Positions 1 through 64,000 of a stretch of 64,000 nt of DNA are shown piece after piece (within the stretch, counting starts at the first letter, position 1; every line of letters begins with the position of its first letter). The DNA comes from Candidatus Pseudobacter hemicellulosilyticus (GTDB lineage: Bacteria > Bacteroidota > Bacteroidia > Chitinophagales > Chitinophagaceae). The position numbers and the translations under genes are program-made. The DNA lies in contig CP119311.1 of assembly GCA_029202545.1 (NCBI GenBank), positions 5,276,069-5,340,068 of the forward strand. Direction: 5' to 3'. The notes beneath the pieces were generated by a model that made no database searches, was not told where the DNA came from, and saw nothing but the letters and a program-made list of their open reading frames with translations.

Positions 1-1
1 C

Positions 2-229
2 GGGGCTTTCCGGCTGGCGCTGGATACCGGCCATGCCATCATTCCCGGCGTTATCTTCAATACCAAAAAAGTATTGCCCGCCAACAAGCCCTTTTACTTC
101 ATGCCGCACCGGCTGGCCATTCATTTCCTGCCGCCCATTGCCCCGGAACCCGGGGAATCCACGGAATCTTTAAAGAACAGGGTACATGCGCTGATGCTGG
201 AATATTATGTAGCCAACGACAGGCCGTAG
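2..229 (+). CDS. Lysophospholipid acyltransferase (PlsC-like), C-terminal fragment cut by the window edge
   Basis: Manual translation of frame 2: GAFRLALDTGHAIIPGVIFNTKKVLP...FLPPI...*, which matches the C-terminal blocks of PlsC-family acyltransferases. Stop at 227-229. Confidence 0.65.
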   Translation, partial: GAFRLALDTGHAIIPGVIFNTKKVLPANKPFYFMPHRLAIHFLPPIAPEPGESTESLKNRVHALMLEYYVANDRP

Positions 230-459
230 GGCTGTTTTGTTCAACGGCAGTATACTGATTTTCAGCCGGTGGCTACCTGCTTCCAAATCCACTCAACAGA
301 ATAATGCAGGATGCTTTTGGCTATACAGCATCCATTGACAATTGACTTGCAGTTCTGTTACCAGGAAAACTATAGACTGCACAGTTCCGGAGGAGTTGCC
401 CGGCAAAATGCGGCCTCATGACAGCTCATGACTACAATAAGAATTTGGGACGAACCAAC

Positions 460-3243
460 CTACTGTCCGTAGAAATACCTGGTCCGGTTGATCTTCAGAT
501 CGCGTAGCACCCCTGATTTGGGATTGATAGTGATGTTGAAGGTCCGGTACAGGCCCACAGGCGTAACGTTGATGGACATTTGCCAGCAGTGCATTTCGCG
601 GGAGATGGACATGGTGAAAGACTGGATATCGCTGGTCTTGAAATCGTAATAGGAACTGGCCCCTATCTTCCATTTGGGCGTCAGGTTAAAGTCGCCATTG
701 AGGTTGATATTGGAACTGGTAACTGTTTCAAAACCCTGGTAATCGGCCCGGAATTGCCGGGAGAAGCTGAAGGAGAACGACAGGTTGATAGACCAGGGCA
801 CATTGAAATCTGCAAACTCGGCCGGATTGGACCTTGCATAGTTCAGCATGGCCATCTGTTCTTCGGCCGTTACCGGCGGCAGATCGCCCAGGGCTTCTTC
901 CTGTTCCTTGGCTTTCTTCTCGTCCTTGGGTTTGCTCTGGAAAGAAGTAGAAATGGCTATGCTCCCATTGGTGATACGTCCCGGAGAAAATCCTTTGCCA
1001 CCGGCCCAGGCATATTTGTTTACGCGATAGCCTGTGCTGTCGATCTGGTAAGGGTCCATGGTAGCGCCGGCGGTGATATTGATCTTATCAAACAGCGTAC
1101 TGCGTACGTAGAGATTGAAATTGGAGAGCTTGAAAGAATCGGCCATCAGGTTATACCCGCTGTTGAAACCGAAACCATCAATGAGGCGGATCTTTTTGAC
1201 ACCACCATTGGCCGTATCTTTTTTGGAACGCACTTTGGCTTCCAGGTTATTGTCGATCCCGAAGCTGATCCCGCCAAATACCCCTTCAGAAAAGGAGCCG
1301 AACATGCCGCCTTCATAGCGGGAAGTCCGGACAATCCGTTGCTGGGCGCTGTCCGGCCTGAAATCATAATAATAACCGGAGGCCAGGTCAGGCTTATAGC
1401 TCAGCGATACGCTGGGCCGCACTACGTGCCGGATGGCGCGCAGGGCGCTGTTGGGACCAAAACGATTGAACATACCAAACAGGGCGGTATTGACACCAAC
1501 GCTGAACGATACGTCATGCGCCGTAAACAAACCTCTGGTCACTATGGTATCTACTTTTTTAGTAGCGGTATTGTATCTCTTTTCCATGGACCGGGAAAAC
1601 ACACGATTGGAATAACTGATACCGGGTGCTATCTGGATAGGGCCAAGAGAAGGCAGGGACAGCTGGATGGGAATACTGTTCTGTACGCCCCATTGCATGG
1701 TGTCCAGGATCTTGGTCAGGTTGAAATCACGTTCGTACACACTGATCTGGTTGGCCACGTTGGAGTTCAGCCCGATCCCCAGTTTCTGGTACCATTTAGG
1801 CGTACCCACAAACTCTTTGGACTGGAAAGGATAAAAAGTATTGACCGTGAACGCTACGTTGGGCAGGTTCAGATTGATCAGCTGCGTATTGTTGTTCTGG
1901 TTGTGGTTGGCGCTGGCCGTCAGGTTGAAACGGGTATCCCAGGTCTTGGAATAAGTGATGGACGAGTTCAACTGGTTAGAGAAGTTGGCCATCGGGTTAT
2001 TGTACACAAACTGGTTGTACTTGGTAGAGCCCGCATTCACATTGGCGGAGAAACTGGTTCCTGGCCGGGCCCGGCTGTCTACCGAGTGGCTCCAGTTAAT
2101 ATTAAAGGTCTTGGTCCTGGTGAACTCCTCTTTGGCGCTGTTACTCAGCAGGCGCGAGTTCTGGTAAGAGAAGGCCAGGGTCCCTTTGTATTTATAGCGC
2201 TTATAATAGTTGGGCGTAACAAAAAACGCCATGCCACCATAAGAATAAATATTGCTGCGCAGGGTGACATCAAAATTATCATTGAGCACCTTATAATAAC
2301 CCAATCCTTCCAGGCCCAGACCAAACTGTTCACTGGAGGTGAACTGGGGTGGCAGCAGGCCTGAATGGCGCCCCTGGGAAAGCGGGAAGAAGCCGAAAGG
2401 GATATAGATGGGAACGGGCACGCCTTCAAATTCCGGGTGGATAGGCCCGGTGACCGCCAGTTTCTGGCTCACCATTTTCATCCTGGGGGTCCGGAAAGCA
2501 AAGTGCGGCGTATCCAGGTTACAGGTGGAGATTTGGCCACGCGAAGCAAAATACTCCGTTGGGGAGATCTTTTTTATCTTCTCCCCCTGTACAATCATTT
2601 CCCCCTGCTGCGTGATGGTGGAGCTGGTAAGGCCCCGCTGCGTTTCAAAATTATAGCGGATAACATCGGACTCCATTTTGCTGTCAGCCTGCACCATTTT
2701 GGGGCGACCTATAATTTTACCGGCCGTATCCCGCCGGTAAGTGGCAACGACCAGCTTGCTGGGCTGGTCCAGCTCAATGCTGTCCGCCGTCAGCTCCATA
2801 TCTTTTTGTTTAACGCTGGCCTTGCTGTAGAGAATGATCCTTTGGGTTTTGACGTCCATTATCATAGAGTCGGACGCTTTGTACTCTACAGGCGCATCCA
2901 GCGAGTCTTTGGAGAGTTTGAGGTGGAAGGTATCGGTCTGCACACCCAGGCTGTCCAGGTTGCGGCCCAGGCTATCAATCCGGGGCAGACTATCTATTTT
3001 TCCGGGAATGGTATCGGCGTCCAACCCCAGCGAATCCGTCTTTTTAACAGGAACAGTATCCTTAATGGGAGGTATGGTATCCGATTTGATAGGCTTTGTT
3101 GTATCAGAAAAAGCCGTTAACGGATTGCAAAAAATTGTATAGGTAGTGTAATTACCAGATACATTGGACGTTATTATCAAAACAGATACGAATAAAATCC
3201 ATGCTAAACCGTGTTTTAAGTTATTTTTGCGTCCGTTATCCAT
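460..3243 (-). CDS. lptD: Putative LPS assembly protein LptD (Bacteroidota type)
   Basis: 927 aa. OstA-like N-domain (YKASDS...IILY.KA.V...MELTADSI), a CNLDTPHF motif and a long beta-rich C-terminus. Divergent from an amidase gene, the usual Bacteroidota synteny. Confidence 0.8.
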   Translation of the reverse strand: MDNGRKNNLKHGLAWILFVSVLIITSNVSGNYTTYTIFCNPLTAFSDTTKPIKSDTIPPIKDTVPVKKTDSLGLDADTIPGKIDSLPRIDSLGRNLDSLGVQTDTFHLKLSKDSLDAPVEYKASDSMIMDVKTQRIILYSKASVKQKDMELTADSIELDQPSKLVVATYRRDTAGKIIGRPKMVQADSKMESDVIRYNFETQRGLTSSTITQQGEMIVQGEKIKKISPTEYFASRGQISTCNLDTPHFAFRTPRMKMVSQKLAVTGPIHPEFEGVPVPIYIPFGFFPLSQGRHSGLLPPQFTSSEQFGLGLEGLGYYKVLNDNFDVTLRSNIYSYGGMAFFVTPNYYKRYKYKGTLAFSYQNSRLLSNSAKEEFTRTKTFNINWSHSVDSRARPGTSFSANVNAGSTKYNQFVYNNPMANFSNQLNSSITYSKTWDTRFNLTASANHNQNNNTQLINLNLPNVAFTVNTFYPFQSKEFVGTPKWYQKLGIGLNSNVANQISVYERDFNLTKILDTMQWGVQNSIPIQLSLPSLGPIQIAPGISYSNRVFSRSMEKRYNTATKKVDTIVTRGLFTAHDVSFSVGVNTALFGMFNRFGPNSALRAIRHVVRPSVSLSYKPDLASGYYYDFRPDSAQQRIVRTSRYEGGMFGSFSEGVFGGISFGIDNNLEAKVRSKKDTANGGVKKIRLIDGFGFNSGYNLMADSFKLSNFNLYVRSTLFDKINITAGATMDPYQIDSTGYRVNKYAWAGGKGFSPGRITNGSIAISTSFQSKPKDEKKAKEQEEALGDLPPVTAEEQMAMLNYARSNPAEFADFNVPWSINLSFSFSFSRQFRADYQGFETVTSSNINLNGDFNLTPKWKIGASSYYDFKTSDIQSFTMSISREMHCWQMSINVTPVGLYRTFNITINPKSGVLRDLKINRTRYFYGQ

Positions 3244-3256
3244 ATGCAGTGGTGGG

Positions 3257-3264
3257 CAAAAATA
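3257..3264 (-). promoter_or_regulatory. Bacteroidota -7 promoter element (TATTTTTG) upstream of lptD
   Basis: Exact match to TAnnTTTG on the minus strand, 13 nt upstream of the ATG. Confidence 0.5.
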
Positions 3265-3335
3265 AGCTATAAAACCATTAAGAAGATGTGAAGGTTATGG
3301 CTTTATGTTTTTGTAACACTGATTTTATTATTGTC

Positions 3336-4325
3336 ATGATGATGAAAAAAATTGGTTCGATAGGTATTTTTCTTGTTTCGCTCATAGCGGTGGCGGCATT
3401 TACCCGCAAGGAAAGGCTGCCTGAGCAACCCAAACCGGTATTGTCCACCATCATTATTGATGCGGGGCATGGTGGTGTGGATCCCGGCGCCCGGGGCCAG
3501 CTCATGACGGAAGCAAAGGTAGCCCTGTCCATTTCCCTGAAGCTGGGCAAGGCTATTGAAGCGGCCATGCCTGAAGTGAAAGTGATCTATACCCGTACAA
3601 CGGATGTACTGGCCGGTGGCGGCACCAATGTACAGGAATCCCTGCGGTACCGGGCCAGGATGGCCAATGAGGCCAAAGGCGATCTCTTTGTCAGCATTCA
3701 CTGCAATGCAGCCGGCGTGAAGGCTGGCGGCTGGTATGCCAAAAAAGTAGTGGGCCATACCAATAAAACGGTTTATGTGGGTAAAGGCAAGAACCGCAAG
3801 AAAAAGACCGTCCGCTCCCCCATTTATGAAAACTATTGGGTCAAGAACTGGCAGCATGGTACGGAGACCTATATTTGGGCGGCCGACCGTGGGGAAGCCA
3901 AGAGTGAATCCATCAATATGACCCAGGACGATGGTGGAGAAAATGTGGAGGACAGTACAGATATCCTTGACCTCAGCTCTCCTGAAGCCCGTATCCGGGC
4001 ACAGTTATACGAAAAGAAATACTTTACCAAGAGCCTGCTGCTGGCCAATTATGTGGAAGAAGAATTTGTGAAAGGCGGCCGTGTGAGCCGGGGCGTAAAA
4101 CAACGGAATGAAAAAGGCATCTGGGTGTTGCAGGCTACAGGCATGCCCAGCGTGCTGATTGAAACAGGTTTTGTAAGCCATACCGAAGAAGAGGAATATA
4201 TTGTCAGCGAAAAAGGACAGGAAGAAATTGTTGCCAGCATCCTGAGCTCCCTGCTCCGCTACCGGGCCAGCCTGGAAGGCAAACCCGCCGGGGGCGCCGC
4301 AGACAGCCCTCCCACCGAACAGTGA
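3336..4325 (+). CDS. N-acetylmuramoyl-L-alanine amidase (Amidase_3), copy 1
   Basis: IIIDAGHGG, E, FVSIHCN and LIETGF Zn-ligand motifs plus a signal peptide. The start is probably in the MMMKK run rather than at 3288. Confidence 0.9.
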   Translation: MMMKKIGSIGIFLVSLIAVAAFTRKERLPEQPKPVLSTIIIDAGHGGVDPGARGQLMTEAKVALSISLKLGKAIEAAMPEVKVIYTRTTDVLAGGGTNVQESLRYRARMANEAKGDLFVSIHCNAAGVKAGGWYAKKVVGHTNKTVYVGKGKNRKKKTVRSPIYENYWVKNWQHGTETYIWAADRGEAKSESINMTQDDGGENVEDSTDILDLSSPEARIRAQLYEKKYFTKSLLLANYVEEEFVKGGRVSRGVKQRNEKGIWVLQATGMPSVLIETGFVSHTEEEEYIVSEKGQEEIVASILSSLLRYRASLEGKPAGGAADSPPTEQ

Positions 4326-4364
4326 TCGTAGAAACCCATTTCATTCGCCAATACAGACCCGTTC

Positions 4365-5267
4365 ATGTTGATTAAATTCTTTTGCAGCCTGTCGTTATTG
4401 GTAGTAGCCACAGCTCTCACTTCTTTTCAGCCGGCGCTGCAGCAGGACCAGCAGCCTGCCGTACTCAGGACAATTATAGTGGATGCCGGCCATGGCGGCA
4501 AAGCCATCGGCGCCCGGGGAAAATATTCTACTGAAAAAGATGTATGCCTGGCCATTGCCCTTAAACTGGGTAAAAAGATAGCGCATGACCTGCCTGGCGT
4601 GAAAGTGGTGTATACCCGCACAACAGATGCGTTTGTAGATAACCGGGTCCGTGCAGAAATGGCCAATGCAGCCAGGGGCGACCTGTTCATTTCCATCCAC
4701 GCCAATTCAGCCCGGCAGCTCAGTCAAAGAAAAATTACCGGCTACCGGAAAGAGACCTATTATACCGGCAAGGGCAAGAACCGCAAGAAAAAAACACGGT
4801 CTGTTCCTATATATAAGACCTATACCTCCGAGAACCCTGCCCGCGGCACAGAAACTTATATCTGGGCGGCCGACCGCACGGATGCCAAGGGCGGCTTTGT
4901 GAATGAAGTGATGTCTGAGGAGGAAGAATCCGAAGAAGGCTTTTCGCCTGACCTCAACGATCCTGCCTTTAAAGCCAAATCCCTGCTCTGGACCAAGCGC
5001 TACTTTGATAAAAGCCTGCTGCTGGCCAACCTGGTGGAGGAAGAATTTGTAAAAGGCGGCCGGAGCAGCCGGGGCGTAAAACAACGGAACAATGAAGGCA
5101 TCTGGGTCCTCCAGGCCACGGGCATGCCCAGCATCCTGATAGAGACAGGCTTTATCTCCAACCGCAAAGAAGAGGACTACCTGAACAATAAAGTAGGCCA
5201 GGAAGAGATGGCCAGCCAGATACTGAAGGCCGTGAAACGTTATAAAACCGCATTGGGCGACAAATGA
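4365..5267 (+). CDS. N-acetylmuramoyl-L-alanine amidase (Amidase_3), copy 2
   Basis: IIVDAGHGG, EKDV, FISIHAN and LIETGF motifs. Clear paralog of the upstream gene. Confidence 0.9.
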   Translation: MLIKFFCSLSLLVVATALTSFQPALQQDQQPAVLRTIIVDAGHGGKAIGARGKYSTEKDVCLAIALKLGKKIAHDLPGVKVVYTRTTDAFVDNRVRAEMANAARGDLFISIHANSARQLSQRKITGYRKETYYTGKGKNRKKKTRSVPIYKTYTSENPARGTETYIWAADRTDAKGGFVNEVMSEEEESEEGFSPDLNDPAFKAKSLLWTKRYFDKSLLLANLVEEEFVKGGRSSRGVKQRNNEGIWVLQATGMPSILIETGFISNRKEEDYLNNKVGQEEMASQILKAVKRYKTALGDK

Positions 5268-5456
5268 TTGTGTCCTCTTTCCCCATTCTGAACGCCCTGA
5301 CCCACCCCAAATACCCCATTTATGCTATTTTTGATGGTGGTACGTCTTTTTTGAAGAGATTGAGAACCGATCTTTTACAAAAAATGCGCATCTTGCCGTC
5401 TAATTGTCCTCTGCGCCAGTCAGGGGGTGAGGTACGGAAGGATAAAAACTAATCGC

Positions 5457-6437
5457 ATGAAAATTTCTAATGAAACCAAGGTAGGATCTTTAACAGCCAT
5501 AGCTATCGTAGTACTGATCTTTGGATTTAACTTTCTGAAAGGCAAAGACCTGAACGCGTCTCATGACAAACTCTATGCGGTTTTTCCCTCCGTGGAAGGA
5601 CTGGCAGTCTCCACCCCGGTCATGATCAATGGCCTCCAGGTGGGCAAAGTGGCCGCGCTGAAAGAGATAGATATGAACCTCACCGGCATTGTGGTCACCA
5701 TTTCCATGAGCAAAGAGGTCAATATTCCCAGGAATTCTGTTGCGCTCATCAATTCAGAGCTGCTGGGCGGCGCTTCCATGAAGATCCAGCTGGGCAATGG
5801 CAGTAACTATGTGAAGGACGGCGATACCCTGCTGAGCATGCAAGCCAAAGGCATGGTAGATAAGCTCCAGGCCAGTATTGACCCGGCGCTGGCCAGCGTG
5901 AACAGGACCCTGGTTTCCCTGGATACCCTGATCATGAACCTCAACAGCACCCTGGATCCACGCACCAAGAATAACCTCCAGGATATCATCGCCAACCTGA
6001 TGCGCACCACCAAATCACTGGAACAACTGGCCAACGCCCAGACCGGCATCCTGGCCAAGTCCCTCACCAATATGGAAAGCGTGACGGGCAACCTGGCCAA
6101 AAACAATGAAAAGATAACGGCTACGGTCAACAACCTGGAAAAAGCCACCAGCCAGTTTGCCAATGCAGATATCAAAGGCTCATTGGAAGAACTGAAAGGC
6201 GTACTGAGCAACCTGGAAACCACTATTGGTAAAACCACACAGAAAGACAATACCCTCGGCCTGCTGTTAAATGATCGCCAATTGTACGATGAGATCCGAG
6301 AGACCAATCGCAGTTTGACTACCTTGCTCGACGACCTGCGGGTACATCCAAAGCGGTATGTGAGCATTTCCGTGTTTGGCAAAAAGGACAAGAAAGGCCC
6401 GCTGATGAGCCCTATCTACGATACTATCCCGAAATAA
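5457..6437 (+). CDS. MlaD/MCE family protein
   Basis: MKISNETKVG, an N-terminal TM helix, an MCE domain (VEGL...PVMINGLQVGKV), a helical region and the LL.DLR.HPKRYV.ISVFG tail. Confidence 0.9.
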   Translation: MKISNETKVGSLTAIAIVVLIFGFNFLKGKDLNASHDKLYAVFPSVEGLAVSTPVMINGLQVGKVAALKEIDMNLTGIVVTISMSKEVNIPRNSVALINSELLGGASMKIQLGNGSNYVKDGDTLLSMQAKGMVDKLQASIDPALASVNRTLVSLDTLIMNLNSTLDPRTKNNLQDIIANLMRTTKSLEQLANAQTGILAKSLTNMESVTGNLAKNNEKITATVNNLEKATSQFANADIKGSLEELKGVLSNLETTIGKTTQKDNTLGLLLNDRQLYDEIRETNRSLTTLLDDLRVHPKRYVSISVFGKKDKKGPLMSPIYDTIPK

Positions 6438-6450
6438 GGAAAACAGCCTA

Positions 6451-8574
6451 ATGAACCGGTATTATTACCTCACTATTGTTTTATTTTTTGCCTCTCTTTA
6501 TACCAGCTATGCCCAGTCGCCAGCCAGCGATTCCACCGCTCCACAGATTGTAAACTGGATCTACTCCGATGTATTCCGGAGTGAGCGAAAGGATTCTGTC
6601 ACTGAAGTGCAGACCATGGTAGGCAAGGTACACATGGCACAGGGCCGCACCCAGTTCTATTGCGACAGCGCTATTTACAATAAACGCCTCAGGACCGTTG
6701 AAGCTTTTGGCAATGTGCATATCAATGACGCCGATAGCGTTCATACCTATTCCCAATACCTGCTCTACCATGCAGATACCCGGATCGCCTTCCTCCGTAA
6801 TAAAGTAAAGCTGACAGATAACAAGATCACCCTCACCACCGAGGAACTGCGTTATGACGCCAATGAAAAAATAGGCGACTATTACAACGGTGGTAAAGTA
6901 GTGAACGGCCCTACCGTACTCACCAGCAAGGAAGGCACTTACTATGGCGAATTAAAAGATGTATATTTCAAAAGGAATGTAGTGCTCAATGACCCGCAGT
7001 ACAATCTTAAAGGCGATTCCCTTTTATACAATACCACTACGGAGATAGCTACTTTCATAGCGCCGACAACCATCCGGGACTCCAGCAATAAGGATATCTA
7101 TACCACTGATGGTTTTTACGACCTGAAAAATAAGAAAGCATACTTCGGTAAAAGGCCCATCATCCATGATGGCCGGACCCTGATCATTGCCAATGAGGTG
7201 ACTACCGATGACGCCAGCGGCATCTCGCTCCTGAAAGGCAATGCCGTTTTTGTGGACAGCGCCCAGGGCGTTTCTGTACTGGCCAATTTTATCCGGGCCA
7301 ACCGCAACGAGAGCAGCTTTTTTGCCACGCAGAGCCCGCTCATGATCATCCAACAGGAAAAAGACTCCATTTATATTACGGCAGACACCCTGGTATCCGG
7401 CAAGCTCAGCAAGCTGGAAAAGATGATGGATTCACTGCGGCATGTGGCGGACTCCCTCCGGAAATTAGCAGATACCGTTAGCCAGGAGGAACTGACCCCC
7501 GGCGTTCCGATGCCACCCCGCCCTGCCACTGATTCGCTGATCCGTTCAAAAGATTCTATACGCACTGCAGTGATAGCAGCCGATTCCCTGAACCGCAGCA
7601 TGGACTCACTGGCCACCATGGCCGTAGACTCCCTGGTGAGCGGGAAAGATCTCCGGCCGCAGGCAGCAGCTAAACCACCGGGCATTGACAGCCTGTTATC
7701 GGTAAGGGACAGTATGGCCAGGGTGGTACAACCAGCCGTAGATAGCCTGGCGGCTGTCAGGGATAGCATAACCAACATTCAGCCGCCGCAACCGCCGGCA
7801 CGCAGGCCGGATAGTCTGGCCAAAAGACCACAAACTCCGCCTGTTCCGGGCCGCAGGCCTGACGGCCAGCCAGCCCCACCTACCATGAGGCCTGTTCAAC
7901 AGGACCCGCTGGTCAAGGCTCCGCCACCTGCTTCCAAAGAGACAGATACGCTGCGTGGTATTACCGTGGTGGATTCAGCTTCCGCTCCGCTGAGTGATAG
8001 CGCCGACCGGTATTTCCAGGCTTATCACCATGTGCGCATTTTCTCCGATTCACTCCAGGCCGTGGCCGACAGCCTGTTCTATTCCGGCAGGGATTCTGCA
8101 TTCCGGTTGTTTACGGATCCTATTATCTGGTCGGGCGATAACCAGATCACCGGTGATACTATTTATCTCTATACCAAAAACAAACAACCCGATCGCCTGT
8201 TCGTATTTGAAAATGCGCTGGCGGTTAACAAGCTGACCACCGGCCCGAATATGTATAACCAGCTCAAAGGGAACCGGCTCAACGGCATCTTTGTAGACGG
8301 CGCCATTGATCATTTCCGGTCCCGCGGCAATGCGGAAAGCGTGTATTATATCCTGGATAACGACAGCGCCCTGGTAGGCATCAACAAAGTACAGGGCGAT
8401 ATCATTGAGCTGCGCTTTAAGAACAAGGAACTGTTCCAGGTGGCGGTGATCAGTGAACCCAGTGGGACCATGCTGCCCGTAAGCCAGGCTACCGAACAGG
8501 ACCGGTTCCTGCGCAATTTCAAATGGCAGGAAGCCCGCAGACCCAAATCCAAATACGAACTGTTCGGGAATTAA
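6451..8574 (+). CDS. OstA-like (LptA/LptD_N beta-jellyroll) protein with a central low-complexity insertion
   Basis: Repeated OstA-type strands (FYCDSAIY...VEAFGNVHIND.DS; AYHHVRIFSDSLQAVADSLFYS) and a signal peptide. Confidence 0.8.
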   Translation: MNRYYYLTIVLFFASLYTSYAQSPASDSTAPQIVNWIYSDVFRSERKDSVTEVQTMVGKVHMAQGRTQFYCDSAIYNKRLRTVEAFGNVHINDADSVHTYSQYLLYHADTRIAFLRNKVKLTDNKITLTTEELRYDANEKIGDYYNGGKVVNGPTVLTSKEGTYYGELKDVYFKRNVVLNDPQYNLKGDSLLYNTTTEIATFIAPTTIRDSSNKDIYTTDGFYDLKNKKAYFGKRPIIHDGRTLIIANEVTTDDASGISLLKGNAVFVDSAQGVSVLANFIRANRNESSFFATQSPLMIIQQEKDSIYITADTLVSGKLSKLEKMMDSLRHVADSLRKLADTVSQEELTPGVPMPPRPATDSLIRSKDSIRTAVIAADSLNRSMDSLATMAVDSLVSGKDLRPQAAAKPPGIDSLLSVRDSMARVVQPAVDSLAAVRDSITNIQPPQPPARRPDSLAKRPQTPPVPGRRPDGQPAPPTMRPVQQDPLVKAPPPASKETDTLRGITVVDSASAPLSDSADRYFQAYHHVRIFSDSLQAVADSLFYSGRDSAFRLFTDPIIWSGDNQITGDTIYLYTKNKQPDRLFVFENALAVNKLTTGPNMYNQLKGNRLNGIFVDGAIDHFRSRGNAESVYYILDNDSALVGINKVQGDIIELRFKNKELFQVAVISEPSGTMLPVSQATEQDRFLRNFKWQEARRPKSKYELFGN

Positions 8575-8629
8575 GCTATCGCGGGATAGTGTAGGTTCTT
8601 TATTGCGTTCAGGCTATAAGGTCAGCAGC

Positions 8630-8960
8630 GGTCAAAAAACTACAGGCTTTGTTTTGGCCGGTATTGTGTTGGTTCGTCCCAATCCTTCTTCACATTTTAT
8701 GTTAACAGCCAGTACCGATCAAAAACTACAGGTTCTATTTTCGCCGGTATTGTTTTGGTTCGCCCCAATGCCTTCTTTACATTTTTTGTTAACAGCCAAT
8801 ACCGATCAAAAACTACAGGCTCTATTTTCGCCGGTATTGCCTTGGTTCGTCCCAAACCCCTCTTCACATTTTATGTTAACAGCCAGTACCGATCAAAAAC
8901 TACAGGCTCTGTTTTCGCCGGTATTGCCTTGGTTCGTCCCAACCCTTCTTCACATTTTAT
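8630..8960. repeat. Intergenic tandem repeat, 87-bp unit, ~3.8 copies
   Basis: Units start at 8630, 8717, 8804 and 8891. Consensus is close to GATCAAAAACTACAGGCTCTATTTTCGCCGGTATTGCCTTGGTTCGTCCCAAACCCCTCTTCACATTTTATGTTAACAGCCAGTACC. No unique spacers. Confidence 0.95.
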
Positions 8961-9059
8961 TTTAATGGAAGAACGTTAAAAATAGTCCGGCGACGCCCTG
9001 TAACCTGCCAGCAGTAAGGCTTTGGCATTATATTCGTTTTTGAAACCAAAACCACCACC

Positions 9060-9527
9060 ATGCGCCAGCTCACTATAACCCTGTTCACCCTTGTTATAAC
9101 TTCCCTATTCAGCATCCGCGCCACTGCCCAGGATTATCGTTTTGCCTTGGGTTTACGGCTCAGCAATTCTACACCTACCCTTAACAGTTCGGTCTCCGGA
9201 AGATATTTTATTACAGAACGCAGCGCCGTGGAAGGACTGGTATCCTTCGGCAGCCGTTTTGGCGCCGGCGCCCTGCTGGAACTCTATAATGATTTTTCTA
9301 CCCCGGGTCTGCGCTGGTTCTATGGCGGCGGTATCTATGTTGGCTTCCAGGATAAGGTCAGCTATGTTGGACCTACCGGCATCATCGGCCTGGATTATAC
9401 TTTCCAGGAAGCGCCGATCAATATTTCGGTAGACTGGAAGCCGGAACTGGATATCAGCCCCGATATCAATTTTGTGCCGGACGCCTTTGCCGTTTCCATC
9501 CGGTTCACTATCCCGAAAAAACATTAG
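9060..9527 (+). CDS. Small outer-membrane beta-barrel-like hypothetical protein
   Basis: Signal peptide, then QDYRFALGLRL and alternating amphipathic strands (WFYGGG, IGLDY.F, ISVDWKPEL) typical of 8-stranded Bacteroidota OMPs. Confidence 0.7.
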   Translation: MRQLTITLFTLVITSLFSIRATAQDYRFALGLRLSNSTPTLNSSVSGRYFITERSAVEGLVSFGSRFGAGALLELYNDFSTPGLRWFYGGGIYVGFQDKVSYVGPTGIIGLDYTFQEAPINISVDWKPELDISPDINFVPDAFAVSIRFTIPKKH

Positions 9528-9538
9528 CAGGTTTACCA

Positions 9539-9659
9539 GTCGCTCGCCTCTGGCGAGTGACAACTATTCCGTCGCCTCCGGCGACCAGCACCAGGAAGCC
9601 TGTCCAGACTGGTTAGCCGGAGGCTAACAAATAATAGTCACTCGCCAGAGGCGAGCGAC
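9539..9659. repeat. 121-bp REP/REPIN-like element, copy 1
   Basis: Perfect 23-bp terminal inverted repeats (9539-9561 and 9637-9659), each itself a hairpin, plus two internal hairpins (9571-9585, 9612-9628). Confidence 0.9.
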
Positions 9660-9807
9660 AGTTGCTGAGCTTTGATCTTACCAAATAATCCCGCATTTCT
9701 CCGCTTAATGCCGCAACTTTGCCCGTAATGTCAAATATTTCCGCACCTATTTGCCGGTTTATGCGTTTTTCAACTTAATTTACAGCACAGACCAGCAAAA
9801 ACTGTTT

Positions 9808-10557
9808 ATGCTGAAAAAAGAGAGACAGGCATACATCCTCCACCAGATCAACCTGCACAATAAAGTGCTGAGCTCCGGGCTCAGTACCGAAATGAGCGTA
9901 TCTGAAGATACCATCCGCCGCGACCTCCAGGAACTGGCCGATGATGGCAAGATCATCAAAGTGCATGGCGGCGCCCTCTCCCATTCTTTCAGCCAGGTAT
10001 ATCTCCCCTCCAGCGATGTGTATTCCCAGGACTATAAAAAAGTGATTGCCCAGAAAGCAGCCGCCCTCATCACAGACGGCATGTTTGTTTTCACCACCGG
10101 CGGTACTACCGTTATTGAACTGGCCCGCGCCCTGCCGCCCCAGCTCAAAGCCACCTTTGTATCCGGCAGCATTCCCGTAGTCCTGGAATATATGCAGCAT
10201 CCTGCCATAGAAGTGATCCTCATCGGCGACAAGGTCTCCAAGAACTCCAAGATCACCGTGGGCGGTGAAGCCATCAGCCAGATCCGGCGCATCCGGGCCG
10301 ACCTCTGCTTTCTCGGCATCAACGCCATTGACCTCAGACACGGTATCACCGACAACGACTGGGAAGTGGTCCAGCTTAAAAAAGCGATGATTGAATCCTC
10401 CCAGAAAGTTGTTTGTCTCACCATTGCCGAAAAGATCAACACCTTCCAGCCAATCCATATTGATGAAGCCAGCAGGATAGATATCCTGATCACTGAATTA
10501 CCAGCAGAACATCCCCTGTTGCAACCCTACCGGGATGCAGGCATCCAGGTGCTGTAG
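9808..10557 (+). CDS. DeoR/GlpR family transcriptional regulator
   Basis: MLKKERQAYIL...VSEDTIRRDL.EL...G.I.KVHGGA HTH, followed by a DeoR C-terminal domain (GGTTVIELAR, ADLCFLG). Confidence 0.92.
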   Translation: MLKKERQAYILHQINLHNKVLSSGLSTEMSVSEDTIRRDLQELADDGKIIKVHGGALSHSFSQVYLPSSDVYSQDYKKVIAQKAAALITDGMFVFTTGGTTVIELARALPPQLKATFVSGSIPVVLEYMQHPAIEVILIGDKVSKNSKITVGGEAISQIRRIRADLCFLGINAIDLRHGITDNDWEVVQLKKAMIESSQKVVCLTIAEKINTFQPIHIDEASRIDILITELPAEHPLLQPYRDAGIQVL

Positions 10558-10591
10558 CATCACATCCTCTCCCGTTTTTTGTAATGTGTTT

Positions 10592-11842
10592 TTATCCCGG
10601 CGTACTCCAGGGCCAGTTATAGGCAATCAGGACAGCGGTGACCACGGCCGCCAGGTCGGCTATCAGCGAGGCAGAGATAGCATAGCGCGAGTTCTTGATA
10701 CCAACCGAGCCAAAATAGAGGGCCACAATATAGAAAGTAGTATCGGCCGATCCCTGGAACAGGCAGCTGAGGCGGCCTACAAAGGAATCCGGACCTGATA
10801 CCCGCATGGTATCAATCATCATACCGCGGGAGGCGGCGCCGCTGAAAGGCCGCATCAATGCTGTAGGCAGGGCTTCCACGAATTTGGTATCAAAGCCCAA
10901 ATTGCTGAACACCCAGGATAGTCCCTGTAATATATAGTCAAAAGCACCGGAACTGCGCAGGGCGCTGATGGCCACCAGCATGCCCACGAGATAGGGAATG
11001 ATCTTGACCGCCACCTCAAAACCCTGTTTGGCGCCTTCAATAAAAGAGCTGAACACATCGATCTTTTTATACAGGCCGCCCAGAATCATGAGAATAAAGA
11101 ACAACATGATCAGGCCATTGCTGACCACTTTGGAAAAGGTATCGGCGGATTCATTGGTCAGTACATACCGCATATAAAAAGCCATACCGCCCAGCAGCAG
11201 GCTGCCCACCGCTCCCACTACCATGATGGTCTTCCACTGGTTCCAGCTGAAACGCTGCCAGATAGCGGTCACAGAAATAGCTACCATAGTGGCCATAAAA
11301 GTGCAGATCACGCAGGGGATAAAGATCTCTACGGGGTTATTGGATTGCAGGATCACCCGCTGCGCAATGATATTGACAGGAATAATGGTAAGACCGGAAG
11401 CATGCAGCACCATGAACATGATCTGGGCGTTGGAAGCCGTTTCCTTATTGGGATTCAGCTCCTGCAGGCTGGCCATGGATTTAAGCCCGAATGGCGTGGC
11501 TGCATTGTCCAGGTTCAGCAGGTTGGCCGAAAAGTTCATCATCATATGCCCGATGGCCGGGTGGTTGCGCGGCACTTCAGGGAACAGCTTATTGAAGAAA
11601 GGCCCCACTATCTTTGACAGCAATCGCACAGCCCCTGCTTTTTCACCGATATTGAGAAAACCCAGGAAAAGGCTCATCACCCCTATCAGCCCCAGGGAGA
11701 TATCCACCCCCGATTTGGCGGACGTGAAAATGCCTTCCATCAGGTTCTTAAAAACATCAGTATCCCCGGCAAAAACAAGGCGGACCAGCGCCAGCACAAA
11801 TGCGATGAGGAAAAAGCAGATCCAGAGATAGTTTAATACCAT
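10592..11842 (-). CDS. Nucleoside recognition (Gate) domain membrane protein, SpmA/SpmB fusion type
   Basis: MVLNYLW, NFSANLLNLDNAATPFGLK, LMRPFSGAA and GSADTTFYIVALYFGSVGI motifs. Confidence 0.88.
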   Translation of the reverse strand: MVLNYLWICFFLIAFVLALVRLVFAGDTDVFKNLMEGIFTSAKSGVDISLGLIGVMSLFLGFLNIGEKAGAVRLLSKIVGPFFNKLFPEVPRNHPAIGHMMMNFSANLLNLDNAATPFGLKSMASLQELNPNKETASNAQIMFMVLHASGLTIIPVNIIAQRVILQSNNPVEIFIPCVICTFMATMVAISVTAIWQRFSWNQWKTIMVVGAVGSLLLGGMAFYMRYVLTNESADTFSKVVSNGLIMLFFILMILGGLYKKIDVFSSFIEGAKQGFEVAVKIIPYLVGMLVAISALRSSGAFDYILQGLSWVFSNLGFDTKFVEALPTALMRPFSGAASRGMMIDTMRVSGPDSFVGRLSCLFQGSADTTFYIVALYFGSVGIKNSRYAISASLIADLAAVVTAVLIAYNWPWSTPG

Positions 11843-11989
11843 GTATTGATGATTGAACGGCAGCCCGGCGCTACCTGAGACCGGATAACCTGCCAGGCCG
11901 CGGCGAGGGATATCCGGAGCCTAAGTTAATTGAAACTCCATGAAACTGATCATTTTAGCCATAGAAAATGTAAAATGGGTGTTTAGACT

Positions 11990-11997
11990 TATCTTTG
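11990..11997 (+). promoter_or_regulatory. -7 promoter element (TATCTTTG) for ychF
   Basis: Exact TAnnTTTG match 27 nt upstream of the ATG. Confidence 0.65.
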
Positions 11998-12024
11998 CGC
12001 CTCTAAAAACGGAAATCAAATACA

Positions 12025-13122
12025 ATGGGCTTAAAAGCAGGCATAGTCGGATTGCCGAACGTAGGAAAATCGACTTTATTCAATGCGGTGAGCAGCAGCG
12101 CCAAAGCGCAGGCAAGCAATTACCGCTTCTGTACCATAGAACCGAACGTAGGACTGGTGGATGTACCCGACCAGCGGCTCAGCAAGCTGGCCGAGCTGGT
12201 AGTACCCAACAGAATTGTCCCTACCCAGATTGAGATCGTGGACATTGCCGGCCTGGTGCGTGGCGCCAGCAAAGGCGAAGGGCTGGGCAATAAATTCCTG
12301 GGCAATATCCGGGAAGTAGATGCCATCATCCATGTGATCCGCTGTTTTGAGGACGAGAACGTCCTCCGTGATGAAGGCGCTATCAATCCGGTCAGCGATA
12401 AAGAGATCATTGATACCGAACTCCAGCTGAAAGACCTGGAAAGCGTGGATAAGAAGATCGGCCGCACCGAAAAGCTGGCCCGTACTGATCCTAAAATGAA
12501 GGCCGAGCTGGAAGTGCTGATCAAATGCAAACAGCACCTGGAGCAGGGTAAAAATATCCGTGAACTGCAACTGGCCAAAGAAGACAAGCCGGCTATTGCC
12601 GACCTCTTCCTGCTCACCGAAAAGCCCGTCCTGTACGTGGCCAACGTAGATGAGCCCAGCATGCACACCGGCAACAAATATTCCCAGACCCTGCAGGAAA
12701 GCGTGAAGAACGAAGGCGCCCAGGTGATCATCATGAACAATTCCATTGAAGCACAGATCGCTGAAATGGAAGATCCCGGCGACCGGGAACTGTTCATGTC
12801 TGAATACAAAATGACAGAGCCCGCCCTGAACAGGTTGATCCGTTCTACTTACGAACTGCTCCGTTTATATACTTATTTCACAGCCGGTGTACAGGAAGTA
12901 AGGGCCTGGACCATCCACGAAGGCTGGAAAGCGCCCCAGGCGGCCAGTGTGATCCATACCGATTTTGAGAAAGGCTTTATCAAGGCCGAAGTGATCGGTT
13001 ATGACGATTTTGTTCAGTATGGCTCTGAATCCGCCGCCCGCGATGCCGGTAAGCTGCGGATTGAAGGCAAGGAATACCTGGTGAAAGATGGCGATGTGAT
13101 GCATTTCCGCTTCAACGTATAA
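12025..13122 (+). CDS. ychF: Redox-regulated ATPase YchF
   Basis: GIVGLPNVGKSTLFN, FCTIEPNVG, DIAGLV.GAS.GEGLGNKFL, and the YLVKDGDVMHFRFNV C-terminus. Confidence 0.97.
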   Translation: MGLKAGIVGLPNVGKSTLFNAVSSSAKAQASNYRFCTIEPNVGLVDVPDQRLSKLAELVVPNRIVPTQIEIVDIAGLVRGASKGEGLGNKFLGNIREVDAIIHVIRCFEDENVLRDEGAINPVSDKEIIDTELQLKDLESVDKKIGRTEKLARTDPKMKAELEVLIKCKQHLEQGKNIRELQLAKEDKPAIADLFLLTEKPVLYVANVDEPSMHTGNKYSQTLQESVKNEGAQVIIMNNSIEAQIAEMEDPGDRELFMSEYKMTEPALNRLIRSTYELLRLYTYFTAGVQEVRAWTIHEGWKAPQAASVIHTDFEKGFIKAEVIGYDDFVQYGSESAARDAGKLRIEGKEYLVKDGDVMHFRFNV

Positions 13123-13146
13123 CTATAGCCTATAGCTAAAAATAAT

Positions 13147-13174
13147 AAAGCTCCCGTCTGCCGACGGGAGCTTT
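13147..13174. terminator. Bidirectional intrinsic terminator between convergent ychF and the TBDR gene
   Basis: AAAGCTCCCGTC-TGCC-GACGGGAGCTTT, a perfect 12-bp stem with T-runs on both strands. Confidence 0.9.
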
Positions 13175-13196
13175 TGTTTTGGTTTGATGTTTTCGC

Positions 13197-16070
13197 TTAG
13201 AAAATATTATAACCAAAGCTCATATAGTACACACCACCCACTTCGGGGTTGCCCAGCGCACTGATATAATACTTGTTGAGCAGGTTAGAAGCGCCCAGCT
13301 TGATCAGGCTGCGGATAGCCGGGAATTTATAGCTGATCTGTGCATCCAGTGTGCTATAGGCAGGGATCTCGCTGGAAGCGAAAGTGCCCTCCCATTGTAC
13401 TTTATCCTGCCAGCGGAACAGGATATTGAAACCCCAGTTGCTTTTACCGATACCATCATTACCCAGGCCAATATTATACCGGACCTTGGGCGTATTGAAG
13501 AAGGTCACCAGTCCATCCGGCACATCCTTCAGCTGATCGCCTGATACATTGGCGCGGACGGTGAAGCCTCTGCCCAGCAGGTAATCTGCACTGATGCCCC
13601 AGCCAATAGCCTTCACGTTGGAAGTAGAGTTCTCCGGGTAGGAGAAATTCTCGCTGGTGAGGGGGTTGGCAATATTGCCGCCGGGAATGGCGCGGCCCAC
13701 GGCCGTTTTGCCAATAAAATCTTTGTACTCGCAATAGTATACATAAGCATCCACCAGCAGCTTTTTGTCCAGCAGGCCGCGATAGCCAAACTCATAGCTA
13801 TTGGCCGTTTCAGGTTTCAGGTCCTTGAAGGCCGCCTGTTTCAGCAATGCCGGATTGGGTGTGCCGGTAGCGGCAGAAGCCCTGTAAGCACCGATGCTTT
13901 CCGCGGTGTATACAGGATTGCCGGTGAAATTAAAGAAGGTCTGGAAAGAAGGCAGACCGCCGATCAGCCTGGCCCCGGGGGTGTTCAGGTTGATGTACTG
14001 GTCCTGCGTGGAGGGAAAACGATAAGCGGTCTGGTAAGACAGACGCAGGTTATTATCCTGGGCCACGGTGATGAGCGCTGTTACCCTTGGGGTGAAACGG
14101 CCATCAAAGTTCTGGCTCTTATCGTAGCGACCGGAAGCGGTCAGTTTCAGTTTATCGTTGAACAATCTTTTCTGCAATTGCAGGTAGCCGCCATACTCTT
14201 CTATCTTGATAGTGCCGGCAGTATCCACAAAGATGGTGCCGTTGGAGTTGAGGTGGTAAGACCGGTAATTGGCGCCGATCAGCACTTCCACCACTTTAGT
14301 ATAATCACTCAGGTTCAGCTGCCCTTCATAATGCCAGAGGCTGGATTTATCGGCAAACTTGGCGCCGCCATTCTTGATATCGGTATTGATGGCCTTATCG
14401 AAAGCAGCGTCAAATCCGGCGGTGCCGGGTAGCAGCCGGCCCTGCTCAGCTGCAGCCCTGGCGGCTGCATGGGCCATGGCATCAGGCGCTCCCTGCAGGC
14501 GGGCGCCGGCATAAGTGCCGGAATAAACACCGAACCAATCCCCATTGCTGCGCCAGCTGTTATTGATGGCCAGTGCGGCAGTAGTAGCGGTGTAGGAATC
14601 ACCGGAATTTTCCTGGGTGGTATAGGCGCGGAGGAACCAGTTCCTGGCACGCAGTTCCACTTTGTACTGACCCAGCTTGAAATTCTTAAGCGCGTAGCGG
14701 TCGGCCCCGGTATACACCGAAGTGCCGGTGCCCCAGTAGGCGATCACGGATGCTTCAATATTATCGGTGAGCTTGTAATAGAGGCCGCCATTGAGGCGGA
14801 CGCTGTAAGCATTATAATCAACAATATCCTTTTCGTTATAACCGGTGCGGCTCACCAGCTGGTTGCCGAAATAACCCTGCATGATCCCATTGGCCAGTGC
14901 GCGGAGGGGCGCCAGCTCGGGAGCAGTAGCACCGGCGTAATAACCCAGGATCTCCTGTTGTGTGGGTGCGCGACCCAGCAGGGTACCCAGTTGCTGTGAT
15001 ACCGGCACCAGGGAGGGGTTGGTAGCAGGATTGAAAATAGCTACGGTGGCTACATCCTGCATGCTGGCGCTGGCTTCATCACCATACACATTGATCCCAT
15101 CATAATTATTGTCTGAACTGCGGTCGCCGGCTTTCACCCCGCTCAGCACGTTGTTACGCGCCAGGTTGCGGGTATCACTGGCCTGCCAGTCCTTGGCCTG
15201 TATAAACTGACCGCCGATCTTAAAAGCTAATTTATCACTCACCTTTTTACCCCAGCGGAAGGCCCAGTCGTAATAAGGCGCCGCCGGCCGTTGTTTGCCA
15301 TCGGTATGCATGATCCCCTGTTTTACCTGGAAGCTGAGGCCCTGGTATTTGAAGGGGTTCTTGCTGGTCATGAGCAGGGTGCCGTTGGTACCACCAGGGC
15401 CATACAGGGCCGAAGATGCGCCCTGCAGCAGTTCCACATTGTCCACATCCAACTCGGTAGGTCCCAGGATAATGCCTACGGCGAAGTTAAGCGCCGGGGC
15501 CTGGTTATCCATTCCATCCACCAGCTGGTTGAAGCGCAGGTTACCGCTGCCGTTGAAGCCGCGGGTGCTGAGGGTATTGAAAGTAATGCTGGAAGTGGTC
15601 ATATCTACCCCTTTGAAATTGGCGATGCCCTGGTAAAAATTGGGGGCTGCAGACGCCCGGACATTGGCCGATCCCATTCTTTCAATACTGACCGGTGATT
15701 CCAGTATCCGCTCTGCCACACGGCTGGCGGAGACCACCACTTCCGTTCCCAGTGAGGAGGCCGGCTCAAAACTGATCTCCAGAGGTGTGCTCACATTGCT
15801 GACCACCACTTCCTGCGTTTCGTAGCCTATAGAGGAAAAGACCAGGGTAAAAGGAGGCGCCTGCGTACTGTTGATCCTGAAGTTGCCACGCTCATCCGTG
15901 AAAGTACCAGCTGCACTGCCCTTGAGCACTACGGACACGGCAGGGACCCCTTCCCGGCTAAGACTATTTTTGACATTTCCAGTAACGGTATACGGCTGGG
16001 CCTGGACCGCTGCGCATAAAAGAAGGAATAATAACGACAGCACTGCCCGACATAGTAGGCATTTTCTCAT
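13197..16070 (-). CDS. TonB-dependent receptor (stand-alone, no SusD)
   Basis: Signal peptide, CarboxypepD_reg-like N-domain, plug (VVVSASR..E.ILESPVSIE; GASSALYG) and a barrel ending YYMSFGYNIF. Confidence 0.92.
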   Translation of the reverse strand: MRKCLLCRAVLSLLFLLLCAAVQAQPYTVTGNVKNSLSREGVPAVSVVLKGSAAGTFTDERGNFRINSTQAPPFTLVFSSIGYETQEVVVSNVSTPLEISFEPASSLGTEVVVSASRVAERILESPVSIERMGSANVRASAAPNFYQGIANFKGVDMTTSSITFNTLSTRGFNGSGNLRFNQLVDGMDNQAPALNFAVGIILGPTELDVDNVELLQGASSALYGPGGTNGTLLMTSKNPFKYQGLSFQVKQGIMHTDGKQRPAAPYYDWAFRWGKKVSDKLAFKIGGQFIQAKDWQASDTRNLARNNVLSGVKAGDRSSDNNYDGINVYGDEASASMQDVATVAIFNPATNPSLVPVSQQLGTLLGRAPTQQEILGYYAGATAPELAPLRALANGIMQGYFGNQLVSRTGYNEKDIVDYNAYSVRLNGGLYYKLTDNIEASVIAYWGTGTSVYTGADRYALKNFKLGQYKVELRARNWFLRAYTTQENSGDSYTATTAALAINNSWRSNGDWFGVYSGTYAGARLQGAPDAMAHAAARAAAEQGRLLPGTAGFDAAFDKAINTDIKNGGAKFADKSSLWHYEGQLNLSDYTKVVEVLIGANYRSYHLNSNGTIFVDTAGTIKIEEYGGYLQLQKRLFNDKLKLTASGRYDKSQNFDGRFTPRVTALITVAQDNNLRLSYQTAYRFPSTQDQYINLNTPGARLIGGLPSFQTFFNFTGNPVYTAESIGAYRASAATGTPNPALLKQAAFKDLKPETANSYEFGYRGLLDKKLLVDAYVYYCEYKDFIGKTAVGRAIPGGNIANPLTSENFSYPENSTSNVKAIGWGISADYLLGRGFTVRANVSGDQLKDVPDGLVTFFNTPKVRYNIGLGNDGIGKSNWGFNILFRWQDKVQWEGTFASSEIPAYSTLDAQISYKFPAIRSLIKLGASNLLNKYYISALGNPEVGGVYYMSFGYNIF

Positions 16071-16165
16071 AATGGCAATGTTTAATAAAAGAAAAGGTGA
16101 AATGTTGTTATCTCAAAATAACGATTGTAATCCTCATGTGAAAATTTTATTTGTACTTTCGGCCC

Positions 16166-17089
16166 ATGAAAACGTATCAATTTCCAGGTCAGACTAAATT
16201 TTATAAAGGAAAGGTTCGTGATGTGTACACCATTAATGATCAATGGCTGGTCATGATAGCTTCCGATCGCATATCCGCCTTCGATGTGATCCTCCCCCGC
16301 CCCATTCCGCATAAGGGTCAGGTTTTGAACCAGATTGCCGCCTATATGCTCAAAGCTACCGCCGACATATGCCCCAACTGGCTGACTAACGTACCCGCTC
16401 CCAATGTATCCATCGGCCGGAAATGTGAACCGTTCCGGATAGAGATGGTGGTGAGAGGTAACCTTACCGGTCATGCGTGGCGCACCTATAACAGTGGCCT
16501 GCGCACGCTTTGCGGGGTATCCTTACCCGAAGGCATGAAGGAAAACGATTATTTCCCTACCCCCATCATCACCCCTTCCACCAAGGCGGAAGCCGGGCAT
16601 GATGAGGATATCAGCAAAGAAGATATCATTGCCCAGGGACTGGCCAGCGCAGCAGACTGGGCCATCCTGGAAAAGTACGCTTTGCAACTATTTGCCCGCG
16701 GCAAAGAGATCGCTGCAAAACAGGGGCTGATCCTGGTTGATACCAAATATGAATTCGGCAAGCTCGGTAACGAAGTTTACCTGATGGATGAAGTGCATAC
16801 CCCGGACTCTTCCCGTTATTTTATAGCTGAGGGCTTTGAAGCCCGCCAGGCTGCCGGCGAAAGACAACAGCAGCTGAGCAAGGAGTTTGTCCGGGAATGG
16901 CTGATCGCCAATAATTTTATGGGTAAAGAAGGGCAAACTGTCCCCGAAATGACGGACGACTGGGTACAGACCATCAGCCAGCGCTATATTGACCTCTATG
17001 AGAAAGTGATCGGTGAAAAGTTTGTACCGGCGCCAAAATCGGAGGAAGAGACCGGTCAGCTGATTGAAGCTGCCCTGAAAACACTGTAA
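16166..17089 (+). CDS. purC: Phosphoribosylaminoimidazolesuccinocarboxamide (SAICAR) synthase
   Basis: [38 protein letters not shown] and LSKEFVR motifs. Confidence 0.96.
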
Positions 17090-17158
17090 CAGGTACCTGG
17101 AAATTCCTGGAACAAGCCATTGTCAAGCGGACAGTCTTTTCCAGTAAACTTATACAAG

Positions 17159-17207
17159 CGACAGGCAACTGCCAGCTTCTGCTGACCGTTGCCTGTCGTT
17201 TCTTTTT
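17159..17207 (+). terminator. Probable purC terminator
   Basis: An 11-bp perfect stem (CGACAGGCAAC/GTTGCCTGTCG) with an inner CAGC-TTCT-GCTG hairpin, followed by TTTCTTTTT. Confidence 0.7.
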
Positions 17208-17322
17208 GGCAACGCCTGCTTTCCCTTCCATCAGCCGCAGCAGGCGGGCACAGTCCTTGCAATAAAGCCGTTTAAAAAAGCGGGAAGAAGGGATTATGCC
17301 CTTAAATAGTTAATTTAAGGGT

Positions 17323-18444
17323 ATGAAAGCGATTGTAGCCCAACTGATCTTCCTTGCTTTGCCATCTTTTGTTATGAGCCAAACAACTTACCTGCTCGTA
17401 GGCACCTACACCGGGGGTGGCAGCGAGGGCATCTATGTGTACAAATTCAACAGCCAGACCGGCGAGGCCGAGCTGGTCAGCACTGCTGCCAGCAGTAACC
17501 CCTCCTACCTGGAGGTCTCGCCCGACAAGCGCTTTGTATACGCCGTCAATGAAAATGGCGATGGCAAAGGTGCTATCAGCGCCTTTGGCTTCAATCCTGA
17601 AAACGGTCAGCTGGTCTTTAGCAATGAAGAACTCACTCACGGGGATCATCCCTGCCATGTCAGCATTGACAAAACCGGCAAATGGGCGGTAGCATCCAAT
17701 TATTCCGGCGGCAACTTCGCCGTATTCGGGATCGGTGATGACGGCAGCCTGCGGCCCGCCTCCCAGATCATCAAACATGCCGGCAAAGGCCCCCATCCGG
17801 ACCGCCAGGAAGGACCGCATGTGCATTCGGCCTGGTTCTCTCCCGATAACCGCTACCTGCTGGTCATGGACCTGGGCACTGATAAGCTCATGACCTATGC
17901 TTTTGACGCTACCAGCGGCAAAGTAATACCTGCTCCTGTTCCTTTTACAGCTACCGCTCCTGGCGCCGGTCCCCGGCATTTTGCGTTCAGCCCCTCGGGG
18001 AAATTCGGGTATGTGATAGAAGAGCTGACAGGCGCCGTATCCGCCTACCAGTATGCCGATGGCAAACTGAAACAATTCCAGACTATTTCTTCCCTGCCGG
18101 CAGATGCCAAAGTGGCCAACAAGGACGCCGGCAGTGCAGATATTCATATCTCCCCCGATGGCAAATTCCTTTATGCCTCCAATCGCGGACAAACCAATAC
18201 CATCGCCATTTACAGCATCAATCCTGAAAATGGCAAACTGTCTTTGAAAGGACAGCAGCCCGTATTGGGCAAGGCGCCGCGCAATTTCAATTTTGATCCC
18301 TCCGGCAGATTGCTGCTGGTGGCCAATATGGACTCTGATGAAATAGTAATTTTTAAAAGAGATGCAGCAACGGGATTGCTGGAAGATAGCGGCAGGCGGA
18401 TAAAGCTGAGTAAGCCGGTTTGTGTGAAGTGGGTGGTGGAATGA
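17323..18444 (+). CDS. Lactonase family protein (6-phosphogluconolactonase-like beta-propeller), exported
   Basis: LLVGTYT, NPSYL, HPCHVS, SNYSGG, PHVHS, GAGPRHF, SADIHISPDGKFLYASNRG and PRNF motifs, with a signal peptide. Confidence 0.9.
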   Translation: MKAIVAQLIFLALPSFVMSQTTYLLVGTYTGGGSEGIYVYKFNSQTGEAELVSTAASSNPSYLEVSPDKRFVYAVNENGDGKGAISAFGFNPENGQLVFSNEELTHGDHPCHVSIDKTGKWAVASNYSGGNFAVFGIGDDGSLRPASQIIKHAGKGPHPDRQEGPHVHSAWFSPDNRYLLVMDLGTDKLMTYAFDATSGKVIPAPVPFTATAPGAGPRHFAFSPSGKFGYVIEELTGAVSAYQYADGKLKQFQTISSLPADAKVANKDAGSADIHISPDGKFLYASNRGQTNTIAIYSINPENGKLSLKGQQPVLGKAPRNFNFDPSGRLLLVANMDSDEIVIFKRDAATGLLEDSGRRIKLSKPVCVKWVVE

Positions 18445-19140
18445 TCAGGGAATTCGGTTTTCGGAAGGAGGAGTATTAGCTGAGCGGGATAATGGTATAA
18501 TAGACTGCAGGCCATCAATATGATCGATCATCGAATCATCCACATTGTTCCACATCGGATCCAAAATGAAGTCCACACCTTCTCTCCGGGCAACTTTGGA
18601 AGCCGGCACAAAATCTGCATCGCCTCCAATTAAAACAATCTGGGTAACCAGTTTCTTAAACGCCAAAAGCGCTATATCGATACCAATTTTCATATCAACC
18701 CCCTTTTGACGCAACTCATAATGCAGATCTTCTTCCTTCAGATCCGCTACGCTGACAGAGCCTTGCACCAATTCCTTCGCCAGTCCAGGTTTCAACAGCC
18801 AATTCTTGGAATCTTTCAGCATTCCCATTCTAAGCGCTATTTTGCGCTTTCTCCTTAATGCATCAAAAAAAGCGGTCTTAAAGCTATACAATGCAGATTT
18901 TCGGAAATCAAGAGATTTCTTTGAAACAGGATGATGAACCCTTTTATCAAAAGGCTTACAATCATAATAGAATATCCTGTATAAATGATTATCTCTTACA
19001 TGCTCCAGCGCTATATTGTACAAATTTTCCGCTACCTCTTCCGGCGAGTGGGTGCGGGATGGATTTACCAGCGAAAAATATCGCTTAAGAAAAAATCCTC
19101 CATCAATTAAAACAGCAACAGTCTGTACATCCCGCCTCAT
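18445..19140 (-). CDS. NYN domain (LabA/DUF88, PIN-like fold) putative ribonuclease
   Basis: VAVLIDGGFF, LYRIFYYDC, LRQKGVDMKIGIDI, GGDADFVPA and ARREGVDFILDPM: the acidic tetrad looks intact. The ATG at 19140 is preferred because the longer ORF start lies inside the upstream hairpin. Confidence 0.88.
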   Translation of the reverse strand: MRRDVQTVAVLIDGGFFLKRYFSLVNPSRTHSPEEVAENLYNIALEHVRDNHLYRIFYYDCKPFDKRVHHPVSKKSLDFRKSALYSFKTAFFDALRRKRKIALRMGMLKDSKNWLLKPGLAKELVQGSVSVADLKEEDLHYELRQKGVDMKIGIDIALLAFKKLVTQIVLIGGDADFVPASKVARREGVDFILDPMWNNVDDSMIDHIDGLQSIIPLSRSANTPPSENRIP

Positions 19141-19158
19141 AAATCGCTTTATAGGTAT

Positions 19159-19231
19159 AAAAAAAACTGCTCCCGGGTCAAGCATCTCTCTATGGGTGTA
19201 TTGAGTATGCGTCTGCCGGGAGCGCTATGAT
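19159..19231 (-). ncRNA. Candidate ~70-nt structured leader RNA/terminator upstream of the NYN gene
   Basis: Minus strand reads GCTCCCGG-CAGAC-GCAT-A-CTC-(14-nt loop)-GAG-ATGC-TTGAC-CCGGGAGC-AG-T8. It lies between a consensus promoter and the NYN ATG. The 5' end is estimated. Confidence 0.55.
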
Positions 19232-19235
19232 GAAA

Positions 19236-19267
19236 CAAAACTACGTATACCCTACATTGTTACCAAA
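19236..19267 (-). promoter_or_regulatory. Bacteroidota sigma-A promoter TTTG-N20-TAGTTTTG driving the RNA/NYN unit
   Basis: -33 TTTG at 19267-19264, -7 TAGTTTTG at 19243-19236, 20-nt spacer: a full consensus match. Confidence 0.8.
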
Positions 19268-19297
19268 TTTATTTTAAACTTTTTAAAAATATATTCT

Positions 19298-20368
19298 CTA
19301 ACCTATATCATCAGCTGATTTCAACCCATTTTCCTCATCCAGCCTGGGCCGCAGGCGGGACCTGGACTTATTGAACACATGGTTCTTTCCCTTATCCTGA
19401 CCTTTCCTCGCTTCTTTTTGAACAGTTATCGGTTGTGCTACCGTGTCAGCACATTCCTGGCTGCAGCAGCCATTGTATTTCTCCGCACAGGCGGGACATT
19501 GGATGAACAATAAATGGCAGCCGTCGTTTTTGCAGTTCACATGGGTATCTGCCGACTGGCCGCACTGGTGACAGCGGGCAATGATATCATCGGTGATCCG
19601 CTCTCCCATCCTGTCGTCAAACACGAAATTCTTGCCGATGAATTTGCTTTCCAGTCCTGCCTCCTTTACCTGTCTGGCATAATTGATAATGCCACCCTCC
19701 AGGTGGAAAACATTATTGAAGCCATTGTGCAGCATATAGGCGCTGGCTTTCTCACAGCGGATGCCACCGGTGCAATACATGATGATGTTCTTATCCTTAT
19801 TGCCCTGCAGCATATCCACCGCCATGGGCAATTGCTCACGGAAAGTATCACTGGGCACTTCGATGGCTTTTACAAAATGGCCTACCTCATATTCGTAGTG
19901 GTTGCGCATGTCCACAATGATGGTATCAGGATCATCCAGCAAAGCATTCATCTCCGCTGCATTGAGGTAGCTGCCTTTCTGGCTCATATCAAAACCGGGA
20001 TCAGCAATGCCATCGGCTACGATCTTATCCCTGACCTTGATCTTCAGTACCCAGAACGATTTTCCATCATCATCCACGGCAATGTTGAGGCGCAGCCCCT
20101 CCAGGCCGGGAATGGCATAGAGGGTTTGCCGGAATGCCTCCACATGGGATTGCGGAATGCTGACCTGTGCGTTGATGCCTTCCTTGGCTACATAGATGCG
20201 ACCAAAGACCTTCAGGGCAAACAGGGACTGGTACAGCTCATCGCGGAATGCCTGCGGATCCGGAATGGGAAAATACTGGTAAAAGGAAATGGTGGTGCGG
20301 GGTTCTGTTTCCTGGTATAAACGTTCTTTCAGCTCCTTCTGGGAGACGCGGTTGTGTAGAAATGCCAT
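19298..20368 (-). CDS. trhO: Rhodanese-related sulfurtransferase / tRNA uridine(34) hydroxylase
   Basis: [55 protein letters not shown], and a Cys-rich C-terminus. Confidence 0.92.
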
Positions 20369-20420
20369 GCTGATAAAATTTTGCGACTGCTTGCCTGGCA
20401 GTCAAAATTTTTAAACAGCG

Positions 20421-20428
20421 CAAAGATA
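20421..20428 (-). promoter_or_regulatory. -7 promoter element (TATCTTTG) for trhO
   Basis: Exact TAnnTTTG match 52 nt upstream of the ATG. Confidence 0.6.
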
Positions 20429-20638
20429 ATCAAAGTTGAGAACATTGACCCGCCGCCAGGAGCTCAACAGGCTTATCAAAGCATACAAGCGAGCCATGGG
20501 CAATAAATAGGCGTATTGCAGCCATAACCGGCTATCCCCAGGTAACTACCCGGAGCCTGGCCGGGAAATGCGCAGCTACTATCAATGGAGACCTCAAGCC
20601 CTATCCTGTTGAAAGGTATATCCAGGCAGGAAAATGGT

Positions 20639-20989
20639 TCAGCCTCTTTTCCGCAGCCTTGCCAGGCAGCCGGTCAAACCCGCAAAACCAGCCAGGAGTC
20701 CGCCCATAAAAGCGCTGATCAGGATCAGTGCCATACCGGAACCGCCCAGGGGCAGGATGCTGGCAATCTTCCGGGAAAGGATCTGCTGGTTCTGCCAGTC
20801 GATCCATGCCGCCAGGACCGCCCATAACAGGAACAGGCCCAGGAAGGCCGATAGCCAGGAAAGGATAGGCTTTTGCGGAATGGCCAGCCCTACAATAAAG
20901 GCGGTGATGGCAATGCTCCACCAGTCCAGGTAGAGGCCGGCGGCAAAGCTTAACAAAGCGGTGAGCAATATGGAAACAACGAATTTCAT
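20639..20989 (-). CDS. Small hypothetical membrane protein (4 TM)
   Basis: 116 aa, almost entirely hydrophobic helices, starting 24 nt after the acylase stop on the same strand. Confidence 0.75.
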   Translation of the reverse strand: MKFVVSILLTALLSFAAGLYLDWWSIAITAFIVGLAIPQKPILSWLSAFLGLFLLWAVLAAWIDWQNQQILSRKIASILPLGGSGMALILISAFMGGLLAGFAGLTGCLARLRKRG

Positions 20990-21013
20990 GCTGTTTGAAT
21001 TAGGATCGGGGAT

Positions 21014-23458
21014 TTATTTGTGAAAACGCATGGTGTATTTCACCTGTTTATTGCTGTCATCGTCCTGCTCCATGACCAGTAAAGGATGGTAGCGGCCGGC
21101 GGCCCAGTCGTCCACAAAACTATCATAATAACGGCTGCCGGGGTTGCCGCTCTGTCCACCGGGATAAATGCCATAGGCTTCTGTTTTGTCCGACAGATGC
21201 ACCACCATCCGCCAGCTGGGTCCGTGGAACTGATCAATGGCATTGATGATATTGGGACCGCCGCCCGTGATCAGGCCGAAGCGGCTCAGCGGCGCCAGTC
21301 GCAGCAGGTGACGGATGCCGGCGTTCTTATACTTTCCCCATTCCAGCTGTCCCTGCTGATCGGCTTTGGCCAGTACAGGTATGGCTTTGCGGAAAGAGCT
21401 GGTGGCTACCTCGCCCAGGGTTTCCCGGTGTGGTGTTTGTTTATTGTCGATGAACGGATAGGCGCTATCGCGCAGCAGTCCTTCTACCAGGGTATATATT
21501 TCCGGCAGGCGGTAGGGAGCAGGCACATCAGCAAACTCATCTCCCCAGACATCTCCCTGCAGCTTATCCAGCCAGACCTTAAAAATAGCAGGTCCTTTTT
21601 CACCGGCATCATTGCGCCGGTTCCAGTTGCTGATGAGGTCCAGGTATTTTTTCTCTTCGGCGTTCAGGTTGCCTGCCATGATATGATGCAGTAAGAGTGG
21701 CAACAGCATCTCTGCCAGCACATTGTTATTGCTGGTTTGCAGTTGCTGCATATCCTCCGGTGTAACGCTCTGTGCATGGCGCAGCGCCTGGTCAATGGCA
21801 TAGCCGCGATAGAGATCATAATCGCCGCCCAGGTAATAGGGATAACTGCTGTCGGCAGGCAGCTGGTTGGCGCTGGCCAGGAAGCCGCGCTGGGGTTGCA
21901 TGGCATGCGGGTTCTCTGCCTGTGGTATCCAGGCCGGCCACATAAAACTGCTGTCGGTGCCGGGCATAATGAAATCGCCCTGGTATTTCCATTTGGCGGG
22001 GTATTCCCCCTGCTGCCAGATAGCGATGGTATCCGACTTGTCCGCAAATATAAAGTTCTGGCCGGGGCAGCTGAAATGCCGGATAGCATCCAGGTAATCG
22101 CCATAACCGCCAGCCCGGTTGAGCTGGTAGAAAGTGCGCAGTTCATTGGAAGGATCGTGGGCTTTCCAGCGAACGGCCAGGGGCTGATCAACGGATGGTC
22201 TGCCGGAGCCCGCAAAGGAGCGGTCATACAGCACAGGACCAAACACCGTATACGGTACAGTATCCCTGAATTCGGTATAGTCTTTGATGCGGTAGGTCTC
22301 CACCTTCAATTCCGCCTTTTTCCATTCATTATTGAACCAGTATTCCTGCTGCTGCCCGTCGCGGAAACGGATGGTATAATAGTCTTTTACATCGCGGCTG
22401 CTGTTGGTAACGCCCCAGGCTATGCGGTCGTTGAAACCGATCACGATCATGGGCGCACCGGGGAAGCTGACGCCATACACGTTGTGGTCAGGCGTATGCA
22501 GCTGCATCTCGTACCAGAGAGAGGGCAGGTTGAGGCCCAGGTGCGGATCATTGCAGAGAATGGGCCTGCCGCTCTGCGTGCGACTGCCACTCACCACCCA
22601 GTTATTGCTGCCGTTATGGGCATCGGGTTTGCTGGCAGCGGCCACATTTACCGAATCCTTCCACTGGAAATACAAAGAATCAATATTGAGCGGCGCTGTG
22701 GCTTTGACCGAGCCGGTAAAAGCTGTGCCACCGGGCACAATAGGATACAGGGAATCCGGCTGGGCAGGGAACAGCTGAAGGTATTCAGCTTTGCTGAACA
22801 CGGATTTTATATTGGTCTGCTCCAGGTCATTATCCCGGCCGGCCAGGTCATAGCTCATGTATTTAAGGAAGAGCGCACATTTCAGGTTGGTCCAGGGCTC
22901 GGGCATATAATTGAGGAGGCGGTATTCCAGGGGTAGCGCTGTATACTGAAGGCGGTCTATATAAGCATTCACGCCGGCAGTATAGGCATCCAGGACGGTC
23001 TTGATGGTGGGATCGCTTTCCATCAGTTCCAGGGATCGTTTGGCGGCATGCACCATGCCCAGGCGACGCATACCACGGTCATTCCGCAGGATGGCGCTGT
23101 CCTCACCGGCGCCCAGTATCTCGGTGAGCCGGCCTGCTGCGGCATGGGTCTGCAATTCCATCTGCCAGAGACGGAACCTGGCATGCAGGTAGCCCTGGAC
23201 AAAGTACAGGTCTTCCTCATTCTGTGCAAAGACATGCGGCACCAGCCGCTCATCAAAATGCACCGCCACTTTTTCACGGAGCTGCGGAAAATCCAGGTCC
23301 AGGCTCAGCGACTGATCGGCCGGTTCGGCATTCTGCCAGAAGCCCTGCTGCGGACTGAGGAACTTACCCAATGGCGGCAAAGGCCCCCAGGGAATGATCA
23401 TGGCTACGACCAGTGCTGCCGTAGTAACGCCGGATAGCAGAAACGGAACAATGCGCAT
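21014..23458 (-). CDS. Penicillin acylase family (peptidase S45, Ntn-hydrolase)
   Basis: FVQGYLHARFRLWQME, the autocleavage site GSNNWVV, NDPHLGL..PSLWYE.QL, and the terminal PGGQSGNPGS.YYD motif. Confidence 0.93.
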   Translation of the reverse strand: MRIVPFLLSGVTTAALVVAMIIPWGPLPPLGKFLSPQQGFWQNAEPADQSLSLDLDFPQLREKVAVHFDERLVPHVFAQNEEDLYFVQGYLHARFRLWQMELQTHAAAGRLTEILGAGEDSAILRNDRGMRRLGMVHAAKRSLELMESDPTIKTVLDAYTAGVNAYIDRLQYTALPLEYRLLNYMPEPWTNLKCALFLKYMSYDLAGRDNDLEQTNIKSVFSKAEYLQLFPAQPDSLYPIVPGGTAFTGSVKATAPLNIDSLYFQWKDSVNVAAASKPDAHNGSNNWVVSGSRTQSGRPILCNDPHLGLNLPSLWYEMQLHTPDHNVYGVSFPGAPMIVIGFNDRIAWGVTNSSRDVKDYYTIRFRDGQQQEYWFNNEWKKAELKVETYRIKDYTEFRDTVPYTVFGPVLYDRSFAGSGRPSVDQPLAVRWKAHDPSNELRTFYQLNRAGGYGDYLDAIRHFSCPGQNFIFADKSDTIAIWQQGEYPAKWKYQGDFIMPGTDSSFMWPAWIPQAENPHAMQPQRGFLASANQLPADSSYPYYLGGDYDLYRGYAIDQALRHAQSVTPEDMQQLQTSNNNVLAEMLLPLLLHHIMAGNLNAEEKKYLDLISNWNRRNDAGEKGPAIFKVWLDKLQGDVWGDEFADVPAPYRLPEIYTLVEGLLRDSAYPFIDNKQTPHRETLGEVATSSFRKAIPVLAKADQQGQLEWGKYKNAGIRHLLRLAPLSRFGLITGGGPNIINAIDQFHGPSWRMVVHLSDKTEAYGIYPGGQSGNPGSRYYDSFVDDWAAGRYHPLLVMEQDDDSNKQVKYTMRFHK

Positions 23459-23517
23459 AATTATCGGAAGGGTTTAAGAATCGGATAAAAGTAATCAATT
23501 TTTCAGCATTCACAAGC

Positions 23518-24663
23518 CTATGAGAGCAGCAGGATCAGTTTATCCAGCTCAGCTTCAGTATTGAACGCATGCAGCACAATCCGCAACCGTTCAAGGCCTT
23601 TTGGCACCGTGGGATACAGGATGGGGCGGACATCCAGCCCGGCCTGCTGCAGGTCTTCGGCCACGGCCTTTACTGCTTCATTGCCGGGGATGATGACCAC
23701 CTGTATGGGGGTGGAAGAAGGCAGCTTTTCATAACGCAGGGACGCTTCCTGGAAAAGACTGATCAGCCGCTGCAGCTGCGCGCGCTCTTCTGTCATTTCC
23801 GGGAATATCGAATAAGCATAACTGATAGCCCGCACACTGCTTTCCGGGAGCGCAGTGGTATAGATAAAAGGACGGCAGAAATTGACCAGGTAATCTTTGA
23901 GGGTCTGGCTGCCCAGCACAATAGCGCCATGGCAGCCTGCGGCCTTGCCAAAAGTATGGATGCGGGCAAAGCAATCGCCGGACAGGCCCAGTTGTTGTAC
24001 CAACCCTTCACCCCTATCCCCTATGACACCCGTGGCATGGGCCTCATCCACTACCAGGCAGGCGCCGTATTGCGCGCAAAGTGCCGCCATAGCGGTCAGC
24101 GGGGCCTGGTCGCCATCCATGGAGAAAACGGATTCAGTGACCACGAAGACCGTTCCCGTACCGGCAGCCCGGTCAAGTTTTTCGCGCAGCTGTTCCAGGT
24201 CGTTGTGCCGGAAAGCATGGGCCTGCGCAAAACTGAGACGGATGCCATCCCGCAGGCTGGCATGACTGAGCGCATCATACAATACCGTATCGCCTTTTTG
24301 CGGCACACAGCTCAGCAGGCCCAGGTTGGCATCATAACCCGAGTTGAAAAGCAGTCCTGCCGGCGCTTCATGGAAGCTGGCAATGGCATTCTCTGTTTCT
24401 TCTATCAGCGGGTAATTGCCTGCCAGCAGACGGGAACCGCCGGAACCATGGCGGTCCAGCAGCAATCCCTGCTCCTGCCCTGACGCTTCCGGGTCTATGC
24501 GGCGCAGCGCCTGGAGATAATACCATTCGGTCAGTCCCTCATGGATAATGCCGAGGTAATCATTGGAACAGAAATCTGTCAGCCCCTCAGGCTGCCTCAA
24601 CTGGCGCAGGGCCATCTGCGCGGAACGTTCCGACAGTTTTTTTTGCAGGAATGACTCATTCAT
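23518..24663 (-). CDS. bioF: 8-amino-7-oxononanoate synthase (PLP aminotransferase class II)
   Basis: DFCSNDYLG, GSGGSRLL, NSGYDAN, HASLRDG, ESVFSMDGD, DEAHATG and TFGKA motifs. Confidence 0.85.
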   Translation of the reverse strand: MNESFLQKKLSERSAQMALRQLRQPEGLTDFCSNDYLGIIHEGLTEWYYLQALRRIDPEASGQEQGLLLDRHGSGGSRLLAGNYPLIEETENAIASFHEAPAGLLFNSGYDANLGLLSCVPQKGDTVLYDALSHASLRDGIRLSFAQAHAFRHNDLEQLREKLDRAAGTGTVFVVTESVFSMDGDQAPLTAMAALCAQYGACLVVDEAHATGVIGDRGEGLVQQLGLSGDCFARIHTFGKAAGCHGAIVLGSQTLKDYLVNFCRPFIYTTALPESSVRAISYAYSIFPEMTEERAQLQRLISLFQEASLRYEKLPSSTPIQVVIIPGNEAVKAVAEDLQQAGLDVRPILYPTVPKGLERLRIVLHAFNTEAELDKLILLLS

Positions 24664-24770
24664 GGTGTAACAAAGAAAGGGCTTTTTTATACGCCTGCCG
24701 AAATATGCCCGGCCCTATATTGTTTTTTTGGTATAGTTTGCAGCCTGTAATTCCAGTAACCCGATCCGTA

Positions 24771-25352
24771 TTGTTACCCAACCATTCATATGATCAGCAG
24801 GCGCTGCTTGTAAAAGCAGCCGAAGGAAACGAAATGGCCTTTAGTCAGGTCTTCAATCCATTCATAGACCGCATAGCCCCTTTTCTCGACAAACTTACCA
24901 GAGATGATTATATCACCGGCGAAGTGATCCAGGAAACCCTCATCAAATGCTGGCTCAACCGTGATAAGCTCCTGCATGCAGACAACCTGGACGCCTATAT
25001 TTACCGCATTGCCGGGAACGAATTCCACCGCTACCTCCGCAGGGAAAATGGGGAACAGCGGCGAAGATTATCACTGCCAGGCAGGGAATTGCTGCAATAC
25101 ACGGACACCCGGGAACTGGCCAACCTGATCCAGACCATCCTGCTGGGCCTCTCCCCCCAGCGCCGCAGGATCTACCGGATGAGCCGGGAACAGGGCATGA
25201 CCATCCCCGAGATCGCGGATGCCCTCCAGCTATCGCCCAGTACCGTAAAACATACCCTGATGGCTGCTCTGGCGCAGATCCGCGAGCAGCTGATTGCCGG
25301 TGGTTACAGCCTGCTGCTGGTGATTCACGCCCTGCAGTCAGGGCAGCAATAG
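24771..25352 (+). CDS. ECF RNA polymerase sigma-70 factor (FecI-like, Bacteroidota expansion family)
   Basis: Region 2 (AEGNEMAF...IQETLIKCW) and region 4 (LSPQRRRIYRMSREQGMTIPEIADALQLSPSTVK). The TTG start at 24771 is inferred. Confidence 0.85.
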   Translation: MLPNHSYDQQALLVKAAEGNEMAFSQVFNPFIDRIAPFLDKLTRDDYITGEVIQETLIKCWLNRDKLLHADNLDAYIYRIAGNEFHRYLRRENGEQRRRLSLPGRELLQYTDTRELANLIQTILLGLSPQRRRIYRMSREQGMTIPEIADALQLSPSTVKHTLMAALAQIREQLIAGGYSLLLVIHALQSGQQ

Positions 25353-25419
25353 CCGCTCCTGAAAAAAATATTATCCAGCTAATAGACCTGTTCCTGCCGC
25401 AGCCGGATCTTAGGATAAT

Positions 25420-25842
25420 ATGGATCCCCAACGCATCAACTATTTACTGGAACAATACACAGCCGGTCAGCTGAGTCCTGCCGAAGAGCAGGAATGGGAA
25501 AACCTTATAGAGAAAGAAGAACACCGCAGCGCCTTCCAGGACTTCCTGCTGGAACAGCTGGCCGCCACGCCGGCGGGCAATGCCAGCACCGATCCCCGCT
25601 GGCAGGGTATATACCAGCAGGTGTTCAGCATCGACAAACCCCAGCCCGTCCGCCGCCTTCCGCTGCTGAAATACTGGACCAGGGCAGCGCTTATTCTGCT
25701 GCTGCTGGGCGTAGCCTTTTACGGCTGGCTCCACTGGCGATCCACATGCCTGCAACGCAAAACACCACCGGCAACTACCCCTGCAGTTCCACAAGACCGC
25801 CAACCTGGAAAAAATAATAACCTGGAAAGAAGGACACCATAG
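25420..25842 (+). pseudogene. Truncated FecR-like anti-sigma factor (cytoplasmic domain and TM helix only)
   Basis: RINYLLEQY..GQLS..EEQEW N-terminus, then a TM helix (AALILLLLGVAFYGWL), then a linker ending at PGKNN. No FecR periplasmic domain follows. Confidence 0.65.
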
Positions 25843-25953
25843 CGAGCTGACAGCCTTTCAGCAATGACGGGGCTCCCCCCTTGCCAGGCAGGCTATTTTC
25901 CCTGTATCTTCATCCTATGGAAGCCACCAAAAACATCCTTGGCCTGCAACTGC

Positions 25954-26844
25954 CTACCATTTATCCAGCTCCACCCTCCACTCCGGCCCGGAACGAACCC
26001 CGAAAGAATCCGCAAAACTGCCCATATTGATAGCCAGTGAAAAATTCATAAGACTGTTGAGATAGGCCATGGGACTGCCTTCCGGCACTTCCCCAAAAGT
26101 ATGTACAAAGGGGACCCGTCCCCGCCACACCGTATCACCCGACCTGAAAATAGTGGCCTGCACCGAATCACCCGCCTTCCAGCCCTGCGCCTGTACCAGG
26201 CTGTCCGGTATATTCGTCCATACATTACCGTATTGGATATCCAGGATCGGTATACCACCCAATAGCCGCTGGTCCTTCCGGCTTGCCGGCTGGTAAGGGA
26301 TTTTCACTACCGAATCCGGCAGCAACCTGCCTACCTGCTCAAAACTGATCACGCCGGCTGCCAGCCTGGCCCCTGTATACGCATATACATCACGGCCATG
26401 GAAAGTATAGGAACCACCCGATTGCTGCCGCCGGTTCACCGCTTCATCAATTTCCCGAACGGCGGCAATGCCGAGGGATTGCGCCACCAGGGTCAGGGTG
26501 CCATTGTCCGGCGTCACAAAATAATGGCCGGAGCGGGACAGCATTACTACCGACTTCCGTTCCGTACCAACGCCCGGGTCCACTACTGAAACAAATACAG
26601 TCCCCTTTGGCCAGTAAGGCGCCGTCTGTTCCAGCCGGTAAGCCGCTTCCCAGATATTGTAGGCTGGGATCTCATGGGTCAGGTCAAACAGCGCCAGCTC
26701 CGGGCTCACGCCATAGGCTACCCCTTTCATGGCGCTCACCGCCCCATCTTTCAAACCAAAATCTGACTGGAACACCAGGGCGCCGCCACCCTGGTGGCAG
26801 GCAGTGAGCAATACCAGGATGGCCAGCCGGCAGGCCACGCCCAT
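25954..26844 (-). CDS. SAM hydroxide adenosyltransferase (DUF62) family protein with a possible lipoprotein signal
   Basis: FQSDFG..DGAV.AMKGV, DLTHEIP, VVDPGVGTERK, PDNGTL, TFHGRDVY and DIQYGNVWTN motifs. The ATG at 26844 gives ...LAILVLLTAC. Confidence 0.85.
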   Translation of the reverse strand: MGVACRLAILVLLTACHQGGGALVFQSDFGLKDGAVSAMKGVAYGVSPELALFDLTHEIPAYNIWEAAYRLEQTAPYWPKGTVFVSVVDPGVGTERKSVVMLSRSGHYFVTPDNGTLTLVAQSLGIAAVREIDEAVNRRQQSGGSYTFHGRDVYAYTGARLAAGVISFEQVGRLLPDSVVKIPYQPASRKDQRLLGGIPILDIQYGNVWTNIPDSLVQAQGWKAGDSVQATIFRSGDTVWRGRVPFVHTFGEVPEGSPMAYLNSLMNFSLAINMGSFADSFGVRSGPEWRVELDKW

Positions 26845-27215
26845 TTTCCCGGCAGGAAAACGCCGGACGGCGCTGCTGCCGGTGGATACTACAGACAGCA
26901 ACCCGATCCTCCCGGAACAAAGGACCGCTGAAACCGCGGACAGCAGCCCATCCCTCCGGAAACAAAAGACCACTGACCTCCCTGTTACTGACACATTAAG
27001 CATATATTATATTTTATTGTTGCGGCGCCCGGCCGGCCTATCGCCTCCCCAATTTAGCAAAAACTTACCTGCGTAGCCACTGCATGGCGCCGTTCTGTGG
27101 TCAGCTTACCCTACCGCTTTACCAGGAAGAAAGTACCCTCCGGGAGAAGAACAGCGGTCCCTCCCCTTTTCCCTTAGCAATTAAAACCTTAATTTCACGC
27201 CCCAAAGCGCCGACC

Positions 27216-28568
27216 TTGAAACTGTTGAAATCCTCATTCTGGCTTCATTCCATTTTTTATACCCTGTTACAACGCTTTTCGCTGTTCTTTTTCGGCGCAG
27301 TAGCCTATATGGTGCTGGTCAGGGGATTTTCCAAGGAAGACAATGCCGTCTGGGCGCTCTACCTGACCATCCTCACTCTTTTTGAGACCATCAAACAGGG
27401 CCTGTTGCGTAACCCGACTATCAAGTTCCTCAGCATGCCTGAATATGCCGGCAAAAAAGCAGCGGTGCAGTCCTCGGCACTCGTGATCAATATCGGCTTT
27501 TCCATCCTGGCCATTGGCCTGGTGGCAGGCGGCGGTCAGCTGATTGCCCGCTGGCTGCAAAGCCCGGATCTGCTGCCCTTACTGGCCTGGAGCTTCCTGT
27601 TCATTATCCTGCTGGTGCCCTTTAACCATTTTGAGGTCCTGCTGCAAAGCAAATACAGTTTTCCCCAGATCTTCTGGGCCTATTTTGTCAGGCAGGGCCT
27701 GTTCTTTACCGGCATTCTCAGCCTGTTCTTTTTCCTGCCGCAGCATTTTAACCTGATGAACCTGCTGCTGCTGCAGATAGGGTCCCTGCTGGCCGGCACG
27801 CTGATCCTGCTATGGGCTGTAAGACCATTGCTGCTGCGCCGTTTTCATTATGACAGCGGCATCATTGTCCATATGTTCCATTTTGGTAAATACATTTTTG
27901 GGACTAACCTCTTCGCCAACCTGGCCCGCAGCTTTGACCATTTTGTTACCGCCAATACCCTGGACCCGCTGGAAGGAAAGAAATATGTTTCCAACTACAA
28001 CGTGGTGTCCCGGATCAACAATATGATGGATATGCCCTCCCTGGCAGCAGCCGATGTGCTGTTTCCCAAGAACGTGGAAACACTGGAGCAGCACGGGATG
28101 GAAAAAGTGCGGTATTATTTTGAGAAGATGGCAGGCACCCTGCTGGCCATCATCCTGCCCATGGCCCTGTTCATCCTCCTGTTCCCGAAGCTGATCATTT
28201 ATATCCTGGCGGGGACTGAATACTATGACGCCATCCCCATTCTGCAAATATCCATGCTCGTTAGCTTTGTCCGTCCGCTGAGCTACCAGTATGGTTCTAC
28301 CCTGGACGCCATTGGCAAGCCGGTGGTCAATTTCTGGACCAACGCCCTCATGATGGTCATAGCCCTGGGCGCTACCTGGGCCGGCCTGGTACATTTTGGC
28401 GGCATTGGCGCCGTTTACGCCACAGCCGCCACCAGCCTTATCAATGCCGGCATCATGTATATCATCCTCCGGCGGCAGATCGGTCTCCAGGCGGCCAATA
28501 TTGCACGTTACACCATTGGTACCTATAGCCAGGCCCTGGGACTGATACGTAAATTATTGAACAGGTAA
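27216..28568 (+). CDS. Oligosaccharide flippase family protein (Wzx/MATE superfamily)
   Basis: About 12-14 hydrophobic segments with a GKY.F..NL motif and a LDAIGKP..NF motif. The TTG start is inferred. Confidence 0.8.
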   Translation: MKLLKSSFWLHSIFYTLLQRFSLFFFGAVAYMVLVRGFSKEDNAVWALYLTILTLFETIKQGLLRNPTIKFLSMPEYAGKKAAVQSSALVINIGFSILAIGLVAGGGQLIARWLQSPDLLPLLAWSFLFIILLVPFNHFEVLLQSKYSFPQIFWAYFVRQGLFFTGILSLFFFLPQHFNLMNLLLLQIGSLLAGTLILLWAVRPLLLRRFHYDSGIIVHMFHFGKYIFGTNLFANLARSFDHFVTANTLDPLEGKKYVSNYNVVSRINNMMDMPSLAAADVLFPKNVETLEQHGMEKVRYYFEKMAGTLLAIILPMALFILLFPKLIIYILAGTEYYDAIPILQISMLVSFVRPLSYQYGSTLDAIGKPVVNFWTNALMMVIALGATWAGLVHFGGIGAVYATAATSLINAGIMYIILRRQIGLQAANIARYTIGTYSQALGLIRKLLNR

Positions 28569-28578
28569 ACTTTCAACC

Positions 28579-29094
28579 ATGGACCTCCGCCAAACCCTGC
28601 TGCTGCCACATTCGGTGGACAGGCGCAACCAGGTGATCAGCTATGTAGGCAAGGATCCCGTCAGGTTTAAGGCCCTGGCCAGCCTCTTCTTTTCCCGGGA
28701 ACAGGCAATAGCCAGCAAGGCCGGATGGGCCATGGGTTATATAGTACAGGAAAGCCCGGAACTGCTGAACCCCTGGTTCAGACAACTGATCAAACTCCTG
28801 GAAGATCCCAAGGCGGAAGAAGCCCTGCACCGCCATAGCGTCCGCATGCTGCAGCATGTAAGCATCCCTGAACGCTACCACGGCCAGGTCATGAATACCT
28901 GCTTCAACTGGATAGCCGATATACAGGCACCTGTAGCGGTCAAAGCTTTCTCCCTGACCGTTCTGCACCAGCTCTCCCAGCAGTATCCGGATATCCGGCC
29001 CGAGCTGGCCCTGATCATCCGGGAACGCTGGGACCAGGAGACCGCCGCCTTCCGCAGCAGGGGAAAAAAGATCCTGAAAGCCATTGATAAATAA
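28579..29094 (+). CDS. Conserved hypothetical helical-repeat (HEAT-like) protein
   Basis: 171 aa of amphipathic helices (KAGWAM, PVAVKAFSL.VL..L) as in a common Bacteroidota family. Confidence 0.65.
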   Translation: MDLRQTLLLPHSVDRRNQVISYVGKDPVRFKALASLFFSREQAIASKAGWAMGYIVQESPELLNPWFRQLIKLLEDPKAEEALHRHSVRMLQHVSIPERYHGQVMNTCFNWIADIQAPVAVKAFSLTVLHQLSQQYPDIRPELALIIRERWDQETAAFRSRGKKILKAIDK

Positions 29095-29202
29095 CAGTTT
29101 TTTTTAACAGGAATAACCCTATCATTACACCCGGATTTTGAGTAATTTTATAGCCCTTAACCGTAGCCTGACAAAACCTGATCCATTCAAACAAAGCCCA
29201 AC

Positions 29203-31125
29203 ATGAAACCCCTTCTGTTCCTGCTGCTTGCGCATTTGTTAGTCCTTACAGTGTCCGCACAACCAGAGCCCATCCCCTTCGGAACTATTTCCTTCGAAGA
29301 AAGAGAAATGACAGAATGCTCCTTCGACAAAGAAGCAGAGGCCGTGATCCTTTTTGACAGGGCCAGCTCCACCCATGACGAACAGCACCACCTGATCACC
29401 GACCGCCATACCAGGATCAAGGTGCTCAAAACAAAAGGCATAGAACGGGGAGAGATCAGTATCTACTACTACCATAAAGATGATTTTGAATTCATCTCCA
29501 ATATTGAAGCCGCCGCCTATACCAAGGACGCCGCCGGCAACCTGATCACCTACCCCCTGAAAAAAGCCAATATCTACCGGCAGAAGGTCAACGACTACTA
29601 TTCCGTAGTGAAGTTTGCCCTCTCCGATGTCCAGGTAGGCACCATCATAGAATACAAGTACGTTAGCCAGATGAAGAGTTATGGCGGTCTGGAAGACTGG
29701 TATTTCCAATGGGATATTCCCATCCTGTACAGCGGCTATTCCCTGGTGATCCTGCCCAACTCTGAATTTGCCTACCAGGTACACAAAAGCGCCGATCTGC
29801 CGATTGTTGTTAAGAACGATAAGAACGACGGCTCCATCTATTTTGAGATGCGGGATGTTGCCGCGCTGCGCGATGAACCTTATTCCGATGCAGAAAAGGA
29901 CTACCGGCAGCATGTGGAATTCCAGCTGGCGGCCTATGGTGGCGCCTTCGGCTCCAAAAGAAAATACATGACCACCTGGGATGAAGTATCCCGGGAACTC
30001 AGCGGACATACTGATTTTGGCGTGCAGCTCAATAAGAATGTCAATGCCGCCGCCGACCTGGTCAGCAAGGCAAAGGCCGCAGGTTCCCCTTTTGCCGGCA
30101 TGAGCCTGATTTACCGCTACCTGTCCAGGACCATTGGCTGGAACGGTTATAAAACAAGGTTCACCCAGACCGGCCTCAAAGAAGCCTGGGACAAACAGAA
30201 AGGCAGCACCGCAGATATCAACCTGCTGCTGGTGAACCTGCTCCGGCAGGCCGGCCTCCAGGCGGATCCCCTGCTGGTCAGTGAAAGAAGCCATGGTAAA
30301 GTACGGCCCGACTATCCCTTCCTGGACCAGTTCAATAACGTGATGGCCTATGTGCAGATCGGCGACAAGGCCTATGTGCTGGATGCTGCCGGTTCTTACA
30401 CGCCGCCGGACATGATCCCCATTAACGTAGTCAATACCATGGGCTATGTGGTGAACCGGAAAAAAGGAGGCATTAAACTCCTGGAAGAAAAAAAGAAGAT
30501 GGACCAGCAACGCATCCTGGTCAAAGCCAGTGTGGATGAGGAGGGCAGCCTGCATGGCTATGCCAATATTAAAAGCTACGACTATAACCGGCTGGCCCGC
30601 ATGCGTACCCTTTACCAGGGAAAGGAGGAATTCCAGAAAAGATATATCACCCAGCGGCACCCATCCATGAAAACGGACAGCATCAATGTCCTTAACCAGG
30701 ATAATGATTCCCTGTCGCTGGACCAGCAGATCTATTTCACCCTGCCGGCCAGCAGCAGCGGGGATTACAAGCTCATCAACCTGAACCTGTTCACCGAGAT
30801 GGAATCAAGCCCATTTGTATCGGATATCCGTTTTACCAATATAGACCATGGCTGCAGTGAATTTATGGAGCTGATGTGCTCCATCAGCCTGCCCGCCTCC
30901 CTGGAACCGGAAACCGTCCCCAAGGATTCCCGCATGATCATGCCCGATACCAGTATCAGTTTTTCCCGTTTCTATCAGTACAATGGCAATGTATTATCGG
31001 CCCTTTTCCGCGTAGAAATAAAACGCCCCGTGTTCACAGCAGAAGAATACCCTTATATCAAAGAGTTCTATAAAAAAATGATCGCCTTCATGAATGAACC
31101 CTTTGTACTGCGTAAAAAACAGTAA
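29203..31125 (+). CDS. DUF3857/transglutaminase-like/DUF3858 protein 1 (catalytic Cys and His absent)
   Basis: Signal peptide, DUF3857 motifs (F.LSDVQVGTIIEYKY, W.FQ.DIP) and a TG-like core reading KGSTADIN...FNNV...LDA. Confidence 0.85.
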   Translation: MKPLLFLLLAHLLVLTVSAQPEPIPFGTISFEEREMTECSFDKEAEAVILFDRASSTHDEQHHLITDRHTRIKVLKTKGIERGEISIYYYHKDDFEFISNIEAAAYTKDAAGNLITYPLKKANIYRQKVNDYYSVVKFALSDVQVGTIIEYKYVSQMKSYGGLEDWYFQWDIPILYSGYSLVILPNSEFAYQVHKSADLPIVVKNDKNDGSIYFEMRDVAALRDEPYSDAEKDYRQHVEFQLAAYGGAFGSKRKYMTTWDEVSRELSGHTDFGVQLNKNVNAAADLVSKAKAAGSPFAGMSLIYRYLSRTIGWNGYKTRFTQTGLKEAWDKQKGSTADINLLLVNLLRQAGLQADPLLVSERSHGKVRPDYPFLDQFNNVMAYVQIGDKAYVLDAAGSYTPPDMIPINVVNTMGYVVNRKKGGIKLLEEKKKMDQQRILVKASVDEEGSLHGYANIKSYDYNRLARMRTLYQGKEEFQKRYITQRHPSMKTDSINVLNQDNDSLSLDQQIYFTLPASSSGDYKLINLNLFTEMESSPFVSDIRFTNIDHGCSEFMELMCSISLPASLEPETVPKDSRMIMPDTSISFSRFYQYNGNVLSALFRVEIKRPVFTAEEYPYIKEFYKKMIAFMNEPFVLRKKQ

Positions 31126-31154
31126 GCCCTACCCAGCCCCTTAAACCTTCTCAT

Positions 31155-33080
31155 ATGAAAAAAGCAATTTTCCTCCTGCTCCTGCCGGTATGTGCATGGG
31201 CAAGACAGCAAAAACCTGCACTTCCTGAATTTGGTAAAATAGACAAAGCCGACATGGAGATCCGGGAATGCGATTTTGACAAAAATGCCGAAGCCATGAT
31301 CCTTTATAATGGCGGCACCCTTACCCTGGATGCCAGCGGCGGCATGGTGACCATGTACCTGGACCGGCATGTCCGGATCAAGATACTGAAAGACAAAGGC
31401 CTTTCCTACGCAGATATCCATATCCCCTTTCAGAGCTACCACAAGAACCAGTATATCAAAAGCCTGAGCGCCCAGACCTATAATACCGATGCCGGCGGGA
31501 ATATCATTATCTCTAAGCTGGATAAGAAGCTGGTGTACGAGAAAAAGATCGATAAAAGAAGTTCCGAAGAAACCTTCAGCTTCCCGGACGTAAAGCCCGG
31601 CAGCATCATTGAATACAAATACACCCTGGTAGGCGCCCGCCTCAACAACTGGCATTTCCAGCATTCCCTGCCCGTACGCTACAGCTGGTATAAGGTAGAT
31701 ATGCCCATTGAGCTCCGTGTGCATTCCACCCCCAAATGCAGCCTGCCATATGAGCAGCAATCGGAGATCAAAGGCAACCGGGATATTAAGACCTTTTCCA
31801 TGCGCAATATACCGGCCCTGCGGGATGAAGCCTTTATTACCTGCGAGGACGATTACCTGCAGCAGGTAAGCTCCCGGCTTATAGCTATTGATGTGCCCGG
31901 CCAGGCCCCGGTTGACCTGACCGGCAGCTGGCCGCTTATTATCAAGGAACTCATGGAAGATGAGGATTTCGGCAAACAGCTGAAAAGAAACATTCCCCGT
32001 ACCGGCGACCTGGACTCCCTGCTCAACCTGACCAGAGATCCCTATCAACGGATGGCTACCATCCACCGGTATGTACGCAAGAACATGACCTGGAACGGCT
32101 ACTCCAATATCTGGGCGCTGGATGGTGTGAAAGAAGCCTGGAAAAATAAGAAAGGGACTACCGGCGAGATCAACCTGATCCTGGTGAACCTGCTCAAAGA
32201 TGCCGGTCTGCATGCGCATCCCATGCTGGTCAGCACGCGGAGCCATGGTATGGTAGACCCCCTGGAACCCAGCTATTATCAGTTCAATAAAGTGATGGCC
32301 TATGTGACCATAGACAACCAGGTCTATGTCCTGGATGCAACTGATCCTTATACTCCTCCCAATATGATCCCCTACTCCGTCATGTACAGCCAGGGCCTGG
32401 TGATTGAAAAGTTGGATACCTTTGAAGGGGGCTGGAAAACACTCTGGGATCCCAAACAGTATTTTAAAACAGTGACCCTTGTCCAGGGTGAAATTGATAC
32501 CACCGGCACTATGAAAGGACAGGCAACGCTGTACAGCTACCAGTATGAACGGCACCAGCGTGTGCGCGTCTATAAGAACGGGCTGGATCAATTCCGGCAA
32601 TCCTATTTCAGCAGCTACCCGCAGATGCAGATGGACTCACTGCTGATTGAGAATACCGATTATGATACGGCGGCCCTGAAACAGACCTTCCTGTTCAGCC
32701 AGCCGGTGAGCAGTGCGGGAGATTATCAGTATTTTTCAGCCAACCTGTTCAGCGGCCTGGAAAAAAATCCTTTTGTGGCCGATAACCGGTTCTCTGATGT
32801 ATTCTTCGGCGCCAACCAGCAATACCAGCTGTATACCAATATCAGGATACCCGATGGTTACAGCGTTGAAGGTTCGCCCAAAAATATTAAGATGATCATG
32901 CCCGATACCAGCATCATAGTCACCCGCATGGTGAGTAAGGAAGCCAATATCCTGAGCTGCCGCTTTACCCTGGAATTCAAAAAGCCCTTCTATTCCATAG
33001 AGGAGTATGCCGACTTCAGGGAGTTCTATAAAAAATTATTTGACCTGCTCAATGAGCAGTTCGTGATCCGTAAAAACTGA
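31155..33080 (+). CDS. DUF3857/transglutaminase-like protein 2 (catalytic Cys and His absent)
   Basis: Paralog of the upstream gene (FPDVKPGSIIEYKY) with a core reading KGTTGEIN...FNKV...LDA. Confidence 0.85.
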   Translation: MKKAIFLLLLPVCAWARQQKPALPEFGKIDKADMEIRECDFDKNAEAMILYNGGTLTLDASGGMVTMYLDRHVRIKILKDKGLSYADIHIPFQSYHKNQYIKSLSAQTYNTDAGGNIIISKLDKKLVYEKKIDKRSSEETFSFPDVKPGSIIEYKYTLVGARLNNWHFQHSLPVRYSWYKVDMPIELRVHSTPKCSLPYEQQSEIKGNRDIKTFSMRNIPALRDEAFITCEDDYLQQVSSRLIAIDVPGQAPVDLTGSWPLIIKELMEDEDFGKQLKRNIPRTGDLDSLLNLTRDPYQRMATIHRYVRKNMTWNGYSNIWALDGVKEAWKNKKGTTGEINLILVNLLKDAGLHAHPMLVSTRSHGMVDPLEPSYYQFNKVMAYVTIDNQVYVLDATDPYTPPNMIPYSVMYSQGLVIEKLDTFEGGWKTLWDPKQYFKTVTLVQGEIDTTGTMKGQATLYSYQYERHQRVRVYKNGLDQFRQSYFSSYPQMQMDSLLIENTDYDTAALKQTFLFSQPVSSAGDYQYFSANLFSGLEKNPFVADNRFSDVFFGANQQYQLYTNIRIPDGYSVEGSPKNIKMIMPDTSIIVTRMVSKEANILSCRFTLEFKKPFYSIEEYADFREFYKKLFDLLNEQFVIRKN

Positions 33081-33088
33081 TCCGCCTG

Positions 33089-34984
33089 ATGAGAACAAGA
33101 ATACTAACCAGCCTCCTGATGGTCCTGCTGCCCGCCGCGGCCACACTGGCCCAGGCGCCGGGTTATGATACGGCCTCTATTCCCGCATCCCTTAAACAGC
33201 AGGCCGATGTGGTGAAACGGTATGAGCGTATCATTTTTGAGGTAACGGATATTGACCGGGCACACCTTACTGTGCACCAGGTATTTACCGTCCTTAACCA
33301 TAAAGGCAGTGATGTCCTCTTCTTCCGGGAAGACACGGACGAATTTAACCAGCTGGGGGATGTGGAGATAAGGGTATATGATGCACAGGGCCGGCAAACA
33401 GCCAGGTACCGCAAAAAGGACCTCAGCACCGTTGCTGTAGGAGAAGGACTGGTGGCCAATGGTAAAGCATCCTATTACCGGGTCAATGCGCCCGGCTATC
33501 CTATTACAGTGGAATATATCTTCGATAGAAAGTTGAAGGGTACCTTAACCTACCCCACCTGGTATATACAGGAACCCGGGCAAAATGTGATGCAGTGCAG
33601 CTTTGTAGCCAAAGTACCCAAGGCCCTGGACCTGCGGTTCAAAGCCCGCAACATTTCCCTGACACCCAGGATCACCGAGGACGACAAGTACAGGCAATAC
33701 GAATGGGGGACTGATAACCTGGCACCCGTTCAGTATGAAGAAGGCTCCATCAGTTTCCAGTATAGCTATCCCACCGTTTCGCTGGCGCCTAACCGCTTCC
33801 GGATGGACGATTATGAAGGCGATATGCGGACCTGGGAGAATTTTGGCCGCTGGTATGGCTCGCTCAAAAAAGGGGTGGATCTGCTCAGTCCCGCACGGAA
33901 AGCAGTACTGGCAGCCCTTGTCAAAGATGCCAGGGACGACGAAGAGAAAGTAAGGATCCTCTACAGGCACCTGCAGCAGAATTTCCGGTATGTGAATATT
34001 AACCTCGGTATCGGTGGCTGGAAACCTATTTCAGCTGAATTTACTGATCAGAACAAGTATGGCGACTGCAAGGCGCTCAGCAATTTCATGCAGACGGCCC
34101 TGGAAGCGATAGGCATTACCAGTTACCAGGCCCTTGTCAACTCCCAGTATAATTTTGAGGCGGTGGATCCTGCTTTCCCCTGCAATGAATTCAACCATGT
34201 GATCCTCTGTGTGCCCAGGCCAAAGGATAGTATCTGGCTGGAATGCACCAGCAGGACCATTGAGTTTGGTGTGCTGGGCAGCGACTCGGAGAACAAGAAT
34301 GCTTTACTGATCACCCCCAATGGCGGGGTACTTGTCCCCACGCCCCGCAGCAGCGCCTCCAGCAACAGCTGGAGTACCAATACCACTATCATTTTACAGG
34401 AAGACGGGTCCGGCAGCACCAATACCCTGTTCCGCGGATCCGGCGCCTTTAAGGAACAACTGGATGAAATGGTCCATGAAAAACTGGACGATCAGAAAAA
34501 GTTCCTGGTGTTTGGGCTGGGCTTTAAGCAACCGGACGAATTCCTGCTGAAGAGCATTCCGGATTCGGCCGCTTATTACAGGTTGCAGACCAGCATAGAG
34601 AAGATCCCTGAATTCACCGCCGGCAGTAAAATGTTCCTCAGCCCCCGGCCATACAAACTCAGGACCCAAACGCTGCCCAAGGCAGAAGGCCGGAAAGAGG
34701 ATTATTATTTCTACATGCCTTTCATTCAGAAAGATACCACCCGTTTACAGCTGCCTGCTGGTTTCAAGCAGGATGCGCTGCCCAAGCCCAGGGCTTTGCA
34801 GTGTAAGTATGGCAGCTATACCACCCAATACTGGTATGATGAGGCAACTAACAGCATCTATACCGCCACCATGCTGCAACTGACCGAGATGAAAATACCG
34901 GCGGCCGACTATGCCGCGGTCAGGCAGTTCTTTGATGAGGTACGGCAGGATGATGCACAGCGGATCGTGATCCGGAAGGACTAA
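33089..34984 (+). CDS. DUF3857/transglutaminase-like protein 3 (intact triad)
   Basis: YVNINLGIGGWKP, YGDCKALSN (Cys), FNHVI (His) and WLECT. Confidence 0.88.
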   Translation: MRTRILTSLLMVLLPAAATLAQAPGYDTASIPASLKQQADVVKRYERIIFEVTDIDRAHLTVHQVFTVLNHKGSDVLFFREDTDEFNQLGDVEIRVYDAQGRQTARYRKKDLSTVAVGEGLVANGKASYYRVNAPGYPITVEYIFDRKLKGTLTYPTWYIQEPGQNVMQCSFVAKVPKALDLRFKARNISLTPRITEDDKYRQYEWGTDNLAPVQYEEGSISFQYSYPTVSLAPNRFRMDDYEGDMRTWENFGRWYGSLKKGVDLLSPARKAVLAALVKDARDDEEKVRILYRHLQQNFRYVNINLGIGGWKPISAEFTDQNKYGDCKALSNFMQTALEAIGITSYQALVNSQYNFEAVDPAFPCNEFNHVILCVPRPKDSIWLECTSRTIEFGVLGSDSENKNALLITPNGGVLVPTPRSSASSNSWSTNTTIILQEDGSGSTNTLFRGSGAFKEQLDEMVHEKLDDQKKFLVFGLGFKQPDEFLLKSIPDSAAYYRLQTSIEKIPEFTAGSKMFLSPRPYKLRTQTLPKAEGRKEDYYFYMPFIQKDTTRLQLPAGFKQDALPKPRALQCKYGSYTTQYWYDEATNSIYTATMLQLTEMKIPAADYAAVRQFFDEVRQDDAQRIVIRKD

Positions 34985-35001
34985 CCTTACAGCTACTACA
35001 T

Positions 35002-35047
35002 AAAAAAATGAAGAAGGGGCGGTTGCTTAATTGGCAACCGCTCCTTC
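35002..35047 (-). terminator. Intrinsic terminator overlapping the end of the UbiD-family CDS
   Basis: 14-bp stem, 35013-35026 with 35034-35047 (one imperfect pair). The stop codon sits in the loop and a T7 run follows on the minus strand. Confidence 0.7.
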
Positions 35048-36988
35048 TCCATATAACTGGGTTTTGTATTTGAGGGAAGGCGAAGGAATGAACGCCCCGA
35101 GGCCCAGCGCTGCCCATTTCTTATCCACCGATGCAATTGTTGCATCCGCTGATACTACAATATTGGGCCAGTCGCGCTGGAACCCATCCAGCTCCTTGGT
35201 CTTGATGGTGCCGTCCAGGCCCAGGCAGGCGGCGGTTTTACCGGGCTGCCGGCGCGCAGGTTGCTGGATCACCTGCTGATCGCGTTTAGGATCCAGGTTA
35301 TTGCAGAAACGCCAGAGCGCTACGGGCAGATCCAGGGGATCAACAGTGCTTTCTACATACAGGATCATTTTGATCCCTTCCACTTCGGACAGCTGGCATA
35401 CCTGCTGGTGCAGCTCCCGGATATGACCGGGACGGTTCTTCTCCACCGATACCAGGATCACAGGAATGTCCATGTTGAGCAATGCTGTATTGACAGCATG
35501 GATCTCGGGGAAGCTGGCTTTCAGCTTACCGGCAAGGCCGGCTTCCAGGGAGGCCAGGTTGGGGATATTGCCGAGGAACTGATCATCCACCTCTTCGACT
35601 GTTTTCCAGGTGCCGTCAATGCACATTTTACCGCCAAAGCCGGGTTTGCTGCAGCTATGGTCCAGCACATCCATGGGCCCCTGCGTAAAATAGACATCGG
35701 TAGCGGGATTGAGGTGGCGGAACACATCCTGCGCCAGTTTGAGGTAATCAGTGATAGGGAAACCGCTGCCGGTAGGCGCACCTGCCGGCGGTGTGGCGGT
35801 CAGCACCAGTATTTTGTTGAACATCATCTGGCCGGCGCCCCACATGGCGTTCATCACTTTCTGGCCCTGGCCGGGATATTCTTTGTTGATCTGCGTGATC
35901 ACGAGGTTATGGAACACCCCTTCTACCGGCATGTCCATGTCTACGATCTCAGGCACCATGGTCATTTTGATAGGCGCCAGGAAGATCCTTTCCGTGGCCT
36001 TGCCCAGCCAGGCGTCTTCCTGCGGGGGAATGCCCACAATAGTGGCCGGGTATACCGGGTTCTTCTTATGTGTGATGGCGGTGATATGGAAGCGGGGATA
36101 CCAGTCGGCCAGCGAATAATACCCCGTATGGTCCCCGAAAGGACCTTCCCAGATGGGTTCGTCGGCGGGGTCTACATATCCTTCAATCACAAAATCAGCA
36201 TCGGCAGGTACTTCTATTTCGGGCTGGGTGATACATTTCACCAGCTCTACTTTCTTCTTGCGAAGGAAGCCGGCCAGCATATATTCATCCACATTTTCGG
36301 GCAGCGGCGCTGTGGCGGAATAGGCATAGGCCGGATCACCGCCCAGGGCTACAGCCACCGGCATGCGTTGACCCAGTTTTTTGTATTCAGAGAAATGGCG
36401 GGCGCTCACTTTATGCCGATGCCAGTGCATAGCGGTCATGGTAGGACCAAAGACCTGCATCCGGTACATGCCTACGTTCCGGATATTGGTATGGGGGTCC
36501 CTGGTATTGATAATGGGCAGGGTCACAAAGGGACCACCGTCCTTGGGCCAGCAGGTGATAACAGGCAGTTTTGTGATATCGGGACTGGCCATCACTACTT
36601 CCTGACAGGCGCCACGGCCCTTTTTCACCTTGGGCATCCAGGAAGCAAATTCAGACAGTTTAGGTAGTAATTTCAGTTTATCCAGGATGCCTTCCTTGGG
36701 GGAAGCCAGTAGTTTGAACAGTTTTTCGATCTCGGCAGCCACATCGTCCAGTTTTTCCACTCCCAGGGCCAGGCACATGCGCCGCTCGCTGCCATAGGCA
36801 TTCATGAGCACAGGGAAATCGTAACCGGTATTTTCAAAGAGAAGGGCTTTGCCGCCACCGGGGGTCTTGCTGATACGATCCGTGATCTCGGCAATCTCCA
36901 GGACGGGGTCAACGTAGGATTTAATGCGGATCAGCTCTCCAGCTGCCTCCAGCGTGTCGATGAAATGTTGCTGATTTTTGAATGCCAT
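35027..36988 (-). CDS. UbiD-family decarboxylase (menaquinone biosynthesis type)
   Basis: LEIAEITDR, WPKDGG.FVTLP, RNVGMYRMQ, EGPFGDHTGYYS and GAGQMMFNK motifs. Confidence 0.9.
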   Translation of the reverse strand: MAFKNQQHFIDTLEAAGELIRIKSYVDPVLEIAEITDRISKTPGGGKALLFENTGYDFPVLMNAYGSERRMCLALGVEKLDDVAAEIEKLFKLLASPKEGILDKLKLLPKLSEFASWMPKVKKGRGACQEVVMASPDITKLPVITCWPKDGGPFVTLPIINTRDPHTNIRNVGMYRMQVFGPTMTAMHWHRHKVSARHFSEYKKLGQRMPVAVALGGDPAYAYSATAPLPENVDEYMLAGFLRKKKVELVKCITQPEIEVPADADFVIEGYVDPADEPIWEGPFGDHTGYYSLADWYPRFHITAITHKKNPVYPATIVGIPPQEDAWLGKATERIFLAPIKMTMVPEIVDMDMPVEGVFHNLVITQINKEYPGQGQKVMNAMWGAGQMMFNKILVLTATPPAGAPTGSGFPITDYLKLAQDVFRHLNPATDVYFTQGPMDVLDHSCSKPGFGGKMCIDGTWKTVEEVDDQFLGNIPNLASLEAGLAGKLKASFPEIHAVNTALLNMDIPVILVSVEKNRPGHIRELHQQVCQLSEVEGIKMILYVESTVDPLDLPVALWRFCNNLDPKRDQQVIQQPARRQPGKTAACLGLDGTIKTKELDGFQRDWPNIVVSADATIASVDKKWAALGLGAFIPSPSLKYKTQLYGEGAVAN

Positions 36989-37390
36989 CGGGTAATAATT
37001 AGGCGGCAAGATACGAAGGAAGCGCCGATAAGCCCATGAGCAACATCAATCCGCGCCAGTGGCCGGTCCCCGGGGTCCATAATTGTCAAGAAATTCCATT
37101 TAATTTTTTTGAGACCGAAACAGTGCGTAATTTTCCGCATCAATTGGCTTCCTTATCCATCCTGGTCCCTGTTTTACTGACCTTCTCCTCCTAATAATTC
37201 TTATCAGGCACGTATGTGAATAGTAAAACCAGACCGCTGCTATTACGGGTTATCCGACCGCCTGCAGTGCATCCCAAAAAGCCAGCAATCCAAAAGCATC
37301 TGTAACATCACTTCTAATAGACCGCAACAAGCGTTGTTTTTAGTCCGTACCCCTTGTTAAGCCGGGAATTGATAACAACTTTTTCATTTT

Positions 37391-37783
37391 ATGTCAAACA
37401 TGATCAGGATCATGGTGGTGGATGATCATGACCTCTACCGGGAAGTCCTTACTGATTTTTTAGAACGAAACGGATTCAAGGTGACCCACTCCCTAAAAGC
37501 AGGCGCAGGCATGGAAGAAAGCCTGCAACCGGATGATCTTCCGGACATCGCTATCATCAGCTTCAAGACCAGCAAAATTGGTAATATGACCCATCTGCGC
37601 TGGCTCAAAAATAGTTTTCCATCTGTCAGGGTGCTGATCACTACCCTGTTCAACGATAAGATACCTATGGAGGAATTGAAGCAACTGGGGATCAACGGCG
37701 TTATTATCAAATCCAATGCCGATACCCAGCAGATCATGAAGGCGCTGCGCCTTGTCCAGGATGGACATAGTTACTATAACTAA
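37391..37783 (+). CDS. Stand-alone response-regulator receiver domain (atypical)
   Basis: IRIMVVDDH...PDIAIISF...RVLITT...G.IIK, a NarL-like receiver with no HTH. Ser occupies the phospho-Asp position. Confidence 0.75.
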   Translation: MSNMIRIMVVDDHDLYREVLTDFLERNGFKVTHSLKAGAGMEESLQPDDLPDIAIISFKTSKIGNMTHLRWLKNSFPSVRVLITTLFNDKIPMEELKQLGINGVIIKSNADTQQIMKALRLVQDGHSYYN

Positions 37784-37799
37784 AATTTATCGGCAGGGA

Positions 37800-38660
37800 T
37801 CAGTTCACTTTTGGGCAACCCATCTGGTTGTTCCTGTAACGGCCGCCGCCGTAGGAACTGCCATTGCCTGTATTGAGGCCGATGGTGAGCGTAATGCCGT
37901 TGGTATAGTACCAGTCTCTGGCCGGACCACCACGCTTGATATTGAAGTCGGGATAAGTAGTAACCCCATCTTTCAGCTCACCGCCCCTGTAGGACATCTC
38001 CACCGCTTTCTGCCCTCTTTCCTGGAACAGGACGTTTGGATCAATATAACGGGTGCTGACATCGTCCAGGTAATCATTGAAGAGTTTGCGCAGGCCTATC
38101 TCATAGCCCAGCACCACATTATCACTGACACGGAATTTGACGCCCACGCCAAAAGGAACGGCAAACTGGGTGAGCTTGTAATCTTTGCGCGATGGATACT
38201 GCGGCAGCCCCTGCCCTTCTGTACTCAGCGGTTTCAGGTAAAGTTTGTTGCCGGAAGTATCGTAAGCATAAGGATTGAAATGGTAGAGCGCCACACCGCC
38301 AAAAACATAGGGCGATATCTTTTTATCATTGAGGTCAAAGAAAGTGTATTGCAGCAGCAGGTGTCCTTCATTGACATGGGACTGGAAGCTCAGGTTGCGC
38401 GCTTTCAGAAACGGATCCTTATTGAGTTTATCATTGCCCTGCACTTTGCCAAATGCAAAGCCTGCACGTACAGCAATACGTTCGGTCAGGTCATACTGAA
38501 GACCGAAGCCTGCGCTGAACCTGGCCTGGTCAAGGGTAAAATTCTTTTCCTGCAGATCGCCCTGGTAATTCATCAGGCCGCCATACGCAGTTATATGCAA
38601 CCGTTGCTGGCTCATTCCGGCAATGGGAAGAAACAAACAGAAAGCCCAGATTATTCGCAT
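37800..38660 (-). CDS. DUF6089/PorT-like outer-membrane beta-barrel protein
   Basis: YGGLMNYQGDL, RNLSFQS, SPYVFGGVALYHFNP, LKPLSTEGQG, EIGLRKLFNDYLDDVS and RG....DWYY motifs. Confidence 0.85.
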   Translation of the reverse strand: MRIIWAFCLFLPIAGMSQQRLHITAYGGLMNYQGDLQEKNFTLDQARFSAGFGLQYDLTERIAVRAGFAFGKVQGNDKLNKDPFLKARNLSFQSHVNEGHLLLQYTFFDLNDKKISPYVFGGVALYHFNPYAYDTSGNKLYLKPLSTEGQGLPQYPSRKDYKLTQFAVPFGVGVKFRVSDNVVLGYEIGLRKLFNDYLDDVSTRYIDPNVLFQERGQKAVEMSYRGGELKDGVTTYPDFNIKRGGPARDWYYTNGITLTIGLNTGNGSSYGGGRYRNNQMGCPKVN

Positions 38661-38862
38661 ACAGATGCTTTAAGAGGTTTTCTATGGTTCCGCTCCCGGA
38701 ACCGGTCTTACAAAGTAAAATGATATGTATTGGTTCTTTTCAATATTCGCGCCAAATATCAGGTAAGCTGTCCGGCAAATTCGGAATGTCCTGTTAAAAG
38801 AAGGACACCCCTCCGGGAGATATACGGAAATACCGGCCAGCTGGTTGGCGGATAATTAAGGC

Positions 38863-39453
38863 TTAGCGTTGGTACATATTACGGTTGAGGAAATAAACAG
38901 CGTAGCCGTTGCCCAGCTCACGGTAATGGGTGAAACCGAACCTGCCTTCCAGGAGGATGGCGTCAAAAGGCGCCTGCCGTACAAAAATATGCGTGGCCCC
39001 CAATATTTCGAAGAGGTATTCAATGACCAGGCGCAATGAGTTGAGGTATACATTGAGGGGGCTGACAGCCTCTGGCGCCCGGATAAAATGCAGGAAGAAA
39101 TAACCGGGATCATCCGGTCCGTCCTCTATAATGCCGGCCTTGCTGAGCGGGCTGATCTCCGCTGCATTCACGCGGGTGCTGTTGTTAAGCCATACCATGA
39201 CCAGCCGGTCTTCGGGTTCCTCCCATTGCTGGTAAGTGGACGACAGCTGAAAATCTTTATCGGGAAAATGGCCCCCATTGAGTTCGGAGTCCAGCCAGTC
39301 TGCTATATGTGACAGGTCAGATCCTGAGGCACGCAGATCCACAGGCCGCAGGCAGAGGGAGAAACGATAGAACTGGTGACAATAGAGATCATTTTTCATG
39401 ATGCGGCCAAACAAATCATTTAACGGATCAGTCCGGATAAGACCATCCATCAA
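38863..39453 (-). CDS. Hypothetical protein, possibly a degenerate GNAT (IucB/AlcB-like) acetyltransferase
   Basis: FSLCLRPVDL...DLSHIADW resembles the start of Acetyltransf_8 domains, and the C-terminus has a GFTH motif. The resemblance is weak. Confidence 0.4.
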   Translation of the reverse strand: MMDGLIRTDPLNDLFGRIMKNDLYCHQFYRFSLCLRPVDLRASGSDLSHIADWLDSELNGGHFPDKDFQLSSTYQQWEEPEDRLVMVWLNNSTRVNAAEISPLSKAGIIEDGPDDPGYFFLHFIRAPEAVSPLNVYLNSLRLVIEYLFEILGATHIFVRQAPFDAILLEGRFGFTHYRELGNGYAVYFLNRNMYQR

Positions 39454-40029
39454 AAGGGAACGACAATGTGTTTAATGAAGAAAAAAAACGAGCCTTAACC
39501 AGGAGTCAACAACGTTCTGTGCAATGTACAGAACGTAGCAGATCGGAATACTTAAAGCTAACAAACGCAACCCGAAAGGGTATGTGCCGGCAATGAAAAA
39601 AGACAAAATTACCCCGAAGCACATACGCAGGGATACGGGTATGCACTTACGCCCGGTATGGGTATTTCAGGAGGAAAAAATTGTTACTATTTCGAAAGTT
39701 TTTATCCCGAATTCATAACGTGTTTAGCTGACCGGCCAGTAATTTTGGGAAGGAGTTAAAGCAACAGCGAGCGTATTTTTTCTTTCGTCATTTATGTCGA
39801 TCATATATAAGGCCAGCTGAGAAGTAGCTGTAATAACCGGGTAGCTGATGATGATGTACAGGTGCAGCGGCATTGCCTTTATTATGCCAGGTATGCAGAG
39901 GGTCAGCATAGTATAGACAATCGTCCGAAAAGCACCGGGCTGTAATTGGATGCCCTGTCGCTCCGGTAATCCAACAACCAGGTGAAATAACCGGAAGCCC
40001 CGCATCATCAGCGCCCGTTTTTTTTGTTC

Positions 40030-40257
40030 CTATTCTTTCAGTACGCTCCATACCTGTTTCCACACCCGGTCCTGCGCAGCCAGCAGGCGGTCCAGCATTT
40101 CCCGCAGATAGTTCCTGTCATTGATCTTTTCAAAAACGGCACGATGGGCCGCAGACCGGTTCACCCAATCAAGGAGTTCATCCTGGTCTGTTCCGGTCAG
40201 CTGTTGGTTCCTGTATTGTATCAACAGGCGGGCAATGAGCATTCTTGTTTCCATCAT
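40030..40257 (-). CDS. Small protein resembling an isolated FecR-type anti-sigma N-terminal domain
   Basis: RMLIARLLIQY...LT..DQDELLDWV..S..HR.VFEKI. It stops before any TM helix. Confidence 0.55.
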   Translation of the reverse strand: MMETRMLIARLLIQYRNQQLTGTDQDELLDWVNRSAAHRAVFEKINDRNYLREMLDRLLAAQDRVWKQVWSVLKE

Positions 40258-40372
40258 CAGTTGGCGCAATGGTCTTCCCTGCCAGAAAGCCTGTTCTGTA
40301 ATATAACAACCTGGCACCTGTAATGCCCGGTGGTTAGCGTCTTAAAATGTGGAAAGGGTCAGTGTGCGGAGA

Positions 40373-40741
40373 TCAGTGTACTTCATCCTGAAGCAGGCGG
40401 AGAAGCACTTCATGCAGTACTTCTTCTGAGAACAGTTCTTCATCGGAGCCGGCAACGGTGCGGGCAGGCTGTTCAGGCAGTTCCTGCGCATGGTCCAGGA
40501 TTTCCCTGTAGGCCGTTACCAGGAGAAAGGATTTCAGATTGGTCAGTTCGGTAAAATTACTCCTCAGATTCCAGCACTTCACAAATACATTGGCGGTGAG
40601 CTTTTCTGCCAGCGCTTCCTGGCCCAGCAACCGAAGCAACTGGAAGTAGACTGTTCCGAAATACAGCTTGTACAGCTGCCGGAAGGCTTCCTGGCTACCG
40701 TTCCTGAATTGCTCCAGCAGGGCCGGATCCGGTTGTTCCAT
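40373..40741 (-). CDS. ECF sigma factor fragment (region 2 only)
   Basis: LLEQFRNGSQEAFRQLYKLYF..V...AE..TANVFVKCW..R..F....NLKSFL...AY. No region 4 HTH is seen before or after the stop. Confidence 0.7.
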   Translation of the reverse strand: MEQPDPALLEQFRNGSQEAFRQLYKLYFGTVYFQLLRLLGQEALAEKLTANVFVKCWNLRSNFTELTNLKSFLLVTAYREILDHAQELPEQPARTVAGSDEELFSEEVLHEVLLRLLQDEVH

Positions 40742-40850
40742 GGGTCTGTTTTAAGGTTAGCAGTTGTGATAACCCAATAAATGTAAGAAAGTTTGGCAAC
40801 ATTGAGTTACCGCTCATGGTTGCCCCCGACCGGCTTTCCAGGGGCCGGAC

Positions 40851-40881
40851 AAAAAAAATCCTGCCTTTTTTGGGGCAGGAT
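40851..40881 (-). terminator. infC terminator
   Basis: ATCCTGCC/GGCAGGAT 8-bp stem followed by T8 on the minus strand, 26 nt after the infC stop. Confidence 0.8.
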
Positions 40882-40907
40882 CTTTTCCAAATATCTGGGG
40901 ACAGCGT

Positions 40908-41495
40908 TTATTGTGCGTCCTTTTTCTTTTTAGAACTTTTGGGAGAGATGATCATCAGCATCCTTTTGCCTTCCAGCTTGGGCATGCCTTCCGGTTGTCC
41001 AAGCTCTGCCAGGCGCTCTGCAAATTTCAGCAGTACCAGCTCACCTCTTTCCTTGAACATGATGGCCCTTCCCTTGAACTGTACATAGGCTTTTACCTTA
41101 TTGCCTTCCTTCAGGAAGCTTTCGGCATGCCTTGCCTTGAAATCAAAGTCGTGGTCATCCGTACCAGGTGTAAAGCGGATCTCTTTTACCTCCGCCGCCT
41201 TACTATTGGCCTTCATCTCTTTTTCCTTCTTCTTCTTCTCGTAGAGGAATTTATTATAATCAATGATCTTACAAACCGGGGGATCCGCCTGCGGAGAGAT
41301 CTCTACCAGGTCCAGCTGCTGGTCTTGCGCCATGCGCATGGCCTCCTGGGTGGAATATACGCCCACCGTCACATTATCGCCTACCAGGCGAACCTGGGGG
41401 ACTCTGATCATATGGTTGGTGCGATGCTCCTGTTGCTGCTCTTTCCTGAATCGCGGATTAAAATTACCTCTCGGTTGTCTCGGTGGAAATGCCAT
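40908..41495 (-). CDS. infC: Translation initiation factor IF-3
   Basis: IRVPQVRLV, LDLVEISP.ADPPVCKIIDY.KFLYE, VKEIRF.P...HDF.FK and FKGR motifs. Confidence 0.97.
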   Translation of the reverse strand: MAFPPRQPRGNFNPRFRKEQQQEHRTNHMIRVPQVRLVGDNVTVGVYSTQEAMRMAQDQQLDLVEISPQADPPVCKIIDYNKFLYEKKKKEKEMKANSKAAEVKEIRFTPGTDDHDFDFKARHAESFLKEGNKVKAYVQFKGRAIMFKERGELVLLKFAERLAELGQPEGMPKLEGKRMLMIISPKSSKKKKDAQ

Positions 41496-41566
41496 TTACA
41501 ATTTTTACGTTAACGATTTTTAGATGATGTTTTTTAATATAGGGCTTGGTAACAATGACGATTGGC

Positions 41567-43507
41567 TCACTCTGCCACTCTTGTCCGGATCTCCTGCTGC
41601 AATTTCGCCACAATTTCTGCTACTTTTTCTGACCCCAGATCACCTTTGCCCTGACGCCTTACCGATACCTGGTCCTCATTCATCTCTTTCTCTCCTACTA
41701 CCAGCATATACGGCACTTTCATCAGTTCGGTATCCCGGATCTTTTTACCTATTTTCTCGTTCCGGTCATCAACTTCAGCACGAATATCAGCATTTTTCAG
41801 TGATTCCAAAACACTATTTGCGTAATCCATGAACTTGTCGCTGATGGGCAGGATCTTCACCTGGAGGGGCGCCAGCCAGAGCGGTAACTTGCCTGCATAG
41901 TGTTCCAGCAGGAAGCCGATAAAGCGCTCATGGGTACCCAGCGGGGCCCGGTGAATGATCAGGGGCGTATCAAAGGTATTGTCGTTCTTAATGAACTCCA
42001 GCTTGAAGCGCCTTCCCTGGGCAAAATCCACCTGGTTGGTGGCCAGCGTGAATTCCCGGCCAATGGTGCTCCAGATCTGTACGTCGATCTTGGGACCGTA
42101 GAAAGCGCCTTCGTCCTGCACTTCCACAAAAGGAATATTGGACTCCAGCAATACCTTTCTTACCATATCCTCGGTTTCCAGCCAGAGCTCGGGCTCATTG
42201 ATGTATTTCTGCCCCAGTTTGGCAGGATCATGGAGGGACAGGCGCATCACGTATTTATCGATCCCGAAGATCTTGAAATACTTCATGTACATCTCGTTCA
42301 CCGCCCTGAACTCCTGGGCAAACTGCTCCCGGGTGCAATAGATATGCGCGTCGTTCATATGCAAACAACGTACCCGCATGAGGCCGAAAAGCTCGCCGCT
42401 CTGCTCATAGCGGTAGCAGGTGCCGTATTCCGCCAGGCGCAGGGGCAGGTCCTTGTAACTGCGTGGCTCAGCCGCAAAGATCTTGTGGTGGTGCGGGCAG
42501 TTCATGGACTTCAGGTAGTATTTCTGTCCTTCCAGCTCCATGGCAGGGAACATGCTGTCCTGGTAATACGGCAGGTGGCCGCTGGTCAGGTACATGCTTT
42601 CCTTGGCAATATGCGGGGTCACCACTCTTTTGTAACCAGCCCGCTGTTCTGTTTCCTTGGCCAGCTTTTCCAGTTCTTCAATGATGATGGTCCCATTGGG
42701 CAGCCACAAAGGAAGGCCCGGACCTACATCATCATCCATGGTGAAAATACCCAGTTCCTTACCAAGTTTGCGGTGGTCGCGCTTTTTGGCTTCCTCCAGC
42801 ATCTGCAGGTATTCATCCAGCTCTTTCTGGGCAGGAAAAGTAACGCCATAGATACGGGTCAGCTGCTTGTTATTGGCATCGTTCTTCCAGTAAGCGCCGG
42901 CAATATTGGTCAGTTTGATGGCCTTGATAGGGCCTGTGGAAGGTATATGCGGTCCGCGGCAGAGATCGGTGAAATTACCCTGAGAATAGAAGGTGATACC
43001 TCCATCGGTCAGGTTGCTGAGCAGGTCCAGCTTGTATTCATCTCCTTTCTCCGTGAAATAGGCAATGGCTTCCTGCTTGGGCATTTCCTTGCGCAGGAAG
43101 GGATTGTTCTGTCTGGCCAGCTCATTCATCTTCTTTTCCAGGCTCTTCAGGTCCTCTTCCGTGATCTGGCGGCCGCCCAGGTCCATATCATAATAGAAAC
43201 CCATACCCTTTTCCAGGGCCGGGCCTACCCAGAATTTAACACCGGGGAACAGGCTTTCCACTGCTTCCGCCATAAGGTGGGCGGAAGAATGCCAGAACGT
43301 CAACTTGCCGTCCGTATCATCCCATGTCAGCAATTTAAGCGCAGCATCCTGGCTGATAGGCCGCGTGGCGTCCCATACCTGTCCATTCACACTGGCCGCC
43401 AGTACTTTTCTGGCCAGCCCTTCGCTGATTGATTTGGCAATGTCCAATGCACTACTGCCTTCCTGATACTCCCGAACTGCACCGTCGGGGAAAGTGATCT
43501 TGATCAT
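41567..43507 (-). CDS. thrS: Threonine--tRNA ligase
   Basis: TGS domain, FWHSSAHLMA, DLCRGPH, RDHRKLGKEL, MNCPHH, YRYEQSGEL.GLMRVR and IIHRA motifs. Confidence 0.98.
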   Translation of the reverse strand: MIKITFPDGAVREYQEGSSALDIAKSISEGLARKVLAASVNGQVWDATRPISQDAALKLLTWDDTDGKLTFWHSSAHLMAEAVESLFPGVKFWVGPALEKGMGFYYDMDLGGRQITEEDLKSLEKKMNELARQNNPFLRKEMPKQEAIAYFTEKGDEYKLDLLSNLTDGGITFYSQGNFTDLCRGPHIPSTGPIKAIKLTNIAGAYWKNDANNKQLTRIYGVTFPAQKELDEYLQMLEEAKKRDHRKLGKELGIFTMDDDVGPGLPLWLPNGTIIIEELEKLAKETEQRAGYKRVVTPHIAKESMYLTSGHLPYYQDSMFPAMELEGQKYYLKSMNCPHHHKIFAAEPRSYKDLPLRLAEYGTCYRYEQSGELFGLMRVRCLHMNDAHIYCTREQFAQEFRAVNEMYMKYFKIFGIDKYVMRLSLHDPAKLGQKYINEPELWLETEDMVRKVLLESNIPFVEVQDEGAFYGPKIDVQIWSTIGREFTLATNQVDFAQGRRFKLEFIKNDNTFDTPLIIHRAPLGTHERFIGFLLEHYAGKLPLWLAPLQVKILPISDKFMDYANSVLESLKNADIRAEVDDRNEKIGKKIRDTELMKVPYMLVVGEKEMNEDQVSVRRQGKGDLGSEKVAEIVAKLQQEIRTRVAE

Positions 43508-43606
43508 TGTTATTCCGCTATTACTTTTTTTGATGAGGGGAAACCGGATTGCCTTAACTTAGCCGCCTCAGCATCATCATACCCCGGATCCAATACCCCC
43601 AATCTG

Positions 43607-43614
43607 CAAATTTA
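43607..43614 (-). promoter_or_regulatory. -7 promoter element (TAAATTTG) for thrS-infC
   Basis: Exact TAnnTTTG match about 100 nt upstream of the thrS ATG. Confidence 0.55.
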
Positions 43615-43696
43615 ACGAATGATTTGCAGACAACCATTTACGATATTATTCGTAAAAAAAAGGAATTTACTAATTTGCCACCGTGAGGATCCATTC

Positions 43697-44845
43697 ATGA
43701 AGCGATTTTTATCATTTGTAGTGTTTTTTACCGCTCTTTCCGCAGCTGCACAGGACCTGACAGGCGTCTGGCGGGGTAGTTTCAACTCCGGCGGCAGCCG
43801 GTTCATGGAAATGCCGGGCCTGGATAACCGCTACAAATTTGAGGTCCAGCTGGACCAGCGTAACAAGGCCTTCTCCGGCGTCACCTATTCTTACCTGACC
43901 ACTGTTTTCTACGGAAAGGCCAGCTGCCGGGGCACCGTCAATCCCAAGACCAGTAAAGTTTTGCTGGAAGAACTGAAGATAGTGGAAGTGCGTATGAGCA
44001 ACAGCACATCAGCCTGTATCATGACCTGCTTCCTGCAATATTCCAAAATAGGCGACGAAGAATTCATGGAAGGGACCTATTCCAGCATGAACGAAAAGGA
44101 TTCCAGCAACTGCGGCAAAGGCACAGTATTCCTCCGCAAAGTGACCAGCTCCGATTTCTATAAGGAGCCCTTCCTGATCAAACGGGAAGCGGAAAAGGAA
44201 AAGGCCGCACAGCAGCTGGCCCGGAAGGACACGCCAAGGATCACCCCTCCTGCCCGGACCAATCCGCCCGCCACCCAGAAACCCAATCCCACTGTTAAAA
44301 AGACCAGCCCCTCGCTGGTCCCCTCCAATAACCTGGCCCGTAAAAGCACGGCGCCCCCCAAACAGCCTGAAAGACCGGTGGCCAAAACCAATCCCGCGCC
44401 GGCTCCTGTGACCATAGCAACTGTGCCTCCGGCAGATACGCCCAAACCCGTTGTCCGGGTCAATATACCTGCTGTGCCTACACCGCACGACCTGGCCACC
44501 CGCAAGAACGAACTGGTACGGACCATCACCACCAGCGCCCGCGAGATCACCATCAATATCTACGATAACGGTTCCATTGACAACGATACGGTGTCCGTGT
44601 ACCTGGACAAGAAACTGGTGCTGGGCAACAAGCGGCTCACGGACAGGCCGATCACCCTGAAATTTGAGTTGAATGAAGACCAGGATTATCATGAACTGGT
44701 AATGGTGGCTGAAAACCTCGGAGAGATCCCCCCCAACACTTCCCTCATGGTGGTAAAAGCCGGTAGCCAGCAGTTTGAGGTCCGCATCACTTCTACCGAG
44801 CAGAAGAATGCCGTAGTGATCTTCAAATTCGATAAGAACCGATGA
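43697..44845 (+). CDS. Secreted hypothetical two-domain protein with a Pro/Thr/Lys-rich linker
   Basis: Signal peptide, an N-domain (QDLTGVWRG) and a low-complexity linker. The C-domain reads YDNGSIDNDTVSV...VAENLGEIPPNT. Confidence 0.75.
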   Translation: MKRFLSFVVFFTALSAAAQDLTGVWRGSFNSGGSRFMEMPGLDNRYKFEVQLDQRNKAFSGVTYSYLTTVFYGKASCRGTVNPKTSKVLLEELKIVEVRMSNSTSACIMTCFLQYSKIGDEEFMEGTYSSMNEKDSSNCGKGTVFLRKVTSSDFYKEPFLIKREAEKEKAAQQLARKDTPRITPPARTNPPATQKPNPTVKKTSPSLVPSNNLARKSTAPPKQPERPVAKTNPAPAPVTIATVPPADTPKPVVRVNIPAVPTPHDLATRKNELVRTITTSAREITINIYDNGSIDNDTVSVYLDKKLVLGNKRLTDRPITLKFELNEDQDYHELVMVAENLGEIPPNTSLMVVKAGSQQFEVRITSTEQKNAVVIFKFDKNR

Positions 44846-45030
44846 CCGTTCACATAATCAGGGGATGGCCAGCAGTCCGCTATTCCATCCAAACCTTCTT
44901 CCCCACCCTCAGACACCCGCCACTACCGTTGCAAGCCAATTGGTTCGTCCCAGACCTTCTTTAAAAAACTACTGGCAGGGAACACAGCAATATTCTGTGC
45001 GCCCTGCCAGCATATAATAGTATAATAGCG

Positions 45031-45627
45031 TTATCTCCGGGAGAAATCCAGTGAATCTTCCACGCTGCCGCAATGCAGCATCTCATCACCAAAATAAGGA
45101 TTGAAGACTTCCCTGTTCTGGCTGACCCAGTACGCGCCCTGGTTATCGAAGGCCATGGGACAATACTGCCAGTATACTTTCTGGCCGTCATATCTTACGG
45201 TCTGGATGATCACGTACATAGACTCTGCAATCATCTTGAACTCCTTTCTTTTGGCTTTGAGGTCCTTTTCACCCGCCACGGCCCTGGCGGAACCGGCAAT
45301 GGTGCCGGCATAATCCTTTGCCGTCAGTTTGATGGCGCCGGTGCTGTCACCCTTGATCTCGTTAATCTGGAGGCTGTCGGCCGTAGTAGCCAGGCGCAGG
45401 GCGGCGGCGCTGGCCTTGCCGGTATCACTGGTCACCAGTGCGTCCTTGAGGTCGAAATAGGCGGTCAGGAACCGGTGGAAGGACTGGTTGAAAGCCCCTG
45501 AATGTTCGGTGACGGTCAGCGGCTGCTGTTTTTCTTCTGCAGGTTGATCGGCCTTTCCTCCCCAGATCTTCCAGGCTACAAACCCGATAAGGCCCAGGGC
45601 TACAATGGCTATCAGCAATTTTTTCAT
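45031..45627 (-). CDS. DUF3347 domain protein (metal-efflux-associated family)
   Basis: YFDLKDALV.SD and YCPMAFDNQGAYWVS...NPYFGDEMLHCG motifs. Confidence 0.88.
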   Translation of the reverse strand: MKKLLIAIVALGLIGFVAWKIWGGKADQPAEEKQQPLTVTEHSGAFNQSFHRFLTAYFDLKDALVTSDTGKASAAALRLATTADSLQINEIKGDSTGAIKLTAKDYAGTIAGSARAVAGEKDLKAKRKEFKMIAESMYVIIQTVRYDGQKVYWQYCPMAFDNQGAYWVSQNREVFNPYFGDEMLHCGSVEDSLDFSRR

Positions 45628-45692
45628 CCGTGATGGTTTATGGTCAAAAATTTCTCAAAGGTAACAGATTAAATGTTACGCCCCGATTGTCA

Positions 45693-45700
45693 TACTTTTG
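45693..45700 (+). promoter_or_regulatory. -7 promoter element (TACTTTTG) for the ABC-F gene
   Basis: Exact TAnnTTTG match 25 nt upstream of ATG 45726, which supports that start. Confidence 0.6.
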
Positions 45701-45725
45701 CGAAGTTTTAAAATACGTTTTATTT

Positions 45726-47708
45726 ATGCTGGCAGGTTTGACGAATGTAACTTTTGAATTTGGTGCAAGGGCCCTCCTGGAAGATGCCACCTGGCATATC
45801 CAACCCAATGAGCGCATAGGACTGATCGGTTTTAACGGTACGGGTAAATCCACCCTGCTCAAATTGCTGGTGGGCGAGTACAGCCCCTCCGCCGGCACGG
45901 TGGAGCGGAGCAGGACCACCACCATCGGCTACCTGCACCAGGACCTGCTGAGCTTTGACACCAATGATTCCATCCTGGATGTGGCCATGGGCGCCTTTGA
46001 GCGCGTACTGCAGCTGGAACAGGAAATTGAAGCCCTGGGCAAGGAACTGGAAAGGACCGGCGACGAAACCACCCTCCACGCCTATACCGACCGCCTGCAC
46101 GAAATGGATACCCTGGACGGCTATACCATCCACCACCGTACCGAAGAAGTGCTGCAGGGCCTCGGTTTTGCCAATGCTGATCTCCAGCGTCCCTACAAAG
46201 AGTTCAGCGGTGGCTGGCGGATGCGCGTGCTGCTGGCCAAAATGATCCTCCAGGCGCCCGACCTCCTGCTGCTGGATGAACCTACCAACCACCTGGATCT
46301 TCCCTCCATTGAATGGCTGGAGAAATACCTGGTGCATTACCAGGGCTCTGTGGTCATTGTGAGCCACGATAAATATTTCCTGAACCGCATGGTCACCAAG
46401 ATCGTGGAAGTATACCAGCGGCAACTCCATGTCTACAACGGTAATTACGAATTCTACCAGACAGAAAAAGAACTGCGCACCGAACTGCAGCAAAGAGCCT
46501 ACGAAAACCAGCAGGACTATATCCGCCAGCAGGAACGTTTTATTGAACGGTTCAAGGCCAAGGCTTCCAAAGCCGCCCAGGCACAGAGCGCCGTGAAAAG
46601 ACTGGACAAACTGGACCGGCTGGAGGAAGTGACCGTTGAGCGGCCCGACCTGCGCATCAATTTCCAGGTGGATAAAACACCCGGCAAAGTACTGGTAGAG
46701 CTGAAAGATATTACCAAGCAGTTCAGCCCCACGGTCAGGATCGTAGAGCATGCCTCCGCCGAGATCAACCGGGGCGATAAGATTGCCCTGATCGGGGCCA
46801 ACGGTAAAGGTAAATCCACCCTGCTGCGCATTATTGCCGGCATTGAACCCTTCACCGGAGAACGCCGCTGGGGCCATAACGTGGAAGAAAGTTTCTATGC
46901 CCAGCACCAGCTGGAAGCACTGAACGTCAACAATAATATCCTGGATGAAATGAAAACGGCCGGCAGCCAGAAAACAGAACTGGAGCTGCGCACCCTGCTG
47001 GGCTGCTTCCTGTTCAGCGGTGATGACGCCGATAAAAAGGTCAAGGTACTCAGCGGTGGTGAAAAAGCCCGCGTGGCCCTGGCCAAGACCATCGTGAGCA
47101 AGGCCAATTTTTTAATGCTGGACGAACCTACCAACCACCTGGATATGCACTCCGTGGACCTGCTCATAGAAGCACTGGGCCGATACGAGGGCAGCATCAT
47201 AATGGTCAGCCACGACCGGTATTTTATTTCCAAAGTAGCCAATACCATCTGGGAGATCGACAACCAGGAGATCAAAGCTTTCAGCGGTGGTTATGAAGAA
47301 TGGGTACAATGGAAAGAAAGGATGGCCAAGTCCGATATAGCCAAAAACAAACCTGAGAAAAAGAACAACGATAAAAAGGCCGCCACGCCTGCTCCGGAAC
47401 CCAAACCCGTGCCGGTGGCCGCCAAACCCGTAACGCCTGCCGCCCCTATCAATAAGGAGCTGAAAAAGGAACTGCAGAAACAGCAGCGCATTTTCCAGGA
47501 GCTGGAACAAAAGATAGCGGCTGTCAACAAGGATAAAGAAGTTGCCGAAGCCCTGCTGGCCTCGCCCGATATCTATGCCGATAAGAATAAATTCCGGGAA
47601 ACAGAGACCAGGCTGAAGACCATCCATGCCGACCTGGGCCGGCTCAACGCCGAATATGAAACGGTGTTTGAGAAGGTGGTGGAGCTGGAAGCAAAGATGG
47701 GGGGATAA
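45726..47708 (+). CDS. ABC-F family ATP-binding protein
   Basis: Two NBDs (GFNGTGKST / GANGKGKST; FSGGWRMR / LSGGEKAR; DEPTNHLD twice), no TM segments, C-terminal coiled coil. Confidence 0.95.
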   Translation: MLAGLTNVTFEFGARALLEDATWHIQPNERIGLIGFNGTGKSTLLKLLVGEYSPSAGTVERSRTTTIGYLHQDLLSFDTNDSILDVAMGAFERVLQLEQEIEALGKELERTGDETTLHAYTDRLHEMDTLDGYTIHHRTEEVLQGLGFANADLQRPYKEFSGGWRMRVLLAKMILQAPDLLLLDEPTNHLDLPSIEWLEKYLVHYQGSVVIVSHDKYFLNRMVTKIVEVYQRQLHVYNGNYEFYQTEKELRTELQQRAYENQQDYIRQQERFIERFKAKASKAAQAQSAVKRLDKLDRLEEVTVERPDLRINFQVDKTPGKVLVELKDITKQFSPTVRIVEHASAEINRGDKIALIGANGKGKSTLLRIIAGIEPFTGERRWGHNVEESFYAQHQLEALNVNNNILDEMKTAGSQKTELELRTLLGCFLFSGDDADKKVKVLSGGEKARVALAKTIVSKANFLMLDEPTNHLDMHSVDLLIEALGRYEGSIIMVSHDRYFISKVANTIWEIDNQEIKAFSGGYEEWVQWKERMAKSDIAKNKPEKKNNDKKAATPAPEPKPVPVAAKPVTPAAPINKELKKELQKQQRIFQELEQKIAAVNKDKEVAEALLASPDIYADKNKFRETETRLKTIHADLGRLNAEYETVFEKVVELEAKMGG

Positions 47709-47763
47709 ATTTTTAATCTGCCGGTGCTGGCTGGTTAACCATTCCTCGTTAATTTCGGTCTGT

Positions 47764-50025
47764 ATGCTGTCTAAAACAATGGCCTGGAGAGGTTGGACTC
47801 TCCTTTTTATCCTGTCCATCCATGTAACCGCCCTTGCCCAAACCCGTACCGGCAGGCCAAAGCTGGGTGTTACCCTCAGTGGCGGCGGCGCCAAAGGCCT
47901 GGCCCATATCGGTATCCTCAAAGCCATTGACTCGGCCGGTCTCAAAGTGGACTATATCACCGGCACCAGCATGGGCAGTATCATCGGCAGCCTCTACGCC
48001 GTAGGCTATTCGGCCGACAGCATTGAACAGATAGCCCGCGCCATCGACTGGGACCTCCTGCTCAGCAACAGCTCCTCACTCCGCAGTATCTTCATGGAAG
48101 AAAAGGATGAATACTCCAAGTATATCCTGGAACTGCCCTGGCTTAACCATAGCTTTCACCTGCCCAGCGGCGTGCTGCAGGGACAGGAGCTCTGGCTCAA
48201 ATTCTCCGAACTCTTCTTCCCCGTATACGCACAGAAGGATTTTTCAAAATTCAGTATCCCCTTCCGCTGTATCAGTACCGATGTAGGTACCGGCGAAGCC
48301 GTAGTGCTGAAAGATGGCGAGATCATTTCGGCTGTGCGTTCCAGTATGGCCATCCCCTCCGTGTTCACTGCTGTAGACCATGAAGGAAGAAAACTGATAG
48401 ATGGCGGCGTGGTCCGCAATTTCCCCGTCCGTGATGTGCGGGAAATGGGCGCCGAATACGTGATCGGCAGCAATGTGGCCACCGGCCTGCTCCCTTCGGA
48501 AAAAGTGCGCAACGCATTCCAGATCCTGATGCAGGTGGCCTTTTTCCGGGAAGCGGAGGACAATAAACTGGAAGTGCCGCAATGTAATATCTATGTGCCT
48601 TTCAAGATGGACAAGTTCAATATGGGCAGCTTTGCCGATGCCAATTCGATCCTGGAAATGGGACTGGAAGAAGGCCGTAAGCTCTATCCCCGGCTAAAGG
48701 CCCTGGCAGATTCCCTCAACGCCCTCTACGGTGCGCAGGAGATCAGCCATTACCGCCTGCCCGAAGTAAATCATGTCAAGATCAGCGCCTATGAAGTGCG
48801 GGGCACCGACAGGACCAGCCCGGACTTCTTTACCCATACCATGGACTTTGCCACCAACCATTACTATACGGCAGAGAAACTGGCCAACATGGTGCGGCAG
48901 GCTTATGGCACCCGCTATTACAGCCGGGTGGTCTATTCGCTGGAACCCTTGCCGGACGGCAGCTGCAAGATCATCTTTGATGTCACCGAAAACCCGTTGA
49001 CCTTTGCCAAGCTGGGCCTGCACTATAACCGCTTCAGCGGCATTGGACTGATCACCAATATCACCGCCCGGAACTTTTTTGCCACTAACTCGCGCAGCCT
49101 GGTGTCCCTCAACCTGGGAGAAAGCATCCGCGTACGGGGAGAACACCTGCAATATTTTGGCAGGAAAAAGGATTTCTCCCTGTTGCTGGAAACGCAGTTC
49201 GACCGGTTTGACATTAATACCTATACCTACGAACGCTATAAACAGGACGGCCTGTATAAAACCAACTTCTTCAAATTCGGCAGTCGTTTCCAGTTCTCTT
49301 CCAAACGCCGCTTCACCGCCGGCCTGGGCGCCAAATGGGAATGGGTACAGTATGTCCCTACCATCAGCTCGCAGTTTGAGATCAAGGGCAGTAATAACTT
49401 CTTTACGCACTACCTGTACCTGGGGCACAATACCCTGGATAAAGCCGTATTTCCGCGGCGGGGCGTGAAGCTGGAAACAGAACTGGGTTATGTAGCGCCG
49501 CAGCATCCCAATATCAATTTCCTGATCAACGGGCAGCAGCCCAACAACCCGGATTCCCTGAAAATTAATACCGATCCCTACCCCCGCCTCAGCGTCAACC
49601 TGGAAAGCTATACTCCTTTCAGCAAGCGGACTACCCTTCAGCTGGGCCTGCAAAGCGGTATCAGCTTCAATTACAACGGGCATATCATGAACGAGATGGT
49701 AGTAGGCGGGCTGACAAAGACCTTCCGCAACCAGGTCACTTTTGCCGGTCTCCAGGAAGGGACCGTGTATTCCGCCAGCGCCCTGGCGCTGCATAGCGCC
49801 CTGCGCGTGCAGGTGCTGGGCAATACCTACCTGACAGGCAGGGCCAATGTGCTGTTCAATAATTTTGTGTCCAGCACCGATTTCTTTGATGATCCAAAAT
49901 TCTTCTCGGGTTACTCGCTGACCTTCGCCTACAATTTTGCTTTAGGTCCGCTGGAGATCAGCGCCATGTATTGCGACCAGACCCGGCGGGTCCAGTCCTA
50001 TATCAACCTGGGGATCCCGTTTTAG
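47764..50025 (+). CDS. Patatin-like phospholipase with POTRA and beta-barrel domains (PlpD/type Vd-like)
   Basis: LSGGGAKGLAHIG, GTSMG and DGG motifs, followed by a C-terminal barrel ending YINLGIPF. Confidence 0.9.
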   Translation: MLSKTMAWRGWTLLFILSIHVTALAQTRTGRPKLGVTLSGGGAKGLAHIGILKAIDSAGLKVDYITGTSMGSIIGSLYAVGYSADSIEQIARAIDWDLLLSNSSSLRSIFMEEKDEYSKYILELPWLNHSFHLPSGVLQGQELWLKFSELFFPVYAQKDFSKFSIPFRCISTDVGTGEAVVLKDGEIISAVRSSMAIPSVFTAVDHEGRKLIDGGVVRNFPVRDVREMGAEYVIGSNVATGLLPSEKVRNAFQILMQVAFFREAEDNKLEVPQCNIYVPFKMDKFNMGSFADANSILEMGLEEGRKLYPRLKALADSLNALYGAQEISHYRLPEVNHVKISAYEVRGTDRTSPDFFTHTMDFATNHYYTAEKLANMVRQAYGTRYYSRVVYSLEPLPDGSCKIIFDVTENPLTFAKLGLHYNRFSGIGLITNITARNFFATNSRSLVSLNLGESIRVRGEHLQYFGRKKDFSLLLETQFDRFDINTYTYERYKQDGLYKTNFFKFGSRFQFSSKRRFTAGLGAKWEWVQYVPTISSQFEIKGSNNFFTHYLYLGHNTLDKAVFPRRGVKLETELGYVAPQHPNINFLINGQQPNNPDSLKINTDPYPRLSVNLESYTPFSKRTTLQLGLQSGISFNYNGHIMNEMVVGGLTKTFRNQVTFAGLQEGTVYSASALALHSALRVQVLGNTYLTGRANVLFNNFVSSTDFFDDPKFFSGYSLTFAYNFALGPLEISAMYCDQTRRVQSYINLGIPF

Positions 50026-50080
50026 CAGGTAGTAAACCCCGCTGATGCAGTGGAAGCAGCCATCGGCATTCAGGGAACCA

Positions 50081-50201
50081 GTCGCTCGCCTCCGGCGAGT
50101 GACCAGTATTTTTTTAGCCTCCGGCTGACGCAGCGGGAACGCCGGTAGCTGTTAATCGCCAGAGGCGACGGAATATACGTCACTCGCCGGAGGCGAGCGA
50201 C
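50081..50201. repeat. 121-bp REP/REPIN-like element, copy 2 (interior inverted relative to copy 1)
   Basis: Perfect 23-bp terminal IRs (50081-50103 and 50179-50201) and the same two internal hairpins. It lies between convergent genes. Confidence 0.9.
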
Positions 50202-50218
50202 AGTGTCCCTAAGCATCC

Positions 50219-52769
50219 TTACATTTCTTCTTCTCTTCCCCCGCCTTCAGACCTTTGTTTCCGGAACAGGGCAAAGTCTGTTTTACCAAACTTATACGCA
50301 AATGTGATCCGGAAATTCCGCACGTTCCTGCGGCGGTAAGAATCCTGGTAGAAAGTCTCTGTATCGTAGATAGTTCCCCAGCGACGATGGTTGAACACGT
50401 CGTTTACGTTGAACGTAATGCTGGCTTTATTGTCTTTGAGGAAATCCTTTTTCACCGCCACATCCGTATTGTAACGGGCTTTGCGCTTGCCCTGAGGGAT
50501 CACTTCCGGCGATTCATACTCACTGATCAGCTGGAAGGCCAGCTTGTTGAATACCGGCGATGTGGACGCCAGCCTGTAATTCAGCGTCAGCTTGGTTTCC
50601 CAGTTGAAGCCCTCATTGCTCAGGTCCAGGTTGTTCACATTGGCTTTCACCTTCATGTACTGGAGGTTAAAAGTGGGGGTAAGATCAAACTGGCTGCCGA
50701 TCTTCTGCTGCAGGGTCAGTTCTGCGCCCCATTGCTGCTCACTGTTGGCATTGATAAAGGTATTGAGGATGGCATTGGGATCTACTGCGGCATTGTTCAG
50801 CTGCTCATATTTGGCGGCCGTAATGGTATCGCTGTACTGTGTGATCTCATCGGTAGAATAGCGGTAATAGACCACACCCAGGAAACTGCCGGTGCCATAG
50901 GTCTTATTGTAATTAAATTCGAAGCTGTTGGTGAACTCCGGTTTCAGGGCCGGATTACCCTGGCGCAGGTTCAGCGGGTCATTGATATCCACAAAGGGAT
51001 TCAGCTGCCAGAAATTGGGCCGGCGGATCCTGCGGGTATAGTTCAGCTGCAGTTCATTGCCATCCCCCACTTCCTTCGACAGGAACACGCTGGGAAATAA
51101 AGCATTGAACAGGTTACCAAAATCTGATGGATACTCGTAACCGAATTTCATAGCGCTGTCGATCAGCGTACCGTCAAATTTGGAATGCTCGGCACGCAGG
51201 CCAAGCTGGTAGCCGATCCCCCCTATTTTATCTGTATAGGTCACATAGGCTGCATTCACCATTTCGCGGTAATTGTAGTGATTGCTCAGCGGCAGTTTCA
51301 CTTCCACACCGCTGAGGCGCGAATAGGAATTGAAGAGGCTGGTCTGCTCATTGAGGTAGGTCCGCACGCCGGTTTCCAGTTTGGCGTTTTCTCCCCGCGG
51401 ATCGGTAAAATCCACCTGGATGGTCAGCTGGTTATTATCATCGCTGCCCTGGTTGCGCACAATATTGTCCGGGGCGTTGGAACTGCCGTCCGGGTTAAAA
51501 TAACGGTTAAGGATATTTGTATTGTTATTACCGTTGCCCCAGCTGTAATTGATATCTGCATTCAGCTCTTTGCCGGGTTCAGCAAATTTGTGTTTGTAGA
51601 TCAGCTGGGTATTGGCCCGGTCAAACCGGGAGCGGTTGTTGGAGGTCCTGTCGCCCGTACGGTCCAGAACACCGGCGGCCGTATAATAGGCCTGGTCCTG
51701 GTCTTCATCGGTCCGGAACTGGCCATTGGTAAAGCCCTGTGTAATGCTGAGGGTATTGCGGTTATCCAGGAAATAGTCCGCCCCAAAACGTACCGAAGCA
51801 AAACGGCGGCGGCTGTCTGCCTCCGATTGCTGGTTGAACCAGTCCTGCTTCACGCCGTTGAGGATATTCTGCCGGAAGGATTCCCCTTTGGCAATACCGC
51901 CCTGGCGGTTATAGTTACCGGAAACAAAGAAATTGAATTTATCCTGCCGCAGGTTGAGGTTCAGGTTACCGTTCAGGATACCGGGAGCGCCCGCGCCCAC
52001 AGAAGCCATACCATTGAGCCCCAGCTTGCGGTTCTTCTTCAGGATGATATTGATCACCCCCCCTACGCTGGCCGCATCAAAACGGGCCGAGGGATTGGTG
52101 ATCAGCTCTATTCTTTCTATATCGTTGGCAGAGATCTGGTCAAGGGTAAGGATGGTGGGCCGGCCGTCCACAAAGATCTGGGGCGACTGGTTCCTCAACA
52201 CCACATTGCCATCCACATCCACGGAAACAGAGGGAATATTCTTCATGACGTCAATAGCAGAGCCGCCGGTGGCCACCAGGCTTTTCTCCACGTCAAATGT
52301 TTTACGGTCAATGCCCATCTGCAGGGCAGGCTTCTGCCCTACTACCGTTACAGCGCTCAGGGTCTGGGCATCCTGCTCCAGTTTGATATTACCCAGGTCC
52401 TGCTCCGTTGGTCCTTCGCCGGGGCGGGCGGTGAAACGGATAAAACGGGGTGAGCGGCTGAAAACCGATGGCGGTGACCTCCAGGCGGAAGGAATCACGG
52501 ACTGGCAGGTTCTCCATACTGAAATCGCCATTCTGTTTGGTGAGCATACCGCCCACGAGGCTGTCGCCAGTTACCCCGGCGCCATTGGGCAGCTGAAGAA
52601 AAAGCCGGATGGATGCTGCATCAATGCCTTTACCTGTTTTAGTGTCCACGATCTTACCATAGAATTTACCCCGGGGCGCAGCACGGCCCGCCCGCTGGTT
52701 TTCTTCCTGTGCAAAAACCGGGTGCATACCGAAAAAGCCTGTCAATAGCAGCAATAGATATTTCATCAT
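50219..52769 (-). pseudogene. TonB-dependent/outer-membrane beta-barrel receptor split by a +1 frameshift
   Basis: ORF 52769-52389 carries the signal peptide and CarboxypepD_reg domain. ORF 52531-50219 carries the plug and barrel. Removing one G from GGGG at 52447-52450 fuses them in frame (...GFQPLT-RFIRFTA...), giving 849 aa. Confidence 0.85.
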
Positions 52770-52871
52770 GTTACCGAATAGCGTTTAGCAAATGGATTTC
52801 CTGCCCCTTCGACGACAGTTGCCTTCGAAGGACGGCACAGTGGAGGCCTTTTAAGATTCTTTTAACGGTTT

Positions 52872-54989
52872 TCAGGAATCCGTTCTGCGGACACGGATAT
52901 AATCATGCAGTACCCAGACAGCCTCAGACAGGAAGAGGTCTTTTTTCAGGCTGTTGAGCCAGGAGCGGTTGCTGTCTATCCTGAACTGTTCCCTGTTCAG
53001 TAATTCCTCGCCCAGCTCACCCACATTGGCGACGGCCAGGCTATCGCTGGTAACAAGTTGTTTACGGATCCGGGCCACCCGGCTCTGCAATTCCTTTTCT
53101 TCCCTGCGGTATTTCAGCAACTGAAGCTGGTGGACCGTACCGCGGTTCTTCAGCCATTGCAGGTTATTCCGGAGCGATGTCAGCTGGGTATCCTTTGCAA
53201 TCCGTGCGCCCGCCAGGGCAATGACCTGGCCAATAGCACCCTGATCGCCCGACAGCACAAAAGGCACAGCGGGAATGGTATCCCAGGCCAGCGCGGTAGG
53301 ATTGTACTTCTCCTGCATTTTGTAAGGCTCATAGATGCCCGGCAGCTGTATATCCGGCACAATCCCTTTCAATTGGGTAGCGCCGCCTGTAATGCGGTAA
53401 TATTTCTGCAGGGTGATATGCACCGTGCCCAGGTCCACATCTTCCAGGTCCGGCATCCGGGCATCCGTCACCCCAAAAGAACGCTGCACGGACCCCTTGC
53501 CATAGGTGGAAGAGGAGCCGATCACAATGCCCCGGTGATAATCCTGGATAGCAGCGGCAAAGATCTCTGACGCCGAAGCACTGATCTCATTCACCAGCAC
53601 TACCAGGGGACCATCATACACTACGTTGGGCGATTTCACCTGGCTGACATAGGGTGCGCCGGAAGCGCTTTTCACCTGAACCACGGGGCCTTCCTTGATG
53701 AAGAGGCCCACCATATTGATCACTTCGCCCAGGCTGCCGCCGGTATTGTTCCTTATATCTACAATGATCCCTTCTACTGCTTCCGCTTTCAGCTTTTCCA
53801 GCTCGCGTTGCATATCTTCCGCACAGCTTCTGCCATTGGCGTCACCAAATTTTGTATAGAATTTGGGAAAGGAGATATACCCTAATTTCTGTCCGTTGTC
53901 AATCACGGCGCTTTTCACAAAAGTATCTTCCAGCTGGAGTGCTTCACGGGTAAGGGGCACCTCGCGCAGCGTACCATCGTTGCGGCGGAAAGTGATGGTG
54001 ACTGCTGTTCCTTTTTTGCCGCGGGTCAGCTTGATGATCTCACTCATGGCAAAACCAGCCACATCCACCGGTTTCTCCCCCTGCTGTGCCACTTTCACCA
54101 GGATATCGCCTTTTTCCACCTGGCCTGATTTCCAGGCAGGCCCGCCGATCATCAGTTCATTGATGCTTACCTTGCCCTGTTGCTCCTGGAGCAGGGCGCC
54201 GATGCCATAATAAATGCCGCTGAGCCCTTCCTGGAATTCCCGGCGGTCCACCGGCAGGAAATAATTGCTGTGCGGATCATAGAGATTGGTGATGGTATTG
54301 ATATAGGTATTGAAAGCCTCTTCATCCGTGGTCAGCTTAAGCAGGCTTTCTATATTGCGTTGTTCAATGCGGTTCACCAGCTGCCTGGCCTTCTCTTCCA
54401 GCTGCGCATCCGTGGTCCTGGCCAGGGAATCCTTGGAACTGGCCTTGCTGCGTATTTCCAGTTCATCTTCATATTGGGCCAGCACCTGGAATTTGAGGTA
54501 ATTCTTCCAGCGGGCGGTCAGCTCTTCTGCCGTTTTGCAGAAGGAAAGTTTCTCTGTATTCTCATTGTAGGTGCCGGGATCTGTGAACTGGAAAGGATGT
54601 TTCAGCAGTTCTTCCACCTGCTTTTCGGCTTCTTTCAACCGGCCTTTGAAACTGCTGTTGACAGCTTTATAGAACTGCACCTGGCGGCCGCGCATTTCAT
54701 CGTCCAGCTGGGTCTCAAATTTTTTAAAATGGGTCAGGTCCTCCTGAAGAAAAAACCGTTTGCCCGGATCCAGCTGGTCCAGGTAAGCATTGAATACCTT
54801 TCGGGAGAACTGGTCGTCCAGCTGACGCGGTGCATAGTGGATCTGTTGCAGCATACCGGCAGTGCTGTGAAAGACCAGGTCTATATTATCAGTGACCTTC
54901 GTCATCTGGGCAGTCCCCTGCAGGCCGGTGGCCAGCAGCAGGCTGCCGCTGAACAATAAGGAACGGTAAAATGTCAAAACGCTCTTCAT
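52872..54989 (-). CDS. prc: Carboxy-terminal processing protease (S41, Prc/Tsp-like)
   Basis: LDPGKRFFL, YDPHSNY, a PDZ domain, DIRNNTGGSL, SASASEIFAAAIQDY, TYGKGSVQ and YYRITGGATQL motifs. Confidence 0.9.
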   Translation of the reverse strand: MKSVLTFYRSLLFSGSLLLATGLQGTAQMTKVTDNIDLVFHSTAGMLQQIHYAPRQLDDQFSRKVFNAYLDQLDPGKRFFLQEDLTHFKKFETQLDDEMRGRQVQFYKAVNSSFKGRLKEAEKQVEELLKHPFQFTDPGTYNENTEKLSFCKTAEELTARWKNYLKFQVLAQYEDELEIRSKASSKDSLARTTDAQLEEKARQLVNRIEQRNIESLLKLTTDEEAFNTYINTITNLYDPHSNYFLPVDRREFQEGLSGIYYGIGALLQEQQGKVSINELMIGGPAWKSGQVEKGDILVKVAQQGEKPVDVAGFAMSEIIKLTRGKKGTAVTITFRRNDGTLREVPLTREALQLEDTFVKSAVIDNGQKLGYISFPKFYTKFGDANGRSCAEDMQRELEKLKAEAVEGIIVDIRNNTGGSLGEVINMVGLFIKEGPVVQVKSASGAPYVSQVKSPNVVYDGPLVVLVNEISASASEIFAAAIQDYHRGIVIGSSSTYGKGSVQRSFGVTDARMPDLEDVDLGTVHITLQKYYRITGGATQLKGIVPDIQLPGIYEPYKMQEKYNPTALAWDTIPAVPFVLSGDQGAIGQVIALAGARIAKDTQLTSLRNNLQWLKNRGTVHQLQLLKYRREEKELQSRVARIRKQLVTSDSLAVANVGELGEELLNREQFRIDSNRSWLNSLKKDLFLSEAVWVLHDYIRVRRTDS

Positions 54990-55028
54990 CTGAACCTTGA
55001 TTAGTTGATCTGAATAATATACAATGAA

Positions 55029-56096
55029 TTACCAATCGCCATAAGCCCCATACATAGCTGCCCCCATCAGGGCGGTGGCATCCTTGCGGATAATATGGAT
55101 GGGTACTTTCTCCAGCAGATGCTCCATGCGGTCACAATCCATATAATGCTGGTAAAAGATCGGTTCCTGCAGCAGCGGCGCTACTTTGGGAGGGATGCCT
55201 CCCCCCAGGAAAAGCCCGCCGGTAGCTTTTAGCTTGAGGACCAGGTTGGCGCATTCATGGGCTACATAACGTACCCAGAGGTCCATGGTCTCCATACAGA
55301 TGGCCGATGTTCTTTCAATAGCGGCCGTGCTGATGGCGGCGGAGGGATGCTGCTGCATTTCCGGGTTGTCCGACAGGAAAGGCGGCTCCTCCCTTTTCTG
55401 CACATCACGCAGGAAGCGGTAAATATCATAGATGCCGGGACCGCAGATCACACTTTCCCAGCTGACTACTTTGTACTTCGATTGCAGGTACTGGCACAGT
55501 TCCATGTCCATACCGGTTCGGGGTGAAAAATCACAGTGCCCGCCTTCTGTGGGGAATGGATGGTACGAATGACCGTTCCAGAAAAGCCCGGCCTCTCCGA
55601 GTCCTGTTCCGGGCGCCAGGATGGCCATATTGCCTTTGCTGGCGGGGTCTCCCGGCAGCAGGCAGATCACATCTTCAGCTTCCAGTCCAGCCAGCCCATA
55701 GGCAGTGGCTTCCAGGTCGTTGATCAGGGATACCTGCGGGATGCCCAGGTCTCTGGCCATGGAACGGCAGTCCAGTTCCCAGTTGAGGTTGGTGAGGTCT
55801 ACTTTTCCATTCAGCACAGGACCGGCTACACCGAGGCAAATGCGCTCTGGCTGGAGCTTTGTGTCCGCCAGGAAAGACCGTATGATCTCTTCCAGGGTCT
55901 TGTACCTGCCCGAATGGTATTTGGTGTCAGTCACCATGGATATGCCGGCCCGGGTGGCCTCAAAAATGGCCAGGTGCGTTTTGGTGCCGCCAATATCGCC
56001 GGCCAGTACTTTAATGCCCTTGTCGGGGATCTCGTTTCGACGGGGTAAGGCAAGCGGAATATTCAGTCCTTTCTTTGTTTCCTTTTTCTCTGTCAT
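55029..56096 (-). CDS. glk: Glucokinase
   Basis: LAGDIGGTKT, GVAGPV, LTNLNW, LINDLEATAYG, GTGLGEA, TEGGHCDF and GGLFLGGGI motifs. Confidence 0.93.
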   Translation of the reverse strand: MTEKKETKKGLNIPLALPRRNEIPDKGIKVLAGDIGGTKTHLAIFEATRAGISMVTDTKYHSGRYKTLEEIIRSFLADTKLQPERICLGVAGPVLNGKVDLTNLNWELDCRSMARDLGIPQVSLINDLEATAYGLAGLEAEDVICLLPGDPASKGNMAILAPGTGLGEAGLFWNGHSYHPFPTEGGHCDFSPRTGMDMELCQYLQSKYKVVSWESVICGPGIYDIYRFLRDVQKREEPPFLSDNPEMQQHPSAAISTAAIERTSAICMETMDLWVRYVAHECANLVLKLKATGGLFLGGGIPPKVAPLLQEPIFYQHYMDCDRMEHLLEKVPIHIIRKDATALMGAAMYGAYGDW

Positions 56097-56244
56097 GGCA
56101 ATGATTATCAGTTGCTGGATACAGCCTGGTCAACAAAAATGGTACCTCTGTAAAAATACTATTTCTGTGCCGGAAATCCGTGCTGTCCGGCCATTGATTG
56201 ACAGGAGATGCAGAAGAGCAGGATCAGTTGACCGGAATCACCGA

Positions 56245-57225
56245 TCACGACTGGTCGTTAAAATAATTTAATTCTTCTTCCAGTGGCAGGAAGGGATACT
56301 GCTGTTGCAGCTCTTTCGTCTTTTCGTAATGGACCTGGAGGAATTTTTTATGGGCTTCAGTACCCCGATGGAAGGGCTTATGCCGCCGGGCTACCAGGAG
56401 CTTGTGCAGTTGGGCGGCCAGCTGCCGGGATGGTTCGTCCACAAAATGGTTCATGAACTGCTCCACCACATATTGGGTAGCAGCATAGTTGGGATGGACC
56501 ATATCAATATCGTAGAACCGGTAATCCCGCAATACATCTATCACCAGTTCATAGGCGGGAAAATACCAGATCCGGTCAAATTTATTCACCAGGTGATGCA
56601 CTACTTCCAGCAGGCGTGCCTTACTGCGGTTATTATCAACCACTCCATCGCGGATATGCCGCACGGGGCTGATGGTAAAAAGGAACCGCAGTCTGGGATT
56701 AAAATACCGCAGCTGGTGCAGGCAGGTATCCAGCGCCCAGTTGATCTCCTCAATGGTCATCAGGTGTTTGTTGAACCACTGGGCCGGTGCGCGGTGGCAA
56801 TTGGCCACGGGCTGGCTGTTCTCCGTGAGGCGATAGGAAAAAGCACTGCCGAGGGTAATGACCACCCACTCCGCCTTTTTCAGGAAATCATGCGCCTGCT
56901 GCTGGGACGCATTGATCATCCGCAGCGATTCACCGGGATCCATATGCGAAAAGCGGCTATGGTGGTCCCAGCTCTGCCATACTTCATTCAGGTAGAACAG
57001 GTCTTTGGCTTCATACTGCCGGTTCTGTACATAGGACACCAGGCTATTGGCCACACTCTGCGGGTCAAACAGGATGCCGTGCGGATTCTGCAGGACGTTG
57101 AATTTCAAGTCGCGCAGCTGGTTACCTATATGTTCTGTAAAACAGGAGCCGGTAATGAGCAGTGGCTGCTGGTAGTGGATGGGATCAGCAGGCGTGGGGA
57201 TATTGATATCAATGAGAAAGGACAT
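56245..57225 (-). CDS. GSCFA domain-containing protein
   Basis: Literal TGSCFTEHI motif, NPHGILFDP, ITLGSAF, TISPVRH and YFPAYELV.D.LRDYRFY. Confidence 0.92.
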   Translation of the reverse strand: MSFLIDINIPTPADPIHYQQPLLITGSCFTEHIGNQLRDLKFNVLQNPHGILFDPQSVANSLVSYVQNRQYEAKDLFYLNEVWQSWDHHSRFSHMDPGESLRMINASQQQAHDFLKKAEWVVITLGSAFSYRLTENSQPVANCHRAPAQWFNKHLMTIEEINWALDTCLHQLRYFNPRLRFLFTISPVRHIRDGVVDNNRSKARLLEVVHHLVNKFDRIWYFPAYELVIDVLRDYRFYDIDMVHPNYAATQYVVEQFMNHFVDEPSRQLAAQLHKLLVARRHKPFHRGTEAHKKFLQVHYEKTKELQQQYPFLPLEEELNYFNDQS

Positions 57226-57235
57226 ACAAAAGAAT

Positions 57236-58099
57236 TTAAACAAATAGTGAAGCGGCCATATTGCTGCAGCGGGCCAGTGCTTCCGGATCAATGCCGGCCG
57301 GCAGCTGCCTTTGCTGAAAACGTTGCAGCATCCATTCGGTATTCATATTACCTACCAGCTCGTCATGCGCCATGGGGCAGCCGCCGATGCCTTTGAGAGC
57401 GCCGTCAAAACGCCTGCAACCTGCGTCCAGTGCGGCATCCAGCTTAGCCTGCCAGTTATGGGCAGTGGAATGCAGGTGTACGCCGATGGTAGTATCGGGC
57501 ATGGCCTGCACCAGGTGACCGGTGAGGTCGCTTACCTGCTGCGGGCTGGCCAGCCCAACAGTATCCGCCAGGGAAAGGATGCCAATGCCCAGGTCGCGCA
57601 ACCGCTGCGCCCAGTCAAATACAATGGCCGGGCTCCAGGGATCATTATAGGGATTGCCGAAGCCCATGGACAGGTAGACCACCAGCTCTTTATTGTGCTG
57701 TACACAGAGCTGCTGTATCTCGCGGACCCGTTCCAGGGACTGGGTAATAGAACTGTTGGTATTGCGTTGCTGAAAAGTTTCAGATACAGAGAAAGGAAAG
57801 CCCAGGTAGCTGAGCTGCGGGAAAGCGGCAGCTTCGGCTGCGCCCCGCACATTGGCTACAATGGCCAGCAGCCTGGTGGAGCTGCCGGACAGCTGCAGTT
57901 GCGGCAGCACCGCTGCGGTATCCGCCATCTGCGGGATGGCTTTGGGGGATACAAAACTGCCGCAGTCCAGTGTATGGAAGCCCACCTGCAGGAGCGCATT
58001 GAGGTAGGCCACTTTCTCTTCCGTAGGTATAAACCGCTTCCAGCCCTGCATGGCGTCCCGCGGGCATTCTACAAGTTGTATGGAAGCGGTCTGGTTCAT
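57236..58099 (-). CDS. Hydroxymethylglutaryl-CoA lyase
   Basis: ECPRDAMQG, SFVSPKAIPQMAD, SLADTVG, HLH and GIGGCPM motifs. Confidence 0.92.
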   Translation of the reverse strand: MNQTASIQLVECPRDAMQGWKRFIPTEEKVAYLNALLQVGFHTLDCGSFVSPKAIPQMADTAAVLPQLQLSGSSTRLLAIVANVRGAAEAAAFPQLSYLGFPFSVSETFQQRNTNSSITQSLERVREIQQLCVQHNKELVVYLSMGFGNPYNDPWSPAIVFDWAQRLRDLGIGILSLADTVGLASPQQVSDLTGHLVQAMPDTTIGVHLHSTAHNWQAKLDAALDAGCRRFDGALKGIGGCPMAHDELVGNMNTEWMLQRFQQRQLPAGIDPEALARCSNMAASLFV

Positions 58100-58121
58100 A
58101 GTCTGTTTTTTTAACCCCGAC

Positions 58122-58898
58122 TTAGCTCTGAAGCCTTTGCTTCATGGCCTCGTACAGGATAATGCCGGTGGCCACCGATACGTTCAAGGATTCAAAATCG
58201 CCTTTCATGGGGATCCGGAACACCTGGTCGCTGATCTTCAGCAGTCCGGAGAATACACCTTTGTCCTCACTGCCGGCTATAATACAACAAGGTTCCCGGT
58301 ATTCCAGTTCAAAAACATTATCGGTAGCGGTCATTTCTGAAGCATATACTTTAATGCCATTGAGGTGCATTGAATCCACGGCCTTCATCAGGCTGTTGAC
58401 CCGGCATACATGGATCCGTTCCAGGGCGCCGGCGGACGACTTGATGGCCTCTTCATTGAGGGCCCCTACCCCTTTGTCCGGGATCACCAGCGCCTGGGCG
58501 CCGCAGCAGAGCGCGGTGCGGGCAATAGCGCCGATATTCCGTACATCGGTAACGCCGTCCAGCATCACAAACAGCGGGATCTCCCCGTTGCTCACCACAT
58601 GGTCAATCACCTGCTGCAGGTCCATATACTGTACCAGCCCGGCAATGGCAATAACCCCCTGGTGGTTGGCCTGGGTCAGGCCGTCCAGTTTTTCCGGGGG
58701 CACCTGCTGGATAGGAATATTGTTATCGCGCGCCAGCTGGCGGATCTTACCAATGGCGTCACCGCTCACATTGTGCTGGAAGAATATCTTGTCCAGCGCC
58801 CTGCCGGCCTGCATAGCCTCAATCACCGGCTGACGGCCAATGATCAGCGAAGATTTTTTAATCCCTTGTCTGGGTGGTCTTTTATGAAATCCTTCCAT
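58122..58898 (-). CDS. rlmB: 23S rRNA (G2251-2'-O)-methyltransferase RlmB
   Basis: NHQGV, LDGVTDVRNIGAI.R.A, GSEDKGV and IPM.G..ESLNVSVA (SPOUT) motifs. Confidence 0.93.
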   Translation of the reverse strand: MEGFHKRPPRQGIKKSSLIIGRQPVIEAMQAGRALDKIFFQHNVSGDAIGKIRQLARDNNIPIQQVPPEKLDGLTQANHQGVIAIAGLVQYMDLQQVIDHVVSNGEIPLFVMLDGVTDVRNIGAIARTALCCGAQALVIPDKGVGALNEEAIKSSAGALERIHVCRVNSLMKAVDSMHLNGIKVYASEMTATDNVFELEYREPCCIIAGSEDKGVFSGLLKISDQVFRIPMKGDFESLNVSVATGIILYEAMKQRLQS

Positions 58899-59445
58899 CT
58901 GCGAGCATGATTTTTACTTTAAGAATAGCAGCCACAGAAAGGCTGTCCGTGATAATGCCTTTCTCCATCATCTGGTACACTTCTGCAAAAGGCAGCTTTT
59001 TGACCTGCAGCTGTTCTGTTTCTTCCGGTTCGGCCGTTCCCTGTTCCAGCTGACGCGCCAGGTATACAATGCCATATTCATCTGTTACGGAATTGCTGAG
59101 ATGCAGTTCAGCCAGCGGCTCCCACCGGGCGGCTACCAGGCCCGTTTCCTCCAGCAATTCCCGCTGAGCCGATAATAAGGGGTCTGTGTTTTCCGGGCAG
59201 CCACCTTCGGGTATCTCCCAGCTATAGCGATCCAGGGTGAAACGATACTGTCCTACCAGGTAGGTATTGAGGTCCTGGTCCAGGGGCAGAACGCCTACGG
59301 CCAGGTTCCTGAAATGTACTTTTCCGTAGATGCCTTTCCCACCGGAGGGGTTGATCACCTGGTATTCCGTCAATGCGATCCAGGGATTGGTGTAGATCTC
59401 CTGGGCGGATACAATTTGCCAGGGATTCTGCTGTTCATCAATCAT
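58882..59445 (-). CDS. NUDIX hydrolase (ADP-sugar pyrophosphatase-like)
   Basis: Nudix box EIPEGG.....PLLSAQRELLEETG and a VGQYRF motif. Confidence 0.9.
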   Translation of the reverse strand: MIDEQQNPWQIVSAQEIYTNPWIALTEYQVINPSGGKGIYGKVHFRNLAVGVLPLDQDLNTYLVGQYRFTLDRYSWEIPEGGCPENTDPLLSAQRELLEETGLVAARWEPLAELHLSNSVTDEYGIVYLARQLEQGTAEPEETEQLQVKKLPFAEVYQMMEKGIITDSLSVAAILKVKIMLADGRIS

Positions 59446-59528
59446 GGAGCAAAAATAACGAAAACAAAAAACCTCCCCATAAAGAGAAGGCTTTTCATTT
59501 TTTGTGCCGACAAAATAGCTTTGGGGTC

Positions 59529-60782
59529 CTATTTTACACTAAAGGCCTTTTTGATCTTAGCCACATAGTCCAGTTTCTCCCAGGTGAACAGTTCCACTTT
59601 CTTTTTGATGGTTTTGCCATCGGGAGAAGTGAAGGTCTTTTCCACCACTTCTGACTTACGGCCCATATGACCATAAGCAGCGGTTTCACTATAAATAGGA
59701 TTACGGAGTTTCAGTCTTTGTTCAATGAAATAAGGACGCATGTCGAAGATCTCGGAGATCATCTTCGCAATCTTGCCGTCGCTCTGTTTCACTTTGGCAG
59801 TGCCATAGGTATTCACATAGACACCCATGGGCTGCGCCACGCCGATAGCGTAGGAAACCTGCACCAGCACTTCTTCACAGATGCCGGCAGCCACCAGGTT
59901 CTTGGCAATATGGCGGGTAGCATAGGCAGCGGAACGGTCCACTTTGGAGGGGTCTTTACCGCTGAAAGCACCACCACCGTGTGCGCCTTTACCACCGTAG
60001 GTGTCAACAATGATCTTACGGCCGGTAAGGCCGGTATCACCGTGCGGACCGCCAATCACGAACTTGCCGGTGGGGTTCACATGGTATTTGATCTTGCCGC
60101 TGAACAGGTGGGCGTATTTCTTGTATTTCTGCTGTACGCGGGGGATCAGGATATTGATCACATCCTTTTTGATCTTCGCCTGCATTTTTTCTTCGCTGGC
60201 AAAGTCATCGTGCTGGGTAGAGATCACGATGGCGTCAATGCGTACAGGTTTGTTGTTATCGTCGTATTCCAGGGTCACCTGGCTTTTGGCGTCGGGACGC
60301 AGGTATTTGATCTCCTTGTTCTCGCGGCGCAGTACGGCCAGTTCCAGCAGGAGCTTATGGGCCAGGTCAAGCGCCAGGGGCATATAGTCTTCGGTTTCAT
60401 TGGTAGCATAACCGAACATCATGCCCTGATCACCGGCGCCCTGTTCTTCTTTTTTCTTTTTGTCAACGCCCTGGTTGATATCGGAGGATTGTTCGTGGAT
60501 AGCGGACAATACACCGCAGGAGCTGGCTTCAAACATGTACTCGCTCTTGGTATAACCAATTTTGCGGATCACGTTACGGGCAATCTCCTGAACATCGAGA
60601 TATGCAGAAGATTTTACTTCACCTGCCAGCACCACCTGACCTGTGGTCACCAGTGTTTCGCAGGCTACTTTTGATTGGGGATCAAAAGCCAGGAAGTTAT
60701 CGATCAAAGCATCAGAGATCTGGTCAGCAACTTTATCAGGGTGACCTTCTGAAACGCTTTCAGAAGTGAATAAATATGGCAT
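59529..60782 (-). CDS. metK: S-adenosylmethionine synthetase
   Basis: [46 protein letters not shown] and [10 protein letters not shown] motifs. Confidence 0.98.
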
Positions 60783-60835
60783 ACTCTTATAGGTTGTTGG
60801 TTGTAAACTAAATATAGTTAACGAACTGTTGGCGG

Positions 60836-60843
60836 CAAAGATA
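60836..60843 (-). promoter_or_regulatory. -7 promoter element (TATCTTTG) for metK
   Basis: Exact TAnnTTTG match 53 nt upstream of the ATG. Confidence 0.6.
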
Positions 60844-60853
60844 AGTGTCCGTC

Positions 60854-62293
60854 CTAAATTTTAGAATAAATTATTCGCATGCGCATTTTGTTGGTGGGAT
60901 GGCTGCCGCCGCCTGCTACCACCCGTCCGTAGGCGATGGGTTCATTCACGTAAATGGTAGTGGGCAAGGTGGTTTTGGAACCATCAGCCAGCTGCCACCA
61001 AGGCTTCATATACAGTGGCGCGGAGATCCGCAGGGTATGGTAGGGCAGCTGTTTGGACACCACGCTCTGCAGGTAACGGGTCAGGTTAAAGGTATACTTG
61101 CCTGCCCGGTAGTAACCACCCAGGCTGGCCAAGTCATACATGGTCTGGCCCGATCCGGTGAATACAAAGTCGTTCCGGATGGTGAACACCGAGTCGCCTG
61201 CTGCGCTGAGCGCATCAATGAACAGGGTGGGCATAGGCGTATAGATATTATCCAGGGTAGATGCAATAGGCTCTACCACCAGTTCAGCGCGATGGATCAC
61301 GCGGTTGGTATTCTTCAGGGTATCCAGGCCGGGGATCTTAACGGTAACATATGACCCGGGTGCGCTTTGCAGGTACACCTTATCATCATTGGCATTGCCG
61401 TTCTCCAGGTAAGCCTGGTAATTATGAGCGGGGGTATGGCTCACCAGGTTGGCCTGGGTAGCGCCCGTATAATTAAAGATGCTGGACAGGGTATCCACGG
61501 ACCCGTTGCTGGTAACACGGACATAGAAAGTAAGCCGTGTTTTGCTGGTATTGGTCAGGTCAAAATAAGCCAGGGCGCGCTTGCCGGCAGAGGCAGCTTC
61601 ATTGACGCGCAGGGCCAGCCCTTTGAAATGGGTGCGGAAAGCGGAATCCGTTTTATAGACATCGGCCGTATCATAGTTCACGAAATGACGGGCCCAGGCG
61701 GTATCCAGGTGGATCCGCAGCTCATTATTGCTGAGGATGGTATCGGTCCTGTTATTTACGTAGGAAATAGAATCGTTGAGGGTATTGAACACCAGGTTCT
61801 TCTGTCCCAGTACGCCGGGCAGTACGGCAAAGGCCGGGGTGCTGATCCGGTAAGCGGAATCCTTGAAGTTATTGCTGGCAGGATCAATTTCAAATACCTC
61901 GATCTGCTGAACGGAATTGGAGTCCCCGTAAAGGTTGTTATAGGCCAGGGACAATACTACGGAGTCAATGAGTACAGAGTCCTTTTCCAGGAAAGGATGG
62001 GCTCCGTATACATTGGGTGTAAGTGAGGCATAGATGGCCGCCTGTGTTTTACCAAACTCGGGGTCGTCGTCAATAACACCCAGGGCATGGGGGAAACTGG
62101 CGTAAACAACGGTGGTATCAGGATACAGGAAGTTGTCTGTTTCCACGTCCAGCAGCGTTTCAAAAGTGTGGACATTGTCAACGGCAGGGATCAGGTCTTT
62201 ACCCAGATCGGTGGCGTCAACTTTGGTGCAGGAGGAATACAGCAGAAAGCCGGAAAGCACTACGATAAGCGATGCTAAGATTTTCCTATTCAC
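60854..62293 (-). CDS. DUF4270-like lipoprotein
   Basis: Lipobox (LLYSSC), [19 protein letters not shown] and Y.FNLTRYLQ motifs. Sits in the conserved position downstream of the GT5 gene. Confidence 0.8.
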
Positions 62294-62330
62294 GCAGCTA
62301 AGAGTTAAAATCAGGTTTTAGATGAAATAC

Positions 62331-63143
62331 CTATTTGGCAAGGTCGGAATACAATTGTAAATAGTCTGTTAAATCGGACTCGGCATTATAGGTGAGCACC
62401 TTCTTGCCTTTTACCTTACCAAACTCCTCTACCAGTTTTTTGTCCACCTTATCGGCGCCAAAGGTCACTGCGTCTGCATAGGTGGCGCCGCCGCGCATCA
62501 GGGCGATATTATTGGCGTCTTTAAACGGTTCCAGGTCCTTGTCCTTGATATTGGGGCTGATATTGGCCACCTTCAGGAAATCGGGACCCAGCTTTTCCTT
62601 GAAACTGGTATTACCGATAGTATAGATGACTTTGCTGTGTGCAAAGACGGGTTCTTTTTTATAGGCTGTTTTCTGGTAAAAGGGGATCAGGCCTGTCATC
62701 CAGCCGGAGCAATGGATAATGTCCGGGGGCCAGCCAAATTTCTTCACGGTTTCCAGGGCGCCTTTACAGAAGAAAACGGTGCGGAGACCATTGTCGTCAA
62801 ACCATTTTTCCTGTTCGTCGTGATAGATATACTTCCGTTTGAAGAAGTCCTCATTGTCGAGAAAATATACCTGCAGACGGGCGTTGGGAAGGGAGGCAAC
62901 CTTGATCTGGAGTGGAAAATCATCATTGTCTACCGAAACATTAATACCGGATAACCGGACCACTTCATGCAGGCGATGGCGCCTTTCATTGATAACACCG
63001 AACCGGGGCATAATGCAGCGAACTTCGAAACCATTTTCATTAGCTTTTATTGCCAGTCTGTTCACAGTCTCGGAGAATTCGGTCAATTCCAGATACGGAG
63101 ACATTTCGTTGGCAATAAATAAAATTCTTTTCTTTGTCAGCAT
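62331..63143 (-). CDS. Glycogen/starch synthase N-terminal (GT5) domain protein
   Basis: MPRFG.INERRHRLHEV.RLSG, VYFLDNEDFFKR and W.PDIIHC.GW motifs. Only 270 aa. Confidence 0.85.
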   Translation of the reverse strand: MLTKKRILFIANEMSPYLELTEFSETVNRLAIKANENGFEVRCIMPRFGVINERRHRLHEVVRLSGINVSVDNDDFPLQIKVASLPNARLQVYFLDNEDFFKRKYIYHDEQEKWFDDNGLRTVFFCKGALETVKKFGWPPDIIHCSGWMTGLIPFYQKTAYKKEPVFAHSKVIYTIGNTSFKEKLGPDFLKVANISPNIKDKDLEPFKDANNIALMRGGATYADAVTFGADKVDKKLVEEFGKVKGKKVLTYNAESDLTDYLQLYSDLAK

Positions 63144-63185
63144 TATGATACTAAATTGGTTAGTCTACCCTTAAAAAACAGGGTG

Positions 63186-63193
63186 CAAAGTTA
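63186..63193 (-). promoter_or_regulatory. -7 promoter element (TAACTTTG) for the GT5-DUF4270 unit
   Basis: Exact TAnnTTTG match 42 nt upstream of the ATG. Confidence 0.6.
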
Positions 63194-63249
63194 AGGATTT
63201 TTATTAAACTGCAGGGTTAAACTCAATCCCGGCCTATTAAACACTGTAA

Positions 63250-64000
63250 ATGATCATTTTAAAACAGGCTGCCCGGTTACAGGAAAGGCTCCGCCAGGAG
63301 CGGGAAAAAGGGCATCGCATTGGTTTCGTTCCCACTATGGGCGCCCTTCACCAGGGGCATCTTTCCCTTATCAGCACAGCCAGGAGCCATACAGATATTA
63401 CTGTTTGCTCCATTTTTGTGAACCCGACCCAGTTCAATGACCCGGCCGACTTTGAAAAATATCCTGTCACCATAGAAAAAGACATCGACCTGCTGGTAAG
63501 CGCCGGCACCGATATTCTATTCCTGCCATCGGTGGCCGAAATGTATCCTGATGGCTGGCAGGACCTGGAGCAGTACGACCTGGGTTACCTGGAGACCGTA
63601 CTGGAAGGCGCCTCCCGGCCTGGCCATTTCCAGGGAGTTTGCCAGGTGGTCAGCCGCCTGCTCCGGCTGGTAGCGCCCGACCAACTTTTCATGGGCCGGA
63701 AAGATTACCAGCAATGCATGGTGGTCAAAAGGCTGCTGACAATAATGCAAAGCAATATTGAGCTGGTGCCCTGCCCCACCCTCCGCCAGGCGGACGGACT
63801 GGCCATGAGCAGCCGGAATATGCGGTTGTCGCCGGAAGACCGGCAGCGGGCCACCGCCATTCACCAGGCCCTGGATACCCTGCGGCAGCAACTGATCCCC
63901 GGCCCTCTTCAGCCGCTGAAGGAACAGGCCATCCGTTTTTTACAGGACCAGGGCTTCCGGCCCGATTATGTGGAAATTGCCGATGCCGATACCCTGGAAT
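63250..64000 (+). CDS. panC: Pantoate--beta-alanine ligase, 3' end outside the window
   Basis: Manual translation: GFVPTMGALHQGHLSL, SIFVNPTQFN, RPGHFQGV, MGRKDYQQ, DGLAMSSRN. It is absent from the ORF track because there is no stop in the window. Confidence 0.95.
   Translation, partial: MIILKQAARLQERLRQEREKGHRIGFVPTMGALHQGHLSLISTARSHTDITVCSIFVNPTQFNDPADFEKYPVTIEKDIDLLVSAGTDILFLPSVAEMYPDGWQDLEQYDLGYLETVLEGASRPGHFQGVCQVVSRLLRLVAPDQLFMGRKDYQQCMVVKRLLTIMQSNIELVPCPTLRQADGLAMSSRNMRLSPEDRQRATAIHQALDTLRQQLIPGPLQPLKEQAIRFLQDQGFRPDYVEIADADTLE

What the first reader, a model, noticed from the sequence alone, without database searches (positions are those of the whole stretch)
18445..19267. Candidate RNA-antitoxin system: consensus promoter -> ~70-nt structured RNA with terminator -> NYN/PIN ribonuclease
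Seen in sequence (minus strand): a full TTTG-N20-TAGTTTTG promoter (19267-19236). It is followed at once by a multi-helix hairpin with an 8-bp GC stem (19223-19216 with 19176-19169), a symmetric 5x5 internal loop, a 4-bp plus 3-bp inner stem with a bulged A, and a 14-nt loop. AG and T8 (19166-19159) come next, and the NYN ATG lies 18 nt further on. The protein keeps the acidic PIN-like residues (IDGG, QKGVD, GDADF). Established: type III TA systems (ToxIN/CptIN/TenpIN) and AbiF-type RNase toxins put a small antitoxin RNA and a terminator directly ahead of an RNase toxin, so that RNA is made in excess of toxin. Inference: this may be an analogous NYN-based toxin/RNA-antitoxin or anti-phage module. 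The hairpin is more elaborate than a plain terminator needs, and a constitutive promoter that fires straight into a terminator is most simply explained if the short RNA is itself the product.
Basis: partly seen in the sequence, partly recalled or inferred. Interest (0 to 1): 0.85.

Follow-up and report, generated by a model that had tools for sequence, protein, structure and literature searches.

The report
Conserved RNA hairpin guarding NYN nuclease
A small structured RNA that ends in its own terminator sits directly in front of an uncharacterised NYN ribonuclease gene here and in bacteria of at least nine phyla, and also in plasmids and temperate phages; it matches no Rfam family and may be a new RNA-controlled toxin or phage-defence module.

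Summary
On the minus strand there is a Bacteroidota-type promoter (19267-19236), an 8-bp-closed two-helix hairpin (19223-19169), T8 (19166-19159) and the NYN ATG at 19140.

A covariance model built from 12 homologous loci finds the element directly 5' of the NYN gene in about 69 of 80 genomes. These span Bacteroidota, Gammaproteobacteria, Acidobacteria, Planctomycetes, Spirochaetes, Verrucomicrobia, Lentisphaerae, Ignavibacteria and Clostridia. The window copy scores 30 bits (E=1.6e-5). All 16 base pairs show compensatory changes, and 96% of cells are paired.

No Rfam 15 family matches, and no paper I could search describes it.

The layout is constant: promoter, a 5-7 nt tail, the hairpin, a U-tract, then the start codon. 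No antiterminator is present.

The module has no conserved protein neighbour. It is found on plasmids and temperate phages, including the rex position of lambdoid phages, the integrase-proximal cargo region of a P2-like phage, and defence islands.

In phage contigs the same RNA sometimes precedes other cargo (AbiD, a RelA/SpoT-like protein) or stands alone.

The toxin/RNA-antitoxin reading is therefore plausible but unproven. A purely cis-acting regulatory leader is a serious rival. No RNA-seq data could be obtained.

The parts
19264..19267 (-). -33 element TTTG of a Bacteroidota-type promoter
   Evidence: Sequence. It forms part of the only TTTG-N17-22-TANNTTTG match in the window.
19236..19243 (-). 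-7 element TAGTTTTG. The predicted transcription start is about A19228, 5 nt before the outer stem.
   Evidence: Sequence. In the homologous loci that carry it, TAnnTTTG most often ends 12 nt before the outer stem, as here. The start site is inferred, not measured.
19163..19231 (-). Structured RNA motif. This is the covariance-model hit and the only one in the 64-kb window.
   Evidence: cmsearch with R1 gives 30.1 bits, E=1.6e-5, over the full model length. Fold z = -3.94.
19216..19223 (-). P1 5' strand, GCUCCCGG
   Evidence: All 8 P1 pairs show compensatory changes across 73 sequences.
19211..19215 (-). 5' side of the internal loop, CAGAC. The family consensus is CAGUA(C/A), so the U is missing here.
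19203..19210 (-). P2 5' strand, GCAU-A-CUC, with a bulged A at 19206
   Evidence: All 8 P2 pairs show compensatory changes.
19189..19202 (-). Apical loop of 14 nt containing the semi-conserved AUAG box
19182..19188 (-). P2 3' strand, GAGAUGC
19177..19181 (-). 3' side of the internal loop, UUGAC. The family consensus is CCGANC.
19169..19176 (-). P1 3' strand, CCGGGAGC. This is also the terminator stem.
19159..19166 (-). U-tract (T8) of the intrinsic terminator
   Evidence: In 67 of 70 homologous loci at least 5 of the 9 nt after P1 are T.
18445..19140 (-). NYN (PIN-like) nuclease gene of 231 aa, stop codon included. It belongs to the subfamily PHROG 5783.
   Evidence: Pfam NYN 8e-7. PHROG 5783 at 2.8e-80. 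AlphaFold2 pLDDT 91, best PDB match the MARF1 NYN domain. The acidic residues D13, D149, D174 and D176 are invariant.

Best explanation
This is a self-contained two-part module: a structured RNA of about 65-90 nt and a NYN-type ribonuclease.

How it is built. A constitutive promoter fires 5-7 nt ahead of a two-helix hairpin. The hairpin's basal helix, together with the U-tract that follows, forms an intrinsic terminator. Most transcripts should therefore end there and yield the short RNA. Only read-through transcripts carry the NYN reading frame, which starts 0-60 nt after the U-tract and has no promoter of its own.

What is shown. The RNA family exists, covaries and keeps a fixed layout. It is tied to this NYN subfamily: 17 of 18 motif copies in metagenome contigs are followed by NYN. 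The module has no conserved protein neighbour. It moves between phyla and sits on plasmids, temperate phages and defence islands.

What is inferred. The RNA is the nuclease's cognate partner. It is made in excess and keeps the nuclease in check, either as an inhibitor (a type III-like RNA antitoxin) or as the operator of an autoregulatory terminator, or both. The module would then act as an addiction or abortive-infection element, released when RNA synthesis stops or the RNA is degraded. Orphan RNA copies in phages would be remnants or counter-defence decoys.
For: Structure and covariation. The MAFFT-only seed of 12 sequences is 92.7% paired. 14 of 16 pairs have changes on both sides, and slid controls reach 34-60% paired. 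On 73 model-aligned sequences, 96% of cells are paired, 16 of 16 pairs are compensatory and 0 of 500 shuffles reach the score.

Association. The model hits directly 5' of the NYN gene, on the same strand, in about 69 of 80 genomes, and only once in the window. RNA-first searches give 17 of 18 metagenome hits with NYN 0-33 nt downstream.

Layout. The promoter box sits at a fixed distance, 67 of 70 loci have a U-tract, and Shine-Dalgarno sequences lie after the U-tract in non-Bacteroidota. There is no antiterminator. P1 is in the minimum-energy fold in 62 of 68 loci, and blocking it costs 9.7 kcal/mol on average. The 5' tail is too short to compete.

No protein partner. 116 Pfam families are found among 102 neighbours.

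Nuclease intact. Acidic residues are invariant and the fold is NYN.

Mobility and conflict context.
- 167 plasmid records carry the gene, including Campylobacter pTet, Xanthomonas plasmids and a Thermus megaplasmid. In the Thermus record the gene lies between a helicase and an N6-methylase.
- 65 phage records carry it.
- In a lambdoid phage it sits between cI and N, the position rexAB holds in lambda.
- In phiE202 it sits between a toxin-antitoxin pair and the integrase.
- It occurs in an Odoribacter prophage.
- The RNA is present in these elements.

Other points. Four disrupted NYN genes keep a high-scoring RNA. In E. coli phages the protein is 38% identical, and the RNA has diverged to another hairpin-terminator with the same layout. 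The RNA thus tracks the protein rather than the host.
Against: I have no expression data. The short RNA, its excess and read-through are therefore all predicted.

Toxicity and RNA-protein binding are untested.

In viral contigs about half of the motif copies are not followed by NYN. Some precede a RelA/SpoT-like protein, a 125-aa ORF followed by AbiD, a 288-aa unknown or an RNA-polymerase alpha-CTD-like protein. Others stand alone next to integrases. These copies have canonical sequence, so at least part of the RNA's constraint does not depend on a NYN gene in cis.

The RNA is a single copy, not a repeat array.

Many chromosomal copies, this one included, sit among housekeeping genes rather than in defence islands.
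Confidence: 0.4

Rival explanations
1. The RNA is a purely cis-acting regulatory leader. On this view it is a terminator-embedded sensor, either riboswitch-like or the target of a host factor. It keeps toxic or defence cargo silent and lets RNA polymerase through only when a conserved ligand or factor binds the internal or apical loop. The short RNA would be a by-product, not an antitoxin.
For: The same canonical RNA precedes unrelated genes at the usual short distance: a 288-aa unknown at 11 nt and an alpha-CTD-like protein at 20 nt. It also lies upstream of AbiD and of a RelA/SpoT-like gene. One RNA in front of varied genes is the usual signature of cis-regulatory RNAs.

Unpaired nucleotides are conserved across nine phyla (CAGUA(C/A)G / CCGANC). 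This fits a universal ligand or host factor.

Terminator-embedded aptamers have a precedent in the HMP-PP riboswitch (PMC6478431, listed).
Against: No alternative (antiterminator) pairing exists. The 5' tail is only 5-7 nt, and blocking P1 costs about 10 kcal/mol.

94% of motif copies in metagenomes precede one protein family of unknown function.

The internal loop is not invariant. Bacteroidota, the window copy and the E. coli phage version all differ, which is unusual for a small-molecule pocket.

Several phage copies have no downstream gene at all.
Confidence: 0.3
2. The RNA is the nuclease's substrate, cofactor or specificity subunit in a non-toxic role. That role could be RNA processing or control of phage or plasmid gene expression. 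NYN would be a regulated RNase, not a toxin. The terminator would simply set the stoichiometry.
For: RNA and protein are tightly linked and both are well conserved, at about 50% protein identity across phyla. Bacterial LabA-type NYN proteins have been linked to regulation, as in cyanobacterial LabA, and none has been shown to be a toxin (PMC5499597). Many copies sit among housekeeping genes.
Against: The distribution is patchy and mobile. The module sits at cargo or moron positions in phages and plasmids, next to toxin-antitoxin, Abi and restriction-type genes. Disrupted NYN copies occur (E. coli O157 remnant). There is no conserved target gene nearby.
Confidence: 0.17
3. The element is nothing special. 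The hairpin is just the intrinsic terminator of the upstream gene (trhO/UPF0176), and the promoter match is chance.
For: The hairpin lies 75-130 nt after the trhO stop on the same strand. One promoter-pattern match per window is expected by chance.
Against: The element follows the NYN gene, not trhO. It is found 5' of NYN in about 69 of 80 genomes with unrelated neighbours. In about 40% of loci the upstream gene is divergent. P2 and the loops are conserved and covary, which a terminator does not need. The promoter box sits at a fixed distance.
Confidence: 0.02

Closest known systems
Type III toxin-antitoxin systems (ToxIN, CptIN, TenpIN)
   Same: The order is the same: one promoter, the antitoxin RNA, an intrinsic terminator, then an endoribonuclease gene, so that RNA outnumbers toxin. 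Both lack a protein antitoxin, are carried on plasmids and phages, and have an abortive-infection role or context. Phages are known to carry antitoxin-like RNA as an escape route (own knowledge: Blower et al. 2012).
   Different: The toxin fold here is NYN/PIN-like, not ToxN/AbiQ. The RNA is one structured hairpin, not tandem repeats. The terminator is the RNA's own basal helix rather than a separate hairpin. No Rfam ToxI-type model matches. Inhibition and processing are untested.
abiF and DUF3800 RNA motifs (Weinberg et al. 2017, in Rfam)
   Same: A single structured RNA sits directly upstream of a putative toxin or abortive-infection gene and is proposed to be antitoxin-like. In one phage contig this RNA lies upstream of an Abi_2/AbiD gene.
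   Different: No covariance-model match to those families, even at E<=10 on short stretches. The structure is different. The associated protein is different. The 2017 paper's main text does not mention NYN or LabA.
VapBC and other PIN-domain toxins (type II TA)
   Same: A small PIN-superfamily nuclease with four conserved acidic residues on a mobile, patchily distributed module.
   Different: No upstream protein antitoxin gene. The only conserved partner is an RNA. The domain is of the NYN branch and carries a beta-rich insertion of about 80 residues.
IsrK/AntQ of the Gifsy-1 prophage (PMC4825925)
   Same: A prophage promoter gives a short terminated RNA and also a read-through mRNA for a harmful protein. 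The short form acts in trans on the long form.
   Different: The sequence, structure and protein are unrelated. IsrK is confined to Salmonella, whereas this module spans phyla.
Terminator-embedded aptamer of the HMP-PP (thiS) riboswitch (PMC6478431)
   Same: The conserved recognition structure is built into the terminator hairpin itself.
   Different: That RNA controls thiamin genes and has a competing structure. This one has no alternative pairing and goes with nuclease or defence cargo.
RexAB and other immunity-region exclusion genes of lambdoid phages
   Same: In E. coli lambdoid phages the NYN module, with its own promoter, sits between cI and N. That is where lambda carries rexAB (lambda map from own knowledge).
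   Different: The proteins are unrelated. An exclusion phenotype has not been tested.
LabA/NYN proteins (PF01936; PDB 2QIP; MARF1 NYN 5YAA)
   Same: The catalytic fold and acidic residues are shared.
   Different: The Pfam match is weak and partial (residues 138-191). The PDB sequence profile search reaches only E=0.7 to 2QIP. The subfamily is distinct (PHROG 5783, function unknown).

Membership tests
Type III toxin-antitoxin system | Toxin is an endoribonuclease of the ToxN/AbiQ (or CptN/TenpN) fold | tested here: not met
   Pfam gives only NYN. PADLOC gives only a weak NYN hit. The structure model matches the MARF1 NYN domain best.
Type III toxin-antitoxin system | Antitoxin is an array of tandem RNA repeats processed by the toxin | tested here: not met
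   Tandem Repeats Finder finds nothing in 18900-19500. There is one copy of the motif per locus.
Type III toxin-antitoxin system | One promoter, then the RNA, then an intrinsic terminator, then the toxin gene | tested here: met
   promoter box at a fixed distance, a U-tract in 67 of 70 loci, and the start codon 0-60 nt after it. The promoter and terminator are predicted from sequence.
Type III toxin-antitoxin system | RNA binds and inhibits the toxin; the toxin is growth-inhibitory | not testable with these tools
   Needs expression, rescue and binding experiments.
Known RNA families upstream of toxin genes (Rfam abiF, DUF3800-I to X, ToxI, CptI, TenpI) | Covariance-model match | tested here: not met
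   No relevant match in the window at E<=10, in 15 loci at gathering score, or in two short stretches at E<=10.
NYN domain (PF01936, PIN-like superfamily) | Profile match above the curated cut-off | tested here: met
   30.1 bits against a cut-off of 24.2, over residues 138-191 only.
NYN domain (PF01936, PIN-like superfamily) | Conserved acidic active-site residues and the NYN fold | tested here: met
   D13, D149, D174 and D176 are invariant in 72 homologues. The model has pLDDT 91, and Foldseek gives probability 1.0 to 5yaa.
Intrinsic (Rho-independent) terminator | G+C-rich stem followed directly by a U-run | tested here: met
   An 8-bp stem with 7 G-C pairs, then AG and T8. Termination itself has not been measured.
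Riboswitch / transcription attenuator | Mutually exclusive terminator and antiterminator structures | tested here: not met
   P1 is in the minimum-energy fold in 62 of 68 loci. Blocking it costs 9.7 kcal/mol on average. The 5' tail is 5-7 nt.
Riboswitch / transcription attenuator | Binds a small-molecule ligand | not testable with these tools
   Needs in-line probing or a similar assay.
Anti-phage defence system (catalogued) | Match to a PADLOC-DB model of a known or candidate system | tested here: not met
   Only E=0.0015 to the PDLC01154 NYN model, over 45 residues.

The most novel reading that the evidence does not exclude
The RNA is a portable, terminator-embedded 'safety catch' that mobile elements place in front of different toxic effectors (NYN, AbiD, a RelA/SpoT-like enzyme and others). 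It would either sense a conserved infection cue or act as a broad decoy. Temperate phages would carry orphan copies to disarm NYN modules of the hosts they enter. That would make it the first RNA of its kind shared by unrelated defence effectors across bacterial phyla.
Probability: 0.15. Interest if true: 0.92.

Novelty: new variant of a known kind. Interest (0 to 1): 0.8.

Why it matters
Bacterial LabA-type NYN nucleases form a very large family. More than 7,800 clusters at 90% identity matched this query, and a 2017 classification of the PIN-like superfamily states that functional studies of bacterial NYN domains were then still lacking (PMC5499597).

A covarying partner RNA gives that family a concrete, testable handle. 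It provides a defined RNA to bind, cleave or titrate, and a defined regulatory step (termination against read-through) to measure.

If the module is a toxin/RNA-antitoxin or abortive-infection system, RNA-antitoxin logic would extend beyond the ToxN fold to the PIN/NYN superfamily. It would also add a compact defence gene common in prophages, including the immunity region of E. coli lambdoid phages, and in plasmids.

If instead the RNA is a general leader for toxic cargo, it would be a new class of cis-regulator spread by mobile elements.

There is also a practical point. Gene callers often extend the NYN reading frame through the RNA, so public annotation hides the element.

Tried and rejected
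Expression data.
- The window sequence is held only by two DNA 'decomposition metagenome' runs.
- Rumen metatranscriptomes gave single contigs at depth about 2 on a Prevotella NYN ORF and nothing on the RNA.
- One locus led only to very large single-cell RNA-seq runs filed under a coded organism label, and I did not lay them. Another gave no runs.
- So the short RNA is neither shown nor excluded.

Alignment. A plain MAFFT alignment of 24 upstream regions was mis-registered and gave only 4 consensus pairs. I replaced it with a 12-sequence seed that aligns cleanly and then with model-based alignment.

Solved structures. The sequence profile search of the PDB found no useful relative.

Pattern scans. 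The loose DNA pattern scan of viral contigs returned mostly chance matches, with 7 true hits among 120 loci. Adding the U-tract to the pattern fixed this.

Ideas rejected.
- Leader peptide. The apparent 'PK(A/G)FF' conservation seen is the translated P1 3' strand plus U-tract. Compensatory changes and the variable distance to the ATG rule out a coding constraint.
- Terminator of the upstream gene (see rivals).
- A conserved operon partner.
- tRNA-likeness or any Rfam family.

Literature. Searches for an NYN-associated RNA, an NYN toxin-antitoxin system or NYN in phage defence found nothing relevant.
Full report
OBSERVATION.
- TTTG is at 19267-19264, followed by 20 nt and TAGTTTTG at 19243-19236.
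- GCTCCCGG (19223-19216) pairs with CCGGGAGC (19176-19169).
- AG and T8 (19166-19159) follow, and ATG 19140 lies 18 nt further on.

RNAfold reproduces the described anatomy: an 8-bp stem, a 5x5 internal loop, an inner stem of 4 bp plus a bulged A plus 3 bp, and a 14-nt loop. The energy is -24.7 kcal/mol and z is -3.94.

The promoter pattern is the only match in 64 kb, but about one match is expected by chance. Its weight comes from its position relative to homologues, described below.

The ORF is a NYN protein (Pfam 8e-7, above the curated cut-off). Homologues show that translation starts at 19140. The earlier ATG at 19185 lies inside the RNA loop.

THE RNA IS A CONSERVED, COVARYING FAMILY. 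The protein has more than 7,800 relatives. I fetched 80 genomic loci from Bacteroidota, Gammaproteobacteria, Acidobacteria, Planctomycetes, Spirochaetes, Verrucomicrobia, Lentisphaerae, Ignavibacteria, Clostridia and others.

The 140 nt upstream of the gene share an obvious element. It reads AUAG(C/U)G, P1 (GCYCUUGG), CAGUA(C/A), P2, an apical loop with AU(A/C)G, P2', CCGAN(C), P1' (CCAAGRGC) and a U-run.

A 12-sequence MAFFT seed with the two helices marked is 92.7% paired. 14 of 16 pairs have changes on both sides, and partner-slid controls fall to 34-60% paired.

A covariance model from that seed finds the element immediately 5' of the NYN gene, on the same strand, in about 69 of the 80 loci. 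It finds it once in the window, at 19231-19163 (30.1 bits, E=1.6e-5). Several of the misses have the element by eye.

On the 73 aligned matches, 96% of cells are paired, all 16 pairs have compensatory changes, and no shuffle of 500 reaches the covariation score. That alignment is fitted to the model, so I treat the seed result as the cleaner test.

The window copy is a slightly off-consensus member. Its internal loop is CAGAC/UUGAC instead of CAGUA(C/A)/CCGANC. The consensus loop resembles a loop E / sarcin-ricin (AGUA/GA) motif. That resemblance is my inference from memory, not a test.

IT MATCHES NO RFAM FAMILY. None of the 4,227 Rfam 15 families matches. I checked the window at E<=10, 15 loci at gathering score, and two short stretches under the most permissive filters. 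That excludes abiF, DUF3800, ToxI, CptI and TenpI.

The main text of the 2017 paper on 224 motifs and the 2024 paper on 50 genomes mention neither NYN nor LabA. Other literature searches found no NYN-associated RNA. A 2017 classification of PIN-like domains states that functional studies of bacterial NYN domains are lacking.

FIXED LAYOUT. I examined 70 loci.
- The Bacteroidota -7 box TAnnTTTG ends 12 nt (mode) before P1, exactly as in the window.
- In other phyla a TAnnnT -10 box ends 14 nt (mode) before P1.
- Both place the start site 5-7 nt before P1, at the A of the AUAG box.
- 67 of 70 loci have at least 5 T in the 9 nt after P1.
- The start codon follows after 0-60 nt, with a Shine-Dalgarno sequence after the U-tract in non-Bacteroidota. 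There is no room for a second promoter.

There is no antiterminator. P1 is in the minimum-energy fold in 62 of 68 loci, and forbidding it costs 9.7 kcal/mol on average. There are no tandem repeats.

In about 40% of loci the upstream gene is divergent. The hairpin is therefore not the terminator of a neighbour.

THE PROTEIN. The AlphaFold2 model is confident (pLDDT 91). Its best solved relative is the MARF1 NYN domain (Foldseek probability 1.0). Sequence profiles find no solved structure.

The acidic residues of the PIN-like site are invariant. A beta-rich insertion of about 80 residues (roughly 62-146) sets this subfamily apart. It corresponds to PHROG 5783, function unknown. It is not a catalogued defence protein.

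CONTEXT. The 102 flanking genes belong to 116 Pfam families, with no recurrent partner. The RNA and the nuclease form the whole module.

The gene is on 167 plasmid records, mainly Campylobacter pTet and Xanthomonas plasmids. On a Thermus megaplasmid it lies between a helicase and an N6-methylase.

It is also on 65 phage records.
- In a lambdoid E. coli phage it lies between cI and N, where lambda carries rexAB.
- In P2-like phiE202 it lies between a toxin-antitoxin pair and the integrase.
- In an Odoribacter prophage it lies between two phage gene blocks.

The model finds the RNA in phiE202, Moraxella phage Mcat4, the Xanthomonas and Thermus plasmids, the Odoribacter prophage and, weakly, pTet.

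The E. coli phage version (38% protein identity) has no model hit. It does have the same layout with a different hairpin-terminator: TTGACG-17-TAGATT, a 7-bp stem, T7, and ATG 10 nt later, with z = -3.6.

RNA-FIRST SEARCHES. I seeded searches with a DNA pattern and confirmed hits with the model.

In metagenome contigs, 17 of 18 motif copies are followed by NYN within 33 nt. In four of these the reading frame is disrupted.

In viral contigs the picture is different. Ten copies have NYN, and eight or nine do not.
- One lies after a cI-like repressor and 254 nt before a RelA/SpoT-domain protein.
- Two copies with the same promoter sit in a defence island beside a SIR2 protein (PADLOC candidate-system model PDC-S25). 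One precedes a 125-aa ORF plus AbiD, the other a 288-aa unknown.
- One precedes an RNA-polymerase alpha-CTD-like protein.
- Several stand alone beside integrases. One of these follows Abi_2 genes, and one overlaps a truncated ToxN-type ORF on the other strand.

MECHANISM. These points are shown: the RNA family, its fixed promoter-hairpin-U-tract-gene layout, its near-exclusive link to this NYN subfamily outside phages, and the mobility of the module.

These points are inferred: most transcripts end at the U-tract and give a stable RNA of about 70 nt; NYN is made only by read-through; the RNA is the nuclease's partner.

I rank the explanations as follows.
- First (0.4): the RNA restrains a harmful nuclease, as a type III-like antitoxin, an autoregulatory operator, or both. 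The module's only conserved partner is the RNA, the layout is that of ToxIN, the contexts are those of toxin, Abi and exclusion genes, and the RNA diverges with the protein in E. coli phages.
- Second (0.3): a purely cis-acting leader for toxic cargo. It is favoured by the non-NYN cargo. It is weakened by the lack of any alternative structure and by the orphan copies.
- Third (0.17): a non-toxic RNase with its substrate or cofactor RNA.
- Excluded: the plain-terminator reading.

LIMITS. No RNA-seq could be laid on any copy. The association counts come from pattern-seeded samples of the canonical variant only. E-values of the model are rough. Toxicity, binding and defence are untested.

Noticed in passing
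window 19141-19185 (-); also P0117, P0098 and locus L084 3001-3066: Mechanical ORFs and public gene calls extend the NYN reading frame upstream through the RNA motif. Examples are the 246-aa ORF from 19185 here, and 256 aa against 234 aa for the Odoribacter protein. Translating the P1 3' strand plus the U-tract gives a recurrent false 'PK(A/G)FF' peptide. This hides the RNA in annotation.
   Followed up: partly
window 18444/18445: The NYN gene (minus strand, stop codon ending at 18445) and the convergent 7-bladed lactonase gene (plus strand, stop codon ending at 18444) abut with no spacer. No terminator-like hairpin lies between them.
   Followed up: no
L217 2900-8700 (IMG/VR contig 2651870111_000002): This is a defence island in a viral contig. 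It holds a SIR2 protein (PADLOC candidate-system model PDC-S25, 3e-144). Two copies of the RNA motif follow, with near-identical promoters and an upstream 94-aa ORF repeat. One precedes a 125-aa ORF plus AbiD (6.6e-43), the other a 288-aa protein with no family match.
   Followed up: partly
L148 8537-10181: In a viral contig the RNA motif (51.6 bits) lies just after a cI-like HTH repressor gene and 254 nt before a 216-aa RelA/SpoT-domain protein. That protein may be a toxic small alarmone synthetase. I did not examine the 254-nt gap for another RNA or a small ORF.
   Followed up: partly
L350 9248-9569: An orphan copy of the RNA motif overlaps the 3' end of a truncated (105-aa) ToxN-type toxin ORF on the opposite strand, next to an integrase. 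Two kinds of RNA-linked toxin modules appear to have collided here.
   Followed up: no
L358 9778-12686 and L349 (same phage): An orphan RNA motif (60.2 bits) lies between Abi_2-family genes and the phage integrase, with no ORF of 50 aa or more downstream on its strand. In three viral contigs the motif lies within about 200 nt of the contig or provirus end. I did not test whether it is ever part of an attachment site.
   Followed up: no
L261, L213, L236, L267: In these four loci the NYN reading frame downstream of a high-scoring RNA motif is split or truncated. This could be real toxin decay with the RNA retained, or assembly error.
   Followed up: no
L400 2501-3011 (E. coli O157:H7 86-24 chromosome): A degraded lambdoid prophage keeps cI, the hairpin-terminator and only the first 129 codons of the NYN gene, followed by an integrase remnant. 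About 200 of the 275 E. coli genomes with this region have only the 5' half.
   Followed up: partly
L090 130-6705 (Thermus thermophilus megaplasmid): The RNA-NYN module sits between a helicase-related gene and an N6 DNA methylase whose start overlaps the NYN stop by 4 nt. Here it may be part of a larger restriction- or BREX-like operon.
   Followed up: no
L004 3772-3888: A SAM-I riboswitch (76.7 bits) lies about 90 nt after the NYN gene of a Bacteroidetes MAG, upstream of the next gene. It is unrelated to the finding.
   Followed up: no
L009-L037 (Bacteroidales loci), e.g. L010 2863-2949: Bacteroidales carry a variant of the motif. AUUAYGC replaces AUAGYGC, GAUAAUGG lies before P2', and an extra hairpin of 15-25 nt is inserted in the apical loop. 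The seed model scores these copies poorly (15-27 bits). A model of its own would be needed.
   Followed up: partly
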